Shown one piece after another: positions 1 to 61,574 of a stretch of 61,574 bases of DNA (within the stretch, counting starts at the first letter, position 1; the number at the start of each line of letters is the position of its first letter). The notes beneath the pieces were generated by a model. The model saw nothing but the letters and a program-made list of their open reading frames with translations. It ran no database searches and had not been told where the DNA came from. A program made the position numbers and the translations under genes. Source of the stretch: a bacterium (GTDB taxonomy: Bacteria > Patescibacteriota > Saccharimonadia > CAILAD01 > GCA-016700035); contig JADZGC010000017.1 of assembly GCA_020854115.1 (NCBI GenBank), forward strand, positions 1 to 61,574, read 5' to 3'.

Positions 1-108
1 GACCATTTCAACCTGCATCTCAAAGAATGTGAATTCGGGTATAATATGAGACATGAGAACATGTACACAAAGTTACTCGAACTGCTCCGAAAGGAAGCAC
101 GTAACTAG
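1..108 (+). mobile_element. 3' end of an IS1595-family (ISXO2-like) transposase ORF, cut by the window edge
   Basis: Frame 1 reads DHFNLHLKECEFGYNMRHENMYTKLLELLRKEARN, then TAG at 106-108. The HLKECEF..N tail matches what I recall for the C-terminus of IS1595/ISXO2-type DDE transposases. It is absent from the ORF track because the start lies outside the window. Confidence 0.5.
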
Positions 109-262
109 ACTAAACTAGTCTTGAACCTAATTAATTATGTTTAGTTTTTCGTTGTCTGATAGATTCATATCGGTATCGTATCTAATCATGGCTAATCAAC
201 CTATAGATGCGTTTCTCGCTCATGCTTTCACATCTGTCCCCCATCTGGCAATATAGAGAGCA

Positions 263-1060
263 ATGGCAAAATCCTCGACAACACAAACCTCATCCGAGAT
301 CACGCTATCGAAGCGCGCCTTCTGGTATTTTTTCGGCTACCACGCTTGGCAAGTCATCAAGAAATTCGGGCTCTGGACGGTCATCGCGACTGCAGCTGGC
401 ACGAGTGTGAATCTTATTCGTACCGCTAAGATCTTCGGCATGTCGGATGGCGAGCTAGGATTAGCGTTCTTGCGGCCAGCCCCTTACGTCGCGGCTTGCT
501 TCGTGACGGCCGTCGTGCTCCATGGCATGATTCGCGGCCTCATCTCGACGCTCAGTACCAAATACCGCCTGACGCCACAGGGTGTGATGCTCGAGCTCGG
601 CTGGCTAACTCGGACTACGACCGTGGTAAGCTTCGAGCAAATCCAGCGTATGACCATCGTCTCAAATCCATACGATCGTCTCTTGAAGGCGGCGTATATC
701 AATCTTGACCTCATCGGTGGTGCGAATAGCATCCAGCTTGAAGCGATCGACAAGACCTCGGTCGAAGATCTGTATGACGTGCTCGCAAACGCACGTATGC
801 AAGCCCTGCGCACCGTGGCGCTCAATACCCTCGAGCTGGAGCGTAAACTCGTTGAGCCGGAGAAGAAGGCTCGGAAGCGCACTGGCTATCGTACGGCAAC
901 CGAGAAGCAAACTACTACTTACAAGAAGCCTGCGCCGAAAAAAGTTGCCAAGAAACCAACTGCGAAAGCCGCGCCGAAGAAATCTCCTCGCTCGCGAGCT
1001 GCAAAATCAAAACGAGCTACCTCGAGGGCAGCTCGTCAATCTCAGCCTGTTAGCACCTAA
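263..1060 (+). CDS. Membrane protein with bacterial PH (bPH_2, YdbS/YdbT-like) domain and basic Lys/Ala/Pro-rich tail
   Basis: ATG at 263. Hydrophobic helices (FWYFFGYHAWQVI, PAPYVAACFVTAVVLHGMI) precede LELGWLTRTTTVVSFEQIQRMTIVSNPYDRLL, which is typical of membrane-flanked PH domains. The C-terminus KKPAPKKVAKKPTAKAAPKKSPR is histone-H1-like. Confidence 0.6.
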   Translation: MAKSSTTQTSSEITLSKRAFWYFFGYHAWQVIKKFGLWTVIATAAGTSVNLIRTAKIFGMSDGELGLAFLRPAPYVAACFVTAVVLHGMIRGLISTLSTKYRLTPQGVMLELGWLTRTTTVVSFEQIQRMTIVSNPYDRLLKAAYINLDLIGGANSIQLEAIDKTSVEDLYDVLANARMQALRTVALNTLELERKLVEPEKKARKRTGYRTATEKQTTTYKKPAPKKVAKKPTAKAAPKKSPRSRAAKSKRATSRAARQSQPVST

Positions 1061-1255
1061 AGACTCCTTTTACTTACAATAATCGCTTGTCTTCCCGGCA
1101 GTTCCGTCGCCCGCTATCAAGCGGCTTGACATGCTGCTTGGTCTGTCGCGTTGCTTTTTTTTGGGGGTCTTTTTTGTCGCCATAGTTAACATGTTAAGCG
1201 TAGGCTGACGACATGTCAAAAGCCGTGATACAATGACGAGGTTTTGGAGAACATC

Positions 1256-1738
1256 ATGGAAGAAACAACCACTACCACAGAAAAACCTGATACATCAAAG
1301 ACGCAAGAGATCGATACAAATACCCCTGAAACGGGCGAGCCAACTATCGCTGAAGCTAAGGAAATGGCGGCGACACTCGACTCAATCCACCGCCTTGTGA
1401 TTGAAGCTGCAGAGACGCGCAACCAATTGGCTGCTCTGCGCGATCAGCTCAAAGATGTGATGGAAAATAACCCAGAGTATCGTCAGATTGTCGATGAGAT
1501 GAAAGAGCTCACGAAGAAGCGCGCGGAGGCGAAAAAAGCGCTCGCTGAAGATAAGGATTATCAGCAAGTATCAGCCGATCTAGATGACTACCGCTTGAAG
1601 CTCAAGGACATCAATGAGATCCTCTCACAACACTTGGTCTTGTATTACAACCAGACAAGCTCAACCAAGATCATTGACTCAAATGGTGAGACTCGCTCAC
1701 TCATACTCTCGGCCAAGCTCGGCAAGACCGAAGCCTAG
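1256..1738 (+). CDS. Hypothetical acidic coiled-coil protein
   Basis: The track ORF starts at TTG 1244. ATG 1256 sits 6 nt after GGAGA, so I prefer it. The sequence is charged and heptad-like (RNQLAALRDQLKDVMENNPEYRQIVDEMKELTKKRAEAKKALAE). No family recognised. Confidence 0.45.
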   Translation: MEETTTTTEKPDTSKTQEIDTNTPETGEPTIAEAKEMAATLDSIHRLVIEAAETRNQLAALRDQLKDVMENNPEYRQIVDEMKELTKKRAEAKKALAEDKDYQQVSADLDDYRLKLKDINEILSQHLVLYYNQTSSTKIIDSNGETRSLILSAKLGKTEA

Positions 1739-1757
1739 TCATACGACACCATAGCTC

Positions 1758-3023
1758 CTAGCTCAGTCGCAGGTCCGTAACACCGGCGAATTTTGCTATC
1801 TTCTCCGCATCACTCTTGATACCTTTCACCGAGTTGTAGATTGTATCGGCAAATAAGCCAACCCCGAGACCTACAAACTTATTGATGAGTCGAATCCGGC
1901 CCAGCTTGTCCGCGCGCGTTCTCTCGGCAGTAATATCTTTCTTGAGGAGCCCCAGGGCAATATCTGCAGTGGCTTTCTGAGGGTTACTCGCGAGCTCTTG
2001 AGAGAGGTCGGGGTATTCGGTTAGCATTTGTCGCGAAATTCGTATGGCCGATTCTGCCGAATACTGTGGATGTAGCGGTGAGTTGCGACGCAAGTCTTGG
2101 TCGAGATCATCCTGTACTCCTTCAAGCCTAGACATGTTTGTTTCTACAGTATCGCCTGCCTGTCTGCCTAGTGGTCTCGCTTCTACTTCACCATAAACAC
2201 TCGTCAAGACTTCTTGTGTGGCTGATTTGTCTTGTGCGATATCCTCTGATAATGATTTAAATTTTTTTGACTCTCTTCTGTCTAAGAGCATGAGAGAAAT
2301 TTTATCAAGGGTAGTCCGGCATGAAAGATATGCGCCGAGAAACGGGAATACTCCATCTATAGCTTCGGCGATCGGCTTCACTTGCTCGGGTAGATAGTTT
2401 TTTGCCGTAACAGCAGCTGCACCCAACACACCAACACCGATCGCGATTCCGCGCATGACTTTGTTCTGGCGGATACGGTCAACCATTCTGGTGGGCTTTT
2501 CTTTGGTAAAATCGCGCCTGGATTCTTCTCGATAGAATTGCTCACGAGCAACCGCATCAACGATGATGTGTCCGTATGTGCCGAGCAAATCTTCGCGTGA
2601 CAAAGTGGTCTCACCGGCCTGATGAAGGCTAATCTTGGTAATTATTTGCTTTAGGTACCCAGAGCTTAAAGCATTCTCTGGAGATATTTGCAGTACATCC
2701 ATCAAATAGTCGCTAAAGCAGTCGAAATATTTCCGCTCGGCTTCTTTAACTTTTGCTTCTCGGTCGGAGCGATGCAGAAGCTTGCCTGACGAGTCTTGCT
2801 GAGCATACACATAAGCTTTTCGAGCCTTTGCCAACGCTACATCGCTGTCGCGCACTGTGTTCGCTTCTGTTTCGAGGTCAGCATCGGATTCACTCTCGAC
2901 TGATCTTTGATATTGGCCGTATATTTTGAGAAGTGCAACTTTATTTGTCGCGTCTATACCAGCCTGCGTAAGCACTTCTCTGCTGCCCTCATCAAGCTCC
3001 CCTGACCCATCGAGAGCAAGCAA
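1758..3023 (-). CDS. Hypothetical membrane protein
   Basis: 421-aa ORF whose track start is TTG, so the true start is uncertain. Hydrophobic segments are GIAIGVGVLGAAAV, VFPFLGAYL and FVGLGVGLF. No recognisable domain. Confidence 0.45.
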   Translation of the reverse strand: MLALDGSGELDEGSREVLTQAGIDATNKVALLKIYGQYQRSVESESDADLETEANTVRDSDVALAKARKAYVYAQQDSSGKLLHRSDREAKVKEAERKYFDCFSDYLMDVLQISPENALSSGYLKQIITKISLHQAGETTLSREDLLGTYGHIIVDAVAREQFYREESRRDFTKEKPTRMVDRIRQNKVMRGIAIGVGVLGAAAVTAKNYLPEQVKPIAEAIDGVFPFLGAYLSCRTTLDKISLMLLDRRESKKFKSLSEDIAQDKSATQEVLTSVYGEVEARPLGRQAGDTVETNMSRLEGVQDDLDQDLRRNSPLHPQYSAESAIRISRQMLTEYPDLSQELASNPQKATADIALGLLKKDITAERTRADKLGRIRLINKFVGLGVGLFADTIYNSVKGIKSDAEKIAKFAGVTDLRLS

Positions 3024-3058
3024 CGCACGAATCGAAGCATTCGTAAGCTTTGACGCCC

Positions 3059-3244
3059 CTAGCCTCTCCTGGGCCGCTCCAGCTTCACCCTCGCGCGCCG
3101 CAGCACTATTTTATAATCACGATAGAGTTCAACCTCCTGCCGCGCAAGTATGTGCCTTAGATCACTTGATAATCGCGCAGCACGATCGGGGCCCTCTTGT
3201 CCATCAACTTCTGAATTATTCGTGAGTTCTGCTGTGCTAGGCAT
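3059..3244 (-). CDS. Hypothetical small protein (61 aa)
   Basis: Its ATG (3242-3244) lies 1 nt after the stop of the upstream 102-aa ORF (TAA 3246-3248). Only this tight spacing suggests co-translation. No homology recognised. Confidence 0.3.
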   Translation of the reverse strand: MPSTAELTNNSEVDGQEGPDRAARLSSDLRHILARQEVELYRDYKIVLRRARVKLERPRRG

Positions 3245-3245
3245 A

Positions 3246-3554
3246 TTATTGAGGCGTATTCTTCAGGCTAGTCCGAACCGCTAAGACACCGGCATGCAGA
3301 TTCTGGATTTTCTCATTCTGTATGCGCTCAATTCGAGTTGATAGATCTGGTACTTTTGATGACAAGAAATCTTGTAACTGTACCGTGGCTTGCGATGTGT
3401 CTTTTGCTAGTATTTCTTCGAATACTACTTTATCGTGTGGAGGGAGTATGTCCTCAAGTTCTTCAGCGAGGGCGAGTAGGACGCTTTCTTGAAGAGCTGC
3501 AATGACGCTCGAGCGCTGCGGCTCGGGTAACTCCATAATCATCGAGTCATTCAT
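3246..3554 (-). CDS. Hypothetical small acidic protein (102 aa)
   Basis: ATG-initiated ORF and first gene of a minus-strand run 3554->1758. No family recognised. Confidence 0.35.
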   Translation of the reverse strand: MNDSMIMELPEPQRSSVIAALQESVLLALAEELEDILPPHDKVVFEEILAKDTSQATVQLQDFLSSKVPDLSTRIERIQNEKIQNLHAGVLAVRTSLKNTPQ

Positions 3555-3585
3555 ACTACGATTATATAGAAGTTGTGCTTATTGT

Positions 3586-4008
3586 CTAAGCCTCGCCGTG
3601 CTCGCCCGCTTCGGCGGCATCTGCTTCTTCCTTAGTCTTGTGTATCGTGCCTGGTGCATGCTCGGCTGGGCTATAGAGGGAGTAGACTTTGAGGTCACTG
3701 TCACCGATGTTTTTGACATTGTGCCACGTGCCTGCGGGTATGAGCACTGCTGTGTCGGGCTGGAGCTCGGCGGTTTTCTCTACGCTTTCTCTGCTCTCGC
3801 CTGTCAGTAGTTCGGCGGCGCCAGCTTCTACACGCAAGAACTGATCAACATTGCCATGCACTTCCAGCCCAATCTCACTGCCTACTGGAATCGACATGAC
3901 GGTCAACTGGGTATGCTCCCCGGTCCACAGCGTGGTGCGAAAATTTGTATTATTCTTGGTCTCTTCTTCAATTTGTACTACATATACTTTCCTATCATTC
4001 TCGGTCAT
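3586..4008 (-). CDS. Cupin-domain protein
   Basis: GSEIGLEVHGNVDQFLRVEAGAA...LIPAGTWHNVKNIGDSDLKVYSLYSP matches the two-motif cupin_2 pattern (G-x5-H-x-H ... P-x-G-x2-H-x3-N). Confidence 0.75.
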   Translation of the reverse strand: MTENDRKVYVVQIEEETKNNTNFRTTLWTGEHTQLTVMSIPVGSEIGLEVHGNVDQFLRVEAGAAELLTGESRESVEKTAELQPDTAVLIPAGTWHNVKNIGDSDLKVYSLYSPAEHAPGTIHKTKEEADAAEAGEHGEA

Positions 4009-4108
4009 GATGGCATCTCCCGTTTACTCCTCTATTATACGCGCTCGCGCCTACCGATTCTATCTGATAAATGCTATAATGCTGGGGTTCAGCACGAAAT
4101 ATATGTAG

Positions 4109-4185
4109 AGGGGTGTAGCTCAGCTGGCTAGAGCGTCGGTCTCCAAAACCGAAGGCCGCAGGTTCGATCCCTGCCACCCCTGCCA
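4109..4185 (+). tRNA. tRNA-Trp (anticodon CCA), CCA encoded
   Basis: Hand-folded cloverleaf: acceptor AGGGGTG/CACCCCT, D arm GCTC-AGCTGGCTA-GAGC, anticodon arm TCGGT-CTCCAAA-ACCGA, T arm GCAGG-TTCGATC-CCTGC, then G-CCA. Confidence 0.9.
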
Positions 4186-4190
4186 AGTCG

Positions 4191-4363
4191 GATTTTGAAC
4201 GAAGCTCGAACCTTTTTCGAGCAAGATAATTAAATCCCGCCCTGCGGCTCGTCCGCCGGCATAGCCAGCGGCCCAAACCAAAAGATTTTTCTTCATGATT
4301 GTTTTGAATTTCGGCGGGTGGTTTTTTCTTTTTAATTGAATTCGAAAAATATTTTGGTTTGCC
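4191..4363. repeat. Left copy of a 173-nt inverted repeat (IR-L)
   Basis: Reverse complement of 8681-8853 with 3 mismatches by hand alignment. Contains the hairpin GCTCGAA-CCTTT-TTCGAGC (4204-4222). Track ORFs 4120..4440(-) and 8646..8882(+) give near-identical peptides, confirming the inverted duplication. Confidence 0.9.
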
Positions 4364-4372
4364 GAGCTAGCC

Positions 4373-4406
4373 TTACAATAACACCATTTTTCTGGTAACA
4401 TTGTAA
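4373..4406 (+). promoter_or_regulatory. Inverted repeat TTACAAT-N20-ATTGTAA upstream of the HTH gene (candidate operator / C-box-like site)
   Basis: TTACAAT at 4373-4379 and ATTGTAA at 4400-4406. A related TACAATTTAATGTTA lies at about 4440-4454, just before ATG 4465. Confidence 0.3.
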
Positions 4407-4464
4407 TGTAGTTTGAGGTCAGTTTTCTCATTCCACCCATACAATTTAATGTTACTATTTTAAT

Positions 4465-4662
4465 ATGGTAGAGTCAAACAAAGTAAAGAAGTTACGAGAA
4501 AAGTTAGGACTATCCCAGGAAAGGCTGGCTCGGTTAGCCGATGTCTCAACTAACACGATTATCAACATCGAGTCTGGCAAACAGACAAATCCTACGATTT
4601 CAACAATAAAAAAGATAGCAAAGGCGCTCAACGTTAGTGTTGATGAACTGTTAAGGAAATAA
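4465..4662 (+). CDS. XRE-family helix-turn-helix regulator (controller-protein-like)
   Basis: 65 aa. LREKLGLSQERLARLADVSTNTIINIESGKQ.NPTISTIKKIAKALNVSVDELL is a textbook HTH_3 sequence. The gene stops 2 nt before the methyltransferase ATG. Confidence 0.85.
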   Translation: MVESNKVKKLREKLGLSQERLARLADVSTNTIINIESGKQTNPTISTIKKIAKALNVSVDELLRK

Positions 4663-4664
4663 GC

Positions 4665-5885
4665 ATGGCCAAGTATCTTACAAGCGCAAAAAATGCAAAA
4701 AACGATGAATTTTATACTCGTTATGAAGATATATCGAAAGAGGTTGAGGCATATCTAGACTTTGACCCTGATGCTTTCAAGGGCAAGGTTGTCTACTGCA
4801 ACTGTGATGACCCATTCGAGAGCAACTTTTTCCGTTACTTTGCGCTTAATTTTAAGAAACTTGGCCTCAAGCAACTCATAACGACCAGCTACAAACCTTC
4901 TCCAGTTGCCAACACGCAGTTGGGACTGTTTGGAGATGATAAGACGGTAGCAACGTCCAAAGGTCGTCCAAAAGTAACCGCCAACAAGTTCATCATCAAT
5001 GAAGTAAGTGATTTTGACGAAGATGGCTCGTTCAATCTTCAAGACGTTGCAGAACAATTGAAGGCAAACAAAAACAATGAGTGGTCGCCTCTTGAAGGAG
5101 AAGGCGATTTTAGAAGTCCAGAATGTGTGGATTTGCTAAAGCAGTCAGATATTGTAGTAACCAACCCTCCTTTTAGTCTATTCCGCGAGTATGTGAAGCA
5201 ACTGGTTGATCACAAGAAGAAATTTGTGATTATTGGCAACATGAATGCAATCACCTACAAAGAAATATTCCCGCTAATCGAAGATGACAAAATGTGGCTC
5301 GGTAATGGCTTTCATGCGGGCAACGCATATTTCTTTACTCCCAACGCGCGTGAATACGCCTCTGGTGTATATGACGAAAAAACAGGACTCGTAAAGTTTC
5401 GCAACGTTTGTTGGTTTACAAATATGGATCATGGCAGACGCCACCAACCACTGCCACTAATGACTATGTCCGATAACTTGAAATATTCGAAGCACAAAGA
5501 GATTAAGGGCAAAAAGGCATACGAAAAGTATGACAACTACGATGCTATCGAGGTGCCATTCACCGACTCAATTCCTGATGACTATGATGGAGTTATGGGA
5601 GTGCCGATTAGCTTTCTTGACAAATACAGCCCTGAACAGTTTGAGATTGTCGGTTTAACTTCAGGCCGAGATGAGTTTAAGGTTGGGCCTTCGAAAAAAT
5701 ACCAAAATCCTCAACAACATAACAAGGACGGCTCCCTAACAAACGGCAGCAAGACAAACACCCGCGCAACTATACTTCTAGATAAAGTGCCTGACGGCAT
5801 TTATTACACGGCTGATAATGCGGATGGCCCGCTAATGATAGTTTATGCGAGAATCTTGATTAAGCACAGAAAGGCGAAGAAATGA
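4665..5885 (+). CDS. N6-adenine DNA methyltransferase, EcoRI-methylase-like family
   Basis: N-terminal [16 protein letters not shown]...[19 protein letters not shown] and catalytic [10 protein letters not shown] (NPPF motif IV), then [19 protein letters not shown]. As I recall these are hallmarks of the PF13651-type adenine methylases. Confidence 0.8.
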
Positions 5886-7045
5886 AAACAGCTTTGAGAA
5901 CCGACATCACAGTCAAAGATATTTGCGACGGATTTGTTTATAACGAGCTTGAAGGAAAAGGTTTGTTTGGTTTGTCGGGCAAGCTGACCATTCAGCCAGA
6001 GTATCAACGAAACTACATTTACGCTGACGGCAAGAAAGATGTTGCGGTCATTCATTCAATCCTAAAGGGTTATCCGATAGGCTTGATTTATTTCAATAAA
6101 GTAAGCGACGATAATCTAGAAGTTCTAGATGGCCAGCAACGTATTACTAGCTTTGGGCGATTTGTGAATGGCAAGTTTGCCATTAAAGACGAAAATGGAA
6201 TGGAGCAATATTTTAGTGGTATTGCTGCCGATAAGCAGGCGAAGATTCTAAACACCAAACTTCTTATCTATGAATGCGAAGGCACTGAAAGCGAAATCAA
6301 GGAGTGGTTCAAGACCATCAACATCGCTGGTGTTCCACTAAACAGTCAAGAGCTTCTGAATGCCGTGTATTCTGGACCATTTGTAACTCTTGCCAAAGAA
6401 GAATTCAGCAACAGCCAAAACTCTAACATCCAAAAATGGAGTGCGTATGTTTCTGGCAGCGCAAACAGACAAGATTTCTTGGAGCGAGCACTCGATTGGG
6501 TCAGTAAAGGAAATATTGGCAACTACATGAGCCGCCATCGAAAAGACGATAACATCACTGAGCTAAAAACCTACTTCAATACTGTGATCGACTGGGCTTC
6601 GAGCGTCTTTACTGATGTTGAGGGTGAAATGCGCGGGCTTGAATGGGGGCGACTATACGAAACCTACCACAAAAATTCCTACGACCCTGCTAAGGTGTCC
6701 GGTGATGTGCATAAACTTTACGGCGACCCTTACGTCAAGAATCGCAAAGGAGTTTTTGAGTTTATTCTTGGCGGCCTTACGGACACAAAACTACTGGATG
6801 TTCGTGTCTTTGACGAAGCAACCAAAAAATCAGTCTACGCTACTCAGACGAAGGCGGCAGAAGCTAAAGGAACGTCTAATTGCTCGCACTGTGCAATTGG
6901 ACACGATGTAAACAAAGAGAAAATATGGAGCCTGAGCGACATGGACGCTGACCATGTTGCCGCCTGGAGCAAAGGCGGCGCAACCTCTATCGATAACTGC
7001 GAAATGCTATGCAAGACCCACAACCGCGCAAAAGGAAATCGATAA
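5882..7045 (+). CDS. DUF262 (ParB/Srx-like, GmrSD N-domain) fused to a C-terminal HNH nuclease
   Basis: The ATG overlaps the methylase TGA (ATGA at 5882-5885). It carries the [13 protein letters not shown] (DGQQR) motif. The C-terminus reads CSHCAIGH...[32 protein letters not shown], a Cys-flanked HNH finger. Confidence 0.8.
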
Positions 7046-7048
7046 GGT

Positions 7049-8608
7049 ATGCCGAGTCTATCGTGGCAAACGATGGTAGACTTTGTAACCTGTATTGAGC
7101 GATGGCTCGACATAAACCTATCCCATGAGGCGTTGATAGCTATTCCAGCCTTGTTTGTTGCTTTGCTTGTGCCAATAGCATTCTTCTTGATGGAACGCAA
7201 AGACTTATACGGTTTTGACAAGAACGTTATTCTGGACAAAATTGTGCTGGCTAGAGTATCCATACCAATGGTCTTTCTGGTATCCATAGCCCTGTTATTT
7301 AACATAACAACTCTGTCAGTGCTTTTCACCACCTTGCTGCTATTGGTGGTTATGGTCGTCTTAATACGAGTTTATAAGTGGATGGCGTCAGTAGAAATCT
7401 TGAAATACAAAACCACTTACAAACAAGATATGCGTCTACGATTTATACGTAGTATAAAAAATGACATCGAAAAGGTAGACACTTGGGCAATCATCTTAAA
7501 CGATGAGAAACTACTGGAAAAGAACCAGCGTGGGTTGGTTGCAGAGTTTATAGCTGCCGTCAAAAACATAAAAGACAGCAAAAACCGCTACCCTAAGTCC
7601 AATTTACTCGGACTAATGAGCCGCAACGTAAGTAAGGTAGACTTTGCTGATATTCAATCTTACGATGACTTAGTGCAATACTCTATTGAATATTTTCCGG
7701 AAATGCGTAGAGTCCGTACGCAAAGAAAACAAGCGACTAACAAAACTAACCAAGAAACCTATCCTCCCTACCAGCAGAAGGAGCTGGCTATCAACCTACT
7801 TAAGATTGCTTTGGACAAGAAGATTAGTGATATTTTTGATCACATATACTTTACCGCTATCAAAAAGTATATCGCAAAGGACGGCGTAGACGAGGCTGGG
7901 TTTATTCGTGACTTCTTACCAGCTTACGTGCATGTTGTTAAAGAGAACGAGGAATATGACGCTAAAAAACTCTGGCAAGAATTGTCCGATTGGGTTGTGA
8001 CCAAAGAACTCCTTTCTAAAGAGGAATCTCGGCAAAAGACCATTTCCTTATTGAACGCCTACATGGACTCCATAGGACAGCGGGCGCACGCAGATACAGA
8101 ATTGCCACAACACGAAGTAAGAGTTATCGACGATGTAACTGAGCGCATGCTGCCAAATATAAACGTGTCATTCTGGTTTGATATCATGACTTTCTACAAC
8201 AGTGGTTGGGGCTTAGATGAGGGCGAGGATAGCACACATGGTCAGGTCAGAAGTCACGTAAGTAGAAGGAGAGATTTTGGGTCATTTAATGCTCTTGGCG
8301 ATATAGATTGGAGTGATAACGAAGAGGAAAGGCTGAAGGCATACGAGGCAGAAGCCAATAGACAGGATGAGGAAACTATGTATATCTTAGGACTTATTTA
8401 CCCTTGGCTGCGTAATCCCAAAGAAATTCAAAAAGTTCTCAACCAGATACAAATCATAGAGAAAGAAAAATTATTTGATACAGAGAGCCACGAAGCACGA
8501 CGGCTTGAGTCATTAAAGAATCGCTTTGAGAAAATTAGAGCTTACACCGACAAAATGATAGCCGAGCAAGACAGTAAAAAGCAGAGCAAAAAGAAGAAGC
8601 AAAAATAG
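7049..8608 (+). CDS. Unknown 519-aa protein with three N-terminal TM helices and a large helical cytoplasmic region
   Basis: The ATG lies 3 nt after the nuclease stop. TM segments are ALIAIPALFVALLVPIAFFL, VSIPMVFLVSIALLF and VLFTTLLLLVVMVVLI. The remaining ~400 aa are charged and helical with a KKQSKKKKQK tail. No family recognised. Confidence 0.6.
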   Translation: MPSLSWQTMVDFVTCIERWLDINLSHEALIAIPALFVALLVPIAFFLMERKDLYGFDKNVILDKIVLARVSIPMVFLVSIALLFNITTLSVLFTTLLLLVVMVVLIRVYKWMASVEILKYKTTYKQDMRLRFIRSIKNDIEKVDTWAIILNDEKLLEKNQRGLVAEFIAAVKNIKDSKNRYPKSNLLGLMSRNVSKVDFADIQSYDDLVQYSIEYFPEMRRVRTQRKQATNKTNQETYPPYQQKELAINLLKIALDKKISDIFDHIYFTAIKKYIAKDGVDEAGFIRDFLPAYVHVVKENEEYDAKKLWQELSDWVVTKELLSKEESRQKTISLLNAYMDSIGQRAHADTELPQHEVRVIDDVTERMLPNINVSFWFDIMTFYNSGWGLDEGEDSTHGQVRSHVSRRRDFGSFNALGDIDWSDNEEERLKAYEAEANRQDEETMYILGLIYPWLRNPKEIQKVLNQIQIIEKEKLFDTESHEARRLESLKNRFEKIRAYTDKMIAEQDSKKQSKKKKQK

Positions 8609-8623
8609 AGTTTGTCGCTAGAC

Positions 8624-8640
8624 CCGCGCCGAAGGCGCGG
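8624..8640 (+). terminator. GC hairpin after the 519-aa ORF (CCGCGCC-GAA-GGCGCGG), no T-tract
   Basis: Perfect 7-bp stem seen directly. It lacks a U-run, so intrinsic-terminator function is uncertain. Confidence 0.3.
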
Positions 8641-8680
8641 CTGGGGTGGGAGCGGCTCCCTCACTTGCTTTAGCAAGGGA

Positions 8681-8853
8681 GGCAAACCAAAATATTTTTC
8701 GAATTCAATTAAAAAGAAAAAGCCACCCGCCGAAATTCAAAACAATCATGAAGAAAAATCTTTTGGTTTGGGCCGCTGGCTATGCCAGCGGACGAGCCGC
8801 AGGGCGGGATTTAATTATCTTGCTCGAAAAAGGTTCGAGCTTCGTTCAATATC
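8681..8853. repeat. Right copy of the 173-nt inverted repeat (IR-R)
   Basis: Reverse complement of 4191-4363. This copy contains a perfect CCGCTGGC-TAT-GCCAGCGG hairpin; the left copy has one mismatch there. Confidence 0.9.
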
Positions 8854-8931
8854 TCCTGCCATACAGAACTTTCAACATATAGCCAATGTTTATATAAGTA
8901 TTGATTAGTTTTGTTCGTGGATACCCTGTAG

Positions 8932-10176
8932 CTATTCGTCTCGCAATGAGTCTACAGGAGATATACTTGCTGCTCGTTTCGCTGGAAAAATTGCGATAAC
9001 CACACCTATAAACGTCATAAATAGAATACTGAGAAGAGGTAGCCACCAAGGAGAAGAAACGACGGAGAAGCGCTCTGTGATGCCGCGGCCCGAAGATATC
9101 CCGTTCATGACTACATTTAACACAATACCCATAAGAGTTGATAGCGCGATACCAAAGATTGCGCCAATAAAGGACAATAATATACTCTCGTAGAGGAATA
9201 GTCGCATAATATCACGGTTTCTGACCCCCAGGGTAAGCATCAGGCTTATTTCCTTTGTTCGTTCAAGCAAGGCGACAGTCAGGGTATTGAACATGCCCAA
9301 AATAGCGATAAACATTCCGATTGCTCCAAACAGAACCAAACCGGCATTTACATATTTGAATAGTTGTTGAATCTGCGCAATGGTGTCAAGCGGTGATGTG
9401 GTTTCTAGGCCTAGTGCTTCAATATTTTTGCGAACATCATCGATTTTGTCAGTAGAATTTACCTGAAGTTTCAACTGCGTGTATTTATCTACTTCGGCTT
9501 TGGCAAAAATAGACGATTGGACAAAGAGTTCGCTGCTACTTTCGTTATTTGTAACACCTACGATCGTTACATCTTCTTGAATTTTTTTTGGCTTGTTGGC
9601 TTCTGCGTCAATCTGCAAAGCTAGGTTCATTTGTTGTCCGATAATATCATCAGCATTTTTGTTGATTGTACGGAGAGCAGCTGCACTGATGATGGCTTGG
9701 CTGCCGGGATTGGCTGATTCAAACCACTTGCCCTTAGACATATGTATCTCTGTTAAATCCTTGTAGGCATTGTCTACTCCATAGACTACTAAGTCGCTAG
9801 AATTCGAATCTGATTTTATTGTTCCTACACCCGTACTTATGCGTGATACAGAGTCTACATTGGCTATATTTGCTAATTGATTAGCGGTTTTATCGTTTAA
9901 TTTTATGATCTCAGAATTGGGTGTTGTGACGTCAACAATCTTTACCGAGCTATTCCCTACAATCTGTTGGGTCACGAGATTTTGTAGGCCAAGCCCTAAT
10001 GTGAGTAAGAAGTGAATAGCCCCAACCCCAACCATAACGCCTATAATTGTGAGTGATGAACGAAGACGTTTGGAGAGCAAATTTCTAGCAGCAATAAAAG
10101 CTATGATTTGTAAGCTCATTGATGTATTTGGTTTGCCCCGAAATAACTTGAGCTTGGAGAGAAGTTTATTATACAT
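8932..10176 (-). CDS. ABC transporter permease, FtsX/MacB type
   Basis: N-terminal TM, then a ~230-aa extracytoplasmic domain, then a C-terminal FtsX-like 3-TM block (LLERTKEISLMLTLGVRNRDIMRLFLYESILLSFIGAIFGI). Overlaps the ATPase gene by 8 nt. Confidence 0.8.
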   Translation of the reverse strand: MYNKLLSKLKLFRGKPNTSMSLQIIAFIAARNLLSKRLRSSLTIIGVMVGVGAIHFLLTLGLGLQNLVTQQIVGNSSVKIVDVTTPNSEIIKLNDKTANQLANIANVDSVSRISTGVGTIKSDSNSSDLVVYGVDNAYKDLTEIHMSKGKWFESANPGSQAIISAAALRTINKNADDIIGQQMNLALQIDAEANKPKKIQEDVTIVGVTNNESSSELFVQSSIFAKAEVDKYTQLKLQVNSTDKIDDVRKNIEALGLETTSPLDTIAQIQQLFKYVNAGLVLFGAIGMFIAILGMFNTLTVALLERTKEISLMLTLGVRNRDIMRLFLYESILLSFIGAIFGIALSTLMGIVLNVVMNGISSGRGITERFSVVSSPWWLPLLSILFMTFIGVVIAIFPAKRAASISPVDSLRDE

Positions 10177-10957
10177 CAGTTTTGATCCGTCTTAGCTCTT
10201 TGATGCGCTGTTCTGTCTGCTTGAAAATTCTTTCTGCTGTGCTCATATGCTGTTCTTTAGGAATATTGGTAACAACTCCGTCTTGGATATTCAGCAGATT
10301 ATCAGCAAATGAAATGTACTCCAGGTTATGTGTAACAAGAATGATGGTGCGCCTGAATTCTGTTTGGCAGTTGGCGAGTAATTTCATTATCTTGTCTCCA
10401 TTTGCGGAGTCCAGGTTTCCAGTTGGCTCGTCAGCAATGATGAGCAAGGGCTCGTTTACCAATGCTCTACCGAGTGCTACCCGTTGCTGCTCGCCACCAG
10501 AAAGTTTGTGAGGAAATTTTTTAGCATATGGGGTCATGTCAATTCTATTTAGTATTCCATAGATGATTTCATGAGCTTGTTTTTTGGTGTATCCGGTTGC
10601 ATATAAGGGCACAGCTAGATTATCAACAACATTAAGACTCTTTACCCAATAATTAGTTTGGTGAACAAATCCTGCCCGATTTGCTCTATACCTAGCTAGC
10701 CTATCAGCGTCTAGATCGTACAAGTTTTGATTTTGCACATAAACCGCTCCAGTTGACGGCTTCTGTAAACCGCCCAAAACATTTAGAAGTGTTGATTTAC
10801 CGCTACCCGATGCACCATATATAATATTGAAGCTATTTGCTCTTAGGCTAAAACTGACATTTGTGAGTGCGCGAACATCCGCATCACCAACCAGAAAATC
10901 TACTGATACATTTTCTACTCTGACGATTTCACTTTGGTCTTGTATATTTTTCCGCAT
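10169..10957 (-). CDS. ABC transporter ATP-binding protein (MacB/LolD-like)
   Basis: Walker A GASGSGKSTLLNVLGG, signature LSGGEQQRVALGRAL, Walker B LLIIADEPTGNLD. Starts 2 nt after the giant ORF stop. Confidence 0.9.
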   Translation of the reverse strand: MRKNIQDQSEIVRVENVSVDFLVGDADVRALTNVSFSLRANSFNIIYGASGSGKSTLLNVLGGLQKPSTGAVYVQNQNLYDLDADRLARYRANRAGFVHQTNYWVKSLNVVDNLAVPLYATGYTKKQAHEIIYGILNRIDMTPYAKKFPHKLSGGEQQRVALGRALVNEPLLIIADEPTGNLDSANGDKIMKLLANCQTEFRRTIILVTHNLEYISFADNLLNIQDGVVTNIPKEQHMSTAERIFKQTEQRIKELRRIKTDV

Positions 10958-10959
10958 AC

Positions 10960-13900
10960 CTAAAACCCGAATATTCCTCTCAAAGCATTAAGCACTATAG
11001 AGATTATGCTTTCTGATGCCTTCCCAATTATAGCGGACTTAGTTGAGCCTTGTGCTTCATTATTTGATCCATCTCTCGATACTGGTTGCATAGTATACAC
11101 ACTAGAGGTTGACAGATCTGACACAATAACCACATGTTCGGTTGTCAGACTATTTGCCCCACCTGTACGGTTGTTTAAGTTCTGTAGGCTTGCTCCTTGA
11201 CCATAGGCTACTTGACTGGTATCTTGTTCGTCGGTAGTCCAGGAGACAACGGCTTGGCCTCTTGCTTCCACACCTGTGCCTTTGATTGATGCCTCAATTC
11301 GCAGGTTAGAAATCTTTGGTGGTCTGGTATCCAGAGCGGTTTTGAAAGTTTGACGGTCAGATGTTGCAAGATTGCCAGCGACATCACGACTCTCAGCTAT
11401 GAGGAAGTAGTCACTGTTATCTTGGAGATCGTTAATGGTCATTTCGTGTTCGGTAACAAGCTTGCTATTAGCAATAGTCTTGCCTTCAGTTCCATTCTTA
11501 CCATAGTTTACTGTTGACGAGGTAGGGACATTGGTAGTCCAACTCACCAGCTGAGTACTGGTTGGCTGGTCTTTGACAGGTTGGAACTTCAAATTCGAGA
11601 TGGCAGGGCGAGGGGGTGTGGTGAAAGAATATATATCACCGGTATATTCACCGCCTTCGCTGTCGAGCAGAGATATTCGTAGCACATAACTGGCGCCATC
11701 GTCTAAACCATTTAGCTCAACCTGATAGGTAGATTCTGACAGCGAGGTATTTATCTCTGTCTTGCCGCCAAAAGCATCTGTCTTGCCGTAATAGACTAAA
11801 GCTTTGCTGGCATCTTCTGAGGTAAACTGCACAGTTGCACTGTTTAGTGTTGTTTTAATAACCTTAACATTTTTTACTATTGGCGCGGGTGCCGTTGTGA
11901 AACTAATTTCGTTTGATACACCGGTATTTCCGTCTTCGTCGGTCCAACGAGCGACAAAGAAGTAAGTTGTCCCCGCCTTGAGATTATCAAGATCAACAAT
12001 GTGACTAGTTACTTGTGATGAGTTGCTAATTTCCGAAGCAAAGTAGCTACCGCTGCTAGTTCCAATTGCTATCTTACTATCGCTTTCTCGATTTGTAACC
12101 CAGGTTATTTTTGCACGCTTGGTTGTAACTTCGGACACTACAGGATTTGAGAGCATTTCAGCTGGTTCAGTAAACTTCCCTGTCGGGATGATATTGGTGA
12201 CGGTACTGTACGCACCGCAGTTATTAGCGCTATCGCAGGCACTAATTTTGTAATAGTACCTAGTCTGGCTTAATCCACCGTCAACATAACTCAGCCCAGC
12301 AGTGGTAGCAATTTGGGCAAAACTATTGCCGTCGGTAGAGCGCATAACTTTGTAGGTAGCAACCCCAGAGCCCTGATCGACCGGAACTGCCCAGGATAAT
12401 GCAACCTTCCAGTTGCTTGTCGCTTTTGTAGAAACATCAGCAATTTCTACATTAGTCGGCATGCCAGGAGCAGAGGTATTGGCGGTAAAGGTTACGCTAC
12501 TTGCCGTAGCATAGTTAATGTTATTGGCTTCGTCCTTGGCTACTACATAGAAGGTATTATCCCCGGGTTGTGTTGCATATGGACCAGTCGGCAATGACGT
12601 TTGGCCAGCACTTGTGAAGTTACATGTATTTATTGTTGGCAACGTATTAATGGTATAGCAATATTCTAATGACGAAGGCTGGCCTACGAAGCTTGATGGT
12701 TCATCCCAGTCGAAACTAAAGGCGTTGTCTGTATTGCTAACGGGAGAAACTGTTACATTGCGAGGAGATGATGGAGCAGAAGTATTTATCTTGATGACTG
12801 CCGTCGTGTAGGTAGTAGAAAAGTTACCAGCCTGGTCAACGCCTCGGAAGTAGATAATATTGTTCCCTTCTATCAAGTTAGGATAATCATAAGTTGCATC
12901 AGTGCGATAAGATCCATTGTTGGGCAAGATATCACTCGTGTCTTGATTACCGTTATGATTGGCTCCATACCAAATACCCTCACCGCCTATGCGGTACTGA
13001 AGCCCCAGCAGTCCGGAGTGGGCATCGTTTGCAGATTCGCTACCGGTAGTTGGCCAAGTAAGGGTTACATCGCGGGTTGCCAAAAACTGCGATGGAGCAG
13101 AAATAAATCCAGGTGCAGCAGGAGCCGTATTATCAAATTTGAAGCTGAATGTTTCGCTTCCACCAACGAAAACATTATGTGAGTGATCGAGTGCTTTTAT
13201 ATGTAAAAAGTACGGGTCAGTAGACGATGAGAGAGCTGATCCTAGATAGCCAGATACAGCCAAGTCCAATTCGGTCGTAGCTATAGCAAAGGGGCACGTG
13301 CCATCGGTATCCAGCGGACTGCTGCCCAAAATGCCCTTGTCACTTACTGGATCTGCTAGTTCGCTCTGTCCAAGATATAAACAGTAGCCCTTAATGCCGC
13401 TTGCACCTGGATTGCCATCGTCTTGTGCAGGGTCCCAAGTAAAGTCTGGTGTGTTACCCGTTGCCCATCCCTCACTTGGAACTTGTGCACCATTCTTAAT
13501 CTGGTACATTGCGATATTGTCCGCATTTGAGGTAGGAGGATTAATATCGGGGTTAATGGTAACAGTTACACTTTGTAGCGTAATATCTTGTGCTCCATTG
13601 CTTGATAGGAAAGCCTTCCATTTGAACTGGCGAGATCCTATGGGAAATTCCTCGATATGTGCATTTATATCTACTGCCGTATTGTGGTCAGTTGCGCCGG
13701 CAGTTGTCCAAGTAGAACCATTGTAAAAGTACCATGTTGTACCATCATCATTCGATATTTGGTAGTATATTTCCCCGCCATTCTTGCTTGCGTTTTCTGT
13801 AAATGTCTTCCAACTGGCAACTGCAGGAGGATTGAAAGCAATATTTGATGTAATTGTGGGCGAGTCGGTTACTCTACGTTTACCAATGAACGACGCACCG

Positions 13901-16719
13901 CCATCCGTAGTACCAGCAATCATGGTGTTGCTATCAGCTATATGCAGGGCAGAAAATTCGTCACTCGCCAGATCGGGCTTGGTGGTTTTATCTATTACCT
14001 GTCCAACCGTTGGAGAATTTGACGTAGCGCCATCGATCTGTATAATGCGTCCGTCCTCTGTAACACCACTATTCAACAATCCAAAATATTTATTAGAAGA
14101 TGCATCGTAAGCACCTGTTACGATTCCTTCAGGAAACCATTGGGGCATGGTGGTATCAAATAATCGAACTTGGGTTATCGATATATCCCCGTAAGTTAAT
14201 GGTTTTTGGTACTTAATACGAATATGTTGGGCGGTAGTTGTTGGAAATGATATACCATGATTAGGCTTAAAGTAGGTTCCATAGCTTAGAAGTCCATTAG
14301 ACATGTTGTTAGCAGTCGCTAACTGAGTCACTTGACCCTTGTCAAAGTGATCGGCAAACATTTTGAACTCTCTTATTCCCAAACCGTACGTACTAGCACC
14401 GTTAGGGCTAGTGGCGCGTATACGAAAAGCTTTGGCGGTAACATTGTTAAATGTGGAAACTCGCGATAGCTCTGAGTTGTTCGTGACCGTGTCAAGCGTC
14501 TGCGGATTACCGGCCTCGAACATTGTTTTGTAGATTTCGAGTTCTGTTATCGATACCCCAGGTCCGACTTTGCTGGCAGTTATATTTATCCGCAGATACC
14601 TTGCATTGACAGCACTACTGAAAACAATCACTTTCTGAGACTCCGAATTGTTAGTTACTGTATCGGCTGTTATCCAGTTTGAGTTATCATTACTGTATTC
14701 AATAGTGAAATCCTTTGGACCATCGGCGCCGGAAATGAAGGAGATTCCCTTTATAGATTGTTCACTACCCAAGTCGGCACTTAGCCATTGAGGCGTTGAA
14801 GTAGATGGGGTAATGTTGGTGTGCCAAATAGTGTTTGGTGATACATCGAACGCCTGACTAGGGACATACCCCAAATAACTAGACGAGGCATTTGCTGAGC
14901 TTATAGAGAGTTTTTCCGTAGCTTCATCGCTACTTTCAATGAAATAATCTTTAGGGGCATGTGCTTCGTCAGTAAATTGTAAGTCTACCGAACCTACAGA
15001 TGTAGGTGAAGTAAATACTTGCTCGATCGTCTGGCTGGGGTAGGCAGTATAACCAGTAGCAGACCAAAAATATGTGCTTACGTAGTTGTCATTGACCTTG
15101 CTTGCAACATTATCAGGATGGTTTGAATAATAACTACCGAACTTGGATAATGCTGTAGCGCCAGAAGCTATATTGGCTGATGTACCGTGAGTACTTGACT
15201 CCATAGTATAGCCATTAGGCAGGTTACCGCTAAACCACTGCCTGAGGTAATTGAATGTCTTTTGAGACCCTAAGTCATATTCAAGCTCTTGGCTTCTGTC
15301 GCGTAGGTAATAAAGCGAATTATAACTAGTCCAGATAGGGTCAGAATCTAAAGTTGCAGTTTCTATATTTGTTCCGTTGTAATAACGTGCAAAGGCACTT
15401 GCGCTAGATGTGACAGCGCTTCCCCTACTGTCACTTGTAAAGTTCTTCACTGTAGACTGTGATACTGTAGTCCGATTCTCTTGAATTACAGAAAGGCCAT
15501 CATCTGTTTCTACAATAATCGTATTGTCACCCGCGTTTGCCGTAGAAGTGCCCACACCAATGTGTAATCCTCGGTATGTAGCATAGGCGGTAGCCGGCCC
15601 TTTTGTTGCACCGGGAAACCACCCCCTACTATAGTACACATCAACTGCGTTATATGCCCAGTCCGCAGCAATTGTAGTAGCGTTATATTTAACCATAATC
15701 GGCGAATCTGGGTTTAATCCGTTAAAGTCTCGAACGGCATAATATAGGGTGCCGTCGGAAACAATCCTGGTGCCATAAATATAGCCTGCAGATGATTTGT
15801 AAATACCGGGTGTGCCGGTCTCGTCCTTTATAAGGTGAATGTGTGTTTGTGTTCCAACTGCTAGGTATGTCTTTCCACTCAGAACCTCGGCATCTATATC
15901 AAGAACGTTGTTATTCCCTAATGCCGGGCTAGTAGACGTTGTGTAGCGATAGCTACCAAGTGGCGTGTTGTTGCCCAACGAACTAATCTGCCAACGATAT
16001 ATACCACCATTTTTCCCGGCATATAAATAGCCACTTTCAGCTGTAATTGTCGGAAAACCACCACCGGCAGTTATGTAACCAGTTCTTTCCCAGGTATCTT
16101 GGCGCAAGACATCGATACCTAAATCGGTAGATACGAAGTAGTAGGTACTATCGGCCGCCACATCCAAGACCTTGTTGGATTGCAACTTGCCGCCAGCGGC
16201 AGTAAAGTTTTCTATTTTGTCCAATAGACTCAGGCGCAAGTTATTGTTGTTTGGCTCTATCTTGCCATTGTCATAGGTATAATTTGCCGGGTTAGTGAAA
16301 TCCCAGGTGTGAGATGTTTCGATGGCATAAGCCCTCATATTCAAACCCACTACAACTACTAAAGCAAGCAAAACAGCTGCGGTATGCACATGCCCATGGT
16401 GTAATCCTTTCCAATTCCAAGAGTGCCATCTACGATACCAGTCAAGCTTATTCATAAGGTGCATATGTGGACGATGAGCACCATGGTGTCTAGCTTTGGC
16501 GAAGAAAGAGCCGGCAATCTTGACTGGCTTAGTTGTAGTAATCCTACCCGTTAAATACTTCAGTTTTCTGCCAGGTGCAGTAACTGTGCTATAGACCGCG
16601 CTCTGTTTTGTCCTGCCTATGGGAGTATGGGCTTTACGAGTCGACGCAGGCACAGTTCGCCAACTTTTGCTAGCGAGCTTTCGTATCGCAACAATCAATT
16701 TCCATAGTGTTTGTTTCAC
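10960..16719 (-). CDS. Giant (1919 aa) membrane-anchored surface protein with discoidin/F5-8-type-C-like and tandem Fn3-like modules
   Basis: A basic, His/Trp-rich N-terminus is followed by one TM (TAAVLLALVVVVGL). Next come repeat-rich beta regions and galactose-binding-like modules (PQWLSADLGSEQSIKGISFISGADGPKDFTIEYSNDNSNW...ARYLRINIT). The C-terminus has four tandem ~95-aa Fn3/PAP-N-like modules (e.g. TSHIVDLDNLKAGTTYFFVARWTDEDGN). Confidence 0.8.
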   Translation of the reverse strand: MKQTLWKLIVAIRKLASKSWRTVPASTRKAHTPIGRTKQSAVYSTVTAPGRKLKYLTGRITTTKPVKIAGSFFAKARHHGAHRPHMHLMNKLDWYRRWHSWNWKGLHHGHVHTAAVLLALVVVVGLNMRAYAIETSHTWDFTNPANYTYDNGKIEPNNNNLRLSLLDKIENFTAAGGKLQSNKVLDVAADSTYYFVSTDLGIDVLRQDTWERTGYITAGGGFPTITAESGYLYAGKNGGIYRWQISSLGNNTPLGSYRYTTSTSPALGNNNVLDIDAEVLSGKTYLAVGTQTHIHLIKDETGTPGIYKSSAGYIYGTRIVSDGTLYYAVRDFNGLNPDSPIMVKYNATTIAADWAYNAVDVYYSRGWFPGATKGPATAYATYRGLHIGVGTSTANAGDNTIIVETDDGLSVIQENRTTVSQSTVKNFTSDSRGSAVTSSASAFARYYNGTNIETATLDSDPIWTSYNSLYYLRDRSQELEYDLGSQKTFNYLRQWFSGNLPNGYTMESSTHGTSANIASGATALSKFGSYYSNHPDNVASKVNDNYVSTYFWSATGYTAYPSQTIEQVFTSPTSVGSVDLQFTDEAHAPKDYFIESSDEATEKLSISSANASSSYLGYVPSQAFDVSPNTIWHTNITPSTSTPQWLSADLGSEQSIKGISFISGADGPKDFTIEYSNDNSNWITADTVTNNSESQKVIVFSSAVNARYLRINITASKVGPGVSITELEIYKTMFEAGNPQTLDTVTNNSELSRVSTFNNVTAKAFRIRATSPNGASTYGLGIREFKMFADHFDKGQVTQLATANNMSNGLLSYGTYFKPNHGISFPTTTAQHIRIKYQKPLTYGDISITQVRLFDTTMPQWFPEGIVTGAYDASSNKYFGLLNSGVTEDGRIIQIDGATSNSPTVGQVIDKTTKPDLASDEFSALHIADSNTMIAGTTDGGASFIGKRRVTDSPTITSNIAFNPPAVASWKTFTENASKNGGEIYYQISNDDGTTWYFYNGSTWTTAGATDHNTAVDINAHIEEFPIGSRQFKWKAFLSSNGAQDITLQSVTVTINPDINPPTSNADNIAMYQIKNGAQVPSEGWATGNTPDFTWDPAQDDGNPGASGIKGYCLYLGQSELADPVSDKGILGSSPLDTDGTCPFAIATTELDLAVSGYLGSALSSSTDPYFLHIKALDHSHNVFVGGSETFSFKFDNTAPAAPGFISAPSQFLATRDVTLTWPTTGSESANDAHSGLLGLQYRIGGEGIWYGANHNGNQDTSDILPNNGSYRTDATYDYPNLIEGNNIIYFRGVDQAGNFSTTYTTAVIKINTSAPSSPRNVTVSPVSNTDNAFSFDWDEPSSFVGQPSSLEYCYTINTLPTINTCNFTSAGQTSLPTGPYATQPGDNTFYVVAKDEANNINYATASSVTFTANTSAPGMPTNVEIADVSTKATSNWKVALSWAVPVDQGSGVATYKVMRSTDGNSFAQIATTAGLSYVDGGLSQTRYYYKISACDSANNCGAYSTVTNIIPTGKFTEPAEMLSNPVVSEVTTKRAKITWVTNRESDSKIAIGTSSGSYFASEISNSSQVTSHIVDLDNLKAGTTYFFVARWTDEDGNTGVSNEISFTTAPAPIVKNVKVIKTTLNSATVQFTSEDASKALVYYGKTDAFGGKTEINTSLSESTYQVELNGLDDGASYVLRISLLDSEGGEYTGDIYSFTTPPRPAISNLKFQPVKDQPTSTQLVSWTTNVPTSSTVNYGKNGTEGKTIANSKLVTEHEMTINDLQDNSDYFLIAESRDVAGNLATSDRQTFKTALDTRPPKISNLRIEASIKGTGVEARGQAVVSWTTDEQDTSQVAYGQGASLQNLNNRTGGANSLTTEHVVIVSDLSTSSVYTMQPVSRDGSNNEAQGSTKSAIIGKASESIISIVLNALRGIFGF

Positions 16720-17033
16720 CCTATGATTTCCCTACTCCCCGTGCGTGATTAATATAGATATTTTAAGATATTGCTTATGTATGTGCAATTTTTAATTTAA
16801 CGTCGATAATATTTACTATAGAATGCTTCTGGGTAGAATGGTTGTTTTTATGACTACTCAGATTAACAGATAACCGACCGTGGTTATTTAGGGTTGTTTT
16901 TCTACCACAACTTTTCTTAACAACACTTGCCACTAAGCGATTGGCTTTTCTCTAAAGCCTAAATATACCCTTCAAGACACTAAATATGGGGAGTATACTT
17001 TCTGCATGCTTTGCCGATTATGACAGACTCGGC

Positions 17034-17206
17034 TGAGCCTTTGGCTTAGTTATTTGACCCATCTCTCGATACTGGTTGCATAGTGTAGATACTAAAGGTG
17101 AAAGATCTGATACAACAATCACATGTTCGGTTGTCAAATTGCCTGCTCCATCAATAAGATTGTTTAAATCCTGCAAGCCTGCTCCTTGACTATGGGCAAC
17201 CTCGAC
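17034..17206 (-). pseudogene. Remnant of a paralogue of the giant gene's 3' end
   Basis: Aligns by eye, roughly four bases in five, to 11044-11216. The minus-strand translation VAHSQGAGLQDLNNLIDGAGNLTTEHVIVVSDLSP parallels VAYGQGASLQNLNNRTGGANSLTTEHVVIVSDLST of the intact gene. There is no start codon, and an in-frame stop lies just upstream. Confidence 0.6.
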
Positions 17207-17437
17207 AGCAAAACTGGAAGCCTATTCCAGCGATAGCCTGTACATAAAAGTAGTCGCTTCACCATCATCGATGAGAGCGACTTTAATAGGCTGTTTTTAA
17301 TTAACCTCCAAAAGGCTGAATGCCATCATACTATGCATTAGCGCGAACAATGTCCAGCCCCATAGCATGTTTATGCTGTATTTAACTGCTAATTATAGCG
17401 TAAAGTCACTTGCGACTCCGCTACTGGCGATCTTGGA

Positions 17438-18694
17438 TCATTTGGAGTGCTGATGCTCTGTCGCGCTAGCACCACCAGAGAAAATGTCTGGATTTTTCTC
17501 TCCGGACACATCTAGAATCGCCCAAGCGCCCTTATTCATACGAGCTAGGGCGTGATCCACTAACGTGTATTTGCCCGGCACATCGAGCTTAAATTCGACA
17601 ATTGTTGAACCACCCGGCAAAACAGTGGTGGTCTGAACATTTTGCAAGATTGCCGAGCCTGATCCTATCGCGCCTTCTGGATAAACTGTGTCAAAAATCT
17701 CACCGATTATATGAAAACTCGATACTAAGTTTACCCCGCCGTTACCGACATACATCCGCACCTTATCGCCTACTTTTGCTCTCATTCGTGGAGTCGTCTC
17801 GATGCGTCCATTGAAGGTAATATAGGTAGGATTTCCATCCAGCAGTGCCTGCGGATCAAACGCCAGCAGACCCTTGCGCCCTATTCCGCCTTGGGTATAC
17901 AGCTCGCCCTGAACGACATAAAACTCCTTATCAACCGGCGGCAGGCCTTCCTCTGGCTCGACCAATATCAGGCCATATTGCCCATGGGAGTTATGCACCG
18001 AGACATTAGATGTCGCACAGTGGTAGATGTAGAGACCTGGAGCCAGGGCTTTCCAGCTAAACTCCTTGGTCTCGCCGGGCTTCACATTTGACACTGTCGC
18101 TCCACCACCCGGACCAGTCGTGGCATGAAAGTCGATGTTATGATAATGCAGACTGGACAAATCATTAGTCAGACGCACCTTGACCGTATCCCCCACTCGA
18201 ACTCGCATCAGTGGCCCGGGCGCCGTGCCATTAAATGTCCAATAGTTATTGTAGACTCCGCTATACACCTCACCGATCACTTCCTTGGTAGTAAGACTTA
18301 GCTCCACCGTCTTTGGATCACGGCGCCCAATTGGCGCAGGCACGGCATTCGGATCCGCGCCGATGTCTTTTACTTTCTCGAACTGATTACTGCGAGTCAG
18401 AAACTCAAATAGGTTGTAGAGCGGTAATGATGGAGGCTTTTTATCGGCAGTCTGAACATGCATAGTCGGTGGCATCGCAAAATGCAATGGATATGGATTG
18501 CGCCCAATAAATACAATAGTAGCCCCAACCAACCCCAGTAGAACCATGCCGGCAAAGGCGATCTTCTTACGGCGAGATGTTTTCTTGGTTTTCTTGGCAA
18601 TAAATCGAAAAAAACCACTAATCTTTAGTAGCCCCACCACGACCGCAATGATGAAAATCCAGCCAATTATTTCGAGTATGATATATCTAAACAC
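17438..18694 (-). CDS. nirK: Copper-containing nitrite reductase (NirK, AniA-like class II), N-terminally membrane-anchored
   Basis: GTG start preceded by GGAGGG. Motifs are [58 protein letters not shown] and [17 protein letters not shown]. Two N-terminal hydrophobic helices. Confidence 0.85.
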   Translation of the reverse strand: [418 protein letters not shown]

Positions 18695-18815
18695 AATAAC
18701 CCTCCAAAATGCTTACCTTCATCATAGCAAATAATGCCAGTCAATCAACTATGAAATTAAGTAGAATCTTACAAGGATTGGCGCTAAACTTTTCAAAACG
18801 GTATGATAAGTAGTA

Positions 18816-20468
18816 ATGAATCACAAGCAAGCCATTGAGTCGTTCATACAAGGCGAAGTTGACGACTCTGCCGAAACGAAACAGAACTTCAGTCATGACG
18901 CCAGTATGTTCGAGCTAACGCCCGAGCTAGTGGTGGCACCAAAAGACAGCCAAGACATCCAGAAGCTGGTTAGCTATGTGGCAGAGCATAAGCGCCATGA
19001 CCCCACTCTATCGCTGACGGCTCGCAGTGGTGGTACCTGTATGTCTGGAGGCTCCATAAATCAATCGATTATTTTGGATATGAATCGGCACTTCACCGCT
19101 ATCGGCAAAATCGGCGATCGTATCGCCAATGCCCAGCCTGGTGTTTTTTATCGAGACTTCGAAGAAGCCACTCTCAAGAATGATGTTTTGATGCCTAGCT
19201 ATCCGGCCTCGCGCGATTTGTGCACAATTGGCGGGATGGTAGCTAATAATGCCGGTGGCGAACGGAGCTTGCAGTATGGAAAAACTGAAGAATTCGTCAA
19301 ATCGCTCCAAGTAGTCTTCGCCGACGGCAAGGAATATACCGTGAAGCCACTCGATAAAGCACAGCTAAAAAAGAAAGTGGCGCAAGAAGATTTTGAAGGA
19401 CGATTGTATAAACGAATATTTCACTTGGTCGATAAAAACTATGACGCCATCAAGTCAGCCAAGCCCGGCGTTTCAAAAGACTCCACCGGCTATCACATCT
19501 GGGATGTTTGGGATAGAGAGACTGGCATCTTTGACATGACGCGCTTGATTGTCGGCTCCCAGGGTACACTCGGCATCGTTACTGACATTACCTTTAGGGT
19601 CGTGAAAGCACCAAAGCACTCCGGTACGCTGGTTATTTTCTTGCGCAGTATTAAGGATCTCGGCAAGCTGATCAATTCGGTGATGGAGTACAAGCCGGCG
19701 ACATTTGAAGGTTTTGATAATTACACCCTGATGTTGAGTTTTCGCTTGTTTGCCAACTTTCATAAGCGAATTGGTTGGTGGAATACTATCAAGCTAGGAA
19801 TTCGTTTAATACCAGATGCCCTCATGCTTCTGCGAGGTATCCCCAAGATGGTCTTACTGGTGGAGTTTCAGGCAGATACCGAAGAAGAAGTCGCCACCAA
19901 AGTCCATGAATTTAGAGAAGGTCTGTCGAGCTACAAGCATCAAGCATTATTTGAAGAAGATGAAACTGAAGCAAAGAGTGCTAAGTTTTGGATAATGCGC
20001 CGAGAAAGTTTTAATCTACTTAGGCAAAAGATAAAAGACAAACACACTGCGCCATTTATGGATGACTTGGTCGTTCCGCCTAGTGTTTTGCCAAAATTTT
20101 TGCCCGAAATTCGCCGCGTGATAAATAAATACAAGCTTCTGGCAACTATCGCTGGGCATATGGGCGATGGTAACTTTCATATTATTCCCCTCATGAATAT
20201 CGAAAAAGCCAGTGAGAAGGCCAAACTTGAGCCTGCCATGAAAGAAATCAACGCAATTGTGCTAAAGTATGGCGGCTCATTGTCTGGTGAACATAATGAC
20301 GGGATGATTCGAGGTCCATGGCTAGAAGCCATGTATGGCAAGAAAGTCCTAGGTTATTTTAAAGAAGTCAAGCAAATCTTTGACCCTCAAAACATCTTCA
20401 ACCCCCACAAAAAAACAGATGCCAGCTGGAAGTTTTCGATGGCGCATTTGCGTAAAAATTTTGATTAA
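18816..20468 (+). CDS. FAD-binding oxidoreductase (GlcD / D-lactate-dehydrogenase-like, PCMH-type)
   Basis: LTARSGGTCMSGGS and GGMVANNAGGERSLQYGKT (FAD_binding_4). C-terminal GHMGDGNFHI...SGEHNDG is typical of FAD-linked oxidase C-domains. Confidence 0.8.
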   Translation: MNHKQAIESFIQGEVDDSAETKQNFSHDASMFELTPELVVAPKDSQDIQKLVSYVAEHKRHDPTLSLTARSGGTCMSGGSINQSIILDMNRHFTAIGKIGDRIANAQPGVFYRDFEEATLKNDVLMPSYPASRDLCTIGGMVANNAGGERSLQYGKTEEFVKSLQVVFADGKEYTVKPLDKAQLKKKVAQEDFEGRLYKRIFHLVDKNYDAIKSAKPGVSKDSTGYHIWDVWDRETGIFDMTRLIVGSQGTLGIVTDITFRVVKAPKHSGTLVIFLRSIKDLGKLINSVMEYKPATFEGFDNYTLMLSFRLFANFHKRIGWWNTIKLGIRLIPDALMLLRGIPKMVLLVEFQADTEEEVATKVHEFREGLSSYKHQALFEEDETEAKSAKFWIMRRESFNLLRQKIKDKHTAPFMDDLVVPPSVLPKFLPEIRRVINKYKLLATIAGHMGDGNFHIIPLMNIEKASEKAKLEPAMKEINAIVLKYGGSLSGEHNDGMIRGPWLEAMYGKKVLGYFKEVKQIFDPQNIFNPHKKTDASWKFSMAHLRKNFD

Positions 20469-20584
20469 TATCGGGCGTGGCTAGTGGTTATAAGATAGGT
20501 AAAAATCAAAGACGAGCCTAGAGCCTTCTTTTGCCAAACCCCCTAGTCTTATTGCGCCAGCACGCTTATAACTTGATTAAACCC

Positions 20585-21229
20585 CTATAAACTAACAAGA
20601 TTTTTGTATATCTGCTCTTTTAGTAAACTTCCATCTTTTGTGGTTATAGCAATAACGGTTAGTTTATTATCTTTTAGGATTATGAGCTGTTTTGACTGCT
20701 TATCTACAAAAGCATTGTTATTAATCGGTTGATAATCTTGTTTTTGCCTCACCCTCTGTAATGTATCAAATGCTATTTTAGCACCATCTTTTTTCTTGAA
20801 AACTCGCTGGGTAATGATAATAGAGCTAATGGTCGATTTTGACTTATCATCAACATCATAAGCACAGGCAGACACCGTTCCTTCATCGGTTTCGGTGGTC
20901 GGAATCGAAACTTTGGCTGTAGCAATTTTTTGATTTATGGCTTTTTGAATATTATCGACCGTGTAATAATCACAAGTGGCGCTTTTTGCGTCCTTCGGGA
21001 TGTTGATTAAACCCTCATTGAGGTCTTGGGTCTGCTCTTTTTTATTATCGTAGATTACTTTTTTTTGATCTTTTTGATTACTAGCGGACGCGATAATAAA
21101 AATAATGCCAGCTACGACAACACCAAAAAGAACACCGATAACCGCGGTTCGTATTCGCGCATCTTTAGGCAACTTATTATGATATCTTTTTAGGTACACA
21201 AAAAGAGATTGAATTGATTTTTTTATCAT
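20585..21229 (-). CDS. Hypothetical N-terminally anchored extracytoplasmic protein
   Basis: Single TM (AVIGVLFGVVVAGIIFIIA) followed by a Lys/Asp-rich soluble domain. Starts 4 nt after the stop of the 1046-aa adhesin gene. Confidence 0.45.
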   Translation of the reverse strand: MIKKSIQSLFVYLKRYHNKLPKDARIRTAVIGVLFGVVVAGIIFIIASASNQKDQKKVIYDNKKEQTQDLNEGLINIPKDAKSATCDYYTVDNIQKAINQKIATAKVSIPTTETDEGTVSACAYDVDDKSKSTISSIIITQRVFKKKDGAKIAFDTLQRVRQKQDYQPINNNAFVDKQSKQLIILKDNKLTVIAITTKDGSLLKEQIYKNLVSL

Positions 21230-21233
21230 TTAC

Positions 21234-24200
21234 CTACTCATTCTTTCGACCCATGCTGTGAGAAATCATTTTTGTGGTAACTACAATTATTGACAAAGCC
21301 AGGCCGGCCCAGAACCAGATACTGTCGCCCGTATCACTCAATCGATTACCCATATTACTTATTGCGTCATCAATAGCTGAACCCATACTAGCTTCTACCC
21401 CCATGCCAACTGGGTCGGTAATTGAGCTGTTAGTGTTATTGTCATTATCTAGCACGCCACCATCTTGGATGGTATAACTAACGGTTGTTACTGTGTTACC
21501 CCCGATATCGGCTGTCGCAATAGATCCGTCTGACAGATTGTCGTAATTTGACCCCAGCAATTTGCGCAACTGGTATGTTTGCTGGTCGTAAACTTTGTCA
21601 TAATACAGTGTAACATTAGCACTGCCACCAAGCGTATCGCAGCTAAGCGTAAAATCGGCAAGCCCCAGTGGATATTCATATTGCGGGTCGAGAATTGATT
21701 GTCCCGCCTCTGGCAAAATAGCAAAGCTAGTAACTTCGTCGCAATCCCCAGATACGGCTAAAGTAGTGTACTCGCCTGTAAGGCTATTTTGCACAGTCAC
21801 TACCCCAGCTTGCAATTTATCAGCGATTCCGTCATTATTACCATCTCCGTTTGGCGCCAGAGTATCTTCATCTTTGTCAGAGGCTCCGTCACCGTCATAG
21901 TCATTAGCTGTTGAATAATGCCCTGCGGCCATATTATTCAACTGTTGAGCTAATGAATTTGTTATTAATGCTTGACTGCGATAGGCAATAGCATGACTGA
22001 GTATGTAATCTGGATCATCTATAGTTGCCCCAGTACTAACGATATTGTCAAAATCTTGAGAGGCATCGTTTACAAGTGCGGTAATATCGGTTGTAATTGA
22101 CTCTCCAGCCCCTATGGATGTATCGGACCCATAATAGCCACACAGAATGGCATGGTAGTCTGGGTGGTCAGCAAATACCGTCCCAGCGCCGAGCGACGCA
22201 AGAGTACCAGCATCAACGCAATTGATATCCGGATTAGATTGAGAAACATAAGTCAGGTTAGGAGGCAAATAATCTATAAATAAAGAAGTGTATAGTGGAT
22301 TTATCCCGCCCAGATCAAAGACAGTAGGGTCTATTGGTGAAGGTCCGTCATTGATGTAGTCCAATTTGTACTGGACGGTCTGACCATTAACCATATCTTG
22401 GGGGTTGAGTAGCGTCTTATTAGCGCGGACATCCTTGGGTGATTGTGACGATGCAGAAAAGTTATTGATCGGATATGCTAGCATGCCATCTATTATATCT
22501 CCACCCCCATTTCTAATATTTAAGATAGCTATATAATCGTTATCAAATGTTCCAACGTTAACGCTAGAATAGTTAGTAAAAATTGGATTAGAATCGTCAG
22601 TAACTGTAGCGTGCAAAGTATAGCTAAAGCTATCACCCGCTTCGAGGATGTGTGGGGAGCCACCCGTATAGCTACAAACAGCTATGCCGTAATTAGAGTG
22701 ATTGGCGAGCAGTGGTCCATAGAACACAGCCGAACCGTCGCCTAGATAAGTACAGCCAACATCACCAGTTGTGCCGGCAAAAGTCAGCTGTGGTGGCAGA
22801 AAGCTTTGGGTAAGAAAGTTCCCTGCAGGATTCTGACTATTAAGCTGTGATATATCTATTGATGCTGGTCCATTATTGCGAATAGTCATGGAATAATTTA
22901 GTGTATTGCCATCCGCAAAATCTTGAGGGTTTAATAGTACGCTTCTCAGAGACAAGTCAGATTCAAGGTTTTGACCATTACTGCCAAATTCACTTGTCGC
23001 ACCAAAACCACTCGGAGTAGACGGATCGATTTCGGTGGCGGTTAGGGTGAGGTGGTCATGACCAGTTCCGCTAATAGTATGACTAAATTCTTGCAGTCCA
23101 GTGCCAGCGCTTACGATATTAGTATAGCCCACATATACTTCGCCTTGATTTGGATTAGCTACGGCATTTCTAAAGAATTCGATGCGATAATTGCCGGCCG
23201 GCAAGTCAGCAGTAAAAGTTATCTCTGTGTTGCCACCCGTTTCGGTAATGTTGGTATAGCCAGGAGCATTCAATAGGTCGTTCGGGCCGGTGTCGATATC
23301 GTAAGCGTCATTTGCAGTTACGCCATTGCTCCCAAGGTCAACGCCTATCCCTGTATTATCATGGATAGCATTTTGACTAATTGCTACTTTGGAAGCGTTA
23401 CCCGCAACTGCAATACCAGAGCTACCACTATAGCTCATTGCGTTTTTGGAAATAAATACATTATGTACCGTTCCTAGGGTTTGGATGATTGGTAAAAGAG
23501 AATTCCAGTTAATAATAGTATTGCCTTCGGTGGCAGTAACGCCACCGATAGTCACATCTGAAGTATCGTCTTTTAAAACAATGCCGGAGCCAGATAATTG
23601 GGTTGAGAAATCCATAGTTAGACTATCTGAACCTACTGAGATATTATTCCCCTGGATAGTTAAGTTTTGAGTTTGCTTTGTATTTAGTTTTTCGGCGACA
23701 ATGATTCCAGACTGCCCAAAAGCTAAAACATTTCGTTCCGCTGGGTTAGATCCTCCTACTCGACTGCCATGCGAACCTTTTATACTGAGCTGGGCTTCTG
23801 CTACCACGGTACTGCTACTTAATGATCCAGTAATATCTGTTCCGATGTAACACCCACTAAGTATGAAATTATCAACGCCATTAATTATCACATCCGAGAC
23901 TGCCGATTTGCTGATATTAAGACCTCTCAACTCAACATTATCACCCTCAACGACAATACCCCCACTCTGACTATTATCAATCGATACTCGTAATGTCCCG
24001 TCCATTGCTTCTGGCCAGGGCTGAGTGTTAGGTGTAGCATCACCTTGAGTGTAGCCATTTATCAGTACACTTTGAGTGATGTTTAACGATGTTTGTGGTT
24101 GAATCGTTTTGTCACCAGCTCCAGCGATATTGAAGTTAATTACATCCTGATCACCAGGATTGCCATTGCTATTTGCGTCGGTAATAGCTTGGCGTAAAGA

Positions 24201-24374
24201 GCCAGCACCAGTATCATTAGTATTTGTAACCGTAAAGCTGGCTGGCGCAGCAACGGCTTTACTGTCTGTGATTGCCGATATTGCTAGCAGACTCGATACC
24301 AGCAGAGTAATAAATGACGATATTATTAATAGCTTGCCAATAATTGGTCTTGAGTTGAAATATCTCAAGTGCAT
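21234..24374 (-). CDS. Large secreted beta-helix surface protein with duplicated DUF11-like module, Ca-binding-like Asp repeats and LPXTG-like (LSDTG) sorting signal
   Basis: I prefer ATG 24374 (GAGGA 9 nt upstream) to the track start 24410. The signal peptide (LLVSSLLAISAITDSKAVA) is followed by TNTNDTGAGSLRQAITDANSN (CSLREA-like) and beta-helix repeats. DYDGDGASDKDEDTLAPNGDGNNDGIADK follows later. The C-terminus is LSDTG, then a hydrophobic helix, then GRKNE. Confidence 0.75.
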   Translation of the reverse strand: MHLRYFNSRPIIGKLLIISSFITLLVSSLLAISAITDSKAVAAPASFTVTNTNDTGAGSLRQAITDANSNGNPGDQDVINFNIAGAGDKTIQPQTSLNITQSVLINGYTQGDATPNTQPWPEAMDGTLRVSIDNSQSGGIVVEGDNVELRGLNISKSAVSDVIINGVDNFILSGCYIGTDITGSLSSSTVVAEAQLSIKGSHGSRVGGSNPAERNVLAFGQSGIIVAEKLNTKQTQNLTIQGNNISVGSDSLTMDFSTQLSGSGIVLKDDTSDVTIGGVTATEGNTIINWNSLLPIIQTLGTVHNVFISKNAMSYSGSSGIAVAGNASKVAISQNAIHDNTGIGVDLGSNGVTANDAYDIDTGPNDLLNAPGYTNITETGGNTEITFTADLPAGNYRIEFFRNAVANPNQGEVYVGYTNIVSAGTGLQEFSHTISGTGHDHLTLTATEIDPSTPSGFGATSEFGSNGQNLESDLSLRSVLLNPQDFADGNTLNYSMTIRNNGPASIDISQLNSQNPAGNFLTQSFLPPQLTFAGTTGDVGCTYLGDGSAVFYGPLLANHSNYGIAVCSYTGGSPHILEAGDSFSYTLHATVTDDSNPIFTNYSSVNVGTFDNDYIAILNIRNGGGDIIDGMLAYPINNFSASSQSPKDVRANKTLLNPQDMVNGQTVQYKLDYINDGPSPIDPTVFDLGGINPLYTSLFIDYLPPNLTYVSQSNPDINCVDAGTLASLGAGTVFADHPDYHAILCGYYGSDTSIGAGESITTDITALVNDASQDFDNIVSTGATIDDPDYILSHAIAYRSQALITNSLAQQLNNMAAGHYSTANDYDGDGASDKDEDTLAPNGDGNNDGIADKLQAGVVTVQNSLTGEYTTLAVSGDCDEVTSFAILPEAGQSILDPQYEYPLGLADFTLSCDTLGGSANVTLYYDKVYDQQTYQLRKLLGSNYDNLSDGSIATADIGGNTVTTVSYTIQDGGVLDNDNNTNSSITDPVGMGVEASMGSAIDDAISNMGNRLSDTGDSIWFWAGLALSIIVVTTKMISHSMGRKNE

Positions 24375-24375
24375 C

Positions 24376-26733
24376 TTAATAATTCCTCGTATCGATCGTA
24401 ATATTGGCATCGGTTTTTAATGTGAGGCTGCCACTGTTGCCCAGATCATTATTATATTGACCGGCCACCAATACTGGGTTATGGCTGGCCTTATAGCCAA
24501 CATCATCTCGCAATATATAGATTGAGCCATTGGCTGGTATCACTGTACCGGCGGGGATAGTATAATTTATACCCTCAATTGTCCAATTCGATAGGTCTAC
24601 CGCCGTGTTAGCACTATTCGACAGTTTTATATATTCATCAGCATTATTGCTATTTGCCACAACCTCTTCAAAAGAAACCGATTCTCGTTCGGTTTGTGTC
24701 TGCGAAGCTGGTAGTCCGTGGCTAATGCGTTGAAAAGTATTATAAATTTGTTTTTGTTTATCTATCCCCCAATTTACACTACTTGCATACGATGCGGTTG
24801 GCTCTCGTAAAAAATAAGTAGTCTGACTACCCCAATTTAGTGCCTGTGGCCATTTGGCAAGATCTAAGTTTATATCGCTCAACTGTTGCGCCTGATAGGA
24901 AGCAAAAGTGTCTCGTAAGCTATCTGAAGAATAGATTTTATCGACTATCGTCCTCAATCGTCTTAGATACATATCCCTAAAAACAAGATTTTGATAGATA
25001 GGTTTTTGGAGAAAATAATAGTCAACATTACCATCTAAGTCGTAAAGACTTAGAAGTGGCTTTACTCCCCAGTGACTACCGTCTAAATCCCATAATAGCG
25101 ATGACCAGCGGTGAGTAGTTGTATTATAGCGTAATACCAGATTACCAATATCCGACATATCATTTTGTGCGATAGCTGATCTCGTACTCATAAAATTAAT
25201 TTGGTTAGGCAAATCGACATTATCCAGCAAGTAATCATCTAATGCGGAATCATTCCTATCAAAAGCTAATAAATCATTCATAAATTGAACCGACCTTGTG
25301 GTATCAGGCGCACCCGATAAAACTTCATGAGGACCATTGTCATATAATTCATCATTATCTAATCCGACATTCTGGCGCCATTCAGACCCGTACTTATCAG
25401 CATAGATATAAGCGCCCTCGAATTCGCCATTTTTGTTTAATCTGGATTGCACTATATCCGGATTTAATAAGTCGGCTTGTTCTGCAACCCACCAACCAGT
25501 CTTAAATTTAGCGAGGGTGGAATGCTTGACAATGCCCAACATATTAAATTCGGCGATGGCTAAATTCGCTCCAGTTGGTTGCACTGAGTAGCCACTCGGT
25601 AACTTAAACTTATACGATAGCTTATCTTCCCAACGAGAATCGTTCCCCCTAACTCGAACCTTGGTGTTATCAAACACATCATTACCATACGCTAGAACGC
25701 AATCTACATAAGCGTTATCAAACCGATGACTAGCCGATAGGCTGTTATAATCAGAATCAGCGATAAACCATTCTAGAATCGGCAGATTACTGGTTACGCT
25801 CGGGTCTTTTATATAATAGCCGTGATAATTCATCGAGTCATTTGCACTAGGGCTAGTACTTGTACCACTACCATTGGTAGCAGAAACTTTAAAACGCACG
25901 AGGGTTTTGATGGCTTGTCCGGGAATTTGTGCACCATACACATTGTCGCCGGATGCACCATCATTATGCGCACCGTCATCATACATAGTTAGCACTGTAT
26001 CGGCATCAAAGTTTATTTTATAAGCTAGCGTTACGCTAGATATACCAGATCCTGTTACCGTCGCAGTGATATTAACAGGAGTGCTGGCAGTAATATCGTT
26101 TGGATCGGTTACGCTAGCGATAGTTGGCAAAGCCAAGCCAACGATGGAGTTTTGCGCCAAAGGCGTTCCGCCATTGCCCATACTTGCGCCCCAGTTGGCT
26201 GGGTCAGATGGATCTAGATTGGTAGCCTTAAGTTCTAAAGAAGGACCGCTACCATCAGGACTGGTTGGCCATGGCGAAACATCATCGTAGCTGACTGAAC
26301 TTATCACATTCGAGCTGTTATCTATAAGAGTTATGGTTTCCCCACCATTTGAAAGGCTCGATCCGGCATATGAAGCACTAGCCGATACTCCATAAGTAGC
26401 CAGTGTCTGGACAGTGTCTGGTGAAATAATTAGGTAGCTATTAGCATTAATGATTGTTCCTGGATTAAAAGTCATGGTCGTAAGAGTCACACCACTGCTA
26501 AAACTCCAGCCGCCAAGGTCAATATTTGCGCCAGTAGTATTATAGAGCTCAATAAATTCATCATTCTCATTGCCCGTACCTGGCTTGTACATGATTTCAT
26601 TAATAATCACATCACCCGAAGAAGCTGCCGAAGCCTTATAGACTTGTGTAGCAAAGGAAATCACACCAGCACTCACGATCAACGATATTGTTAGTAGACA
26701 ATATGCGACAAATTTATTTTTCCACCGAACCAT
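24376..26733 (-). CDS. CotH-family protein flanked by two lamin-tail (LTD) domains
   Basis: The N-terminal anchor (AYCLLTISLIVSAGVISFA) is followed by an LTD (VIINEIMYKPGTGNENDEFIELYNTTGANIDLGGWSF). A CotH-like core follows (YKFKLPSGY..., LLWDLDGSHWG), and a C-terminal LTD ends the protein (ADEYIKLSNSANTAVDLSNWTIEG). Start moved to ATG 26733; the track's 26892 is a TTG with no supporting signals. Confidence 0.65.
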   Translation of the reverse strand: MVRWKNKFVAYCLLTISLIVSAGVISFATQVYKASAASSGDVIINEIMYKPGTGNENDEFIELYNTTGANIDLGGWSFSSGVTLTTMTFNPGTIINANSYLIISPDTVQTLATYGVSASASYAGSSLSNGGETITLIDNSSNVISSVSYDDVSPWPTSPDGSGPSLELKATNLDPSDPANWGASMGNGGTPLAQNSIVGLALPTIASVTDPNDITASTPVNITATVTGSGISSVTLAYKINFDADTVLTMYDDGAHNDGASGDNVYGAQIPGQAIKTLVRFKVSATNGSGTSTSPSANDSMNYHGYYIKDPSVTSNLPILEWFIADSDYNSLSASHRFDNAYVDCVLAYGNDVFDNTKVRVRGNDSRWEDKLSYKFKLPSGYSVQPTGANLAIAEFNMLGIVKHSTLAKFKTGWWVAEQADLLNPDIVQSRLNKNGEFEGAYIYADKYGSEWRQNVGLDNDELYDNGPHEVLSGAPDTTRSVQFMNDLLAFDRNDSALDDYLLDNVDLPNQINFMSTRSAIAQNDMSDIGNLVLRYNTTTHRWSSLLWDLDGSHWGVKPLLSLYDLDGNVDYYFLQKPIYQNLVFRDMYLRRLRTIVDKIYSSDSLRDTFASYQAQQLSDINLDLAKWPQALNWGSQTTYFLREPTASYASSVNWGIDKQKQIYNTFQRISHGLPASQTQTERESVSFEEVVANSNNADEYIKLSNSANTAVDLSNWTIEGINYTIPAGTVIPANGSIYILRDDVGYKASHNPVLVAGQYNNDLGNSGSLTLKTDANITIDTRNY

Positions 26734-26740
26734 AAGTTGT

Positions 26741-26768
26741 ATTATACGTGGAAAGTGTACTATTGCAA
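26741..26768 (-). promoter_or_regulatory. Candidate sigma70-type promoter giving a leaderless or near-leaderless CotH mRNA
   Basis: The minus strand reads TTGCAA-N16-TATAAT-acaactt-ATG. The -10 box is at 26741-26746, only 7 nt from the ATG at 26733. Confidence 0.4.
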
Positions 26769-27172
26769 AAACAAGGCTATAAGACAGAGAACATAATGAC
26801 CGGATTCCGCCACTGCTCAGCAAATAATTTCTCTCCCACCGAGCCGACTCGTCCAAGCTGGCGGTTCGCTTGATCAAGTCGAACTCTGCCAATACTCTGA
26901 ACCAGAAATTCCCATTCCTGAGACGAGTACGCTGGTGATCCCGCTCTATCTATCGGCTGACTACCCTTGCTCTGCAATTCGTATTAATGAGATAGCCGTT
27001 CGTCGATACATCGAAAATCAAGAAAAGGAATTAACTGTTTCACTATATCGACGGGGATGGATTTCATAATCCTGCCTATATCTATTGATAATTCGAGCTT
27101 ACTGCTGTCAAGCTAGAAATACAGGCAGCTTAAGTGTGTATTTCTTAGCATAAGCTGTATAATTAAGCTGCG

Positions 27173-28852
27173 ATGACTGATTCTGAAAAGATTTTTGATT
27201 CTGCCAGTGAATACCAAGTTACTGCCGAGCTCATCAGTCCAATTACCCTCTTGGCTGCCGCACTCCTAACTGTTGATTATCTGCGGGGCATGACGTTCTC
27301 TAACTCCCCGACAGTGGTGCTTGGCTTCGTCGGACTCCTGGTCATCATATCACTGCTTCTCTTCATACCGGCTCTAAAATTCGGTAAGCTGCACGCTAGG
27401 TACTTAATCCTCTATCATTTACTAATTGCGTTTGCTCTCATTTTTGTGGTGAGTACACAATCATATTATTTGCTGCTGTGGATTCTTCTAGCCTACATCA
27501 CGAGTAACTACTATGAAGTTTGGGGGCTTTCTATCAATCTTGCGGTCTTACTGATCATAATGATTGTAAGCGTGACATATCAGACGCATGAATTGTCACT
27601 CACTCATGTACTGGATATTACCCCTTCATATCTCATGGTGTTTGCTTTGAGTGCTTTGCTTGCCCGGATCGGTCTTGGCAATCGCAAGCAACGCGCCACA
27701 ATGAAACAAAAAATCACTCAAGCAAATTACGAGCACGAGCGACTCATTGCGCTCATTAACTCGGTCAGCGAGGCGGTGATCGCCATCAATCAAAAGGGCA
27801 AGATTACTCTTTTCAATGCGGCGGCGCTTGACCTGATCGATACGAACATGGAGCTCACGGGACAAATGATCAATAATGTGCTGCGCTTGAAAGACGAAAA
27901 AAACAACCCGATTGACCTATTAAAACTCGTACGAGACACGAAATACATCCAACACCGAACAGACCTGATCATGCCATACGGCGAAGAGGACCACATTGCC
28001 CTTGATGTCAATATCAGCCGCGTATCGATTACAGCGCCCCTCGCCAAGCAAGAAGGCTACATCTTACTGATGCGCGATATCACACACGAGAAATCACTAG
28101 ATGAAGAGCGTGAATTGTTTATTTCAGAAGTAAGTCACGAGCTACGCACCCCCATTACTATTGCTGAAGCCAATGTGTCTATGGCAGAGCTGTCAGCCAG
28201 CAAGCCAGGCATGGATCCTGCAAAACTCACAGAAGTTATTTCAAAGGCCCATAAACAAATATTGTTTTTAGCAGATATGGTCAATGACTTGTCGACACTA
28301 TCTCGTGCCCAAAGACCCGATGCTGAGATGGACGTAGCTACCTTCCCTATCCAAGAAATTATCGATGAGCTCATGAAGACGTACGTTGCGCAGGCGGAGA
28401 AAAAAGGCCTATATCTACATGCTGAGACCGACCAAAATCTTCCACAAGTAACAACATCGCGGCTATACGTAAAAGAAATCATGCAAAACTTCCTTACAAA
28501 TGCCATCAAGTACACTCGTGAGGGAGGAGCTACGATCATTGCGAAGCTGATTGATGACTACACGCTACAAATCGGCGTGCGAGATACCGGCATAGGCATC
28601 GCAAAGAGCGAAGTAAACAAGGTTTATGAAAAATTTTGGCGCTCGGAGGACCCCTATACACGTCAAACGAGCGGTACTGGCCTTGGTCTATTCATTACCG
28701 CTAAGCTCGCCAAGCGTATCGGCGCCCAGCTCCACCTCGATAGTGAGCTCAAAAAAGGTTCGACATTTTCGCTACTACTGCCAGTAGTTGCAGTTAAGGA
28801 CGTCGACGTGAAGAACCTTGTCAAAGAAGAAGTGCAGCACCTCTACGAATAG
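27173..28852 (+). CDS. Sensor histidine kinase (multi-TM N-terminus, PAS-like, HisKA, HATPase_c)
   Basis: Five to six N-terminal TM helices. H-box FISEVSHELRTPIT, N-box QNFLTNAIKYTREGG, G-boxes RDTGIGI and GTGLGLFI. Confidence 0.85.
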   Translation: MTDSEKIFDSASEYQVTAELISPITLLAAALLTVDYLRGMTFSNSPTVVLGFVGLLVIISLLLFIPALKFGKLHARYLILYHLLIAFALIFVVSTQSYYLLLWILLAYITSNYYEVWGLSINLAVLLIIMIVSVTYQTHELSLTHVLDITPSYLMVFALSALLARIGLGNRKQRATMKQKITQANYEHERLIALINSVSEAVIAINQKGKITLFNAAALDLIDTNMELTGQMINNVLRLKDEKNNPIDLLKLVRDTKYIQHRTDLIMPYGEEDHIALDVNISRVSITAPLAKQEGYILLMRDITHEKSLDEERELFISEVSHELRTPITIAEANVSMAELSASKPGMDPAKLTEVISKAHKQILFLADMVNDLSTLSRAQRPDAEMDVATFPIQEIIDELMKTYVAQAEKKGLYLHAETDQNLPQVTTSRLYVKEIMQNFLTNAIKYTREGGATIIAKLIDDYTLQIGVRDTGIGIAKSEVNKVYEKFWRSEDPYTRQTSGTGLGLFITAKLAKRIGAQLHLDSELKKGSTFSLLLPVVAVKDVDVKNLVKEEVQHLYE

Positions 28853-28904
28853 CTTCATTCACTACACAGTGCGCGGTAAGCAAAAAAAATTGCGGGCTAA
28901 TATA

Positions 28905-29627
28905 TTATTTGCTTGTGCTAGCTTCGCGCCGTGCCGCGCGCATCGCGAGCACTGTGCAGACTACGACACTCAAGAAGCCAACTACTTGCAGGAAGGAAAA
29001 TGTAGCCGACTGAAAATCTAGTGGCAAAAATGGCTGTAATGCAAAGACCATGCCCATTATTAAAAAAAACCACGCGAATGAACGTAATCGCCATCGCTGA
29101 GAAGTCTTTGTAGCGACCTTTGCCTGCGTAAAAAAATACATTCCCAGTAGGATCAGTGCAAGAAAATCAATCGCCGTCAATATCGCGTAGTATTGTGGAT
29201 ATGCAAAATCGAGCATATAACCCCCATCAGCCGTCCGAATGACCCGAGTATTATATGGTATGTTTACCCAATATGATGCTGCAACGCAGACGCCAGTGTA
29301 GAGGGCTAAGCCTATCTTGGCTAACGATTGTACTGCCTGGTGGCTTGCGAGAAAAATACGGACAGCAATAAGCCAGATAATAAATAGAGTGAGATATTGT
29401 AGTGTGTCACCGATAAAGATCCCCCAACTTAATAGCAATGCATCGCTGATAAACGTTGTCGGTATCATAAATGCCATCAAAGCCAATAGCATCGTGAAAC
29501 TTGCCACAGTCAGATACGTACCAATCTGATTTGTGCTGGACCGCATGGAGCGTAGCCCCCGAACAAAAAGATACAATATAACTGGCAGACCAATGTACCA
29601 GTGGATAACATTAAGCGGAATGCGCAT
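28905..29627 (-). CDS. Hypothetical polytopic membrane protein (~7 TM)
   Basis: The track ORF (start TTG 29717) would run through tRNA-Thr, so I use ATG 29627 (MRIPLNVIHWYIGLPVILY...). Strongly hydrophobic throughout. No family recognised. Confidence 0.5.
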   Translation of the reverse strand: MRIPLNVIHWYIGLPVILYLFVRGLRSMRSSTNQIGTYLTVASFTMLLALMAFMIPTTFISDALLLSWGIFIGDTLQYLTLFIIWLIAVRIFLASHQAVQSLAKIGLALYTGVCVAASYWVNIPYNTRVIRTADGGYMLDFAYPQYYAILTAIDFLALILLGMYFFTQAKVATKTSQRWRLRSFAWFFLIMGMVFALQPFLPLDFQSATFSFLQVVGFLSVVVCTVLAMRAARREASTSK

Positions 29628-29687
29628 ATACTTTATACTACCACTTACGCAACAAAAAAGCCCATTCTTATTGCACAGACTAATGTA

Positions 29688-29763
29688 TGGAGCCCGCGAG
29701 AGGAATCGAACCCCCAACCTACGGTTTACAAAACCGTTGCTCTGCCAATTGAGCTACGCGGGC
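29688..29763 (-). tRNA. tRNA-Thr (anticodon UGU), CCA encoded
   Basis: The reverse complement folds as acceptor GCCCGCG/CGCGGGC, D arm GCTC-AATTGGCA-GAGC, anticodon arm ACGGT-TTTGTAA-ACCGT, T arm GGGGG-TTCGATT-CCTCT (two G-U pairs), then T-CCA. Confidence 0.88.
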
Positions 29764-29767
29764 TTAC

Positions 29768-29980
29768 TTATGAGAACAGTGCTGTTACTAAAACATCAAA
29801 TCGCGGCTGGACAATCAATAGAATACCAACGACTACCGCCAAAAGTCCAGGGACCCACGCCACTAAACTCGTGTAACCAACAGCCCCAGGAACAATCGCT
29901 AGCAGAGCGATATCAATCAATAACAACACACATCCAAAAGAATGTATTGCACGATTGCATTTTGTTTTCAGTACCTTCAT
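29768..29980 (-). CDS. Possible small two-TM membrane protein (70 aa) between tRNA genes
   Basis: ATG ORF with two clear hydrophobic helices (FGCVLLLIDIALLAIVPGAV, LVAWVPGLLAVVVGILLIV). Weak RBS. It ends 5 nt from the tRNA-Thr 5' end. Confidence 0.3.
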   Translation of the reverse strand: MKVLKTKCNRAIHSFGCVLLLIDIALLAIVPGAVGYTSLVAWVPGLLAVVVGILLIVQPRFDVLVTALFS

Positions 29981-30026
29981 CTATTTCATGACTCTGCAGT
30001 TGGGCTTCAACCAACGGGTTAAATAC

Positions 30027-30113
30027 TGGTGCAGGGGGAGGGATTCGAACCCCCGAAGGCATGAAGCCGACAGATTTACAGTCTGTTGCGTTTGACCGCT
30101 TCGCTACCCCTGC
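30027..30113 (-). tRNA. tRNA-Tyr (anticodon GUA), long variable arm, CCA encoded
   Basis: The reverse complement folds as acceptor GCAGGGG/CCCCTGC, anticodon arm ACAGA-CTGTAAA-TCTGT, long variable arm CGGCTTCATGCCTTC, T arm GGGGG-TTCGAAT-CCCTC, then A-CCA. Confidence 0.9.
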
Positions 30114-30135
30114 ATGATGGCTGTACTATTTCTCA

Positions 30136-30210
<75 letters not shown>

Positions 30211-30270
30211 ATCATTACAGAGTAAATATGATATACTCATGTCAAACTACACCAGGAAAGCTTACCATTT

Positions 30271-30912
30271 TTAACTATTTTTTTCAATCAATAATTGCTG
30301 CCATTGACTCGCCCTCTCGGAATCCTGATGGGCACGATACCATTGTATGACTGACTGAACAACAGGCTGATTCGTTCGATCAAACTCGTGCGCCGCAAGG
30401 AGTGCTTCAAGTTGTTTTTGAGGCTGATGTGCGAGAGCGTGCATTTTTGAGAGGGACATATATCGCACCAGAGACGGTTCGAGCTCTATTGCTTGCTCCA
30501 TGGCTTGTATCGCCCGCTCCGACTGTTTGGCGTGATAGAGAATCGTACTGTAGTTATGCAGATCTGCAGCGGTGGTTTCGCGTCGCATTACAAGCTCCAA
30601 GCACTCCTGCGCATCGGCATAATTGTGCAAATACGAATATACCAGCGCAAGCCGGCGGTATGCGGTGAGATTCTTATGATCAAGCTTGAGAACCCTCAAG
30701 AACGCTTTCTCGGCAGAAGTCCATTTGCGCTCACTGTAGTATCGCTCAGCAGTATCGATAAGGCGCTGCAATTCTGACTCATGTGTTACGGCTGAATTAT
30801 CCGCGCCAGAGTTAAGGAAGTGAGCCAGTTGATTATAGGTACTGCGCGACAAATGCCAGGTAATACCGGCCAATATCCCAAAGACCAGCACTGGCCAGAC
30901 TATACCCATCAT
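30271..30912 (-). CDS. N-terminally anchored TPR-repeat protein
   Basis: TM (IVWPVLVFGILAGITW) then TPR-like repeats (AEKAFLRVLKLDHKNLTAYRRLALVYSYLHNYADAQECLELV...). Confidence 0.65.
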   Translation of the reverse strand: MMGIVWPVLVFGILAGITWHLSRSTYNQLAHFLNSGADNSAVTHESELQRLIDTAERYYSERKWTSAEKAFLRVLKLDHKNLTAYRRLALVYSYLHNYADAQECLELVMRRETTAADLHNYSTILYHAKQSERAIQAMEQAIELEPSLVRYMSLSKMHALAHQPQKQLEALLAAHEFDRTNQPVVQSVIQWYRAHQDSERASQWQQLLIEKNS

Positions 30913-31541
30913 GACTCAATCCCCTGTGCAGCCCATGCTTCAAGAAGAAGTCGATAATTTGGTACGTTTTGAGCGTAAGCACCATATTCAGATAACCAAG
31001 CGAGATCAGTTAGTTTAGCATTGCGGTGCAAATCGTTTAACAGATTATAATATTCAACATCCAGCGTCTTAGACTCATGATATGAGCTAATTAGAGCTAA
31101 CTTGGCAGCAACCAACGATGCGTTCGCTAATTCGGACGGCGAGTGCTCAGAATTACCAGGTGTTGCTGCTACAATTGCCGTGCGTGATCGTATCGTAGGA
31201 AGCAGTCGTGCCGCAGAATGAGCGGTTAGAAGAAAGGATGTCCTCTCTGGAGGCTCCTCCAAGAGTTTTAGAAGTGCATTCGCCGCCTCTTGGTTCATAT
31301 TGTCGGCGTCGTAAATCACAACCCAGCGATGCTGGCTGGCACTACTAGCAGTCAGCGACAGCTCCTGGACGATATCGATAATTTGCTTGCGCAATATCTT
31401 GTTTTTTTCGGGTCGAACAACCAGTACTTCTGGACGATCTAGCACTACGTCTTTGGAGCATTGTAATGCATGAGCTATCTCAGAGATCACAATATCTTCA
31501 CAATCCGCTTGATTTGTGCCAGTCACTGTCTTTGCATGCAT
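30909..31541 (-). CDS. holB: DNA polymerase III delta'-like (HolB-like), short form
   Basis: RWVVIYDADNMNQEAANALLKLLEEPPERTSFLLTAHSAARLLPTIRSR is the delta'/clamp-loader sensor region. I place the start at ATG 31541 to avoid overlap with rluD. No Walker-A segment is visible. Confidence 0.6.
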   Translation of the reverse strand: MHAKTVTGTNQADCEDIVISEIAHALQCSKDVVLDRPEVLVVRPEKNKILRKQIIDIVQELSLTASSASQHRWVVIYDADNMNQEAANALLKLLEEPPERTSFLLTAHSAARLLPTIRSRTAIVAATPGNSEHSPSELANASLVAAKLALISSYHESKTLDVEYYNLLNDLHRNAKLTDLAWLSEYGAYAQNVPNYRLLLEAWAAQGIES

Positions 31542-31545
31542 GGCT

Positions 31546-32436
31546 CTATTGTACCGGGATTTTACAGTCAAATTCATCCAGGGTGCGCAGGAAAATATCA
31601 TCTGGCTCTGCAATAAATGTTTTCTTCACGCCACTCGGCAACGGAAGTTGTAAGGAATGAGCGTGAAGCATGAGACGATGCCCGGTTGGAGAACGATCCC
31701 CGTACAGCGGATCACCCACTATAGGGTGCTTAATGGCGGCGAGATGTACGCGTATTTGATGGGTGCGCCCGGTCGTCGGGCGAGCAGCGATAAGTGTTGC
31801 TGCACTGCCCCGAGATAGCCCCTGTATGTATGTTTGAGCCTGCTTGCCAAGCGGATCAACCTCCATCCGGGTAGCATTCTTAGTCGAGCGCGATAAACTA
31901 AAAGTGATTCTCTGCACCCCGTAGCCAACTTCGCCCCAGACCAATGCCCAATATTCTTTTTCGACTACACGTGCCCTGAAGGCAGCTTGCAATGCCCTCT
32001 TGGCGGCTTCGTGTTTTGCAATAATCATTACGCCGGAAGTATCCCTATCAAGTCGGTGCACGATCCCCGGGCGCACAATATCTTGATCGTGCACGCGACC
32101 AAGCAAGCTTCCCGAAACGCTAGCTTCGCGCGAGCCAGGCTTCGGGTGCGAAATTAGGCCAGCTGGCTTATTGATAACAATCACATCTTCATCTTCGTAA
32201 AGTATGGGGATGTCATCGGCAGCAAGCTGCTTGATCTCAACTTTTGGCGGCTCGCCGACTATCTGAATATTATCTGCCTGCCGTATGATGTGGTTCGCTT
32301 TAACGGCCCGACCATCTATCCGCACCCCTCCAGACTTGATGTGTTTTTGCCAGGCACTACGTGTAGCGTCTGGGCGCATCTGAGCTAGAAAAGTGTCGAG
32401 TCGCAAGCCCACGTGCGACTCATCCGGTAAAAGCAT
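31546..32436 (-). CDS. rluD: 23S rRNA pseudouridine synthase, RluA/RluD family
   Basis: N-terminal S4-like region (GLRLDTFLAQ...GGVRIDGRAVK) and catalytic GIVHRLDRDTSGVMIIAK, plus HQIRVHLA. Confidence 0.85.
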   Translation of the reverse strand: MLLPDESHVGLRLDTFLAQMRPDATRSAWQKHIKSGGVRIDGRAVKANHIIRQADNIQIVGEPPKVEIKQLAADDIPILYEDEDVIVINKPAGLISHPKPGSREASVSGSLLGRVHDQDIVRPGIVHRLDRDTSGVMIIAKHEAAKRALQAAFRARVVEKEYWALVWGEVGYGVQRITFSLSRSTKNATRMEVDPLGKQAQTYIQGLSRGSAATLIAARPTTGRTHQIRVHLAAIKHPIVGDPLYGDRSPTGHRLMLHAHSLQLPLPSGVKKTFIAEPDDIFLRTLDEFDCKIPVQ

Positions 32437-32466
32437 ATCTATCCCCCATTTTATTTCTTACTATCC

Positions 32467-33447
32467 TCACACCAGCTCATGAACTTGTTTGAGCTGAGCT
32501 TGGGTACCCATCACGATAAGCCGATCGCCGGCATACATCGTTTCGTTGCCCGACGGATTCACCTTACTCATGCCATCTGCTGCATTGAGAGCAAGTATTG
32601 TTGCACCGACCCGCTCATGATAGAGGTCATTGAGTGTCTTGCCAGCAAGATGGCTCCGCTGCGGGATATGAATTTCCTCTACATGCAGCTGACTATTATC
32701 ATTGGTCGACAGCACTTCAAGGAAATCCACTGCATTGGGGCGAGTCAGCATTGTCGCCATATGATACGCACCGATCTGATACGGAAGCGCTGTTCGATCC
32801 GCTCCTGCTCGCTCCATACGTTGTCGATTTTCATCGCGATTGACTCGTGCCACGATAAATACATCAGAATTGAGCTGCCGACAGGCTAGGGTCACGAACA
32901 AATTTGCGCTATCATCGCCGAGTGTAGCGACAACTCCCTTAGCACGCTCGATACCAACTGCCTTCAGCACATCTTCATCGGTAGAGTCGCCCAATAGTGC
33001 AGTGTGGCCTTCAGCAATCGCACGCTTCACCTTATCCTCATCTTTATCGAGAGCGACATAGGTCGCACCCTCATCTCGGAGTTCCTCAACTACTTGCGAG
33101 CCTACTCGACCGAGGCCACAAACAATATAGTGCTGTTTCATTTTTGCAACTTTGCTACGCATTTGATGTCGTTTTAAACCGTCTCCTAACCCTACTATAT
33201 AGTCTGCTAAAACCTTAAGCAAATACGCCACAACTACGATTGAAGACAGCACCAGGAATACGACAAGCGCTCGGCTGGCGGGATCTTTGAAGCCATAGTG
33301 ATCAAAGTGACTCAAGAGGATCATGATGGTTTCATAAAAAGCCTCGCTAGGCTCAATGCGTGCTGTCTCACTAAAACCAACCGTCCCAATGACAATTAAT
33401 AGGATTGTCAGGATGCCAATATTTCGCAATAGTTTCTTGTCTACCAT
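32467..33447 (-). CDS. RCK/TrkA-domain channel-like membrane protein
   Basis: Two to three N-terminal TM helices, then a Rossmann motif HYIVCGLGRVGSQVVEEL (TrkA-N) and a TrkA-C-like end. The pore region reads SHFDHYGF rather than the canonical T-x-G-Y-G. Confidence 0.65.
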   Translation of the reverse strand: MVDKKLLRNIGILTILLIVIGTVGFSETARIEPSEAFYETIMILLSHFDHYGFKDPASRALVVFLVLSSIVVVAYLLKVLADYIVGLGDGLKRHQMRSKVAKMKQHYIVCGLGRVGSQVVEELRDEGATYVALDKDEDKVKRAIAEGHTALLGDSTDEDVLKAVGIERAKGVVATLGDDSANLFVTLACRQLNSDVFIVARVNRDENRQRMERAGADRTALPYQIGAYHMATMLTRPNAVDFLEVLSTNDNSQLHVEEIHIPQRSHLAGKTLNDLYHERVGATILALNAADGMSKVNPSGNETMYAGDRLIVMGTQAQLKQVHELV

Positions 33448-33493
33448 AAGCGCTTACGAGTCATTATACCTGGTTCGTCACTGCGCTGCGAAC

Positions 33494-33521
33494 AAAAAAG
33501 TCTCGATTAAGAGACTTTTTT
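33494..33521. terminator. Bidirectional intrinsic terminator after rpsI
   Basis: AAAAAAGTCTC-GATTAA-GAGACTTTTTT: 6-bp GC-containing stem extended by flanking A and T runs. Confidence 0.75.
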
Positions 33522-33542
33522 GAAAGATGTTCTGCGTAATAT

Positions 33543-33944
33543 TTAACGCTTTGAGAACTGAGGAGCTTTGCGAGCCTTCTTGAGCCCGTACTTTTTGCGT
33601 TCTTTTTCGCGTGGGTCACGAGTTAGATGACCAGCCTTCTTCAAGCTTAGTCGAAAATCATCACTCATCTCTACGAGAGCGCGAGCAATGCCGAGACGGA
33701 TCGCATCAACTTGACCACGTTTACCCCCACCTTCAACTCGCACAATTGCATCGAGCTGACCCTGCTTACTGACTTGCTCGAGTGGTGCGGTCATAAGCTT
33801 AATGAGCGTATCGTTGTTGAAGTATTCGCCTGCAGGAATCGTATTGACTGTAATAGCGCCCTTCCCATTCATCAATCGCACGGTTGCTACAGCTTCTTTG
33901 CGACGACCTACAGCGTAGTAATATTGTTTTTTTGATTCTGCCAT
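33543..33944 (-). CDS. rpsI: 30S ribosomal protein S9
   Basis: YYAVGRRKEAVATVRL...KKARKAPQFSKR. I prefer ATG 33944 (MAESKK, GAAGGTGA upstream) to the track's 33962, which overlaps rplM. Confidence 0.9.
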   Translation of the reverse strand: MAESKKQYYYAVGRRKEAVATVRLMNGKGAITVNTIPAGEYFNNDTLIKLMTAPLEQVSKQGQLDAIVRVEGGGKRGQVDAIRLGIARALVEMSDDFRLSLKKAGHLTRDPREKERKKYGLKKARKAPQFSKR

Positions 33945-33946
33945 AA

Positions 33947-34399
33947 TTACTTCACCTTCCATTCTTTAGGCTGCTGTGCGGTGTGCGGGTGATCTGGGCC
34001 AGCGTGTACGTGCAGTCTACCAAGCATATGTTTTGCAAGCTTGTTCTTGGGGAGCATCCCCTTAACGGCTAACTCAATCACGCGCTCTGGGTGCTTCTCG
34101 AGCTGGTCGGCCAAAGATATTTCCTTGATACCGCCAGGGTAACCGCTGTGGCGGTAGTATTTCTTATCAGTTAGCTTATTGCCCGTAACGGCAACTTTTT
34201 CGGCATTAATAACGATGACACAGCCGCCAACAAGTGCATGTGGGCTATATTGTGGCTTGTCCTTGCCCATGAGCTTCATTGCAATTTGAGTAGCCAGACG
34301 ACCAAGTACTACATCGGTAGCATCGACAATATACCATTCAGGCTTAAACTCGAGCGGTTTCGGAGCAAACGAGCGATTATCTTTAGTGATGAGGCTCAT
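33947..34399 (-). CDS. rplM: 50S ribosomal protein L13
   Basis: WYIVDATDVVLGRLATQIA and YYRHSGYPGG. Confidence 0.95.
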   Translation of the reverse strand: MSLITKDNRSFAPKPLEFKPEWYIVDATDVVLGRLATQIAMKLMGKDKPQYSPHALVGGCVIVINAEKVAVTGNKLTDKKYYRHSGYPGGIKEISLADQLEKHPERVIELAVKGMLPKNKLAKHMLGRLHVHAGPDHPHTAQQPKEWKVK

Positions 34400-34857
34400 T
34401 TTTTTGTCTCCTTTACTGGCTTTTTGTCATTCTTTTTGTCCGATTTTACAGCTTCTGCTTTTTGAGCTTGAATTTTTTTAATCTTTTCTTCAAAATCATC
34501 ATCCAAAACAAGGCTAACTTTTGTCATTGCTGCAGCATCCCCTCGCCGATAGCCAGTGGCAATAAGTCGCGTATAGCCCGAGGGGCGACTCTCGAAGCCG
34601 TGTACGAGCTCTTGAATAAGCTTATCAGCAGCCGTCTTTGAGCCAAGATCGGCATGTATACGACGAATATTGTGAAGGCCGCCTTTTTTAGCGCGCGTAA
34701 CGAGACGGTCAAATACTGGCTTGATAGCTTTTGCTTTCGCCTCAGTTGTCTCAATTGATTCATATAGAACCAATGATTCTAGCAAGCCCTTCACCACAGC
34801 CGAACGAGGGCCGTTTTTACGGGAGAGCTTGGATGTGGTGTGATAGTGAGCGTGCAT
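34396..34857 (-). CDS. rplQ: 50S ribosomal protein L17 (Lys-rich C-terminal extension)
   Basis: RKNGPRSAVVKGLLESLVLYESIETTEAKAK...GYTRLI...RRGDAA. 4-nt overlap with rplM. Confidence 0.9.
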   Translation of the reverse strand: MHAHYHTTSKLSRKNGPRSAVVKGLLESLVLYESIETTEAKAKAIKPVFDRLVTRAKKGGLHNIRRIHADLGSKTAADKLIQELVHGFESRPSGYTRLIATGYRRGDAAAMTKVSLVLDDDFEEKIKKIQAQKAEAVKSDKKNDKKPVKETKK

Positions 34858-34875
34858 AATACTTCCTTACGCTGA

Positions 34876-35817
34876 TTATTCAGCAAGTGAAATCCCCATT
34901 TCTTCGAGTTTTTCAAGCACCTCTTCAAACGCTTTTTGACCAAAGCCCTTAAGTGACTTCAAGTCACTCTTAGTGAGTTGTGTGAGGTCACCGACAGTGA
35001 GAATGTCATTGTTGATAAGAGCATTAGTTGTGCGCTGACTCATTGAGAGCTCTTCGACTGCGATTTGGCCATGCTCTGCTTCTGCTTTTGCTTCTGCGGT
35101 CATAATGCCATCAATGCCGACAGATACAACATCCATGCCAGCAAGTACTTGGAAGTGCCCCACAAGGATCTGGGCTGCCTGCTGCATAGCTTGAGCTGGT
35201 GTTACGCTTCCGTCTGTCTCGACTTCCATGACTAGGCTATCCAGGTTCGTCATTTGACCAACGCGAGTGTTCTCAATGTCAAAACGTACGCGCTTGATTG
35301 GAGTATAGATTGCGTCTACGGCAATGTAGCCAATGGGCAATTTTTCTGAACCACGGGTTTCTACTGGACTATAACCACGACCTTGCTCGATGCGCAATTC
35401 GATCTCGAGCTTACCCTTTGCGTCATCGATATAGCAGAGCTCGAGGTCCTTGTTCACGATTTGCACGGCTTCGGTTTCTTTGATGTTGGCAGCAGTAACG
35501 GTACCCTTACCTGATTTGGTGAGAGTTATGAATGTGGGCTCATCACCATGATATGCAACCTTGAGCCGCTTGATATTGAGGATAAGTGTAATAACATCCT
35601 CGCGAATCCCTTTGATAGTTGTAAACTCGTGGTCTACACCGTCAATCTTAACTGCAGTAACGGCAGCACCCGCCAAGCTCGAGAGCAAGACACGACGCAT
35701 CGAGTTGCCGATAGTCATACCATAGCCTGGATACAGAGGTTCTACAGTGAAACGGCTCGTCAGTTCTGAGAGCTGTTCCTCTTTCATTTCTGGTAGGTTT
35801 ATGTTGTAAAGCGCCAT
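34876..35817 (-). CDS. rpoA: DNA-directed RNA polymerase alpha subunit
   Basis: FTVEPLYPGYGMTIGNSMRRVLLSSL in the NTD and ELSMSQRTTNALINNDILTVGDL in the CTD. Confidence 0.95.
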   Translation of the reverse strand: MALYNINLPEMKEEQLSELTSRFTVEPLYPGYGMTIGNSMRRVLLSSLAGAAVTAVKIDGVDHEFTTIKGIREDVITLILNIKRLKVAYHGDEPTFITLTKSGKGTVTAANIKETEAVQIVNKDLELCYIDDAKGKLEIELRIEQGRGYSPVETRGSEKLPIGYIAVDAIYTPIKRVRFDIENTRVGQMTNLDSLVMEVETDGSVTPAQAMQQAAQILVGHFQVLAGMDVVSVGIDGIMTAEAKAEAEHGQIAVEELSMSQRTTNALINNDILTVGDLTQLTKSDLKSLKGFGQKAFEEVLEKLEEMGISLAE

Positions 35818-35839
35818 GATAACTCCTATTTGGTTAGTT

Positions 35840-36451
35840 TTATCGCGAGTAATACTCGATAATTAGTTGTTCTTCAATAAAGTTGTCACTGTCGTCGCGG
35901 AGTGGCAGGCTTGTGACGGTGCCTGTCAGCTTCTTTGGATCAAGCTTCAGCCAGCTTGGCATTTCTTGATTCTTCAACTCCTCTGTGCGGGCTACGAAGT
36001 AAGCATTCTTTTGGCTTGATTCTTTCACGGTAATTTCATCTCCCGGCTTAACTGCTGCAGAAGGTATGTTTATTTTTTTGCCATTCAGGCGAATATGCGC
36101 GTGGCTCACTAGCTGACGAGCGGCTTGTCTTGAGGGCGCAAAGCCAAGTCGATAGACGACGTTATCGAGGCGCAATTCCAGCAGGCGCAGAAGGTTTTCA
36201 CCCGCAATACCCTCTCGTCGAATCGCCTCAGAAACATAGCGACTGAATTGCTTTTCCATAACGCCATACAGACGTTTTACCTTTTGCTTTTCTCGCAACT
36301 GAACCGCGAAGTCTGATGGCTTAGGGCGACGTGCCTGTCCGTGCTGACCTGGAGCAAAATTACGACGAGTAAGCGCTTTTACAGCCTTAGGATGAAGCTG
36401 TACGCCTTCGCGACGAGCTAGTTTCGCTATTGGGGTAAGATTACGAGCCAT
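35840..36451 (-). CDS. rpsD: 30S ribosomal protein S4
   Basis: MARNLTPIAKLARREG...EKQKVKRLYGVMEKQF and S4 domain RLDNVVYRLGFA. Confidence 0.95.
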   Translation of the reverse strand: MARNLTPIAKLARREGVQLHPKAVKALTRRNFAPGQHGQARRPKPSDFAVQLREKQKVKRLYGVMEKQFSRYVSEAIRREGIAGENLLRLLELRLDNVVYRLGFAPSRQAARQLVSHAHIRLNGKKINIPSAAVKPGDEITVKESSQKNAYFVARTEELKNQEMPSWLKLDPKKLTGTVTSLPLRDDSDNFIEEQLIIEYYSR

Positions 36452-36453
36452 GA

Positions 36454-36852
36454 CTAGTTCCTCTTTGCCTTTCGTGGACGACAGCCATTGTGCGGTACGC
36501 CTGTGATGTCCTTGATACTTGATACAGCTATACTAGTATTCTGAAGCGCACGAACAGCACTCTCTCGACCAGAACCAATCCCTTGAACTACCACTTCTAC
36601 TTGCACCAAACCAAAGTCCTTGGCCTTTTCGAGCGCTTTTTCTGTAGCGATCTGAGCGGCATATGGAGTACTCTTGCGTGAACCCTTGAACCCAGCCGAA
36701 CCCGACGATGCCCAGGCAACGACATTCCCAGCTTCGTCGGTAATACTTATCATAGTGTTATTAAACGTAGCCTGAATATGCACAACGCCCTTGGCGATAT
36801 TGCGCTTTTGCTTCTTACGACGAGTTTTTGATTTGGTTGCTTGTGCCATCAT
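36454..36852 (-). CDS. rpsK: 30S ribosomal protein S11
   Basis: [30 protein letters not shown]...TPYAAQ. Confidence 0.95.
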
Positions 36853-36869
36853 GTATCCTTAAAACTTAC

Positions 36870-37256
36870 TTACGTCTTAGCCGCAGCCTTCTTACGGCCA
36901 GAACCCATGGTAACTTTCTTGCCACGCTTAGTGCGGCCATTTGTTTTCGTTCGCTGACCTCGTGATGGAAGATTGGCGATATGGCGCAGCCCGCGGTAAG
37001 CCTTGATTTCTTTGAGTCGCTTAATATTGAGCGTCACTCGACGAGAAAGCTCAGCTTCCACTTCGTAATTCGCATCAAGCTCGTTACGCAGCTTAGCAAG
37101 ATCAGCTTCAGTCAAATCCTTCACACGTATATCAGGATTAATATCAAGCTTCTTCAATATATCCTGACTGGACTTAAGTCCGATGCCGTAGACATAGGTT
37201 AGTGCAATTTCAATACGCTTTTCATTTGGTATATTTGTGCCTGCGATACGAGCCAT
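36870..37256 (-). CDS. rpsM: 30S ribosomal protein S13
   Basis: MARIAGTNIPNEKRIEIALTYVYGIG. Confidence 0.95.
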   Translation of the reverse strand: MARIAGTNIPNEKRIEIALTYVYGIGLKSSQDILKKLDINPDIRVKDLTEADLAKLRNELDANYEVEAELSRRVTLNIKRLKEIKAYRGLRHIANLPSRGQRTKTNGRTKRGKKVTMGSGRKKAAAKT

Positions 37257-37266
37257 GGTTTAAATT

Positions 37267-37380
37267 TTATCCTTGACGCTGCTTATGCTTAGGGTTCTCA
37301 CAAATAACACGAACGACGCCCTTACGACGGACGACTTTACAGCGATCACACATTGGCTTAACGCCTGCTCGTACTTTCAT
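37267..37380 (-). CDS. rpmJ: 50S ribosomal protein L36
   Basis: Too short for the ORF track. Minus-strand ATG 37380 to TAA 37267 translates as [37 protein letters not shown]. Confidence 0.9.
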
Positions 37381-37423
37381 TTGGTGAGTAATCCCCTAAC
37401 GATTATCTATCTACGACTGCAAC

Positions 37424-37645
37424 TTACCGGTGTCTATACACAATGCGACCCTTTTCGAGATCGTATGGCGTCATTTCCAGCGTAACCTTGTCGCCTGGAA
37501 GAATCTTGATATAGTGCATGCGCATTTTCCCAGAAACGTGCGCCAACACAATATGGCCGTTTTCGAGCTCTACACGAAACTTAACGTTCGGTAGTGCTTC
37601 GACAACCGTGCCTTCTACTTCGATTACTTCCTTTGTACTGGTCAT
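37424..37645 (-). CDS. infA: Translation initiation factor IF-1
   Basis: [48 protein letters not shown]. Confidence 0.95.
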
Positions 37646-37714
37646 AGTTACAGTGCTACAGTAGTTAATTCTATCTGATAATTCCCTATCTGTAAAGCCT
37701 TTTTCATGGGTATT

Positions 37715-39031
37715 TTAGTACTTTTCATAGGTTGCCATCAAAATACGCGATTCGGCCTGTCTCATCGTCTCAATAGCCACTGAAACCAAGATAAATACAC
37801 CTGTACCACCGATCGCAATACTCTCACTACTATCAAAGAATCGCGCTAAAACGAATGGCATAAGAGCTATGAGCCCGAGAGCCAGAGCGCCAGACAGGTT
37901 CAGTCTGCGAATTACTCGCTTCAGATAAGTAGCTGTTTCGTTACCAGGGCGGATTCCAGGGATAAAACCACCTTGCTTCTGGAGGTTTTCAGCTATTTCC
38001 TTGGGCTTAAACACGATAGATGTGTAGAAGAAAGTGAAGACAAAAATCAGGAGGAAATAGGTGGCGGCATAGACTGTCGATTGGGCAGAAAACCAGGTTG
38101 TTAAGTTCTGCGCTAACTGCGCTACCCATGGGGTTTTGGCATTCGCGAGCAACTGACCAAGAAAAGTTGGCACCGAGAGTAAGGCCAGGGCAAAGATTAC
38201 CGGAATCACACCGGCAGTAATAAGCCTGAGCGGTAAATGTGTATCAACGCTATTGTAGCCGGCTAGTGCTGCACTGCGACGCGCATACGAGATTGGTATG
38301 TTGCGCTGCGCTTCATTCACAAGAACCACCACAAAAACAGTTATAAGACCGACTATCCCAAGCAACCCGACCTTCAAGGCCTGACTAGCATCCCCCTGCA
38401 ACAGCGTCAGCTGTTGCGTCACGATTCCTGGTAAACTAGCTACGATTCCAGCAGCGATAATAATTGAGATACCATTGCCGATACCATACTCACTGATGAG
38501 CTCACCTAACCACATCAAGAGCATAGATCCTGCTACCATGGTAAGAATCAAGAATGCCCACTGACCGATGCTGGGGTTCCCGATGAGATCAGTGCCAGTT
38601 GATTGCTGAGATATCTGACGCACAACTGCCACCACCGCAAACGACTGCACCACCGCCAGCGGAACCGTCAGATAGCGCATGTACTGGTTAAGCTGCTGTC
38701 TACCCCGCTCGCCCTCTTTCGAAAGACTCTCCCAAGAGGGAATAACTTGCTGCAACAGCTGCACCACGATTGAAGCGGTAATGTATGGACCGATTCCCAT
38801 GGCAATGATTGAAAAGTTCGAGAGTGCTCCACCAGTAAATAGATTTGCAAATCCGAGAATCGGTGTGCGCGAGAAAAATGAGAGCAAGAAAGTCTGTAAG
38901 CGCTTCGAATCTGGGACTGGAACTGGGATATGGGTAAGTAAGCTGTATATCACAAGAATGCCGGCGATTACGAGTAACCGCTTCCGCAATTCTTTGTTCT
39001 TCCAGAGCTGACTGATGTTCGATCGGTTCAT
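37715..39031 (-). CDS. secY: Preprotein translocase subunit SecY
   Basis: 438 aa, 10-TM profile. FANLFTGGALSNFSIIAMGIGPYITASIVVQLL, and located after rplO. Confidence 0.95.
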   Translation of the reverse strand: MNRSNISQLWKNKELRKRLLVIAGILVIYSLLTHIPVPVPDSKRLQTFLLSFFSRTPILGFANLFTGGALSNFSIIAMGIGPYITASIVVQLLQQVIPSWESLSKEGERGRQQLNQYMRYLTVPLAVVQSFAVVAVVRQISQQSTGTDLIGNPSIGQWAFLILTMVAGSMLLMWLGELISEYGIGNGISIIIAAGIVASLPGIVTQQLTLLQGDASQALKVGLLGIVGLITVFVVVLVNEAQRNIPISYARRSAALAGYNSVDTHLPLRLITAGVIPVIFALALLSVPTFLGQLLANAKTPWVAQLAQNLTTWFSAQSTVYAATYFLLIFVFTFFYTSIVFKPKEIAENLQKQGGFIPGIRPGNETATYLKRVIRRLNLSGALALGLIALMPFVLARFFDSSESIAIGGTGVFILVSVAIETMRQAESRILMATYEKY

Positions 39032-39081
39032 ATCAGTACCCAGTATACCCCATCACTACCCTCCTACGAGTATCTCTTTGC

Positions 39082-39561
39082 TTACTTTGCGTCTTTTTTG
39101 TCGGTTGCAGTAGCCTTGGCCTTCGCAAGCTCAACAATCTTGATCGAGCCGCCGACTTTTTCTACTGCCTTCAGGGCTGGCTGTGAGCTAGCTTGGACTT
39201 CGATAGTGAGAGCGTCTTTAGGGGTTCCTGGACCAACCAACTTCACAGGTCTATCTGCGTACTTAATAAGGCCTAATTTTTTCAGGGTTTCTGCATCAAC
39301 CTTCTTGGTGCCCGTAGCGTCAAGTTGAGCAAGGCGAACAAGCTGATACGAAACGCCGGCGTGCTTGAAGCCGCGAGCTTTAGGCAATCGCATCGAAAGC
39401 TTTGTCTGTCCACCTTCGAACCCTGGCTTAAGCTTCTTACCCGTACGAGCTTTTTGACCCTTTGTGCCCCGTCCAGCTGTCTTGCCGCCGCCAGCAGATA
39501 TACCGCGACCTACTCGTGATGACTTAGTATGGGCCTTGAGGGTTAATTCATGAAACTTCAT
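39082..39561 (-). CDS. rplO: 50S ribosomal protein L15
   Basis: RVGRGISAGGGKTAGRGTKGQKAR...GFEGGQ. Confidence 0.95.
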   Translation of the reverse strand: MKFHELTLKAHTKSSRVGRGISAGGGKTAGRGTKGQKARTGKKLKPGFEGGQTKLSMRLPKARGFKHAGVSYQLVRLAQLDATGTKKVDAETLKKLGLIKYADRPVKLVGPGTPKDALTIEVQASSQPALKAVEKVGGSIKIVELAKAKATATDKKDAK

Positions 39562-40088
39562 TTCGAGACCTCCTTCGTGGCTTCATCGGCAGACTTGCCG
39601 CGAACTGGTGCGTGATTAAGAGACTGTAATGCCACAAGTGTCGCATTGGCATTGTTGATCTTATTCGTACTACCAAGTGCCTTGGTAAAAACATCACGTA
39701 CACCCGCTACTTCAAGCACAGAGCGAACAGCGCCACCGGCAATTACACCAGTTCCTTCAGGTGCAGGCTTCATAAACACCCGTGCTCCACCAAATTTAGC
39801 CCCTACTTCGTGGGCAATAGTAGTACCGGTGAGCTGCAAGGTAAACATACTCTTGCGGCCTACGAGTGTTGCCTTCTGGATAGCCGAGGTAACATCGCGA
39901 CCCTTACCTACGCCTACGCCGACGCCACCATGGCCATCACCAACAACAACCGTCGCGCGAAAACGGAAACGGCGACCACCTTTTACTACACGGGCGACAC
40001 GATCAAGCGAGATCATTCGCTCGATAAGTTCTGGTCCATTGACATCTTGAGCCTGCTTCATACCAGGTTGTGTATTCGTTGGTCGCAT
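39558..40088 (-). CDS. rpsE: 30S ribosomal protein S5
   Basis: VARVVKGGRRFRFRATVVVGDGHGGVGVGVGKGRDV. I prefer ATG 40088, 1 nt after the rplR stop, to the track's 40121. Confidence 0.9.
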   Translation of the reverse strand: MRPTNTQPGMKQAQDVNGPELIERMISLDRVARVVKGGRRFRFRATVVVGDGHGGVGVGVGKGRDVTSAIQKATLVGRKSMFTLQLTGTTIAHEVGAKFGGARVFMKPAPEGTGVIAGGAVRSVLEVAGVRDVFTKALGSTNKINNANATLVALQSLNHAPVRGKSADEATKEVSK

Positions 40089-40089
40089 A

Positions 40090-40452
40090 TTATATCTCCA
40101 ATCCTTTCTCTCGTGCAGCATCAGCTAATGCGGCGACTCGTCCATGATACTGTTTTGCACCACGATCAAAAGTAGCGGCAGTAATCTTAACTTTCAATGC
40201 AGCATCGGCAATTTCTTGCCCAACCCAGACTGCTTTTTCAGTCATAGTTTTTTTAGCGACGGCTTTTTGGCCTACGGTAGACACTGATACGAGGGTCTTC
40301 TGTGCATCGTCATCGATAAGCTGAGCGGCAACATGCTTCAGCGAAACATGCACGCTTAATCGTGGACGTTCTGTAGTGCCATGAAGACGAGCGCGAGTAC
40401 GCAAACCGCGGCGGATAGTATGATTTCGTTTAAGTCGTAATTCTTTTAGCAT
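40090..40452 (-). CDS. rplR: 50S ribosomal protein L18
   Basis: RARLHGTTERPRLSVHVSLKHVAAQLIDD...FDRGAKQYHGRVAALADAAREKG. Confidence 0.95.
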   Translation of the reverse strand: MLKELRLKRNHTIRRGLRTRARLHGTTERPRLSVHVSLKHVAAQLIDDDAQKTLVSVSTVGQKAVAKKTMTEKAVWVGQEIADAALKVKITAATFDRGAKQYHGRVAALADAAREKGLEI

Positions 40453-40463
40453 AATAATCTTCC

Positions 40464-41006
40464 TTATGCAGCCTTAGCTGCAGCCTTTCCAGCTTTACGT
40501 CGGATGCGCTCATCGGCGTACTTAATACCCTTACCTTTATATGGTTCAGGCTTCTTCAATGCGCGAATCTCGGCAGCTACGGCACCGACTTGCTGCTTAT
40601 CGGCTCCACTGACAGTAATGGAATTGCCTTCTACTTGCAGTTCAATGCCTTCTGGCGCCTTGAAGTCGATCTTATGAGAGAAGCCAAGTGCAAATTGCAG
40701 ATCATTACCCCTTTTCTCTACACGAAATCCAACGCCATTCATTTCCAGCTTCTTCGCGAAGCCATTCGTCACACCTTGTACGGCATTATCGATGAGCGTA
40801 CGCAAAAGCCCAAACTGAGCATTTGTGATACGATTCTGAACCTGCTGCTCAACGACAAGCTGCTCAGCATCTTGCTTGATCGTAAAGCCAGGAGCAATCG
40901 TCACTTGGAGCTCACCTTTTGGCCCTTGAGCCGTAAGCGTTTGCTCTGCGATTGCCACAGTCGTGCCAGCAGGGATTGTAATGGGGTTTCGTCCTATTCT
41001 ACTCAT
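40464..41006 (-). CDS. rplF: 50S ribosomal protein L6
   Basis: MSRIGRNPITIPAGTTV...PEPYKGKGIKY. Confidence 0.95.
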   Translation of the reverse strand: MSRIGRNPITIPAGTTVAIAEQTLTAQGPKGELQVTIAPGFTIKQDAEQLVVEQQVQNRITNAQFGLLRTLIDNAVQGVTNGFAKKLEMNGVGFRVEKRGNDLQFALGFSHKIDFKAPEGIELQVEGNSITVSGADKQQVGAVAAEIRALKKPEPYKGKGIKYADERIRRKAGKAAAKAA

Positions 41007-41012
41007 AGCGTT

Positions 41013-41408
41013 TTACCATACCTTACAGATTAATTCACCACCGAGACCTTTGGCTCGTGCTTCGTACCCGGTCATAACACCAGCGGAAGTTGAAACGATC
41101 ACGATGCCACGGCCACCTAAGACACGAGGGATCTCATCACGTCTGGCGTACATACGACGTCCTGGCTTTGACACTCGCTGAATAGCAGTCAGTGGCTTCT
41201 TGACCTGAGTCTGATCAATAACCAGTTTCATTTGTTTTGCGACAGTAGCTTCGTCGACAATAATCTCTGAAAGATAGCCATTTTTCTTAAGAATTTCAGC
41301 AATGTGTGCCTTCATCTTCGAGTACGGCAAAGTCACTTCGCTCTTGCCAACAGCAACGGCGTTGCGAATTCGAGTGAGCATATCTGCGATTGGATCTGTT
41401 GTAATCAT
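41013..41408 (-). CDS. rpsH: 30S ribosomal protein S8
   Basis: MITTDPIADMLTRIRNA from ATG 41408; the track start 41423 adds 5 residues. Confidence 0.92.
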   Translation of the reverse strand: MITTDPIADMLTRIRNAVAVGKSEVTLPYSKMKAHIAEILKKNGYLSEIIVDEATVAKQMKLVIDQTQVKKPLTAIQRVSKPGRRMYARRDEIPRVLGGRGIVIVSTSAGVMTGYEARAKGLGGELICKVW

Positions 41409-41416
41409 ATCTTTGC

Positions 41417-41686
41417 CTACCAACTAGCCTTTCTCACGCCAGGGATTTCCCCCTTGGAGGCGTGTTCACGAAACGTGATGCGCGACAGACCGTATTGTCG
41501 GATATAGCCGCGGCTACGGCCGGTAATCTCACAGCGGTTACGTTGACGGATCGGGTTTGCATTTCGTGGGAGTTTAGCCAGGCCCTCAAGGTCACCGGCT
41601 GCCCTCATTTCTGCACGCTTAGCTGCGTATTTGTCGGCCAATTTGGTACGTTTCTTTTCACGTTCGAAGAGTGCTTTTCGAGCCAT
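41417..41686 (-). CDS. rpsN: 30S ribosomal protein S14 (long form)
   Basis: [13 protein letters not shown]...[26 protein letters not shown]...ASW. Confidence 0.95.
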
Positions 41687-41688
41687 GG

Positions 41689-42237
41689 TTACTTCTCCTT
41701 CCTTTCGAGCGGTACGCCGAGGGTGCGCAAGAGCGCCTCTCCTTGCTCCTTATTTTTTGCTGTTGTCACGAGCGTGATCTGAATACCGTGGGTCTGATTA
41801 GCTTCTTCGTAGCTAATCTCCGGGAATACCGTGTGCTCGGTCAGTCCGATAGAATAATTCCCATGCGAGTCAAAAGCCTTAACTGAAAGCCCATGAAAAT
41901 CACGCACACGAGGAAGCACGATTGAGTTCAAGCGATCGAGGAAGTCATACATGCGTTCAGTGCGGAGTGTTACTTTAGCACCAATTGCATTCCCCTCGCG
42001 AAGCTTGAATCCAGCGATACTGTTCTTGGCTTTGGTGATTACAGGCTGCTGACCAGTAAGTTTACGCAGAGTAGCCACAGCTGTATCAAGATACTTCTGG
42101 TCAACTACAGCACGACCAACACCAACCGATACAACCACCTTAATCAAGCGTGGTGTCTGATGGACGTTAGTGAGCTTGAGCTGATCTTTCAAGCTCGTAG
42201 CGAGTTCTGTTCGATATTTTTCCTGTAAGCGATTCAT
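41689..42237 (-). CDS. rplE: 50S ribosomal protein L5
   Basis: [11 protein letters not shown]...VVVSVGVG...[15 protein letters not shown]. Confidence 0.95.
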
Positions 42238-42596
42238 TTCTTCACCTCAGCCTTCTTCTCGGCTGGCTTCTCAGTTGCTTTCTTGGTCTTCTTGTTGCCA
42301 AACTGAGCTACTTTAAAGACTCGTTCTTTACCATTCTTCGTCACCTTGTAGCCGACTCGAGCTGGCTTATTGGTCTTTGGGTCTAAAATCATAACTTTTG
42401 CACTATCAATTGGCTTCGTGAGCTCAATGATGCCACCCTTAGGATTTTGAGTGGTTGGCTTGGCGTGGCGCTTCACGACATTTACGCCCGCTACAACTAC
42501 CTTATTGAGTTTCGGTAGCACAGCCATAATTTCGCCAGTCTTACCTTTATCACGCCCAGCAATAATCATTACTTTATCTTTTAGCTTGAGCTTCAT
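42234..42596 (-). CDS. rplX: 50S ribosomal protein L24 (Lys-rich tail)
   Basis: KLKDKVMIIAGRDKGKTGEIMAV (KOW motif). Confidence 0.95.
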   Translation of the reverse strand: MKLKLKDKVMIIAGRDKGKTGEIMAVLPKLNKVVVAGVNVVKRHAKPTTQNPKGGIIELTKPIDSAKVMILDPKTNKPARVGYKVTKNGKERVFKVAQFGNKKTKKATEKPAEKKAEVKK

Positions 42597-42964
42597 TAGA
42601 GCACCTCCGGCGCGAGCGAGACAATCTTCATATAGCCACGGTCTCGCAATTCGCGAGCTACAGGTCCAAAAATACGTGTTCCGCGTGGCTGGCCTTGCTT
42701 ATCGATAATCACGGCTGCATTTTCGTCAAAGCGAATCACACTACCATCAGCACGACGAGTCTGATTGACAGTACGCACCACGACAGCCTGTACGACTTCT
42801 TTTTTCTTGACAGTGCCGTTTGGTGTTGCGGTCTTGACTGAGGCAACAATCACATCGCCGATATGGGCATATCGGCGCTTCGATCCGCCAAGTACCTTAA
42901 TGCAAAAGATGCGCTTTGCACCAGTGTTGTCGGCAGCCTTCAGTATAGTCTGCGGCTGGATCAT
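42596..42964 (-). CDS. rplN: 50S ribosomal protein L14
   Basis: [28 protein letters not shown]. Confidence 0.97.
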
Positions 42965-43224
42965 AACTTTGCCTCCTCTGACTTTGGAGCAGCTTCAAGA
43001 ATCTTTGTGATAGCAAAGCGCTTATCGCTACTTATAGGACGAGTTTCAGCAATCTCGACTACGTCACCGATCTGAGCGGTATTGTAGGCGTCATGCGCCT
43101 TAAAGCGAGTGCTAATAGTAAAACGCTTACGGTAAATCGGATGATTCTTCGCACGCTCAACCAACACGATAGCAGTCTTGTCCATCTTGTTTGATACAAC
43201 TTTTCCGATCATTGTTCTAGCCAT
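42961..43224 (-). CDS. rpsQ: 30S ribosomal protein S17
   Basis: [29 protein letters not shown]...[13 protein letters not shown]. Confidence 0.95.
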
Positions 43225-43429
43225 TTTGCTTCTCCAATTCAGCCATCTCTCGCTCGGACTGCACGGTCAGAGCTCGGGCCACTATTCGCTTAAGGTTGTG
43301 AATCTCTTTCACGTTCTTTACTTCTTTGGTGCGCATATCGATATGAGCTTGAGCGATTTTTTCACGAGTTTCAGTTACGAGTCGCCCGAGTTCGGCATCG
43401 TTTTTGGCGCGAATTTCTGTCATTTTCAT
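43217..43429 (-). CDS. rpmC: 50S ribosomal protein L29
   Basis: 70 aa, EIRAKNDAELGRLV...IHNLKRIVARALTV. Located between rplP and rpsQ. Confidence 0.92.
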   Translation of the reverse strand: MKMTEIRAKNDAELGRLVTETREKIAQAHIDMRTKEVKNVKEIHNLKRIVARALTVQSEREMAELEKQNG

Positions 43430-43431
43430 GA

Positions 43432-43848
43432 TTATTCTCCTGCCTCACGAGTTACAAAGCGTGACTTCACAGGAAGCTTTCGGCCAGCCAGGCGCATTGC
43501 TTCTTTTGCTACTTCTTCAGTAACGCCATCGAGCTCAAAAATAATGCGACCAGCTTGGACTTTTGCAACGTAGTGATCTACTGCACCCTTGCCTGAACCC
43601 ATGCGTACTTCATTTGGCTTTTGTGTGACTGGGGTATGCGGGAAAACACGAATCCAAACCTTACCACCACGCTTGATATAGCGTGTCATAGCACGACGAG
43701 CAGCTTCGATCTGACGTGAAGTCAATCGATCGTTTTCGAGTACGCGCAGGCCATACCGACCGAAGTCGATGTTTGTACCACGCGTAGCGGCACCGACGTT
43801 TTTGCCCTTAAAGGCTTTTCGGAATTTAGTTTTACGTGGGAGTAACAT
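43432..43848 (-). CDS. rplP: 50S ribosomal protein L16
   Basis: [16 protein letters not shown] from ATG 43848. The track start 43878 overlaps rpsC. Confidence 0.93.
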
Positions 43849-43850
43849 GA

Positions 43851-44477
43851 TTAGTTTTCCTCTCCTCGATAAATCCAAACCTTCACGCCGATAATACCGA
43901 AGGTCGTCGTAGCTTCTGCGGTCGCATAGCTAATCTTGGCGCGAATGGTATGCAGCGGGATACTGCCTTCAGCAACAGTTTCGCGACGTGCCATATCAGC
44001 GCCATTCAGTCGTCCAGATACGCTTGCCTTTACACCAAGTGCACCAGCCTTCATGCTATTCTCAACAGCATTCTTGAGAATACGGCGGAATGGCATACGG
44101 CGCTCAAGGGCGCTGGCGATATTATTTGCGACCAGTTGTGCCTCAAGGTCAGGCTGGCGAATCTCTTCGATATTAATACGCATCTTGCCATAGATCACCC
44201 TTGAGAGGGCTTCTTTGAGAGCTGTAGTACCCGAGCCACCGCGACCAATAACGACACCAGGCTTAGCAGTATAAATAGTAATTACCACTTCACCGGTGGA
44301 GCGCTCGATCTCGACGCGCGCAACTGCCGCACGAAAACCAAGCATATCACCGACTACCTTGCGGATTTGCAAGTCTTGCTTCAAGAGCGATTTGTAATCA
44401 CGTTCAGCAAACCAGCGACTACGCCACTGTCGATCAGCGGCAAGACGCAATGAAATTGGATTAATTTTTTGTCCCAT
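43851..44477 (-). CDS. rpsC: 30S ribosomal protein S3
   Basis: [12 protein letters not shown]...KH domain...[12 protein letters not shown]. Confidence 0.97.
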
Positions 44478-44872
44478 TACTTGGCTTCCTTCTTCATTAC
44501 GGGCTGTTTTTTAACAGCTTTTTTCTTTTCTGACGCAGCTTCGTCGGTGACAACAACTGTCAGGTGCGAACTGCGGTGCAAAATTGGATGCGCCATACCG
44601 CGAGAGCGTGGTCGGAAGCGTTCTTGTGCCGGACCTTCATCAACACGAATTTCTGCCACGCGCAGCATGCTCTTGCGCAAGTTGTGGTTGTTTTCTGCGT
44701 TTGCGACAGCACTCTTCAGGGCATCAGCAACCATCGCAGCTCCTTTCTTTGGAGTAGCTGCGAGCAAGTACTCAGCATCAATCACGCGTGCGTTGCGTAC
44801 GAGGTCCGCACTCAGGCGCAGTTTGCGAGCAGATATCTTGAGTCCGCGAGCTTTTGCAATTACTTTCATCAC
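44477..44872 (-). CDS. rplV: 50S ribosomal protein L22
   Basis: KARGLKISARKLRLSADLVRN...RFRPRSRGMAHPILHRSSHLTVVV. Confidence 0.95.
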   Translation of the reverse strand: MMKVIAKARGLKISARKLRLSADLVRNARVIDAEYLLAATPKKGAAMVADALKSAVANAENNHNLRKSMLRVAEIRVDEGPAQERFRPRSRGMAHPILHRSSHLTVVVTDEAASEKKKAVKKQPVMKKEAK

Positions 44873-44873
44873 G

Positions 44874-45149
44874 TTATCCTTGCGCCTTTGCTAATTTACC
44901 ACCGTGCCCACGGAATTTGCGGGTTGGTGCAAATTCACCAAGCTTGTGACCAACCATGTTCTCAGTCACGAACACAGGAAGGTGTGACTTGCCATTGTGA
45001 ACAGCGATGGTCTTGCCGACCATTTCAGGAGTAATCGAACTTGCGCGTGCCCAAGTCTTGATCACGGTTTTGTCAGTTGGTCCGAGAGCCAATACTTTCT
45101 TAAGAAGTTTACGGTCTACGTATGGGCCTTTTTTGAGTGAACGGCTCAT
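44874..45149 (-). CDS. rpsS: 30S ribosomal protein S19
   Basis: [19 protein letters not shown]...[16 protein letters not shown]. Confidence 0.97.
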
Positions 45150-45152
45150 CGA

Positions 45153-45980
45153 TTACTTTCCTTTCCTTGAGCGAACTATATATTTATCAGTTGCACGACG
45201 ACGGCGAGTCTTCGCACCAAGCGCAGGCTTACCCCAAGGAGTAACTGGGCGCTTCAAACCAATTGAAGTACCGCCCTCACCACCACCGTGACGGTGATCG
45301 TTCGGGTTCATAGCCTTACCACGCACAGTCGGTCGGATACCGCGGCGACGAGTACGGCCAGCAGAACCACCACGTACGAGACTATGACTTTCATTGCCAA
45401 CTGCCCCTATGGTTGCATAGCACTCCTGACGAACAAGACGCATCTCACCCGATGGAAGCTTTACGGTAGCATAATCGCCTTCTTTTGCGGCGAGCTGAGC
45501 CTTCATACCGGCACTGCGCACTAACTGACCGCCTTTCCCTGGAGTCAATTCAATATTGTAGATCGTACTACCAAGCGGAATCTGCGAGAGCGGCATACGA
45601 TTATGCTCTTTGATATCAGTTTCTGGTTTAGCAGAGATCGTGTCACCAACTTTCATGCCGGCTCCAGCAATAATATAAGCCTTCTTGCCTTTTTCACTCT
45701 TCACGAGTGCGATGTTTGCAGAACGACCTGGATCATATTCGATGGCGATAATCTCAGCACTTTCGAGCTTAGTCTGGGCGAAGTCAACGATACGTAGGGC
45801 GCGCTTTACGCCGCCACCACGGTGGCGAACAGTAATCTTACCCTGATTGTTGCGGCCAGCTTTTTGCTTGCGCTTCAGAAGAAGGCTTTTTTCTGGCTTC
45901 GTCTTTGTAATCTCTTCAAATGCGTTCACGCTCATAGCGCGACGTGCGCCTGTGTTTGGCTTATAGACTCGGATTGCCAT
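45153..45980 (-). CDS. rplB: 50S ribosomal protein L2
   Basis: [16 protein letters not shown]...[13 protein letters not shown]. Confidence 0.97.
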
Positions 45981-46369
45981 TATTTCTTCTCCGCCTTCTG
46001 CTTATCGGCCCGTTCTACCCTCTTAGCCCTATCGGAAGCTTTCGCGTCTTTGTCATTTTTGCTGCGCACCTTGGTCTTTACTTCTTCTTCCTGACCGAGA
46101 TTAAATGCAGCAATTGACTGACCCTTTGTCAGAGTAACGTAAGCTTTCTTGGTATCAACACGACGGCCTTTGATTTGCTTGAATCGCTTGAGCTTACCTT
46201 TCGCAATACTTACACGTACATATGTTGGGTCAACCTTAAACTGGGTCTTCACTGCTTCAGCAATAGTCAGCTTATTCGCAGACATTGGCACAACAAACAC
46301 ATACGTACCCTGGCCTGCCTGCATCAGGCTTTTTTCAGTAATGACTGGCTTGAGTACCATCTGACTCAT
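45980..46369 (-). CDS. rplW: 50S ribosomal protein L23 (with ~30-aa Lys-rich C-terminal extension)
   Basis: [41 protein letters not shown], then a [32 protein letters not shown] tail. Confidence 0.93.
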
Positions 46370-47001
46370 TTCTTATCTCCTAGCCAGGTATTAATCTCTT
46401 CAAGCGCCTTCTTGGTAACAACAATATGGTCGACATCGAGAATATCGTTTACCTGAAGGAGTCGTGCTTCTGTAGCTGTTACGCGTGGTAGATTACGTGT
46501 TGCGCGCTGAACTAATGCTGAGCACTCTTCGACGACCAGAAGTACACTTCCGGTCAAGCCCATCTTTGCAAACAAAGTGGCCGTAGCTTTTACTTTTGCG
46601 TCAGCATTATCATAACTTTCGATCACGGCAATGGCTTTTGCTCCTGCTTTCACTGAGAGGGCTTGAGCCAAACTCGCACGAATAGCCTTTTTGGGGAGAT
46701 TAATGGCATAATTTTGCTCGCCAGTAGGGCCGAATACTGTACCACCCCCGCGCCAGATAGGATTTCGGATAGAGCCAGTACGCGCTCGGCCGGTGCCTTT
46801 TTGACGCCATGGCTTCTTACCGCCACCTGCGATTTCGCCACGTGTCTTTGTTTTAGCTGTAGCTTGGCGCTTATTTGCAAGCGTGCGAGTGTAGGCGACC
46901 TTAAGAAGCTGCATATTTACTTCGCGACCAAAGACACCTTTATCAAGTGAGGTCTCGGCAGCTGCCTTCGAACCAGTCTTAGTAAAAGTAGTTACCTTCA
47001 T
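46366..47001 (-). CDS. rplD: 50S ribosomal protein L4
   Basis: GEIAGGGKKPWRQKGTGRARTGSIRNPIWRGGGTVFGP. Confidence 0.97.
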   Translation of the reverse strand: MKVTTFTKTGSKAAAETSLDKGVFGREVNMQLLKVAYTRTLANKRQATAKTKTRGEIAGGGKKPWRQKGTGRARTGSIRNPIWRGGGTVFGPTGEQNYAINLPKKAIRASLAQALSVKAGAKAIAVIESYDNADAKVKATATLFAKMGLTGSVLLVVEECSALVQRATRNLPRVTATEARLLQVNDILDVDHIVVTKKALEEINTWLGDKK

Positions 47002-47618
47002 ACTTCACGCCCCTTCAGTAGAACGGCGCCCTTGCGTGGACCAGGAACAGCACCGGCTACAGCGATTACGTTACTATCTGCATCGATATGAACAATGTTG
47101 AGGTTCTTGACCGAAACCTGCTCATGGCCCATATGCCCGGCCATCTTGATGCCCTTGAAGACGTGCTGTGGGTATCCTGCACCAATAGAGCCCGGGGCAC
47201 GATAGTTGTGTGAACCGTGCGTCTTTGGACCACGATGAAAGTTATGTCGCTTGATTGTGCCAGCAAAGCCTTTACCCTTAGAAATGCCAGTAACCGCGAC
47301 TTTTTCTCCGACTTCGAAGATATCAGCCTTAATTTGGTCACCTACCTTTAGCTGGCTTTCGCCCTCAACTTCAGTGGTACGGACTTCACGCAAGAGTTTG
47401 GAGTTCGCACCACTAGCCTTGAGGTGACCAGCCTTTGACTTCGGCATACGCTTAGCATCACCAAAGCCAAGCTGTGCAGCAGAGTAGCCATCATTCGCAA
47501 CTGTTTTTACTTGTGTAACTACGCACGGTCCAGCCTGCAATACAGTGACAGATTGCAAACGTCCTTCAGCATCATAGAGCTGCGTCATTCCGATTTTGGT
47601 GGCAAGTATAGCTTTCAT
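46998..47618 (-). CDS. rplC: 50S ribosomal protein L3
   Basis: MKAILATKIGMTQLYD from ATG 47618; the track starts at TTG 47657. Also FKGIKMAGHMG. Confidence 0.93.
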   Translation of the reverse strand: MKAILATKIGMTQLYDAEGRLQSVTVLQAGPCVVTQVKTVANDGYSAAQLGFGDAKRMPKSKAGHLKASGANSKLLREVRTTEVEGESQLKVGDQIKADIFEVGEKVAVTGISKGKGFAGTIKRHNFHRGPKTHGSHNYRAPGSIGAGYPQHVFKGIKMAGHMGHEQVSVKNLNIVHIDADSNVIAVAGAVPGPRKGAVLLKGREV

Positions 47619-47743
47619 AAAATATATCGTGTCTTCAAATAAAACCCTGGCAAGCAATCCGGTTTCCAGATGAGATCATGCCGATCTACGGTTTTATCCT
47701 GGACCTGGGCGCTTCCCAGCTATGTAAAAAGTCAACGCATATG

Positions 47744-47773
47744 AGTTTATCAGATAAGATCCAGATATGTCAA
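47744..47773 (-). promoter_or_regulatory. Candidate promoter for the rplC...rpsI operon
   Basis: The minus strand reads TTGACA (47768-47773), an 18-nt spacer, then TAAACT (47744-47749). A ~125-nt leader follows, containing the hairpin CTGGG-AAGCG-CCCAG. Confidence 0.3.
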
Positions 47774-47835
47774 CACCTTGGCAGCTTCAACGAGTGATAC
47801 ACGAACCGTGCCACTAGATATTTTGTTATGAATTA

Positions 47836-47864
47836 TTGACATATTTACCATTTAATGTTATTGT
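47836..47864 (+). promoter_or_regulatory. Near-consensus sigma70-type promoter firing away from, and antisense to, the ribosomal operons
   Basis: TTGACA (47836-47841), a 17-nt spacer ending in TG, then TATTGT (47859-47864). Confidence 0.45.
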
Positions 47865-47870
47865 AAGCAC

Positions 47871-48375
47871 ATCACGCACCCACTGAAAGGGATGCGCACA
47901 AAGCCATGGAGCCGACATTTCGACTTACCATCTGGCACAGGAATGGTCTGCCAGAGAAACCTGCAGTCGGGCTCGTTCGGGCTTCCTCTGCAGGCGACCG
48001 ATGCCTAGTCACTCAGACCGTTCCCGAAGCACAGCAATTCGCTCTTGCATCGGCGATAGCTACCGCAAGCACTTCTGTAAGCGGCACCCGCTACCTTGAA
48101 GGGGCGATTAACTCCATTCAGTTCGATTCGAGAGCCCTTTCTCGCAGAGATCTACCGAGACGCTCACGGCCATGTCGAAGCGCCCCTGATTAGCCTCGGA
48201 AACAACTTCGTCGACAAGGTTCTGCAGATTGCATCTCTCGAAGCTGCCATTCTTCCAGCCAGCAGATTTTGCTGACCTCCGCCCGATTTCCTTCCCCAGC
48301 AGAAAATCGGGCTCTTTATATACCCGCCCTTCGTCTTACTAACAACTAAAAAAGCCCCTGACAGGAGGCTTTTTT
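47871..48375 (+). ncRNA. Candidate ~0.5-kb structured RNA (or small-protein mRNA) between rplC and rpsJ
   Basis: Bounded by the promoter at 47836 and the terminator at 48348. Visibly GC-richer than its flanks. Several hand-found helices: CCTGCAG...CTGCAGG (47961-47995), CCGATGC...GCATCGG (47998/48047), CCCGATTT...AAATCGGG (48282-48311). The only ORF (95 aa, 47906-48193) lacks an RBS. Confidence 0.3.
48348..48375. terminator. Bidirectional intrinsic terminator after rpsJ and after the plus-strand unit
   Basis: AAAAAAGCCCCTG-ACA-GGAGGCTTTTTT: a GC stem with one bulge, an A-run 5' and a T-run 3'. Confidence 0.7.
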
Positions 48376-48395
48376 AGCGTGACATAAATCACATA

Positions 48396-48713
48396 TTACA
48401 TCTTGATCTCGATATCGACCCCGGCAGGGAGACTAAGATTCATCAAAGAATCAATGGTCTTTGGTGTTGGCTCGGTAATATCGATCAGACGCTTGTGGGT
48501 GCGCATCTCGAACGCTTCATGACTATCTTTGAAGATGTGAGGGCTACGAATAACAGTAGTCGTCTTCTTGTCAGTTGGCAGCGGCACCGGGCCGGCAACT
48601 TGTGCGCCGGTGCGGATAGCCGTGTCAATGATCTGCTTCGCAGACTGGTCAATGACTTTGTTGTCATACGCCTTGAGGCGGATGCGGATACGCTGGGTGT
48701 TCTTGTCGCTCAT
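48396..48713 (-). CDS. rpsJ: 30S ribosomal protein S10
   Basis: [41 protein letters not shown]. Confidence 0.97.
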
Positions 48714-48742
48714 AAGGTGCCTTCTCGTTAGATCCCTGAGTG

Positions 48743-49924
48743 CTACTTCGTAATCTTAGTTACGACACCGGCGCCAACCGTGCGGCCACCTTCACGAATA
48801 GCGAAGCGGAGACCTTCATCCATGGCGATTGGAGCAAGCAACTTAACGTTTACATTGATGTTATCACCAGGCATAACCATCTTCATGCCCTCAGGAAGTT
48901 TAACTTCACCAGTTACATCAGTGGTACGGAAGTAGAACTGGGGCTTATAGCCATCGAGGAATGGGGTGTGGCGTCCGCCTTCTTCCTTGGTCAAAACATA
49001 CACTTCAGCTTCAAACTCGGTATGCGGGGTGATAGAACCTGGCTTAGCGATAACCTGACCGCGCTCGATCTGAGTGCGCTCAATACCGCGGAGCAAGAGA
49101 CCTACATTGTCACCAGCCTGTCCTTGGTCAAGGAGCTTACGGAACATTTCTACACCAGTAACAACAGTCTTTTGGTTGTCCTTAATACCAACGATTTCAA
49201 CTTCTTCGTTCACCTTGATGATACCCTGCTCGATACGGCCGGTAGCAACTGTACCACGACCCTTAATCGAGAATACGTCTTCGATTGGCATCAAGAATGG
49301 CTTATCAAGATCGCGCTCTGGCTCTGGGAGGAACTCATCCATAGCCTTCACGAGCTCCATGATTGAGTCTTCAGCGGTAGCATCGCCTTCAAGTGCCTTG
49401 AGTGCTGAACCCTTGACGATTGGGCAGTCGCGAGCAAACTCGTTCTTTTCGAGCAAATCGCGGATTTCTTCTTCTACGAGCTCAGCGATTTCTGGATCAG
49501 CCATGTCCATCTTGTTCATGTAGACAAGAATGCGTGGTACGCCGACTTGGCGAGCAAGCAATACATGCTCACGAGTCTGAGGCATTGGACCGTCAGCAGC
49601 AGATACTACAAGGATAGCACCGTCTACCTGAGCTGCACCGGTAATCATGTTTTTTACGTAGTCAGCGTGACCTGGCATGTCAACGTGGGCGTAGTGACGC
49701 TTTTCTGACTCGTACTCTTGGTGAGAGGTAGCGATGGTGATACCGCGCTCGCGCTCTTCTGGAGCCTTGTCGATCTCGTCGTAGTTAATTGGCTTGTTTA
49801 CATCTGAAGGCAATTTCTTCGCCAAAACATGCGTAATAGCAGCTGTAAGAGTTGTCTTCCCGTGGTCAACGTGACCCATGGTACCGACGTTAATATGTGG
49901 TTTATCGCGCTTGAATTCTGCCAC
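48743..49924 (-). CDS. tuf: Elongation factor Tu
   Basis: GTG start with AAGGAG 7 nt upstream. [28 protein letters not shown]. Confidence 0.98.
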
Positions 49925-50127
49925 GAAAAATCTCCTTATCTTTTTATAATACCGATCATTACATTGGTGTCATACGACAATGTCTATGGTGCGCGCTAGG
50001 ACAAGAAAAACCGCCCCACCACGCAGGACTGGTCCATTGTATCGAGAAAGTCGCACTTTGTAAAGAGATCTATAACGGGGTATCGCCGAGATTCAAAAAA
50101 AGCTACCTGACAGTAGTGCCTGATAGC

Positions 50128-50595
50128 TTAAAGCTGGGATACCATTTCCTTCACGGATCGCCGCAAATAATGATGAGTCCGAGCGCGGAAGATCTCGAGT
50201 CGAAGATAATTCCAAATCCAGATCAACCAAGCAAGGATAGACCCAGCGCCGACGAAATGAACGCCAACAATCGCACTTGGCCTATCCATTGGTGTCATAT
50301 CAAGGAAAAGCCCCAGGCAGAAGAAACCGACTAAAACAACAAGGCCGGAGAGAAGCCTACACGGCCAATCCCACAACACAAAGTCACGATCATAGTGTCT
50401 ACGCTCGACATCTGAGTACGAAAGGTATGATTCGTACTCTAAAACTCTCATGAGCTGTTTTTCGGCGATACGAAACTTGATGGCCCATACAGGTCGCTTG
50501 AGGCAATTGAGGGTTCGACACTGACCCTTCTTGGGTTTCGGCGCCCTCTTCGATGCATCAGGACGATTGAAGTGCCAGTGCGGAAACGGCATCAT
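50128..50595 (-). CDS. Hypothetical two-TM protein (155 aa), third gene of the fusA-tuf insert
   Basis: ATG 50595 overlaps the upstream TGA (ATGA at 50592-50595). The basic N-terminus (KRAPKPKKGQCRTLNCLKRP) is followed by TM helices LLSGLVVLVGFFCLGLFL and VHFVGAGSILAWLIWIW. No family recognised. Confidence 0.5.
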   Translation of the reverse strand: MMPFPHWHFNRPDASKRAPKPKKGQCRTLNCLKRPVWAIKFRIAEKQLMRVLEYESYLSYSDVERRHYDRDFVLWDWPCRLLSGLVVLVGFFCLGLFLDMTPMDRPSAIVGVHFVGAGSILAWLIWIWNYLRLEIFRARTHHYLRRSVKEMVSQL

Positions 50596-51050
50596 CGTGC
50601 CGCCCGCCAAGGCAATGGCTGCGCTTGACTATACTGTGTGGACCGGCGCATGCGGGCATTCATCTGCAAAGATGTGCGCGCAACTCTACGTGAGAAACCA
50701 GCTCGACGAAGGTATTTGCGACTAGTTTTCAGATCCCGGCGGTAGGCTCGATAGCCGAAGAGCAATTGCTGTTGACCAGCGATTTGCCACTCTTCTACCA
50801 GCAGCGTGCGCAAACGTCTCGAGAAGATCGATGGCACAACACCCCACAGAACACGCCATGCGACGTTTATACCCCAGAGTGTGCCGACCAACTGCATGAC
50901 TACAGCTACAGCGTCGGGCTGCCCTGCTACAAAATACATACACGATGCAAAGATCGTGATCATTCCATAGCCCCAGAAGCAGGCTTCCCCTTCATCAGAC
51001 CAGGGGCCGATGAATCGCAATGTAGCGCGAAAATGGCCGCAAGGCATCAT
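50592..51050 (-). CDS. Hypothetical two-TM protein with Arg-rich tail (152 aa)
   Basis: The ATG is preceded by a perfect AGGAGG (51055-51060) that overlaps the upstream stop. TM helices MITIFASCMYFVAG and VVMQLVGTLWGINVAWRVLWGVV. Confidence 0.55.
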   Translation of the reverse strand: MMPCGHFRATLRFIGPWSDEGEACFWGYGMITIFASCMYFVAGQPDAVAVVMQLVGTLWGINVAWRVLWGVVPSIFSRRLRTLLVEEWQIAGQQQLLFGYRAYRRDLKTSRKYLRRAGFSRRVARTSLQMNARMRRSTQYSQAQPLPWRAAR

Positions 51051-51059
51051 GACACCTCC

Positions 51060-51299
51060 TCAATCGCCGTAATAACCATGCGTTTTGACATGTTCTATTC
51101 CGCCAAATAATCGAGTTGATTGACGTGAAAGATGATTGCATCCGCAGTCAGGGCAATGAGACATCTTCCAGGCCGTGGCAGCGTCTGCGTAATGGTAGCC
51201 CATCAGCCCGTTATCAAGCCTCGTAAAAACCCTAACACGCCCACATCGTGTGCACTCTATCCGTAGAGTATTAGCGTCTCTCGGTGGATCTGTAGGCAT
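51060..51299 (-). CDS. Small four-Cys zinc-ribbon protein (79 aa from ATG 51299; 85 aa if TTG 51317)
   Basis: CTRCG...(32 aa)...CPDCGC. First gene of a three-gene coupled unit. Confidence 0.5.
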   Translation of the reverse strand: MPTDPPRDANTLRIECTRCGRVRVFTRLDNGLMGYHYADAATAWKMSHCPDCGCNHLSRQSTRLFGGIEHVKTHGYYGD

Positions 51300-51341
51300 G
51301 CGCTTCTTTCCCTTCAAGGTACAGTGCTGTCTTTATATACC

Positions 51342-51369
51342 AAAAAGCCCCTAATCACAAGAGGCTTTT
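51342..51369 (-). terminator. Intrinsic terminator after fusA
   Basis: The minus-strand RNA reads AAAAGCCUC-UUGUGAUUA-GGGGCUUUUUGG: a 5-bp G/C stem including one G-U, plus A/U extension and a U-run. Confidence 0.6.
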
Positions 51370-51388
51370 ATGGATATTGGAAAACTAG

Positions 51389-53500
51389 CTATTCTGTAGC
51401 TGCAGCAGCTCTTGGGTTCTTGCCAATGAGATCTTCGGCGATGTTACGCGGGACTTCTGCGTAATGATCAAACTCCATTGAGTAGTTCGCGCGACCCTGT
51501 GTCATTGAGCGCAAGCTGGTTGCATATCCAAACATCTCTGAAAGCGGCACAAAGGCGTCGATAATCTTCGCACCGGCGCGATCCGACATTTGATCAATAC
51601 GACCACGCTTGGAGTTGATGTCACCCACGACGTCACCCATGAATTCTTCTGGTGCCGTCACTTCGACCTTCATAACTGGCTCGAGGATCACTGGGTCAGC
51701 CTTGCGCACACCTTCTTGGAGTGCTATCGATCCGGCGATCTTGAAAGCCATTTCTGAGGAGTCTACTTCGTGGTATGAACCATCATAGAGCTTGGCCTTC
51801 ACGTCTACGACCGGATAGCCGGCGAGTACACCATTTCCCATTGCTTCTCTAATGCCCTCGTCAACCGGCTTGATGTATTCCTTAGGAACCACACCACCGA
51901 CGATGGCGTTTTCAAACTCGTAGGTTGGCTTGTCGCCCTCAATATCTTCGACATGCACCAGCGGGCTGATCTCCAACCACACATGACCATATTGACCACG
52001 ACCACCAGATTGACGTACGAACTTACCCTCAACCTGCACGGTCTTACGAACGGTTTCGCGATACGCTACTTGTGGCTTACCAACATTTGCCTCCACCTTG
52101 AACTCGCGCTTCATGCGATCAACCAGCACTTCGAGGTGAAGCTCACCCATCCCCGAAATCAAAGTCTGACCGGCCTCATTGTCGGAATTGACACGGAAGG
52201 TAGGGTCTTCTTCGGCAAGTCGCGAAAGCGCCATGCTCATCTTCTCTTGGTCGGCCTTGGTCTTTGGCTCAACGGCAATCTGAATAACTGGCTCTGGGAA
52301 GGTAATTTGTTCGAGAAGCACGCCATGCCCAACATCACACAGTGTGTGTCCAGTCATAGTGCCTTTAAGTCCCACTGCCGCAGCGATTTCGCCAGCATAG
52401 ACTTCTTGTACTTCTTCTCGGTTATTTGCATGCATTCGGAGAATGCGACCAATGCGCTCTTTCTCACCAGTAGAGCTATTGAGGACGTACGAGCCTGATT
52501 TGAGCGTACCGGCATAGACGCGAAAGAAGCAGAGCTTACCAACAAATGGGTCGGTAGCGATCTTGAAAGCTAGACCAACAAATGGTGCATCGTCGGCGAC
52601 CTTAACCAATTCTTGTTCTCCAGTCTTGGTTGACTCGGCAAGCGGAGCATTGATGTCGAGTGGGTTTGGTAAGTAATCAACAACGATATCGAGCAATTTT
52701 TCGACGATCACACCTCGTCCATCACCACCAGAAACAATGAAGAATTCACCGGTCAATACGCTCTTACGAATACAGGCCTTGATTTCATCAATCGTCAGAT
52801 CTTCACCTTCCAGATACTTCTCCATAATCGCGTCATCTGCTTCAACGGCAGCTTCGATAAGGTGGTTACGATAACGCTCGACCTTTTCTTTCATATCCTC
52901 TGGGATATCAATCTGCTGGAGTTCTTTGTCAGCGTAGTCGTTGTACTGGTAAGCCTTCTGCTCAATAACGTCAACGATACCATTGATCTCTTGCTCGAAG
53001 CCAATTGGCAGGTGGATTGGATAGGCTTTCTTCGTCAAGCGCCCATGAATTGACTCAAGACTCTTATAAAAATCACCACCAGTCTGATTGATCTTATTAA
53101 TAAAACAGATACGTGGCACGCCGTATTTGTCGGCCTGGCGCCATACGGTCTCAGACTGTGGCTCTACGCCCATCTTGCCGTCGAAGACTGTCACTGCGCC
53201 GTCGAGTACGCGCAAGCTTCGCTCTACTTCTACCGTAAAGTCGATGTGACCAGGAGTGTCAATGATGTTGATGCGCTTCCCATTCCAGAAACATGTCGTG
53301 GCAGCTGAAGTAATCGTAATACCACGCTCTTGCTCTTGCTCCATCCAGTCCATGGTTGCTTCACCTTCGTGCACTTCACCAATCTTATGTGTCTTACCAG
53401 TACGGTACAGGATTCCTTCTGTAACGGTTGTCTTCCCTGCATCGATGTGGGCAATGATGCCGATATTACGTGTATCTTCGAGTGAATATTCGCGAGCCAT
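51389..53500 (-). CDS. fusA: Elongation factor G
   Basis: [23 protein letters not shown], and 703 aa with the full five-domain length. Confidence 0.98.
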
Positions 53501-53582
53501 AGTATTCCTTACTTTAAAATAAATGATTACTGGTTGATTTTAAGCGCAAACGAAAAATAGCGCTGTGCGCCAGTCGCTACAC

Positions 53583-53611
53583 AGTATAGCAGCTAATCAA
53601 CAGATCAGCAA
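53583..53611 (-). promoter_or_regulatory. Candidate dedicated fusA promoter
   Basis: The minus strand reads TTGCTG (53606-53611), a 17-nt spacer, then TATACT (53583-53588). Confidence 0.4.
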
Positions 53612-53703
53612 GCCTGTAACTATTGTATAATTTATATTTCTGTGCTATAATAGTAATCGACGCAACACTCTGTTCGTCGCCTCGCACCTACCAAGGAGTT
53701 CGC

Positions 53704-54117
53704 ATGAGCCCCGTAGAAGCCACCCTACATCTCACCATCTCGGTCCAACCCACCAGCCGCAGAAAAGGCAGTGCTCAGGACTTACTGTTCACGAATACAG
53801 TTGCATTCACAAGCGATTATGGTCTGCTGCGTCGTGGATTTGTTCCAATTCGCTTTTCTCCGCAATGGGGCCTGCCTAGTATGCGCATGCACCCACTAGA
53901 CGAGAATAGCATGCTTTCCCCGGTCAAAGTTATCACAACCTGGTTTGAATTGCCAAAGGGGGATAATCCGACTGCTACACTTCATGTACAACTATCTCGT
54001 GTGGCAATATACCTTGATAGCGACAAATCAATCAATGATGAAGTATCAAGACTAATAGATGTCGCCCGCACTGAGGGCTGGGCACTCTGCGGCCTGGTCG
54101 ATCACGACGAGGCCTAG
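53704..54117 (+). CDS. Hypothetical protein (137 aa)
   Basis: ATG 53704 is preceded by AAGGAG at 6-nt spacing; the track starts at an upstream TTG 53623. No family recognised. Confidence 0.5.
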   Translation: MSPVEATLHLTISVQPTSRRKGSAQDLLFTNTVAFTSDYGLLRRGFVPIRFSPQWGLPSMRMHPLDENSMLSPVKVITTWFELPKGDNPTATLHVQLSRVAIYLDSDKSINDEVSRLIDVARTEGWALCGLVDHDEA

Positions 54118-54147
54118 GGTGCCCTACCTCTTCATCGGAGGAACAAC

Positions 54148-54465
54148 ATGGGAAGACGAGGGGATTCCAAGCACCGACGATCCAACGTAAAGATTCAGCA
54201 TCATACTCTACCGGGATTACGAAGGCTACTCGAAACTATCGGCGGATACGAAGAAGTCAAGCTGGTTCACCCTGCAGACATTCGACACGGAGCTAAGACG
54301 CAAGGACTGCAGTTTCGCATCTCGAGCGTACATAAAAATACCATTTTTGTAACTGCGCGCAACAGCGGTGCGGCACAGAAGATCCACATCGTATCCAGCG
54401 ACATACCTGGGACGCTACGAAAGCTTCGTCTCCGGTCTGAGTTCGCTGGCGAAAATAACCCATAA
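54148..54465 (+). CDS. Hypothetical basic protein (105 aa) with N-terminal GDSKHRRS motif
   Basis: ATG preceded by GGAGG. MGRRGDSKHRRSNVKIQHHTLPGL...VHPADI...GAAQKIHIVSS vaguely recalls the small DUF2103-type predicted metal-binding proteins, but I cannot verify that. Confidence 0.5.
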   Translation: MGRRGDSKHRRSNVKIQHHTLPGLRRLLETIGGYEEVKLVHPADIRHGAKTQGLQFRISSVHKNTIFVTARNSGAAQKIHIVSSDIPGTLRKLRLRSEFAGENNP

Positions 54466-54494
54466 TCCACCCTGGTCTTGCGGGGTGGATTTTT
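54465..54494 (+). terminator. Intrinsic terminator after the 105-aa gene (convergent with the Clp-like gene)
   Basis: ATCCACCC-N10-GGGTGGAT followed by TTTT. Confidence 0.7.
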
Positions 54495-56915
54495 CTATAC
54501 TTGAGACTTTTCTTCTAGGTCTTTGCGATCGATTATCAGATGCGCACCCGGCTTAATATCCCCTGCCAACACGCCCTGACTAAGACGATCCTCAACAAAG
54601 CGCTGCAAGGCTCGGCGCATCGGTCGAGCACCCATGCGCGGATCATTTCCCTGCTCCACGACATATTCCTTGGCACTCTCTGTCAGCTCGACCGAAATCT
54701 GTTGTGCTTCCAGGCTCTTATTGAGCGACTTGAGCATAATACCCACCACATCTTTAAGCTCAGCTGGAGTTAGTGGACGGAACATGACAACATCATCAAA
54801 ACGGTTCAGAAGCTCTGGCTTAAAGATTTGCTGCGAGATCATCTTGTCTACGAGCTCGTCATGGAGAGTTGTAAGATCGCGTTGCTGTGCGACAGCTTGC
54901 CGGATATCATCTGCAAGTGCGTTTGATGTCAGGATAATGATGCTTTCTTTAAAGCTAACTGGCTTCCCCGCGGTATCAGTCAATCGACCTTCATCCAGGA
55001 GTTGCAAGATCAGATTAAGAATATCTGGATGGGCTTTCTCAATCTCATCTAAGAGCACCACGCTGTATGGCTGCTCGCGCACTTTTTGCAGGAAAGATGA
55101 GCCAGTTCCCGATTCAGATGCAGCAGCTAAGAGGCGCGCAACATCGCTCGTTTGCTGATATTCCGACATGTCTAGCCGGATCATCTTGTCTTCACCACTA
55201 AAGTATACTGCCGCTAGAGACTTGGCTAGCTCGGTTTTACCAACACCGGTCGGCCCCAAAAAGAGAAAACTGCCTATTGGGCGATTTGGATCTTTTACGC
55301 CCGAGCGTGCCCGGCGCAAAGCCGAAGCCACAGCAGTAACTGCCACCGTCTGATTTATCATACGATCATGGATCAGGGCTTCAAGGTGCAGCAGCTTCTG
55401 CGCCTCATCGCCAGTCGCAGTCCCTGCCTTGATGCCGGTCATCTTTTCCACGGCTGCCTGCACTGACTTCTCTGTCACGAGGCCATTCTGAGATGAGCCA
55501 AACGAGGCCCGTAACATATCAATTGCGGCCCCGGGCTGCGTTTTTGTGGTTGTATAACGATCTGAAAGTGTTGCTGCTTCTTTGATGGCAGACAGCGTAA
55601 TCAGCAACCCTTCTCGTTGCTCATACTCAAGCGCCACATCCTCAAGCGTACGGATAGTACCCGCCCGATCAGCCGGAGGTACGACAATCTTGGTCATTTG
55701 ACCAACAAGATTGGGTCGTATCTGACTGAACCGAGTCCAGTCCTCTTCTGTGAATGCGAAGATCATCGGGAGATGAGTATTTTGTAAGATAGGCAACAAA
55801 ATCTCACTAATATCGATTGATCCTGCCTTTGACTCAAAGAATGCTTGTGCTTCATCAAAGAAAAGCACAACATTTTTCGCACGCACCGCATCAGCAAGCA
55901 TTTCAGTAATTACCTTTTCGATTGGCGTGTCTTGTCCGGCCGCCGACAGTAGTGCCGTGGCCGACAGCATCATAACCTTGCGATAGGTCAATCGACCCAC
56001 ATCGGCTCGGCTCAGTATCTGTTCAGCTAGGGAATATACGAGCGTGGTCTTCCCGCTACCAATCGGACCGACCAATGCAGCAGCTGGATGCACGGTTTCA
56101 TTGAGCGTCTGTATGAGCTGATTTATTACTTCCTCACGACCCAACGAAGAATACACACCATGTCCAGCTTCAATCTCGCCACTCATATTCTTCCCAAAAC
56201 GATAGAGGTAATTAGTATAGCCGGCAGCAAAGTCTCGCCCCAGACCACCGTACATATTGCGCTCATGCTTTTCTAAGCGATCATGAATAAAGTGATTCAG
56301 CCAAACGAGCCCTTCGGTAAGATCATCTGGATGAATGTCGGCACCGGCGAGAAAGGGGGCTCTCCCCTCTACGAGCAGGGCGAAAGCTACAAGCAGAGTG
56401 CCAGCGGTAATTTTGCGCTGTCCGGCCTTTTGCGCCTCTACAAAAGCGGTTGCATAAAGTTGGCCCAGGTCACACTGAGCTGCTTGCGCGTCCAGGGTGT
56501 TGACCGGCAGATTGATGTGATTGACCATAAACTGCGTCTGCCAGTGTGATTTAATGCGTGTCCATACATCAGCCGTCGTCTTGCAGCGTCGCAGGGGCAA
56601 GACCAAATCCGCACTAAGTAGGTCGGATAGATTATGCGTGCCGCTACCGACGGCGTCTTGATTAGAATGCTGCATCATCCCCCAGTTACCCCATGCCAGG
56701 GGCGGGATAAGCAGCCCAGACGGAATTGCAGAAAAGCAGGCAAGTTGCAGTTGCCCCACAAGCACCAATACGAAGGCTCCGAAAAGGCTCAACCCCACCA
56801 ACACAGCCAGTACGGTACGTAGGGCTTTCGATAGCAACCAGCCAGTACCCAATATTCGGGTCACACGACGTGAATATTGAAAACTAAAGCCAGATTCTTG
56901 TTCTTGCAGCGTCAC
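54495..56915 (-). CDS. Membrane-anchored two-ring Clp/Hsp100-family AAA+ ATPase (no M-domain)
   Basis: I call the start at GTG 56913-56915, overlapping the upstream TGA (GTGA). Two N-terminal TM helices (LRTVLAVLVGLSLFGAFVLVLVG, FSAIPSGLLIPPLAW). D1: GPIGSGKTT and VVLFFDEAQ. D2: FLFLGPTGVGKTELAKSLA, VVLLDEIEKAHPDILNLILQLLDEGRLTD, GARPMRRALQRFVED. Confidence 0.8.
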   Translation of the reverse strand: MTLQEQESGFSFQYSRRVTRILGTGWLLSKALRTVLAVLVGLSLFGAFVLVLVGQLQLACFSAIPSGLLIPPLAWGNWGMMQHSNQDAVGSGTHNLSDLLSADLVLPLRRCKTTADVWTRIKSHWQTQFMVNHINLPVNTLDAQAAQCDLGQLYATAFVEAQKAGQRKITAGTLLVAFALLVEGRAPFLAGADIHPDDLTEGLVWLNHFIHDRLEKHERNMYGGLGRDFAAGYTNYLYRFGKNMSGEIEAGHGVYSSLGREEVINQLIQTLNETVHPAAALVGPIGSGKTTLVYSLAEQILSRADVGRLTYRKVMMLSATALLSAAGQDTPIEKVITEMLADAVRAKNVVLFFDEAQAFFESKAGSIDISEILLPILQNTHLPMIFAFTEEDWTRFSQIRPNLVGQMTKIVVPPADRAGTIRTLEDVALEYEQREGLLITLSAIKEAATLSDRYTTTKTQPGAAIDMLRASFGSSQNGLVTEKSVQAAVEKMTGIKAGTATGDEAQKLLHLEALIHDRMINQTVAVTAVASALRRARSGVKDPNRPIGSFLFLGPTGVGKTELAKSLAAVYFSGEDKMIRLDMSEYQQTSDVARLLAAASESGTGSSFLQKVREQPYSVVLLDEIEKAHPDILNLILQLLDEGRLTDTAGKPVSFKESIIILTSNALADDIRQAVAQQRDLTTLHDELVDKMISQQIFKPELLNRFDDVVMFRPLTPAELKDVVGIMLKSLNKSLEAQQISVELTESAKEYVVEQGNDPRMGARPMRRALQRFVEDRLSQGVLAGDIKPGAHLIIDRKDLEEKSQV

Positions 56916-57274
56916 AGTACAACTCCCAAGAATAGGAGCAGCACTGGCGAGAGCGGAATAAATGGCCACGCCACCGCAGTGAATAACCCCGCCAGAACCA
57001 CAAAGGCGCTCAGCATAGCGTACATCAGCAGAAATATAGATCGTACGCTGAAACCGACAAGTCGTGCAACCGAATTCATAACTAGCGCACTCATCATCTG
57101 ATCTAGTCCTTGCGCACCGGTGACTCGATCCTCCTTCCAAGGAGCAAACAAGGTGCGTACCATCTGACGAACGGAAAAGACATTATACAGACGCTTCAGC
57201 CAAATCTTCGCGACTTCTAAGACATGTAGCCATGCCCAACTGTACCACCAAGAGATGGCATCAAATAATACCAT
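56912..57274 (-). CDS. Small Trp-rich membrane protein (120 aa) translationally coupled to the Clp-like ATPase
   Basis: ATG ORF. MVLFDAISWWYSWAWLHVL...LFAPWKEDR, then two TM helices. Its stop overlaps the downstream GTG. Confidence 0.55.
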   Translation of the reverse strand: MVLFDAISWWYSWAWLHVLEVAKIWLKRLYNVFSVRQMVRTLFAPWKEDRVTGAQGLDQMMSALVMNSVARLVGFSVRSIFLLMYAMLSAFVVLAGLFTAVAWPFIPLSPVLLLFLGVVL

Positions 57275-57313
57275 GTCTCCATGGTAACAAACTCCTTATG
57301 GTTTCAGCAAAAA

Positions 57314-58996
57314 CTACAATTCGATTGTTTGTCCGCCGACAGCTTTCGCGAAGTAGCTATCATGGGAAATATACAGTATAGCACCAGTGTATTTCTTGAG
57401 TGCACTCTCGAGCTCTTCGATAGATGGGAGGTCGAGATGGTTTGTCGGTTCGTCAAGGATGAGTAAGTTTGGCCGATGCGCCAGCATGGCGATAAGCTGC
57501 ACCCGGGCTTTTTGCCCTCCAGAAAGCTGCCGTACTGGCACTTCACTATCACTGTGCTCGAAGAGATATTCGATCAATGTCTGAGTGATGGCTTCATGAT
57601 TGACAGCCTGGCCAGACGTACGATAAATCTCAGCTATAGCAGCTCCCAGTGTAATGTCGAGATAAGCTGCATCAATTTCCTGCTTGTAGCGACCAATGAC
57701 AAGCTGTGGAGAGCAGTCGATATAGCCATCGAAGATAGTGCTTGCGAATTTCTTGCCTGTAGCCGTGGCGCACAAAACATCGACAAATGTTGTCTTGCCG
57801 GCACCATTGCGCCCAACAATTTGCACCCGTTCACCAGTTCGCACCGAAAAGCTTACATCCTTAAATAGCGGCGCATCATACCCAAGAGCTAATACGTCGA
57901 CCAGTACAAGCTGCTGGGAATGACTCGCAACGTCAAGGTCTTTGTCTTTAATTCGGATATTCTTTGTCTTATACTTCTGATATTGTGCAGCCTGACTGGT
58001 CTTCAACTCAGCACTCGACGTTTGATCAATCCAAATAGTAGGTTTCACCAGGCTTTCTTCTAAGTGGGCGATTTCTTTTTCGAATCGCCGCACGAGTGGG
58101 ATAAAGGGGTTTGGTGACTGCTTCGAGCGCTGCTTTTTTATCTGCGCGAGCTTGAGTGCTTCACGCCGATTTTCCAACGTCTTCACAGTGACCTCGTATT
58201 GGTGCATGGCAGACACATTTGACGTCGCATTTTGCTTCAGAAAATCTTTATAACTACCCGGATAAGAATGTAATTGTCGATCCTTGAGCTCGACGATGCG
58301 ATCGACTGCTGCCAATACATCTCGATCGTGAGAGATCACCAATACGCCAGACTGCGTGTTTTTGAGCCATTCTACAAAGACTCCCTTTGCCACATAGTCC
58401 ATATGGTTAGTCGGTTCGTCAAGAATTAATAAATCGGCGCCTGAATACTCAACCTGCACTAGCTGCGCAAAACGCTTCTGGCCGCCAGAAAGACGCATAA
58501 ATGGCCCGTCGATTTGTGAGTCTTGAAGCTGGTAGGCTCGTAGTGACGCTCTTACCTGATCAACTATATGATAATAGCCAAACTGGGCGTACCTCTCCAG
58601 GGCATCAGAATATTCAGTGATTTTATCGAGATCCTCCCCCATCAAATTCGGATATTCTTCAATGATCTGAGTTAGCGTACGATATTCTCGCAAGCCATCG
58701 AGTACATAATCGAGCACCGAAACACCAGGCCGAGCAGCTTGTTCTTGGTCGGTCGTAATCATGACGAGTTTCGGCCTGCGCTCCACCATGCCGATATAAT
58801 CACTATCAGCTCCATCCATAATCCGAAGTAGTGTTGTCTTTCCTGTGCCATTACGACCAATTAACCCAACCTTCTCAGATTCCTGCAGCTTGAGTTCGGC
58901 ATTCTTGATTAGCAGCTTCGAGCCGTTTGCCTTTTCTTCGATTTGCGCACTAATAAGCATGCGTCTGAGTGTATCTGAGCTGATACATGCGGTCAA
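57314..58996 (-). CDS. ABC-F family ATPase (two ABC cassettes, no TM domain)
   Basis: GRNGTGKTT / LSGGQKRF / LILDEPTNHMD, then GRNGAGKTT / LSGGQKARV / LILDEPTNHLD. The start is either TTG 58996 (GGAG upstream) or ATG 58960 (MLISAQ). Confidence 0.88.
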   Translation of the reverse strand: MTACISSDTLRRMLISAQIEEKANGSKLLIKNAELKLQESEKVGLIGRNGTGKTTLLRIMDGADSDYIGMVERRPKLVMITTDQEQAARPGVSVLDYVLDGLREYRTLTQIIEEYPNLMGEDLDKITEYSDALERYAQFGYYHIVDQVRASLRAYQLQDSQIDGPFMRLSGGQKRFAQLVQVEYSGADLLILDEPTNHMDYVAKGVFVEWLKNTQSGVLVISHDRDVLAAVDRIVELKDRQLHSYPGSYKDFLKQNATSNVSAMHQYEVTVKTLENRREALKLAQIKKQRSKQSPNPFIPLVRRFEKEIAHLEESLVKPTIWIDQTSSAELKTSQAAQYQKYKTKNIRIKDKDLDVASHSQQLVLVDVLALGYDAPLFKDVSFSVRTGERVQIVGRNGAGKTTFVDVLCATATGKKFASTIFDGYIDCSPQLVIGRYKQEIDAAYLDITLGAAIAEIYRTSGQAVNHEAITQTLIEYLFEHSDSEVPVRQLSGGQKARVQLIAMLAHRPNLLILDEPTNHLDLPSIEELESALKKYTGAILYISHDSYFAKAVGGQTIEL

Positions 58997-59038
58997 TAAA
59001 AAGCTCCAGGTCTACAGAAGAAAACCTGGAGCGAGTAA

Positions 59039-59380
59039 TTAGCTGGCAGCAGTCAACTCGCGGCCGCGCTTAGCGGCAGCCTGAGTCTGCCTTTGTCGGC
59101 TAATGGGGGCTCGGCCTGGCACACCGTGCGGCTGGCCAGCGGCCTTGTAACAGGCTTCGTGGAAGTGATCCACGCGGCTCCACTTGCCCTTGACGTAGAC
59201 ATTGCAGATGACCTGCTTGGCTCGGAACTTGGCCTGGAACTTGATCCGCTGGCCACAGCCCGGACAGTCGGCGTAGAGACCTGCTTCGATGTCGCGCAAC
59301 ACTGCGCGAGATTCGCGAGGGATGCTACCCTGATCTGCGGCGAAATGATCACTGGACGTAGACGGCTTCTTTTTTGCCAT
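59039..59380 (-). CDS. Small basic zinc-finger protein (CX2C...HX2C)
   Basis: ATG with GGGAGAG upstream. CPGCGQRIKFQAKFRAKQVICNVYVKGKWSRVDHFHEAC. The ligand spacing loosely resembles PARP-type zinc fingers (inference). The gene lies in a locally GC-rich patch with overlapping spurious ORFs. Confidence 0.5.
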   Translation of the reverse strand: MAKKKPSTSSDHFAADQGSIPRESRAVLRDIEAGLYADCPGCGQRIKFQAKFRAKQVICNVYVKGKWSRVDHFHEACYKAAGQPHGVPGRAPISRQRQTQAAAKRGRELTAAS

Positions 59381-59411
59381 GAGGTACTCTCCCTTGGGGA
59401 GGCGACTGGGT

Positions 59412-59429
59412 CATTCACTGACGTGAATG
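59412..59429. promoter_or_regulatory. Perfect palindrome CATTCAC-TGAC-GTGAATG just downstream of the promoter -10 (candidate operator)
   Basis: 7-bp arms and a 4-nt spacer, read directly from the sequence. It lies between the TATAAT box (59436-59441) and the Zn-finger gene ATG. Confidence 0.4.
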
Positions 59430-59435
59430 CAGATA

Positions 59436-59463
59436 ATTATACGAGTTTAGGCCGTATTGTCAA
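59436..59463 (-). promoter_or_regulatory. Consensus sigma70-type promoter for the Zn-finger / ABC-F / TM / Clp-like gene string
   Basis: The minus strand reads TTGACA (59458-59463), a 16-nt spacer, then TATAAT (59436-59441). Confidence 0.55.
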
Positions 59464-59472
59464 GCCCTAGAA

Positions 59473-60162
59473 CTATGAGGCGTCGTCACCGTACGAAAGT
59501 TCAGCAAAAAAACGCTCCCCCTTTGGCGTCGTGTCTATAAGTGCTACCAAATCCGCCATACTAGCCATGAAGTCGCCTTCACTGAAGTCAGACTCCATAT
59601 CGCCCCAGAAAACTTTGCCAGCTTCATGATTTTCGATCAAATATCCACTTGGAGCCATGCAATAAAACAAGTGAAAGAAGATCTCGCTCACTGCCTTCTT
59701 GTCCTCGCTGATCGTGATGTAGCCATCCCCCTTGTGCTCTAAATCACCAGTGAGGCCTGTCTTATTGAGCAAGATTCGTTGCGCTGCATCTTTAAGTAAT
59801 TCTCCTTTGTGCAATTTTCCATACGGAAACCCAGCTTGCCCCAGAAGCGGCTGGATCTTACGCTTCAAGAGTAACCATCGCCCTAAGCGATCTCGGCAAG
59901 CCAAGAGGATTACTATGCGCGGCTGTACGCGCGATCGCAGCGTCTGTAGGCTCAGAGTGTCGACATAGCGCTTACCTGTGGACGTGAGTGTATATGTCCC
60001 CCATCCGGTCCGCTGCACATAGCCGAGATCTTTCAGCACCTTAAGGTGATAGGTAAATAAATTACTACCAATATCTGATGGTTTCAGCTCGGCGTATCGT
60101 AGCGCCTCTCCCCCCATCAATTTCCCCAAAATTGACCGCTGTATGTGATGCATATTTTTCAT
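59473..60162 (-). CDS. Winged-helix (ArsR/MarR-like) DNA-binding domain fused to a Nudix-fold domain with degenerate Nudix box
   Basis: The N-terminus IQRSILGKLMGGEALRYAELKP...LFTYHLKVLKDLGYVQR is wHTH-like. The Nudix-box position reads GKLHKGELLKDAAQRILLNKTGL, so G-x5-E-x7-R is kept but the catalytic E-E pair is replaced by N-K. Confidence 0.6.
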   Translation of the reverse strand: MKNMHHIQRSILGKLMGGEALRYAELKPSDIGSNLFTYHLKVLKDLGYVQRTGWGTYTLTSTGKRYVDTLSLQTLRSRVQPRIVILLACRDRLGRWLLLKRKIQPLLGQAGFPYGKLHKGELLKDAAQRILLNKTGLTGDLEHKGDGYITISEDKKAVSEIFFHLFYCMAPSGYLIENHEAGKVFWGDMESDFSEGDFMASMADLVALIDTTPKGERFFAELSYGDDAS

Positions 60163-60285
60163 TATACCGCACCCATGCAGATATCAACACTATTTGACTC
60201 AATATATATTGCTATATCTATTTGTTGATAAGTACTACGATACGAATGTAATGGCACCTTACCACCAAAGAAAGTTGAGACAGAG

Positions 60286-60821
60286 ATGCATACGCCTACT
60301 CGCCTGGCCGCACTTGCAGTCGAGGTACGACAGCTACAAAGCATTGTTGCCGATGCCAATATAGCAATAGCGCAGTTGACGCAAAAGCGCGATGCCACGT
60401 AAAGCAAGCGATGTGCATACATCAGAAACTACTACGATCTTCGACAGAAATACATCCTATCGCTTCTTGCAGAACTCGACAAAGCGTATTGCACTTACTG
60501 CAAACGAATTCAACTTATCAACCGCATGCGTATCATGCAGGAGAGCGGGAATATACTAAAATCCGACTGCAGCTATAGCCAGTGGTATGAGTATTGGGAG
60601 CGTAAAACAGCAGTATACCTTCGATGTGTCCAATCAATGGAATTGCCACCCACGTCCATGAAGGTCGCAAAGTCAGACGAGAGTTACTGGGGTTTGATCG
60701 CGATACTCATAACCAATCACTATCGGGTGACCATGAGATGCAGAACGAGATCGAAAAAGCCCTAAAGCTCGGACTTCCGCGACTCCAGCTCTTCTTAGAC
60801 ACCAGAAAGCCCCTCTTCTAG
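60286..60821 (+). pseudogene. Possible decayed gene (in-frame TAA plus apparent frameshift)
   Basis: ATG 60286 opens MHTPTRLAALAVEVRQLQSIVADANIAIAQLTQKRDAT, then TAA. The same frame stays open through ...CTYCKRIQLINRMRIMQESG... to 60765. A protein-like C-terminal helix (DHEMQNEIEKALKLG) continues in another frame to 60821. Confidence 0.25.
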
Positions 60822-60831
60822 GAGGGGCTTT
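60806..60831. terminator. Strong hairpin terminator after rpsG (bidirectional)
   Basis: AAAGCCCCTC-TTCTAG-GAGGGGCTTT, a perfect 10-bp stem. Confidence 0.75.
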
Positions 60832-60855
60832 CTTATTCCTTTACACTGTTTCGAC

Positions 60856-61332
60856 TTAGTACCGAGCAAAGTGGGCAAATGCCTTGTTTGCTTCGGCCAT
60901 CTGATGCGTATCGGCCTTCTTCTTGATTGCGTCACCTTGGTTGTTATAAGCGTCGAGAAGCTCATTAGCCAGACGCTTATCGAAGCTACGACCTTCTTTG
61001 GCTCGAGCCGCGTCAAGCATCCAGATCATCGCATAATGAACACGTCGATCAGGCTTCACTTCCATTGGTACCTGGTAGTTTGCACCACCGACTCGACGTG
61101 AGCGAACCTGTACGTGTGGGCTGGCATTCTTCACGGCCGTCTCGAGTACTTCGATGGCATCTTTCTTAGCTTTTGTAGCAGCTTCTTCAAGAGCGCCATA
61201 TACAAGGCGTTCTGCGAGCCGTTTCTTGCCATTCTTCATCACTTTATTAATCAAGCGAGCCACCATAACAGAGTTGTACTGGATATCGGGTGGCAGCGTA
61301 CGCTTGAGTGAAGCTGTTTTTTTACGTGGCAT
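60856..61332 (-). CDS. rpsG: 30S ribosomal protein S7
   Basis: MPRKKTASLKRTLPPDIQYNSVMVARLINKVMKNGKK...VRSRRVGGANYQVP. Confidence 0.97.
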   Translation of the reverse strand: MPRKKTASLKRTLPPDIQYNSVMVARLINKVMKNGKKRLAERLVYGALEEAATKAKKDAIEVLETAVKNASPHVQVRSRRVGGANYQVPMEVKPDRRVHYAMIWMLDAARAKEGRSFDKRLANELLDAYNNQGDAIKKKADTHQMAEANKAFAHFARY

Positions 61333-61336
61333 AGAC

Positions 61337-61574
61337 TTATTCTCCCTTGGCCTTTTCTAGCTTAGCACCATATTTCGATCGACCTTGCTTACGGTTACCC
61401 GTACCAGCAGTGTCTAGCGTGCCACGTACAATGTGATATCGCACACCCGGAAGGTCCTTTACGCGACCGCCACGCACAAGTACAACAGAGTGCTCCTGAA
61501 GGTTGTGACCGATACCGGGTATGTAAGCCGTAACTTCCATACCGTTGGTGAGTCGAACACGAGCCACCTTACGA
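61337..61574 (-). CDS. rpsL: 30S ribosomal protein S12 (5' end beyond the window)
   Basis: [48 protein letters not shown]. The N-terminal ~45 residues are missing because the window ends. Confidence 0.95.

Follow-up and report, generated by a model that had tools for sequence, protein, structure and literature searches.

A restriction-modification cassette bounded by long inverted repeats at a tRNA-Trp gene of a Saccharibacteria-like bacterium

Architecture of the tRNA-Trp locus

The window analysed here is the whole 61,574-nt stretch of contig JADZGC010000017.1. Next to its tRNA-Trp gene lies a cassette of about 4.67 kb (4186-8854), in which restriction-modification (R-M) and defence genes are placed between two long inverted arms, copies of an element that we call E. 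The locus is composed as follows:

3586-4008, minus strand: cupin gene of the left flank (Pfam Cupin_2)
4109-4185, plus strand: tRNA-Trp with CCA anticodon and encoded CCA end (ARAGORN; Rfam tRNA, 71 bits)
4179-4185, plus strand: left copy of the direct repeat CCTGCCA, the 3' terminus of tRNA-Trp (read from the sequence)
4191-4363, minus strand: left arm, E-L (core 4195-4363), the reverse complement of E-R, with its outer end toward tRNA-Trp
4364-4464, plus strand: promoter/operator region of the C gene, with short palindromes, e.g. ACATTGTAATGT
4465-4662, plus strand: controller (C) protein of 65 aa with an XRE-type HTH (Pfam HTH_3, 2.9e-20; PADLOC Control_protein, 7.7e-13)
4665-5885, plus strand: Type II N6-adenine DNA methyltransferase (M) of the EcoRI-methylase family (PF13651, 1e-126; PADLOC MTase_II, 1.6e-100)
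5882-7045, plus strand: restriction endonuclease (REase, R) with GmrSD_N/DUF262 and HNH domains (PADLOC REase_II PDLC03418, 2.4e-85, full-length; Pfam GmrSD_N and HNH)
7049-8608, plus strand: all-alpha protein of 519 aa, occupant of a variable slot (AF2 model, pLDDT 81)
8612-8680, plus strand: right inner segment (RIS), structured and non-coding, about 67 nt conserved, adjoining E-R
8681-8853, plus strand: right arm, E-R (core 8681-8849), with its outer end toward the ABC-transporter operon
8855-8861, plus strand: right copy of CCTGCCA, just beyond the right arm
8932-10957, minus strand: FtsX/MacB-type permease and ABC ATPase of the right flank, convergent with the cassette (Pfam)

A computed repeat search and alignment bore out an earlier sequence-only reading of the arms as a near-identical inverted pair. 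The arms (4191-4363 and 8681-8853) are each 173 nt long, are 98% complementary and are separated by 4317 nt. They differ at three positions (4194/8850, 4257/8787 and 4322/8722), and the similarity ends sharply on both sides. The left arm begins 5 nt past the CCA of tRNA-Trp, as had been read. The pair is the sole inverted repeat of at least 40 nt in the 61.5-kb window, where BLAST and nhmmer found no third copy of E. Comparison with other copies and with an alternative allele places the core of E at 4195-4363 and 8681-8849, and the final 4 nt of the right arm (TATC) are flanking sequence common to the copper allele described below. Both hairpins expected in each arm are present, GCTCGAA-N5-TTCGAGC and CCGCTGGC-TAT-GCCAGCGG, the second with a G.T in the left copy.

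That the arms are an assembly artefact or a chance repeat is effectively refuted. Only the generic risk of metagenome assemblies speaks for an artefact, and three other metagenomes contain E in full. In SRR34420819 and DRR774217, independent Logan unitigs break off exactly 30 nt (k-1) into each arm, and unitigs from at least four sample sets share identical inner arm breaks. A 173-nt match with three mismatches is also impossible by chance in 61 kb.

The arms enclose a single co-directional operon (4465-8608), in agreement with the first description, and the M and REase genes overlap by 4 nt. Pfam and PADLOC domain scans upheld the claim that no mobility gene lies inside or beside the repeats: transposase, integrase and invertase domains are absent from the four enclosed genes, the nearest flanking ORFs and 10 further large ORFs of the window. 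Homologues of the REase number more than 8000. The 519-aa protein has no Pfam or PADLOC match and its AF2 model no PDB fold match; its homologues are solitary and found in unrelated gene contexts. Its N-terminal hydrophobic helices are read as membrane-spanning, and the gene is presumed to be defence cargo. The RIS contains a GC-rich hairpin, CCGCGCC-GAA-GGCGCGG, and a second one, CTCCCTCACTTGCTTTAGCAAGGGAG. It also has an 11-nt match to the 3' end of tRNA-Gln on the minus strand, a score that 11 of 2000 shuffles equalled. A promoter-like site on the minus strand (4477 to 4449, TTGACT-17-TAACAT) would read outward through E-L and is recorded as a lead only. The impression of AT-richness held against the left flank (42.5% GC in the cassette, 49.4% on the left) and failed elsewhere. 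With 42.8% GC in the right flank and a window average of 46.5 +/- 2.7%, the cassette does not stand out in composition.

Alleles and relatives of the cassette

The 3' end of tRNA-Trp is an insertion hot spot for cassettes. In sister strains with flanks of 98-99.9% identity, an unrelated copper-resistance cassette of about 6 kb (PLD/CsoR/lactonase/DUF305/P-type ATPase) lies between the same breakpoints, and E is absent from these strains (L002-L004). Homology between the alleles breaks at 4187|4188 and at about 8850-8855, the outer edges of the arms. No empty site was recovered at the tRNA-Trp locus, the comparison strains holding the copper cassette instead. Flank unitigs from SRR34420819 stop at the polymorphic positions 4187 and 8856 and not within the repeat, which indicates that both alleles are present in that sample. 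The R-M and copper cassettes thus seem to coexist as alleles within one sample. The ABC operon of the right flank is 99.9% identical in the copper-allele strains, where precomputed Pfam annotation assigns its ATPase to ABC_tran. Differences from these strains number 20 in the last 1.5 kb on the left and 0 in 2 kb on the right. Given this asymmetry, import by homologous recombination fits at least as well as site-specific insertion.

The whole unit is bracketed by CCTGCCA at 4179-4185 and 8855-8861, with no empty site found for a single-copy comparison. The initial statement that the tRNA 3' end is not directly duplicated therefore stands for the long repeats, which are inverted, and fails for the last 6-7 nt of tRNA-Trp, which recur outside the right arm. 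CTGCCA likewise lies on both sides of the copper cassette. Fragments of tRNA 3' ends form direct repeats elsewhere as well, of 17 nt in contig L014, 23 nt (22/23) in L012 and about 24 nt in L009. The motif just outside E varies with the neighbouring tRNA, being TGGCAG + 6 nt + TTGAACG at the right end in the window and TGGCTG + 6 nt + TTGAACG at tRNA-Gln sites.

Element E is no ubiquitous REP- or terminator-like repeat. An invariant 22-mer of E has no exact match in 185,579 GTDB species genomes or in IMG/VR and only two in JGI metagenome contigs, and plasmid and phage collections gave no match. The closest relatives of the operon (REase 95-96% identical) have the same inverted arms. The outcome that the first description named as refuting was thus not observed, which speaks for the finding. 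Copies of E that are 93-97% identical with identical boundaries were found on L013, L014 and L015, and single copies adjoin tRNA-Gln. On L014, E is followed beside tRNA-Gln by the promoter of the window cassette and the first eight C codons (95% identical). On L013, it lies between tRNA-Gln and a different C protein with a BsoBI-family endonuclease. L013 and L014 share 94% identity in E but only 88% in their tRNA-Gln genes.

Two further units are represented by unitigs L023 (SRR26835473) and L026 (SRR34831164, in 10 runs), whose two termini are inverted copies of the innermost 30-36 nt of E. As in the window, E, the promoter and the C-M-R genes stand on the left, and the RIS and E on the right. 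The slot between the REase stop codon and the RIS holds PDC-S06 (PADLOC, 1.5e-235) and a DUF2130 gene in L023, and a pair of uncharacterised genes with CapH/CapP-like HTH/M78 regulation in L026. The cargo slot is sharply bounded, with at least three cargo variants between the same ends. No recombinase domain was found in the three cargo variants or in neighbouring genes, and a complete two-armed unit was not recovered from any second chromosomal location.

Conservation differs strongly along the unit. The non-coding ends are 96-100% identical between units, whereas the M and R genes show dS of 0.8-1.5 and dN of 0.015-0.03, with the C gene intermediate (dS ~0.36-0.39). The promoter region is 96% identical in L023 and L026 and 95% in L014, and the RIS with the adjacent 30 nt of E-R is 96-97% identical across units with different cargo. 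Ends so conserved beside near-saturated synonymous sites mark about 340 nt of non-coding sequence as the functional part.

Explanations for the arms

We tentatively favour the view, at slightly less than even confidence, that the E arms act in cis as the ends of a non-autonomous defence cassette, which occupies hot spots at tRNA 3' ends and is moved in trans or exchanged by recombination. The constant module comprises the promoter, the C protein, the EcoRI-family methylase and the DUF262-HNH nuclease. The nuclease stop codon is followed by the slot with swappable defence genes, then by the conserved 67-nt structured segment and the second arm. Such a unit would enter or be exchanged en bloc at motifs of tRNA 3' termini (CTGCCA in Trp, CAGCCA in Gln), with an enzyme supplied in trans recognising the arms. 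The arms might also give homology for interior swaps and would thereby stay homogeneous. Besides the missing empty site and second location and the asymmetric flank divergence, several observations count against a mobilised cassette. No candidate trans-acting enzyme was identified, and E taken singly lacks terminal inverted repeats. The conserved 173 + 67 nt far exceed what ordinary transposase-binding ends need. The 6-7-nt repeat also surrounds the copper allele and so may belong to the site, as an older att scar, and not stem from the insertion of the unit. Of the three options offered from sequence alone, a cassette bounded by terminal inverted repeats and a landing pad for a defence operon both fit and are not yet separable, and the third, an invertible segment, has no support.

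A rather unlikely contender is that E, the promoter region and the RIS are only homology arms of a fixed hot spot, where cassettes taken up as DNA would be swapped by RecA, in the arms or in the chromosomal flanks, with no transposition. The inverted orientation would persist simply because a cassette between direct repeats would be lost by deletion. Natural competence and the integration of DNA by homologous recombination are documented for Saccharibacteria (PMC10633639). The mosaic of near-identical ends, intermediate C gene and diverged M and R genes resembles conversion tracts entering from the ends. The sharply bounded cargo swaps beside conserved sequence, the asymmetric flank divergence from the copper-allele strains and the lack of any recombinase found likewise argue for exchange. 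However, recombination leaves unexplained how E and the same promoter came to lie at tRNA-Gln in other species and at tRNA-Trp here without flank homology, why the sequence next to E agrees with the end of the local tRNA, and how the second, inverted arm came about.

We consider it distinctly improbable that E is an insulator or a structured RNA or terminator carried at both ends of a selfish R-M cassette. As an insulator, E would block read-through from the tRNA and the convergent ABC operon and shield the C-protein-timed expression of the nuclease; as a structured RNA, it would yield a stable 3'UTR or small RNA. The inverted symmetry would arise because both sides must face incoming transcription in the same orientation, and the same strand of both arms does so. 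In the centroid fold of that strand, a compound stem (CCCGCC...GGCGGG) closes 3 nt short of a conserved U6CU5 tract, and the outward strand has a hairpin 9 nt from its end. Every copy of E is better folded than its shuffles, with z of -3.1 to -4.8 for one strand and -1.3 to -3.7 for the other, as is the RIS with E-R (z = -3.9 to -4.3; -4.3 in the window). Substitutions either lie in hairpin loops or alter one side of a pair and preserve G.U pairing on the outward strand, and E precedes two unrelated C-controlled R-M operons. The proposed folding and covariation check showed significant structure, but none of 38 predicted pairs is compensatory, owing to too little variation. A terminator scan did not call E, and no convincing promoter of its own was seen. 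Rfam 15 returned only tRNAs (at E<=1 in 3900-9200, L012 and L013; at the gathering score in the whole window), and membership of E in a curated RNA family was rejected for want of a covariance-model match. Ordinary terminators are not kept at 96-100% while synonymous sites saturate, and the allelic breakpoints at the arm edges would be left unaccounted for.

It is very unlikely that an invertase flips the cassette through the arms in programmed phase variation. Inverted arms of 173 nt with 98% identity will permit inversion at least by RecA, and unitigs cannot fix the orientation. In metagenome Ga0079224, L012 and L013 show a segment adjoining E in opposite orientations. Yet no invertase gene was found, and a flip of the cassette would switch nothing, since the operon has its promoter within it and the junctions on either side are intergenic; on these grounds an invertible segment is disfavoured. 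The tRNA side is also joined to the promoter side both in the window and on L014.

Precedents and implications

The closest precedent for the cassette is the transposon-like R-M units of Furuta, Abe & Kobayashi (2010, NAR 38:2428; PMC2853133), which have long inverted repeats and no transposase. A type II unit in Xanthomonas oryzae has 60/65-bp inverted repeats and an 8-bp target duplication, and the authors left undecided whether a trans-acting transposase or the R-M proteins are the mover (PMC2853133). Common to both are a type II R-M operon in imperfect long inverted repeats without a linked mobility gene, low-copy repeats that are absent from the compared strain, and a short direct repeat just outside the inverted repeats. 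The cassette also has the properties of their class b3: inverted repeats >20 bp, no enclosed or neighbouring mobility gene, and repeats neither in the compared genome nor high-copy. Unlike those units, with arms of 26-65 bp, the arms here reach 173 nt, are far more conserved than the genes and also occur singly beside other cassettes. The cassette further differs in its variable defence-gene slot and conserved inner segment, its site at a tRNA 3' end with the tRNA terminus as the short repeat, a comparison strain that holds another cassette rather than an empty site, and its CPR/Saccharibacteria-like host.

Other known systems match in part. Islands that target tRNA genes with tyrosine or serine integrases share the tRNA 3'-end site, the strain-variable occupants and the tRNA 3' fragments as direct repeats, but the cassette has no integrase, its long repeats are inverted and its tRNA-derived repeat spans 6-7 nt (typically >=15 nt), and an integrase-bearing island was rejected on these grounds. 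MITE-bounded composites and non-autonomous DNA transposons similarly place short non-coding inverted repeats around cargo with no transposase inside, whereas a single E lacks inverted termini and is not multicopy in accessible data. E as a MITE was rejected for its non-complementary termini, GCAAACCAAAA... and ...GCTTCGTTCAA, and its two copies in 61 kb. To our knowledge, no cognate transposase for E is known. An integron cassette was dismissed since the ends of E (GGCAAAC... / ...GTTCAAT) misfit RYYYAAC ... GTTRRRY and the scanned ORFs have no integrase domain. An IS200/IS605-type element (PATE) was rejected on account of the inverted arms, two hairpins that differ in sequence and the absence of TnpA/TnpB. 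Defence hot spots of P2/P4-like prophages and integrative elements are variable slots between conserved modules. The cassette likewise has conserved modules around a sharply bounded slot with unrelated defence systems, though its carrier is only 4-6 kb and has no phage or conjugation genes and no recombinase.

How R-M systems and small defence islands move without a recombinase has been an open question since 2010, and this locus offers a tractable case. Its allelic presence-absence polymorphism is natural and seemingly occurs within one sample. Saccharibacteria-like genomes are about 0.9 Mb in size and mobile elements are scarce in them. In such bacteria, defence is modular here, with a constant R-M module and a swappable second system. 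Should the arms prove to function as recognition ends or as an insulator, genetic work in Saccharibacteria-like bacteria would gain useful parts. A bolder proposal, which we regard as quite improbable, is that E-bounded units form a previously undescribed class of defence carriers in CPR bacteria, mobile but not autonomous. The long, structured, ultra-conserved ends of these units (E and the RIS, possibly as RNA or folded DNA) would direct insertion beside tRNA 3' termini, using a host enzyme or the DUF262-HNH nuclease or C protein of the cassette as a transposase substitute. If such self-mobilisation is true, the R-M module would move itself together with whichever defence gene occupies the slot.

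Inverted arms around a restriction-modification cassette

The 173-nt element E forms an inverted repeat exactly where the sequence-only reading had placed it, at 4191-4363 and 8681-8853. The two arms are 98% complementary (mismatches at 4194/8850, 4257/8787 and 4322/8722), lie 4317 nt apart and lose similarity abruptly on both sides. They constitute the sole inverted repeat of at least 40 nt in the 61.5-kb window, and neither BLAST nor a nhmmer profile recovered a third copy there. The left arm begins 5 nt past the end of tRNA-Trp (4185), and both hairpins proposed for E are found in the sequence. In each arm, independent Logan unitigs of two runs (L006 from SRR34420819; L007 and L008 from DRR774217) break off after exactly 30 nt, which is the behaviour of a k=31 graph at a repeat. 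The structure is thus independent of this assembly, and an assembly artefact is excluded.

Features of the locus
4109-4185 (+): tRNA-Trp
4191-4363 (-): left arm of E (E-L)
4465-4662: controller-like protein (C), a 65-aa XRE-type HTH protein matching restriction-modification controller proteins
4665-5885: EcoRI-family N6-adenine methyltransferase (M; Pfam 1e-126)
5882-7045: GmrSD_N/DUF262 plus HNH protein (R; PADLOC type II restriction-enzyme model, full length, 2.4e-85)
7049-8608: 519-aa protein without a family match
8612-8680: right inner segment (RIS), adjoining the right arm
8681-8853 (+): right arm of E (E-R)
8932-10957 (-): FtsX/MacB-type permease and ABC ATPase

No recombinase domain is encoded by the four enclosed genes, the closest ORFs on either side or another ten large ORFs in the window, in agreement with the earlier impression that the repeats lack a transposase, integrase or invertase. 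The cassette had also been described as looking more AT-rich than 1-4100. This holds against the left flank (42.5% GC in the unit, 49.4% on the left) and fails against the right flank (42.8%). A compositional island is rejected because the GC content equals that of the right flank and deviates by at most 1.5 SD from same-size windows (46.5 +/- 2.7%).

The R nuclease belongs to a highly conserved and very widely distributed family, with more than 8000 homologues at E<=1e-30, hundreds of them at 84-86% amino-acid identity. Their source names span Patescibacteria, Bacteroidota (Brumimicrobium) and other phyla, with many on 2-7-kb contigs. EcoRI-family methylases usually target GAATTC, AATT or CAATTG, and site avoidance gave no specificity as none of these is depleted in the window. 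GAATTC/AATT sites are also present within E. The most under-represented 4-mers of the whole window are the palindromes GGCC (z -4.7), GATC (z -3.6) and GTAC (z -3.3). The 519-aa protein had no match in Pfam and PADLOC searches. Its AlphaFold model (pLDDT 81) is all-alpha with hydrophobic N-terminal helices, which we read as probably membrane-spanning, and Foldseek against the PDB returned generic alpha-solenoid matches only, all at E>0.06. Homologues elsewhere are stand-alone and never linked to E or to restriction-modification genes. A homologue with 70% identity (L022:7828-11880) lies 99 nt downstream of tRNA-Asn and near a large serine recombinase; this gene family also moves within tRNA-adjacent islands. 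Elsewhere in the window, a direct repeat of ~196 nt (77-81% identity; 11016-11211 and 17006-17200) has one copy in the 3' coding end of a 1919-aa surface-protein gene and the other ~6 kb away, just upstream of the same gene.

Alternative cargo at shared ends

Three contigs from sister strains (L002-L004) encode the FtsX protein exactly as in the window, in flanks 98-99.9% identical, and hold an unrelated cassette of ~6 kb between the same two points (window-equivalent 4188-8849). The genes of this cassette (PLD-like, CsoR-type repressor, lactonase, DUF305/DUF4142 and P-type ATPase in L002 and L004) are read as copper resistance, presumably, and it contains no copy of E. Homology between the window and the copper allele ends at 4187/4188, two bases past the tRNA, and near 8850-8855, so that the alleles differ by the arm-bounded unit alone. 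Flank unitigs of SRR34420819 end at 4187 (L001) and 8856 (L005), which are polymorphic positions rather than repeat boundaries, implying that both alleles coexist in that sample.

The tRNA-Trp terminus recurs as a short direct repeat around both alleles, as CCTGCCA in the window (4179-4185 and 8855-8861) and as CTGCCA around the copper allele. The ends of the copper cassette itself show only an imperfect inverted match of 9-10 nt, CAGA(T)ACAGT, which could be chance. Read from the sequence, 10 of 13 nt at its right terminus agree with the outer end of E-R. The core of E has the same limits in foreign copies as in the window (4195-4363 and 8681-8849). Because TATCT[C/G]CTGCCATACAG is present in both alleles, the last four bases of E-R belong to the flank. 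E-L agrees with E-R at three of these four bases, a weak hint that E-L may have arisen in situ as a copy of E-R. Compared with the copper allele of L004, the last 1.5 kb of the left flank carries 20 differences (2700-4187 compared), eight of them clustered at 3736-3751 in the cupin gene, and the first 2 kb of the right flank carries none (8856-11000 compared).

An empty site was searched for and not found. The best named relative of the FtsX gene, and the sole distant one, belongs to a Candidatus Saccharimonas MAG (L009:1091-2615, 38% identity). There a convergent tRNA-Gln(CTG) lies ~200 nt downstream of FtsX, and the interval holds a duplicated piece of the tRNA 3' end, ~24 nt long. This locus has the same convergent FtsX/tRNA hot-spot layout with scars only, and is analogous, not orthologous. 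A relative from the same 90%-identity EF-G cluster is on a 916-kb contig, and we infer that the host is an uncultured, small-genome, Saccharibacteria-like bacterium.

The three closest homologues of the R nuclease (95-96% identity) are all on Logan unitigs. Two of these, L023 (SRR26835473) and L026 (SRR34831164; found in 10 runs), start and finish within the inner part of E (30-36 nt), the two ends being inverted relative to each other. The units of the window, L023 and L026 share the left 2.7 kb (E, promoter and C-M-R) and, on the right, the ~67-nt RIS with E. The stretch that follows the nuclease stop codon and extends up to the first base of RIS, here called the slot, has unrelated content in the three units, and none of the variants encodes a recombinase.

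Slot cargo of the three units
window: 519-aa gene
L023: PDC-S06 AAA_13 protein (PADLOC 1.5e-235) and DUF2130
L026: two unknown genes, and a CapH/CapP-like HTH and M78 peptidase pair

Conservation of shared parts, window versus L023/L026
E, visible 30 nt: 97-100% identity
promoter region, 101 nt: 96% identity
RIS and E, 97 nt: 96-97% identity
C gene: dS 0.36-0.39
M and R genes: 84-89% nucleotide identity; dS 0.8-1.5; dN 0.015-0.03

The contrast in identity between ends and genes indicates that ~340 nt of non-coding DNA are either very strongly constrained or have spread or been homogenised much faster than the genes they bracket. RIS contains an 11-nt exact match to a tRNA-Gln 3' end (CCACCCCAGCC, minus strand) directly beside a GC-rich hairpin. 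An equal score arose in 11 of 2000 shuffles, and the combination looks like a putative att scar ("tRNA remnant + terminator") inside the unit.

The element E at tRNA ends and its fold

Exact matches to an invariant 22-mer of E numbered zero among GTDB species genomes and in IMG/VR, and two in JGI metagenomes, both from one metagenome (L012 and L013). E with its promoter gave no blastn match in plasmid or phage collections, and nhmmer detected no diverged copies in the window or 29 loci; on these searches a dispersed repeat is rejected. Two further copies (L014 and L015) emerged from a protein search with a spurious ORF across E. Identity to the window arms is 93-97% for every copy, and all have an inner boundary immediately before GCAAACC and an outer boundary immediately after CGTTCAA. 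Downstream of a tRNA-Gln, L014 carries E, the window's promoter and the first eight C codons at 95% identity, and 17 nt of the tRNA-Gln 3' end recur there as a direct repeat. In L013, E has tRNA-Gln on one side and, on the other, a different C protein and then a BsoBI-family endonuclease. The E copies of L013 and L014 are 94% identical, their tRNA-Gln genes just 88%. L015 has a truncated E upstream of a PLD-like gene, and the leader of this gene matches its counterpart in the copper cassette. Next to the outer end of E, the sequence reads TGGCTG, 6 nt and TTGAACG at the tRNA-Gln sites, and TGGCAG, 6 nt and TTGAACG at the right end of the window unit. TGGCTG and TGGCAG are the complements of the tRNA termini CAGCCA and CTGCCA, so the abutting bases track the local tRNA.

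The two contigs from one metagenome (L012:1386-1635 and L013:575-1007) have in common a 43-nt hairpin segment, identical and in the same orientation. E flanks this segment on one side in L012 and on the other in L013, with its orientation reversed, and the tRNA-Gln segment next to it is inverted; the arrangement could be an inversion or two units face to face. A conserved sequence of ~90-110 nt (CCCGAAACTTC...GGAAGnTTTCCTTGC...CCCGAATGC) follows tRNA-Gln 3'-end fragments in three genomes (L009:2345-2470, L012:1418-1504 and L013:921-1007), and neither Rfam nor ARAGORN calls it. The L009 copy resembles the 3' third of tRNA-Gln with an interruption in the T-loop.

The interior of E holds a 17-nt internal inverted repeat and two hairpins. 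Fold z-scores against dinucleotide shuffles are -3.1 to -4.8 for the outward-reading strand, -1.3 to -3.7 for the other strand and -3.9 to -4.3 for RIS with E-R. Variation falls in the hairpin loops and in one variable patch, and two changes that alter a single side of a pair preserve G.U pairing on the outward strand only. Across five copies, compensatory changes affect 0 of 38 predicted pairs; the copies vary too little for this to speak for or against an RNA structure. The centroid fold of the inward-facing strand has a compound stem that ends 3 nt ahead of a conserved U6CU5 tract, and a simple terminator scan made no call at E. A promoter-like site (TTGACT-17-TAACAT; 4449-4477, minus strand), located in the conserved promoter and the start of the C gene, is directed outward and would drive transcription of E-L on the better-folding strand. 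Rfam returned only tRNAs, both by E-value (3900-9200, L012 and L013) and by gathering score (whole window), ruling out a known RNA family. Coding by E is likewise rejected. Two frames are open, but L013 lacks the ATG, the differences are mostly non-synonymous, and start and stop of the frame are inconsistent.

Precedents and competing explanations

The nearest precedent is the transposon-like restriction-modification units with long flanking inverted repeats, short target duplications and no transposase (Furuta, Abe and Kobayashi 2010, PMC2853133). The locus fits the rest of this description; a target duplication is possible, as CCTGCCA flanks the window unit, though the copper allele has CTGCCA on both sides as well. 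Beyond those units, the arms here are much longer and also found singly, a conserved inner segment (RIS) adjoins a modular defence slot, the units are associated with tRNA ends in a CPR host, and the ends are better conserved than the genes. Readings of E as an attC site of an integron cassette, an IS200/IS605 derivative or a MITE were rejected on end structure, and an integrase island on its defining features.

We tentatively favour E as the cis-acting end of a non-autonomous element, whose mobilisation at tRNA-terminal motifs would be supplied in trans. Its main competitor is an exchange that relies on homologous recombination alone, in which E, the promoter and RIS serve as homology arms. 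Three things speak for it: identity that declines from the ends towards the interior, flanks that diverge asymmetrically, and the natural competence of Saccharibacteria (PMC10633639). We consider it somewhat unlikely as the full account. The two processes are compatible and not mutually exclusive. An insulator or structured RNA would account for the symmetric orientation of the arms and for the association of E with C-controlled operons, but it leaves both the breakpoints and the extreme conservation unexplained and seems improbable. Programmed inversion of the E-bounded segment would have to operate with neither an invertase nor a switched target, and is the reading to which we give very little credence. 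Trans-mobilisation of E-ended units, our preferred reading, concerns how the cassettes move. The existence of a family of arm-bounded, recombinase-less cassettes, combining a constant C-controlled type II restriction-modification module with a variable defence slot, is established, as is their occupation of tRNA 3'-end hot spots and their polymorphism in nature.

Follow-up and report, generated by a model that had tools for sequence, protein, structure and literature searches.

The window, by which we mean the whole 61,574-nucleotide stretch of DNA analysed here (contig JADZGC010000017.1, from a bacterium of the Saccharimonadia), carries downstream of a tRNA gene three co-oriented genes that encode a small helix-turn-helix (HTH) protein, a DNA methyltransferase (M) and a nuclease (R). 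These are followed by a fourth gene, and all four lie between the arms of a long inverted repeat. The features of the locus are as follows:

4109–4185: tRNA-Trp
4191–4363 (no strand): inverted repeat around the cassette, left arm (173 nt)
4373–4455 (forward strand): candidate operator region with two overlapping imperfect inverted repeats, function putative
4465–4662 (forward strand): XRE-type HTH protein of 65 aa, candidate controller (C) protein or operon autoregulator (HTH_3)
4665–5885 (forward strand): EcoRI-family N6-adenine DNA methyltransferase of 406 aa, the predicted protective half (PF13651)
5882–7045 (forward strand): DUF262 (DGQQR) plus zinc-finger HNH nuclease of 387 aa, the predicted restriction half (GmrSD_N + HNH)
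7049–8608 (forward strand): membrane-anchored all-helical protein of 519 aa, variable cargo, with no family match
8681–8853 (no strand): inverted repeat around the cassette, right arm (173 nt)

The ORF coordinates bear out the tight packing described in an earlier note on this DNA. The HTH ORF terminates in TAA, which is separated by two nucleotides (gc) from the methylase ATG at 4665, and the methylase TGA (5883–5885) overlaps the ATG (5882–5884) of the 387-aa ORF as ATGA. The arrangement is not a product of chance, because the M→R junction is repeated in >200 independent loci.

A single ORF combines the DUF262 domain with a Cys-flanked HNH finger, as the earlier note had proposed and as both the motifs and a Pfam search confirmed; the accessions that it gave (PF03235, PF01844 and PF13651) are correct, and all three families were matched at the locus. 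GmrSD_N (PF03235) was matched over nuclease residues 36–163 (3.8e-22) and HNH (PF01844) over residues 334–387 (4.1e-07), with no DUF1524 domain (PF07510) found in the nuclease by the same search. The protein thus consists of an N-terminal ParB/Srx-fold DUF262 domain with DGQQR at residues 83–87, an all-helical middle and a C-terminal zinc-finger HNH domain with the motif C334-x2-C337 ... D357-H358 ... N372 ... C377-x2-H380-N381. Across 56 diverse relatives, Q42 R43, D83 G84 Q85 Q86 R87 and Q156 E157 N160 are invariant or nearly so, as are C334, C337, H358, N372 and C377 of the HNH domain, and the motifs of the ParB/Srx pocket (Q42 R43 and D83–R87) suggest nucleotide binding. The AlphaFold2 model of the nuclease has a mean pLDDT of 93.2, and its nearest solved folds are BrxU, ParB CTPase domains, the Gme HNH and the McrA HNH, none of which is close overall. 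BrxU gave the best structural match (Foldseek E 1.1e-03, prob 0.95), with low global structural similarity to BrxU-type enzymes (TM 0.25) and sequence similarity confined to ~40 residues; no solved structure was found for any member of the nuclease family, and the similarity is at the level of domains only.

The DUF262 nucleases with published biochemistry that we found (GmrSD, Eco94GmrSD, BrxU and SspE) are all modification-dependent or modification-sensing. With BrxU as the nearest solved fold, the protein could be read as a compact GmrSD-like Type IV enzyme directed against foreign modified DNA, accompanied by an m6A methylase that travels with it independently, as a self-marking or anti-restriction gene. 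The automatic annotation of relatives as 'McrA' by JGI and the existence of a few full-length nucleases without a nearby methylase are compatible with such an enzyme, but the lack of a DUF1524 domain and the PADLOC match of the nuclease to REase_II argue against it.

The methylase matches EcoRI_methylase (PF13651) over model positions 2–341 of 345 in the Pfam search (1e-126; 423 bits, with a curated cut-off of 26.4) and the PADLOC MTase_II model PDLC03297 over its full length (1.6e-100). The two motifs singled out earlier were located at residues 13–23 ([11 protein letters not shown]) and 167–170 (NPPF). The latter is invariant in 67 methylase orthologues, among which residues 81–140, residues 215–250 and the C-terminal tail (335–400) are variable. 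Judged by its sequence, the protein is a DNA methyltransferase that stands alone and whose catalytic motifs are complete.

Gene neighbourhoods were compared across 240 related loci (80 genome, 80 metagenome and 80 viral), of which 226 had enough upstream sequence to be evaluated. An EcoRI-family methylase gene lies upstream on the same strand in 220 of these 226 loci and downstream in one more, and the linkage is kept over divergence down to about 35% nuclease identity. Within the close clade (nucleases 78–86% identical to that of the window), 73/80 genome loci have the methylase gene upstream in the same orientation, with the remaining seven all cut by a contig end, some of them with a cargo gene between. 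The distant clade (nuclease 34–42% and methylase 38–59% identical to the window's proteins) has the methylase upstream in 76/80 metagenome loci, and the remaining four have <150 nt of upstream sequence. On viral contigs it is upstream in 71/80 (71/77 evaluable) and downstream in one. M–R junctions are mostly of −4 (ATGA), −1, 0 or +1 nt.

A nuclease found mostly without an adjacent methylase had been named by the earlier note as the observation that would speak against its reading; the opposite was seen, with ~98% of evaluable loci keeping one methylase family beside the nuclease, nearly always directly upstream. Of the two possibilities put forward in that note, the first, an R-M system with the DUF262-HNH protein as the nuclease countered by the methylase, is strongly supported by the 220/226 linkage and the coupled junctions. 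The second, a Type IV activity beside a self-marking methylase, finds no support in the locus survey, because a modification-dependent enzyme needs no obligate coupling to one methylase family. The ATGA overlap, which makes nuclease synthesis depend on methylase synthesis, also argues against a Type IV enzyme with an independent co-traveller, and we consider this explanation very improbable.

Both the spacing and the linkage have exceptions. In 11/73 loci, M and R lie 0.6–3.1 kb apart, with unrelated cargo genes filling the gap in 10. Full-length nucleases lacking an EcoRI-type methylase upstream occur in two kinds of element (L194; L218, L219 and L225), as seen over 4 kb in L194 and L218 and over the 0.9–1.4 kb available in L219 and L225, and these loci indicate that the nuclease is not always lethal without a methylase in cis. 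M and R are co-inherited (Mantel r 0.39, p 0.001). Close-clade nucleases are ~80% identical whatever the methylase clade (0.81 within and 0.80 between), and the corresponding methylases form two clades that are 51% identical to each other and bear variable insertions. Faster evolution of the methylase than of the nuclease was considered and rejected as a general property, since it is partly a matter of the variable insertions and the C-terminal tail and is gone at deeper divergence.

A constant nuclease beside divergent methylases is the pattern seen where R subunits are constant and specificity subunits vary, and it raises the alternative of methylase-guided, Type III-like restriction. Under this alternative a nuclease of low specificity of its own would be recruited or licensed by the methylase or by its unmethylated sites, perhaps as an NTP-gated ParB-like clamp, with the methylase defining the target and the nuclease serving as the constant effector. 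The invariance of the ParB/Srx NTP pocket and the tight translational coupling of M and R would fit such an arrangement, but the M–R gaps, one locus with R→M order and the few loci without a nearby methylase argue against a strict stoichiometric complex, and EcoRI-family methylases are known as stand-alone monomeric enzymes. At depth, moreover, divergence of the nuclease equals or exceeds that of the methylase, which is also the case in ordinary Type II pairs, and the PADLOC label of the nuclease is Type II. We regard methylase-guided restriction as unlikely.

A defence database already lists the pairing under Type II R-M. The nuclease matches the PADLOC REase_II model PDLC03418 ('Type II restriction enzyme') over residues 8–386 (model positions 7–371 of 372; 2.4e-85). 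This model also matches 56/56 diverse relatives (best 8.6e-135), whereas a PADLOC Type IV model is matched by 2/56, and weakly. As the adjacent, co-oriented genes match PDLC03418 and PDLC03297, standard pipelines would call the locus RM type II. The PDLC03418 seed sits in a distant clade of 371–374-aa proteins (P0195, 1.6e-131) whose cluster members are without names, and the construction of the profile is not revealed in the PADLOC and DefenseFinder papers. Public annotations of relatives read 'DUF262 domain-containing protein', 'HNH endonuclease' or 'McrA', and there is no NCBIfam model for the nuclease. A literature search found no paper that uses 'DUF262-HNH' or similar terms or that characterises such a Type II enzyme, and the pairing of M with a DUF262-HNH protein is not described in the GmrSD phylogenomics paper, DUF262 reviews, the Menshen paper, Type II surveys or an m6A review. 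The suggestion in the earlier note that the system is undescribed is not supported, because the pair is already listed in a database (PDLC03418, MTase_II), which is the second observation that the note had named as speaking against it.

The HTH protein matches Pfam HTH_3 (2.9e-20) and the PADLOC Control_protein model PDLC03665 (7.7e-13), with HTH_VI (1.5e-13) and capH (2e-13) scoring alike. Ahead of its gene, one inverted repeat has 14-nt arms at 4373–4386/4393–4406 (79% complementary) and the other 16-nt arms at 4395–4410/4440–4455 (81% complementary). A consensus scan of the forward strand at 4373–4455 gave no promoter, no Shine-Dalgarno sequence precedes the ATG at 4465, no canonical C-box was recognised upstream of the HTH gene and no motif common to the upstream regions of other C-M-R loci was seen. 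Related HTH genes encoding 65–71 aa stop 1–4 nt before the next ATG in six loci (L001, L026, L053, L069, L118 and L136), and the HTH→methylase layout is also present in L173 and L174. C genes normally precede R, not M. The HTH gene is an optional extra, present in <10% of nuclease-family loci (about 4/73 genome, 5/76 metagenome and 0/80 viral loci).

The two arms that bound the cassette are 98% complementary, and the left arm begins 6 nt past tRNA-Trp. Contigs L085 and L082, which come from other samples, break ~30 nt inside both arms. The inverted repeat was also considered as an RNA element, and this was rejected, with no Rfam match and folding no better than that of shuffled sequence (z −0.81). 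The flanking cupin gene was seen on one other contig only, which is too short for an empty-site comparison. The fourth gene of the cassette is co-oriented with the other three and begins 4 nt past the nuclease stop; its product has no match in Pfam, PADLOC, NCBIfam or PHROG, and its AlphaFold2 model (pLDDT 82) gave no significant structural match. Its 26 homologues are found elsewhere without this R-M system, and the closest relative, L082, has AAA_13 + DUF2130 in the same slot. We rejected the fourth gene as a component of the system, given its absence from 240/240 related loci and the presence of other genes in the slot of L082.

The nuclease family is large: its close sequences number >8000, and clustering at 50% identity gives 466 clusters below E 1e-30. 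It is present in the genomes of at least 585 species across Patescibacteria (many of which carry it), Bacteroidota, Chloroflexota and Proteobacteria. A full-length copy occurs in 44 plasmid records (e.g. Moraxella, Enterococcus faecium, Arthrobacter, Rhodococcus and Pediococcus), and the cultured Flavobacterium phage vB_FspS_laban6-1 carries the M-R pair between opposite-strand genes. Other carriers in culture include Flavobacterium xanthum DSM 3661 (L041), Lacihabitans sp. CCS-44 (L019), Moraxella osloensis NBRC 115781 on plasmid pSKB0120-6 (L081) and Enterococcus faecium strains with a copy on a megaplasmid (H2–H10). The nuclease is unusually conserved (~80% identity across phyla), and the family has spread widely by horizontal transfer, with the mobility typical of R-M.

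Palindrome avoidance was assessed in the window, in the M and R genes (by synonymous-codon shuffle) and in 775 kb of flanking host sequence, and gave no specific candidate for the recognition site. The M and R genes are poorer in many 4-bp palindromes than their flanks, the avoidance seen being generic only (GGCC, GATC, ACGT and CTAG), and AATT-core sites, the kind recognised by EcoRI-family methylases of known specificity, show no specific depletion in the same window, flank and gene sets. As a possible prototype, MluCI was set aside because it is grouped with EcoRI and MunI in a review.

We conclude that the locus is probably a Type II-like R-M operon on a small mobile cassette. In this operon, the EcoRI-family methylase would place N6-methyladenine on its recognition sites in host DNA, and the DUF262-HNH protein would cut DNA without that methyl mark; a block of the nuclease by methylation is what the linkage of the two genes suggests. 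The predicted catalytic centre is the HNH His-Me finger (H358, N372 and N381) with a Cys3His zinc site. Given the M→R order and the ATGA overlap, the nuclease is expected to be translated only after the methylase, and probably less often, so that a new host would be protected during establishment. The HTH protein would most likely act by binding the inverted repeats ahead of the HTH gene, setting the level of the C-M-R transcript. For the invariant ParB/Srx pocket (YQR, DGQQR), a role in NTP binding is probable, by which cleavage would be gated or licensed in the manner of BrxU, GmrSD and SspE. Extended to the family as a whole, we tentatively raise the possibility that DUF262-HNH proteins are methylation-blocked restriction enzymes that cleave under the control of a nucleotide bound or hydrolysed in the ParB/Srx pocket; in a stronger version of this NTP-gated reading, the nuclease may be a constant effector targeted through the methylase.

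The window itself adds a further copy of a common R-M cassette that spreads by horizontal transfer, and it is the family that could be of wider interest, for joining a ParB-fold NTP-binding domain to an HNH nuclease in a methylase-protected setting. If true, the NTP-gated, methylation-blocked reading would represent an NTP-switched, non-motor restriction mechanism without prior biochemical description and would overturn the current picture in which DUF262 senses modified DNA. A characterised member would reveal the recognition site behind a methylation motif that is widespread in metagenomes, would show whether a Type II-like enzyme can be NTP-gated and would identify a DNA-transfer barrier likely to be relevant to the genetics of Saccharibacteria and their relatives.

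Among known systems, the closest is the PDLC03418/PDLC03297 Type II family, whose models both window proteins match at full length, with the genes adjacent and co-oriented. The window nuclease does not belong to the clade closest to the PDLC03418 seed, distant relatives scoring up to 8.6e-135, and the window has, at the head of the operon, an HTH gene that is absent from most members. With GmrSD, BrxU and SspE the nuclease shares an N-terminal ParB/Srx DUF262 domain (YQR, DGQQR), a helical middle and a C-terminal His-Me finger nuclease. It is, however, only ~60–65% of their length and has a classical zinc-finger HNH (PF01844, CxxC...CxxH) where theirs is DUF1524, and its family is tied to a methylase in ~98% of loci, whereas theirs are stand-alone. 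C-protein-controlled R-M systems of the PvuII, BamHI, Esp1396I and AhdI type usually have a C-R unit and a separate M promoter. The window resembles them in the small XRE-type HTH gene that heads the operon and in the inverted repeats upstream, but differs in its order of C, then M, then R, all tightly coupled. HNH restriction enzymes are also known from Type II systems (KpnI, SphI, NlaIII, Hpy99I and PacI; PMC2441816), and these orthodox systems, like the window, encode an HNH-fold endonuclease next to an m6A methylase that has its own gene. No ParB/Srx NTP-binding domain is listed for the enzymes just named, and none of the 14 HNH subfamilies in a 2008 survey is described as DUF262-containing (PMC2441816). 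Orthodox Type II enzymes need Mg2+ but no NTP and do not carry an invariant motif for NTP binding, and the putative one in the window nuclease weighs against an orthodox Type II enzyme.

Re-examination of the open reading frames matched exactly the coordinates and junctions that the earlier note had given for the unit of HTH gene, methylase (M) and nuclease (R), and a Pfam profile search bore out its domain calls (HTH, EcoRI methylase, DUF262 and HNH), confirming the gene arrangement. A fourth co-oriented gene (gene 4) follows:

4465–4662 (+): XRE-type HTH protein, 65 aa; Pfam HTH_3, 2.9e-20
4665–5885 (+): EcoRI-family methylase, 406 aa; PF13651, 1e-126, almost end to end
5882–7045 (+): DUF262-HNH nuclease, 387 aa; GmrSD_N/DUF262, 3.8e-22, and HNH, 4.1e-07
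7049–8608 (+): gene 4, 519 aa; starts 4 nt past the nuclease stop

The HTH gene ends in TAA, two bases before the methylase ATG, and the TGA of the methylase, which carries the catalytic motif NPPF and [11 protein letters not shown] close to its N-terminus, overlaps the nuclease ATG (ATGA, 5882–5885).

Linkage of methylase and nuclease was assessed in three sets of 80 loci each:

One-genome-per-species loci: nuclease 78–86% identical to that of the window; methylase upstream on the same strand in 73/80
Distant-clade metagenome loci: nuclease 34–42% identical; methylase upstream on the same strand in 76/80
IMG/VR viral/proviral loci: nuclease 38–83% identical; methylase upstream on the same strand in 71/80 and downstream in 1/80

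The other seven per-species loci all run into a contig end, in three cases beyond a cargo gene of the kind found between M and R elsewhere, and the other four metagenome loci have <150 nt of upstream sequence each. Among the remaining viral/proviral loci, three leave no room for a methylase and five have none (L194; L218, L219 and L225; and L243, with only 425 nt upstream). With L243 counted as evaluable, the methylase lies upstream in 220/226 loci and downstream in one more; homologues mostly devoid of a methylase are clearly not what was found, and the restriction-modification (R-M) reading of the earlier note therefore stands. We regard an R-M system of orthodox mechanism, in which methylation blocks the nuclease, as the likely interpretation.

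Spacing at the M–R junction is mostly −4 (ATGA), −1, 0 or +1 nt. The two genes are 0.6–3.1 kb apart in 11/73 loci (L007, L012, L017, L020, L021, L029, L030, L056, L064, L065 and L073), and ten of the intervals hold unrelated cargo which, judged from the sequences, comprises Fic-like, RhuM-like, AAA_13 + DUF2130, C5 methylase + ATPase and ParB + Dam genes; the 0.6-kb gap of L021 holds no ORF of ≥70 aa. The M–R pair seems to serve as a frame in which other defence-type genes gather. Proviral or mobilisable elements of two kinds (L194; L218, L219 and L225) encode the nuclease at full length, and no EcoRI-type methylase was found in the 4 kb upstream (L194 and L218) or in the 0.9–1.4 kb present there (L219 and L225). 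One kind has a 1076-aa KAP-type NTPase after the nuclease, and the other a RhuM-like gene before it and integrase-like and relaxase-like genes after it; these nucleases are possibly orphans or protected in trans.

Distances between methylases and between nucleases are correlated (Mantel r 0.39, p 0.001). Close-clade nucleases are 73–96% identical (median 80%), and close-clade methylases 42–95% (median 62%); the methylase values are bimodally distributed, and the methylases split into two clades (identity 67% within and 51% between). Residues 81–140, 215–250 and the C-terminal tail account for much of this methylase divergence. Nuclease identity is equal within and between methylase clades (0.81 vs 0.80). 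This constancy beside diverged methylases points weakly, and not decisively, to a variant in which the target is set by the methylase and the nuclease acts as an unvarying effector; we consider this variant unlikely. The usual order of divergence returns at greater distance, where methylases are 38–59% and nucleases 34–42% identical to the proteins of the window. Methylase clade also tracks a 2-aa nuclease indel class (387 or 389 aa), with 62 concordant and 5 discordant among 67 M–R pairs; the discordant pairs, including that of the window, suggest occasional recombination between M and R.

In the nuclease, Pfam places the GmrSD_N/DUF262 domain at residues 36–163 (DGQQR at 83–87) and the HNH at the C-terminal residues 334–387, with no match to DUF1524 anywhere in the 387 aa. 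A confident AlphaFold2 model (mean pLDDT 93.2) starts with a short beta element, continues as a ParB/Srx-like alpha/beta domain up to approximately residue 165 and an all-helical region (~166–330), and ends in a beta-beta-alpha HNH. The top Foldseek match is BrxU (E 1.1e-03, probability 0.95), with a low global TM-score of 0.25, followed by the CTPase domains of ParB, Noc and KorB and then by the HNH domains of Gme and McrA. Searching PDB sequences with the nuclease-family profile gave matches limited to HNH domains and ~40 residues of BrxU, and neither search found a solved structure for any family member. Across 56 diverse relatives, Q42 and R43 (YQR), D83, G84, Q85, Q86 and R87, and Q156, E157 and N160 are invariant or nearly so in the N-terminal part, as are C334, C337, H358, N372 and C377 in the HNH/zinc site, indicating that selection acts on this site and on the NTP pocket alike. 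This supports an active nuclease, its activity probably coupled, as we infer from the analogy with BrxU, GmrSD and SspE, to nucleotide binding.

The earlier note knew of no described system with this methylase/DUF262-HNH pairing. That novelty is unsupported, because PADLOC-DB already represents the pairing as Type II R-M: its model PDLC03418 ('Type II restriction enzyme', 372 positions) aligns to nuclease residues 8–386 (2.4e-85), and the methylase matches MTase_II PDLC03297 (1.6e-100). PDLC03418 is matched by all 56 aligned relatives (33–66% identical to the window's nuclease; best 8.6e-135) and therefore covers the whole nuclease family, its seed belonging, by sequence comparison, to a clade far removed from that of the window's nuclease. 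Other DUF262/Type IV-like PADLOC models (NsnA, PD-T4-2_A and HEC-05) match the N-terminal domain only. The second reading of the earlier note, a Type IV nuclease combined with a self-marking methylase, is very improbable. Public annotations of the relatives are generic; the databases and literature searched yielded no named enzyme underlying PDLC03418, no paper discussing a DUF262-HNH Type II enzyme and, for the family, neither biochemistry nor a structure or recognition site. What is still of interest is this family of very common restriction enzymes, which join a ParB fold to an HNH and have an invariant NTP pocket, rather than the window itself.

The nuclease has at least 8000 close sequences, with 5394 representatives of 50%-identity clusters scoring E ≤ 1e-3 and 466 scoring E ≤ 1e-30, and a close relative occurs in the genomes of at least 585 species (Patescibacteria, Bacteroidota, Chloroflexota, Proteobacteria and Omnitrophota). 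Full-length copies occur in 44 plasmid records, several annotated as 'DUF262 domain-containing protein' beside 'adenine-specific methyltransferase EcoRI family protein'. The cultured Flavobacterium phage vB_FspS_laban6-1 (L172, NC_048834.1, 10219–12581) carries an M–R pair with the ATGA overlap and an 81% identical nuclease, flanked by opposite-strand genes and adjoining the tape-measure gene. Across 71 loci, many 4-bp palindromes (GGCC, GATC, ACGT, CGCG, CATG and CCGG) are rarer in the M and R genes than in the host flanks (Markov O/E 0.43 vs 0.62 for GGCC, 0.58 vs 0.86 for ACGT and 0.66 vs 0.98 for CCGG), consistent with passage of the cassette through many hosts. GTAC is seen once in the window's cassette, with ~16 expected on base composition.

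This cassette (4364–8680) is bracketed by inverted repeats of 98% complementarity:

4191–4363: left arm, 173 nt; starts 6 nt past tRNA-Trp
8681–8853: right arm, 173 nt
~4150–4278 (−): small predicted ORF in the left arm, extending into the tRNA-Trp gene
8745–8882 (+): small predicted ORF in the right arm

Both small ORFs face outwards and start MKKNLLVWAAGYA(G/S)GRAAGRDLIILLEKGSSFVQ. The arms have no Rfam match and fold no better than shuffled sequence. A contig from another sample (L085) equals window positions 4334–8710 at 100% identity, and one from a third sample (L082) has the same left end, an 88.7% identical HTH–M–R unit, AAA_13 + DUF2130 where gene 4 would be, and then the window's right end at 97%; both contigs break ~30 nt within each arm. 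It follows that the slot after R takes exchangeable cargo and that gene 4 is not an R-M component. The AAA_13 + DUF2130 pair, here after the nuclease, lies between M and R in other loci. The cassette resembles a small defence slot with exchangeable contents and is possibly an invertible segment. Gene 4 has no match in Pfam, PADLOC, NCBIfam or PHROGs and only 26 homologues, whose neighbourhoods elsewhere are mobile or defence-like, containing serine recombinases and ParB_N-N6_N4 methylases, and which are followed by a small partner gene (HEPN_AbiV in L169 and L170). Its model, membrane-anchored by 3–4 N-terminal transmembrane helices with an all-helical body, gave no significant structural match; gene 4 is possibly of an abortive-infection type that has yet to be characterised. 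The remaining window is ordinary bacterial chromosome (EF-Tu, EF-G, SecY, ABC transporter). Probably a giant surface protein, the 1919-aa product of 10960–16719 (−) combines F5/8 type C and fibronectin type III domains with a purple-acid-phosphatase N-terminal domain; it adjoins a MacB/FtsX-type ABC transporter pair (8932–10957).

Related HTH genes (65–71 aa), ending 1–4 nt before the next ATG, occur in a minority of loci (~4/73 and ~5/76, plus L082, L085, L173 and L174), and the HTH gene is an optional add-on to M–R. Ahead of its ATG at 4465 there are two imperfect inverted repeats, overlapping each other, and no Shine-Dalgarno sequence. The protein scores equally for C-protein and other XRE models in PADLOC, and a putative C-like autoregulator is the most economical reading. 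C proteins are usually arranged in a C-R unit; the operon here differs from such systems in its C-M-R order, in which C would control both genes.

Follow-up and report, generated by a model that had tools for sequence, protein, structure and literature searches.

Why would a bacterium keep three small genes between those for EF-G and EF-Tu? In most bacteria, the genes of the str operon follow the order rpsL-rpsG-fusA-tuf. The stretch of DNA analyzed here (positions 1 to 61,574 of contig JADZGC010000017.1; hereafter, the window) comes from a Candidatus Saccharibacteria genome of 0.79 Mb; Saccharibacteria are ultra-small epibionts, and a large share of their genes is of unknown function. As in the canonical operon, fusA in the window is followed by tuf on one strand; here, the two are separated by three ORFs, a putative zinc-ribbon ORF (Zn-ribbon ORF), ORF2, and ORF3, all on the minus strand. 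The initial annotation saw in them an acquired triad, perhaps a toxin/immunity or phage defense module placed beside EF-Tu. On balance, our analysis favors a different answer: the locus probably encodes a lineage-specific inner-membrane complex which faces the cytoplasm and combines an autonomous two-gene core with a likely real Zn-ribbon subunit, and its position next to EF-Tu would be an effect of the slot in which it sits.

A Small Transcription Unit Between fusA and tuf

The features of the locus, in the direction of transcription, are:

51389-53500, minus strand: fusA
51343-51369, minus strand: intrinsic terminator of fusA (stem 10 bp, loop 7 nt, then a run of U; -15.3 kcal/mol, z -3.2)
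51332-51360, minus strand: putative promoter of the small operon, read from sequence
51060-51299, minus strand: Zn-ribbon ORF, CTRC-x29-CPDC; 79 aa from ATG or 85 aa from TTG 51317 (51060-51317)
51055-51061, minus strand: ORF2 Shine-Dalgarno sequence, GAGGAGG, which shares bases with the Zn-ribbon ORF stop, TGA (51062-51060)
50592-51050, minus strand: ORF2, 152 aa (151 aa from the second ATG, 51047)
50128-50592, minus strand: ORF3, 154 aa from ATG 50592 or 155 aa from 50595
50095-50129, minus strand: intrinsic terminator for the small operon (-12.5 kcal/mol, z -2.5), sharing bases with the stop codon of ORF3 and followed by U7
50036-50064, minus strand: putative tuf promoter, TTTACA-N17-TACAAT
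49990-50025, minus strand: hairpin in the 5' leader of tuf mRNA (-20 to -22 kcal/mol)
48743-49924, minus strand: tuf

This anatomy matches what was first described, from the three ORFs and the fusA terminator to the AGGAGG sequence over the first stop and the ATGA/TGATG overlap. Each of the five lineages with the ORF2-ORF3 pair has an equivalent of the terminator hairpin. The -35 hexamer of the putative promoter, TTGTGA (51360-51355), lies within the terminator loop, and 17 nt separate it from the -10 hexamer TATAAA (51337-51332). The TTGnnn-N17-TATA(A/T)A form is kept in the relatives sp4, G002, G001, and sp5, and no other terminator in the genome contains such a promoter. A GTACC leader, after which the Zn-ribbon sequence is inserted, is conserved among the relatives. 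The GAGGAGG sequence is 4-7 nt away from the ORF2 start codons (51050, 51047), and the relatives have AAGGAG or GGGAG at the same position; the ORF3 start overlaps the ORF2 stop as TGATG (start 50592) or ATGA (start 50595). Given a promoter housed within the terminator of fusA, plus a terminator of its own, the locus would be an autonomous transcription unit.

Is this unit foreign to its genome? The initial annotation took the patch to be richer in GC, Arg, and Trp than the genes around it, and suggested acquisition. The amino acid bias is real: Arg makes up 10-13% of residues vs. 5.8% in the proteome and Trp 4.5% vs. 1.2%, at the 96th-99.6th percentile. The GC content of the triad, by contrast, is only at the 78th percentile (0.516 vs. 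the genome mean of 0.495 ± 0.033; ORF2 alone is modestly high, 0.547), and an origin from foreign DNA was rejected on these grounds: the composition holds no sign of recent acquisition. The codon usage of ORF2 and ORF3 is atypical. Neither integrase genes, repeats, defense-island neighbors, endolysin genes, nor phage genes are found near the locus.

The fusA-tuf Junction Is a Variable Slot

Does adjacency to tuf carry information about function? The initial annotation regarded the interrupted junction as an exception and the proximity to EF-Tu as a clue. In the Saccharibacteria order, however, interruption is common. A promoter of the TTTACA-N17-TAnAnT form precedes tuf in 25/25 genomes of the order, and single-sequence folds for 19 genomes put a leader hairpin with a U-rich loop at the equivalent position in most of them, its stem sequences differing. 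The junction spans 130-230 bp in nine genomes and 650-1400 bp or more in most others, in which it houses unrelated small two-TM ORFs; these residents of other genera have no Pfam match. Thus, in contrast to the canonical str operon, the window and its order combine a fusA terminator, a separate tuf promoter, and a leader hairpin with a junction that is open, from 130 bp to >1.4 kb of lineage-specific genes. That the two genes are so often split is explained by the transcription of tuf as a separate unit across the order; the junction therefore becomes an insulated slot where small genes settle and diverge. It is this slot, not ORF2 and ORF3, that accounts for the proximity to EF-Tu; the rest of the ORF2 family includes members at other positions (see below). 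The space between the EF-G and EF-Tu genes would then be a permissive and transcriptionally insulated site, with no functional tie to EF-Tu.

In several respects, the locus resembles the small genomic islets and hypervariable slots known from intergenic regions, in which self-contained promoter-gene-terminator units encoding small membrane proteins of unknown function lie between conserved flanks and the content varies by genus. Unlike in such islets, the unit in the window is not swapped within the genus: it passes vertically through five lineages while diverging in place, and its composition is not foreign.

A Coupled and Fast-Evolving Pair of Predicted Membrane Proteins

The order fusA, ORF2, ORF3, tuf recurs in G001, G002, sp4 (L006-L011), and sp5 (L047), all Saccharibacteria, bringing the number of species to at least five with the window; close relatives of the window genome are Candidatus Saccharibacteria MAGs. 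The triad, presented as a unit at the outset, is not the conserved set: the four other lineages have ORF2 and ORF3 only. The TGATG overlap and the MPFPxW start of ORF3 are kept in four species, with a 2-nt gap in place of the overlap in sp5, where the ORF3 homolog is divergent. Judging by the conserved promoter, terminator, and stop/start overlap, the pair appears to have been inherited in place.

ORF2 proteins are 39-49% identical among four species (36% for the sp5 copy), and EF-Tu is 98-99% identical where the ORF2 and ORF3 proteins share 39-49%. For ORF2, pN is 0.35-0.44 vs. pS of ~0.8, and for ORF3 0.38-0.47 vs. 0.77-0.88; because dS is saturated, these values give only an approximate measure of how strong selection is. 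For tuf and fusA, dN/dS is 0.003-0.024. About 40 columns of ORF2 and 27 of ORF3 are invariant over the four species. These patterns point to purifying selection combined with very fast evolution. ORF2 and ORF3 are real, translationally coupled genes that match no described family.

What do these genes encode? ORF2 begins with an amphipathic helix (HxRAxLRF), which is followed by a two-TM hairpin and then by a tail of three helices; this tail, rich in Arg and predicted to be cytoplasmic, has a net charge of +16 and the motif YLRxxGxSRKxAR. The earlier assignment of two TM segments to ORF2 holds with a reservation: in the window species, their hydrophobicity is borderline (Kyte-Doolittle maximum 1.58); in the homologs it is clearer, and in the AlphaFold2 model (pLDDT 86, six helices, built from only 11 sequences) the segments form long helices. 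In ORF3, the first ~75 aa form a basic domain (+7), and a two-TM hairpin (Kyte-Doolittle segments 76-103 and 106-127) and a C-terminal helix follow; its model has a pLDDT of 73. From charge, TM segments, and models, each protein is predicted to be a helical hairpin in the inner membrane with both ends and a basic, Arg-rich domain in the cytoplasm; the external loops would be ~5-10 residues long. Because the stop/start overlap is conserved, ORF2 and ORF3 may be made together and act as a membrane hetero-oligomer with its active surfaces turned to the cytoplasm.

Database searches agree with the first impression that ORF2 and ORF3 belong to no known family. Searches of Pfam, NCBIfam, PADLOC, and PHROGs with the three proteins returned sub-threshold noise only (generic zinc-ribbon models, PPO1_DWL, OrgA_MxiK, and LapA were dismissed as such), and none matches any PADLOC-DB family at E ≤ 1. 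Sequence and profile searches of the PDB found no match, nor did Foldseek find anything below E 0.3 with the ORF2 and ORF3 models against the PDB or with ORF2 against BFVD; a 38-column match to a chain of the Tse6-EF-Tu complex (E 9.7) is noise. Viral contigs contain no relatives. A word-based search of 5.8 billion proteins recovered only the proteins themselves and, for ORF2, one species. ORF3 is limited to the window genus and sp5. A two-TM protein in the same slot of genera g4 and g5 has the same architecture as ORF3 (hhalign E 0.094 and 0.005, probability ≤ 7%), but homology is unproven; pairwise comparison found no similarity of ORF2 to ORF3 or to the g4/g5 protein.

ORF2 Belongs to a Rare, Clade-Restricted Family

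Profile searches uncovered 18 clusters of ORF2 relatives in 1.84 billion representatives (E 1e-73 to 1e-4), and members are present in 7/401 genomes of the class and 4/186 genera. The family has a clear signature, kept across families and orders: an N-terminal HxRAxxRW helix and a two-TM hairpin, then WxExGxxPLF and YLRxxGxSRKxAR. The window protein fits, with H6, R8, A9, R12, W88, G118, R121, and A124, which are invariant over 11 members. This is a rare, clade-restricted, and undescribed family of membrane proteins. The distant homologs occupy other genomic positions, and none adjoins ORF3: in four lineages, they are convergent on infC-rpmI-rplT, and others lie at uppS, fpg, and a gene for an M50 peptidase. 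In five of the clusters listed (P0010, P0012, P0013, P0014, and P0020) and in the G104 copy, ORF2 carries a fused N-terminal CxxC-x27-28-CPxC domain; the fused homologs have no Pfam match.

Is the Zinc Ribbon a Gene?

The Zn-ribbon ORF is present in the window species only, where ~270 bp have been inserted into the leader that precedes ORF2 and ORF3 on their mRNA; it is missing in G001, G002, sp4, and sp5, in which the distance from fusA to ORF2 is ~65-105 bp. Its two Cys knuckles, CTRC and CPDC, could bind one zinc ion, and the four-Cys motif noted at first sight is rare by chance: CxxC-x15-40-CxxC occurs in 12/2131 (0.56%) open frames of 70-110 aa in the same genome. In layout, the ORF resembles the N-terminal domain of MqsA (TIGR03830), Zn_ribbon_8/FmdB, and Lar, with two CxxC/CPxC knuckles ~29 residues apart in a protein of ~80 aa; unlike them, it has no HTH and scores far below the family cut-offs (best Pfam/NCBIfam scores of 12-19 bits vs. 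23-62 required). A ZAS-type anti-sigma factor finds no support either: the HxxxCxxC motif is absent (the sequence reads SHCPDC), neither the ORF nor the fused homologs match a Pfam anti-sigma family, and no sigma gene is adjacent. The best six-frame match, in G028 (E 2.5e-4), is spurious, being antisense inside rpsE. Relatives that matter reduce to the fused N-terminal domains, with whose profile the ORF aligns over both knuckles (E 0.06, weak and largely cysteine-driven), and a single Zn-ribbon ORF that G006 has in its fusA-tuf slot (E 2e-4), also weak.

Could the frame be a bystander? The ~270-bp insertion might simply be an extended 5' leader or at most contain a regulatory upstream ORF, leaving a unit of two genes, a possibility that we take seriously but consider the less likely. 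Four observations speak for it: the codon score of the frame, -0.19, is below the real-gene range and below 79% of spurious ORFs; the frame is missing from four sister lineages; it has no homolog in 5.8 billion proteins, the genomes searched, or JGI metagenomes; and the gene finder did not call it in any conspecific contig. However, the same score is the highest of the six frames, the stop of the frame falls precisely on the Shine-Dalgarno sequence of ORF2, its four-Cys pattern is scarce among comparable open frames, a similar ORF exists in the G006 slot, and ribbons are fused to the same N-terminus in the five remote clusters and the G104 copy. Nor does the leader behave as a structured RNA, a reading rejected on the lack of excess RNA structure (z -0.56) and of an Rfam match. 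Selection offers help for the pair only: pN falls below pS in ORF2 and ORF3, while four conspecific contigs, compared at the strain level, are identical across the Zn-ribbon ORF.

The fused ribbons in remote ORF2 homologs are the best evidence that the separate ORF may be a real partner, and they make its link to ORF2 plausible. The proposal that the zinc ribbon pairs with the membrane proteins thus keeps this backing from the fused homologs but gains none from codon usage. The arrangement recalls Rosetta-stone pairs, in which a domain that is separate here is fused to the N-terminus of its partner in other genomes; it differs in that homology between the separate and fused ribbons is not statistically established (E 0.06) and that the separate form is found in one species only. 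Because distant relatives carry the ribbon at the same N-terminus, the ORF is most likely a real, soluble subunit, which would dock on the N-terminal cytoplasmic helix of ORF2; in the window species alone, its frame runs into the ribosome-binding site of ORF2.

What Might the Proposed Complex Do?

The reading put forward first, toxin/immunity or abortive infection, holds that a two-TM effector (ORF2, ORF3, or both) damages the membrane and that the Zn-ribbon protein checks or triggers it, possibly by sensing EF-Tu. Small two-TM proteins with charged tails and a small zinc-ribbon partner are generically compatible with such a system, the ORF2 family is as rare and patchy (4/186 genera) as accessory genes are, and both proteins evolve fast. 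We nevertheless find this reading improbable: no PADLOC or PHROG match and no relatives in viral contigs turned up; the MqsA-type model TIGR03830 scores 14.1 bits vs. a cut-off of 61.8, and the Zn-ribbon ORF lacks an HTH; neither integrase, repeats, nor defense-island genes are nearby; five lineages have kept the pair in its place together with conserved regulatory signals; the presumed partners are not constant, the Zn ribbon being missing in 4/5 lineages and ORF3 beside all distant ORF2 homologs; and it is the slot that explains the closeness to tuf. Still harder to credit is an origin of the pair from a prophage lysis cassette, whether as holin and antiholin or as some other membrane-permeabilizing remnant. 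Class II holins and pinholins have two TM segments, an N-in/C-in topology, and a charged C-terminus, and ORF2 and ORF3, on the evidence of charge and models, would share this topology and highly charged tails; tandem Met codons at both starts in the window species are also reminiscent of holins. But the MM start is not conserved (the relatives begin with MT), the proteins, at ~150 aa, have double the length of holins as well as cytoplasmic helical domains that are large, structured, and conserved, endolysin and phage genes are absent from the vicinity, as are PHROG and BFVD matches, and the pair is stably inherited beside core genes.

Or do ORF2 and ORF3 do very little? They could be marginally useful passengers, fast-drifting orphans that are tolerated in an insulated slot flanked by strong transcription units and lack a specific conserved activity. 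Their extreme divergence next to a nearly invariant EF-Tu, their atypical codon usage, and the unrelated small TM ORFs that fill the slot in other genera fit this picture, but it is rather unlikely given that pN is about half of pS, that invariant columns persist in both proteins, that the overlap, promoter, and terminator are conserved, that the ORF2-family motifs survive across families and orders, and that as few as 11 sequences yield a confident AlphaFold2 model of ORF2. A more specific activity can also be imagined: together with the ribbon, fused or separate, ORF2 proteins would act on the translation apparatus as a membrane-tethered factor peculiar to Saccharibacteria, whose Arg-rich cytoplasmic domains might, for instance, keep ribosomes, mRNA, or a translation factor close to the membrane. 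The two largest positional groups of the family do adjoin translation operons, fusA/tuf in five lineages and infC-rpmI-rplT in four; the uppS, fpg, and M50 peptidase placements do not fit, and the link could be due to chance or to a safe-harbor effect of strong terminators. We regard this as a long shot. For the cytoplasm-facing membrane complex that we favor, our best guess is a broader role, that of a membrane-tethered adaptor or regulator which binds nucleic acid or another cytoplasmic partner via its Arg-rich domains.

The locus yields no new defense system, and a link to EF-Tu as an abortive-infection sensor is unsupported. What it offers to the study of the Saccharibacteria is mainly a well-delimited target: fusion and fission of the zinc ribbon with the ORF2 family make a testable prediction of a partner, and the variable junction advises caution against reading adjacency to tuf as functional in this clade.

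A Gene Pair Conserved Between fusA and tuf

The genome to which the window belongs (as contig 17) measures 0.79 Mb, is 99.5% complete and has Candidatus Saccharibacteria MAGs as its closest relatives. Re-reading of the sequence bore out the coordinates and motifs that the initial annotation had assigned to three small genes between fusA and tuf, the Zn-ribbon ORF, ORF2 (152 aa) and ORF3 (154-155 aa):

51389-53500, minus: fusA
about 51343-51369, minus: fusA terminator, hairpin plus U-run (fold -15.3 kcal/mol, z -3.2)
51332-51369, minus: predicted small-operon promoter nested in the fusA terminator, -35 inside the hairpin loop
TTG 51317 or, more plausibly, ATG 51299 to TGA 51062-51060, minus: Zn-ribbon ORF, an open frame with CTRC-x29-CPDC
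51061-51055, minus: ORF2 Shine-Dalgarno GAGGAGG, overlapping the Zn-ribbon TGA, 4-7 nt 5' of two ORF2 ATGs
50592-51050, minus: ORF2, stop TGA
start overlapping the ORF2 stop (ATGA/TGATG), end 50128, minus: ORF3, ending inside the second terminator
50095-50129, minus: second terminator, containing the ORF3 end
49990-50064, minus: tuf promoter and leader hairpin, in the same place in loci L035-L077
48743-49924, minus: tuf, ~200 bp beyond ORF3

ORF2 and ORF3 hold this position in both remaining genomes of the genus (G001 and G002), in a fourth species, represented by six contigs from metagenomes (L006-L011), and in a fifth lineage at greater distance (L047). Surveys of 60 genomes from the order and 401 from the class turned up no ORF3 beyond these lineages. 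Compared with the window proteins, both ORFs are 36-49% identical in the four closer species, and the fifth lineage reaches 21-36%; EF-Tu identity is 98-99%. Four species share both the TGATG overlap of stop and start codons and the MPFPxW beginning of ORF3. By Nei-Gojobori counts, pN is 0.35-0.47 versus a saturated pS of 0.77-0.88, so the pair is protein-coding and under purifying selection; its non-synonymous rate is 20-100 times that of the neighboring genes (tuf and fusA dN/dS, 0.003-0.024). The triad had also been described as GC-rich, but at 0.516 versus a genome mean of 0.495 +/- 0.033 it sits at the 78th percentile; its Arg and Trp enrichment is genuine.

The Zn-Ribbon Frame: Gene or Leader?

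The three genes are not all co-conserved: the Zn-ribbon ORF lies outside the conserved unit, and in the four other lineages ORF2 follows fusA within ~65-105 bp. When aligned, these short spacers share the terminator hairpin, with TTGnnn in its loop, TATA(A/T)A 17 nt on and, further 3', GCAC...GTACC followed by an AAGGAG-type ribosome-binding site. The terminator-nested promoter is kept in five lineages and is the sole composite of such form in the window genome. The AGGGGCTTT arm recurs in the terminators of rpsJ and rpsG, neither of which has such a nested promoter. In the window, ~270 bp bearing the zinc-ribbon frame are inserted immediately 3' of GTACC, which places the frame within the 5' leader of the mRNA for ORF2 and ORF3.

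Is this frame a gene at all? Searches of 5.8 billion proteins, 41 related genomes and JGI metagenomes returned no homologue; four conspecific contigs carry an identical region in which gene finding does not call the frame; and its codon score, although the highest among the six frames, is below that of 79% of spurious ORFs. Set against a non-coding leader are the rarity of the four-Cys pattern (0.56% of comparable open frames), the termination of the frame exactly at the ORF2 ribosome-binding site, and a leader with neither excess RNA structure nor an Rfam match. We consider it fairly probable that the Zn-ribbon ORF is a real partner of ORF2, mainly because of the fusion/fission pattern in the ORF2 family.

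This family is small: an ORF2 profile retrieved only 18 clusters from 1.84 billion representative proteins, and members occur in 7/401 genomes of the class (4/186 genera). They share an N-terminal HxRAxxRW helix, two TM helices, WxExGxxPLF and YLRxxGxSRKxAR. Five clusters (P0010, P0012, P0013, P0014 and P0020) have ~90 additional N-terminal residues with GYExCxxCxWKN...CPxCR, a zinc ribbon whose knuckle spacing counts as the same as that of the window ORF in the sense of 27-28 versus 29 residues; the copy in genome G104 has the same fused domain. The window ORF aligns weakly with the fused domain over both knuckles (hhalign E 0.06) and with a zinc-ribbon ORF that G006, a genome of another genus, has between fusA and tuf (BLASTP E 2e-4). 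In G076 (L087), a single in-frame TAG apparently interrupts the ribbon-fused gene, cutting off the first knuckle from the rest. The gene after P0010 (L046 1361-2245) encodes a protein starting MQQLTLEDVKSLAEFEGDPCISIYLPT, which may resemble bacterial release-factor-like (baeRF) families.

Distant ORF2 homologues are solitary, with no ORF3 beside them. P0006, P0008, P0011 and the fused P0012 lie downstream of a DUF4012 gene, convergent on rplT-rpmI-infC; others adjoin uppS, fpg or an M50 peptidase. The DUF4012 site is one conserved position (L078, L080, L091, L092, L093) at which only P0012 of the four is fused, so gain or loss of the ribbon took place among members sharing a single location. 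The overall distribution marks ORF2 as the old, mobile element and ORF3 as a genus-level partner, with a zinc ribbon that comes and goes.

A Permissive Site Upstream of tuf

Nine of 35 genomes from the order have 130-230 bp between fusA and tuf; in most others the gap spans 650 to >1400 bp and is filled by unrelated small two-TM ORFs. In genera g4 and g5 of the window's family, the occupant is a protein of 156-170 aa that carries WKWQRFIDGDF and resembles ORF3 in architecture; homology to ORF3 was not demonstrable. Across the sister genera, in g4 (L035, L036, L037, L038, L041), g5 (L040) and G010 (L042), this conserved two-TM protein (156-234 aa; W(K/Q)WQRF(I/L)DGDF; acidic C-terminus) matches ORF3 in architecture and position. 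Two other genera have small, separate zinc-ribbon ORFs in the gap: ECKVCG...CPDPDC, 95 aa, in G006 (L040) and CKDCG...CTAC, 113 aa, in G020 (L069). In g10 of family f6 (L059, L060, L063), a 724-765-bp gap lacks a long same-strand ORF; several short frames that overlap one another hint at GC-rich sequence, and a non-coding RNA or a gene on the other strand may lie in the gap.

Whatever occupies the gap, a TTTACA-N17-TAnAnT promoter specific to tuf precedes it in 25/25 genomes of the order examined; fusA and tuf thus each form a transcription unit of their own in this clade, making their junction a permissive site. A hairpin follows the promoter throughout the genomes examined (in single folds, in most of 19). 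It has a U-rich loop and genus-specific stems (GGCAAU/AUUGCC, GACAUA/UGUGUC, GGUCAC/GUGACC), with an additional outer stem showing compensatory changes in family f1; it has no match in Rfam and could be an mRNA-stabilizing or regulatory leader.

Nearby, the 0.7-kb rpsJ-rplC spacer contains an opposite-strand protein gene (47906-48275, plus; motif RLTIWHRNGLPEK), kept as a 123-149-aa ORF in G001, G002 and L047, which speaks against a structured-RNA interpretation of the spacer. The window copy is in two frames, split near 48120-48140 by either a frameshift or an assembly error.

A Putative Membrane Complex

The AlphaFold2 model of ORF2 is confident and all-helical (pLDDT 86; helices 3-14, 19-41, 45-76, 78-93, 98-116, 121-142); the ORF3 model, of moderate confidence (pLDDT 73), has long helices and a basic N-terminus that is disordered. 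The hydrophobic helices reported for ORF2 are borderline in the window species. Charge distribution predicts cytoplasmic termini for both proteins (net charge, +16 for the ORF2 tail and +7 for the ORF3 N-domain), with external loops of 5-10 residues. As initially noted, the proteins match no known family: PDB, BFVD, Pfam, NCBIfam, PADLOC, PHROGs and viral contigs gave no significant match.

The initial annotation raised, as speculation, a toxin/immunity or phage-defense module, citing the proximity of EF-Tu. This proposal found no positive support, and three observations count against it: the ORF2-ORF3 pair shows vertical synteny, its supposed partners are absent in most relatives, and the adjacency to tuf is accounted for by the slot. 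The best-supported reading is a lineage-specific, cytoplasm-facing inner-membrane complex: an autonomous mini-operon, inherited in place, would encode this complex, which the zinc ribbon would join as a species-specific subunit. The complex might serve as a membrane-tethered adaptor or regulator working via its Arg-rich domains. The locus is real but modest, an uncharacterized family within a known kind of variable locus.
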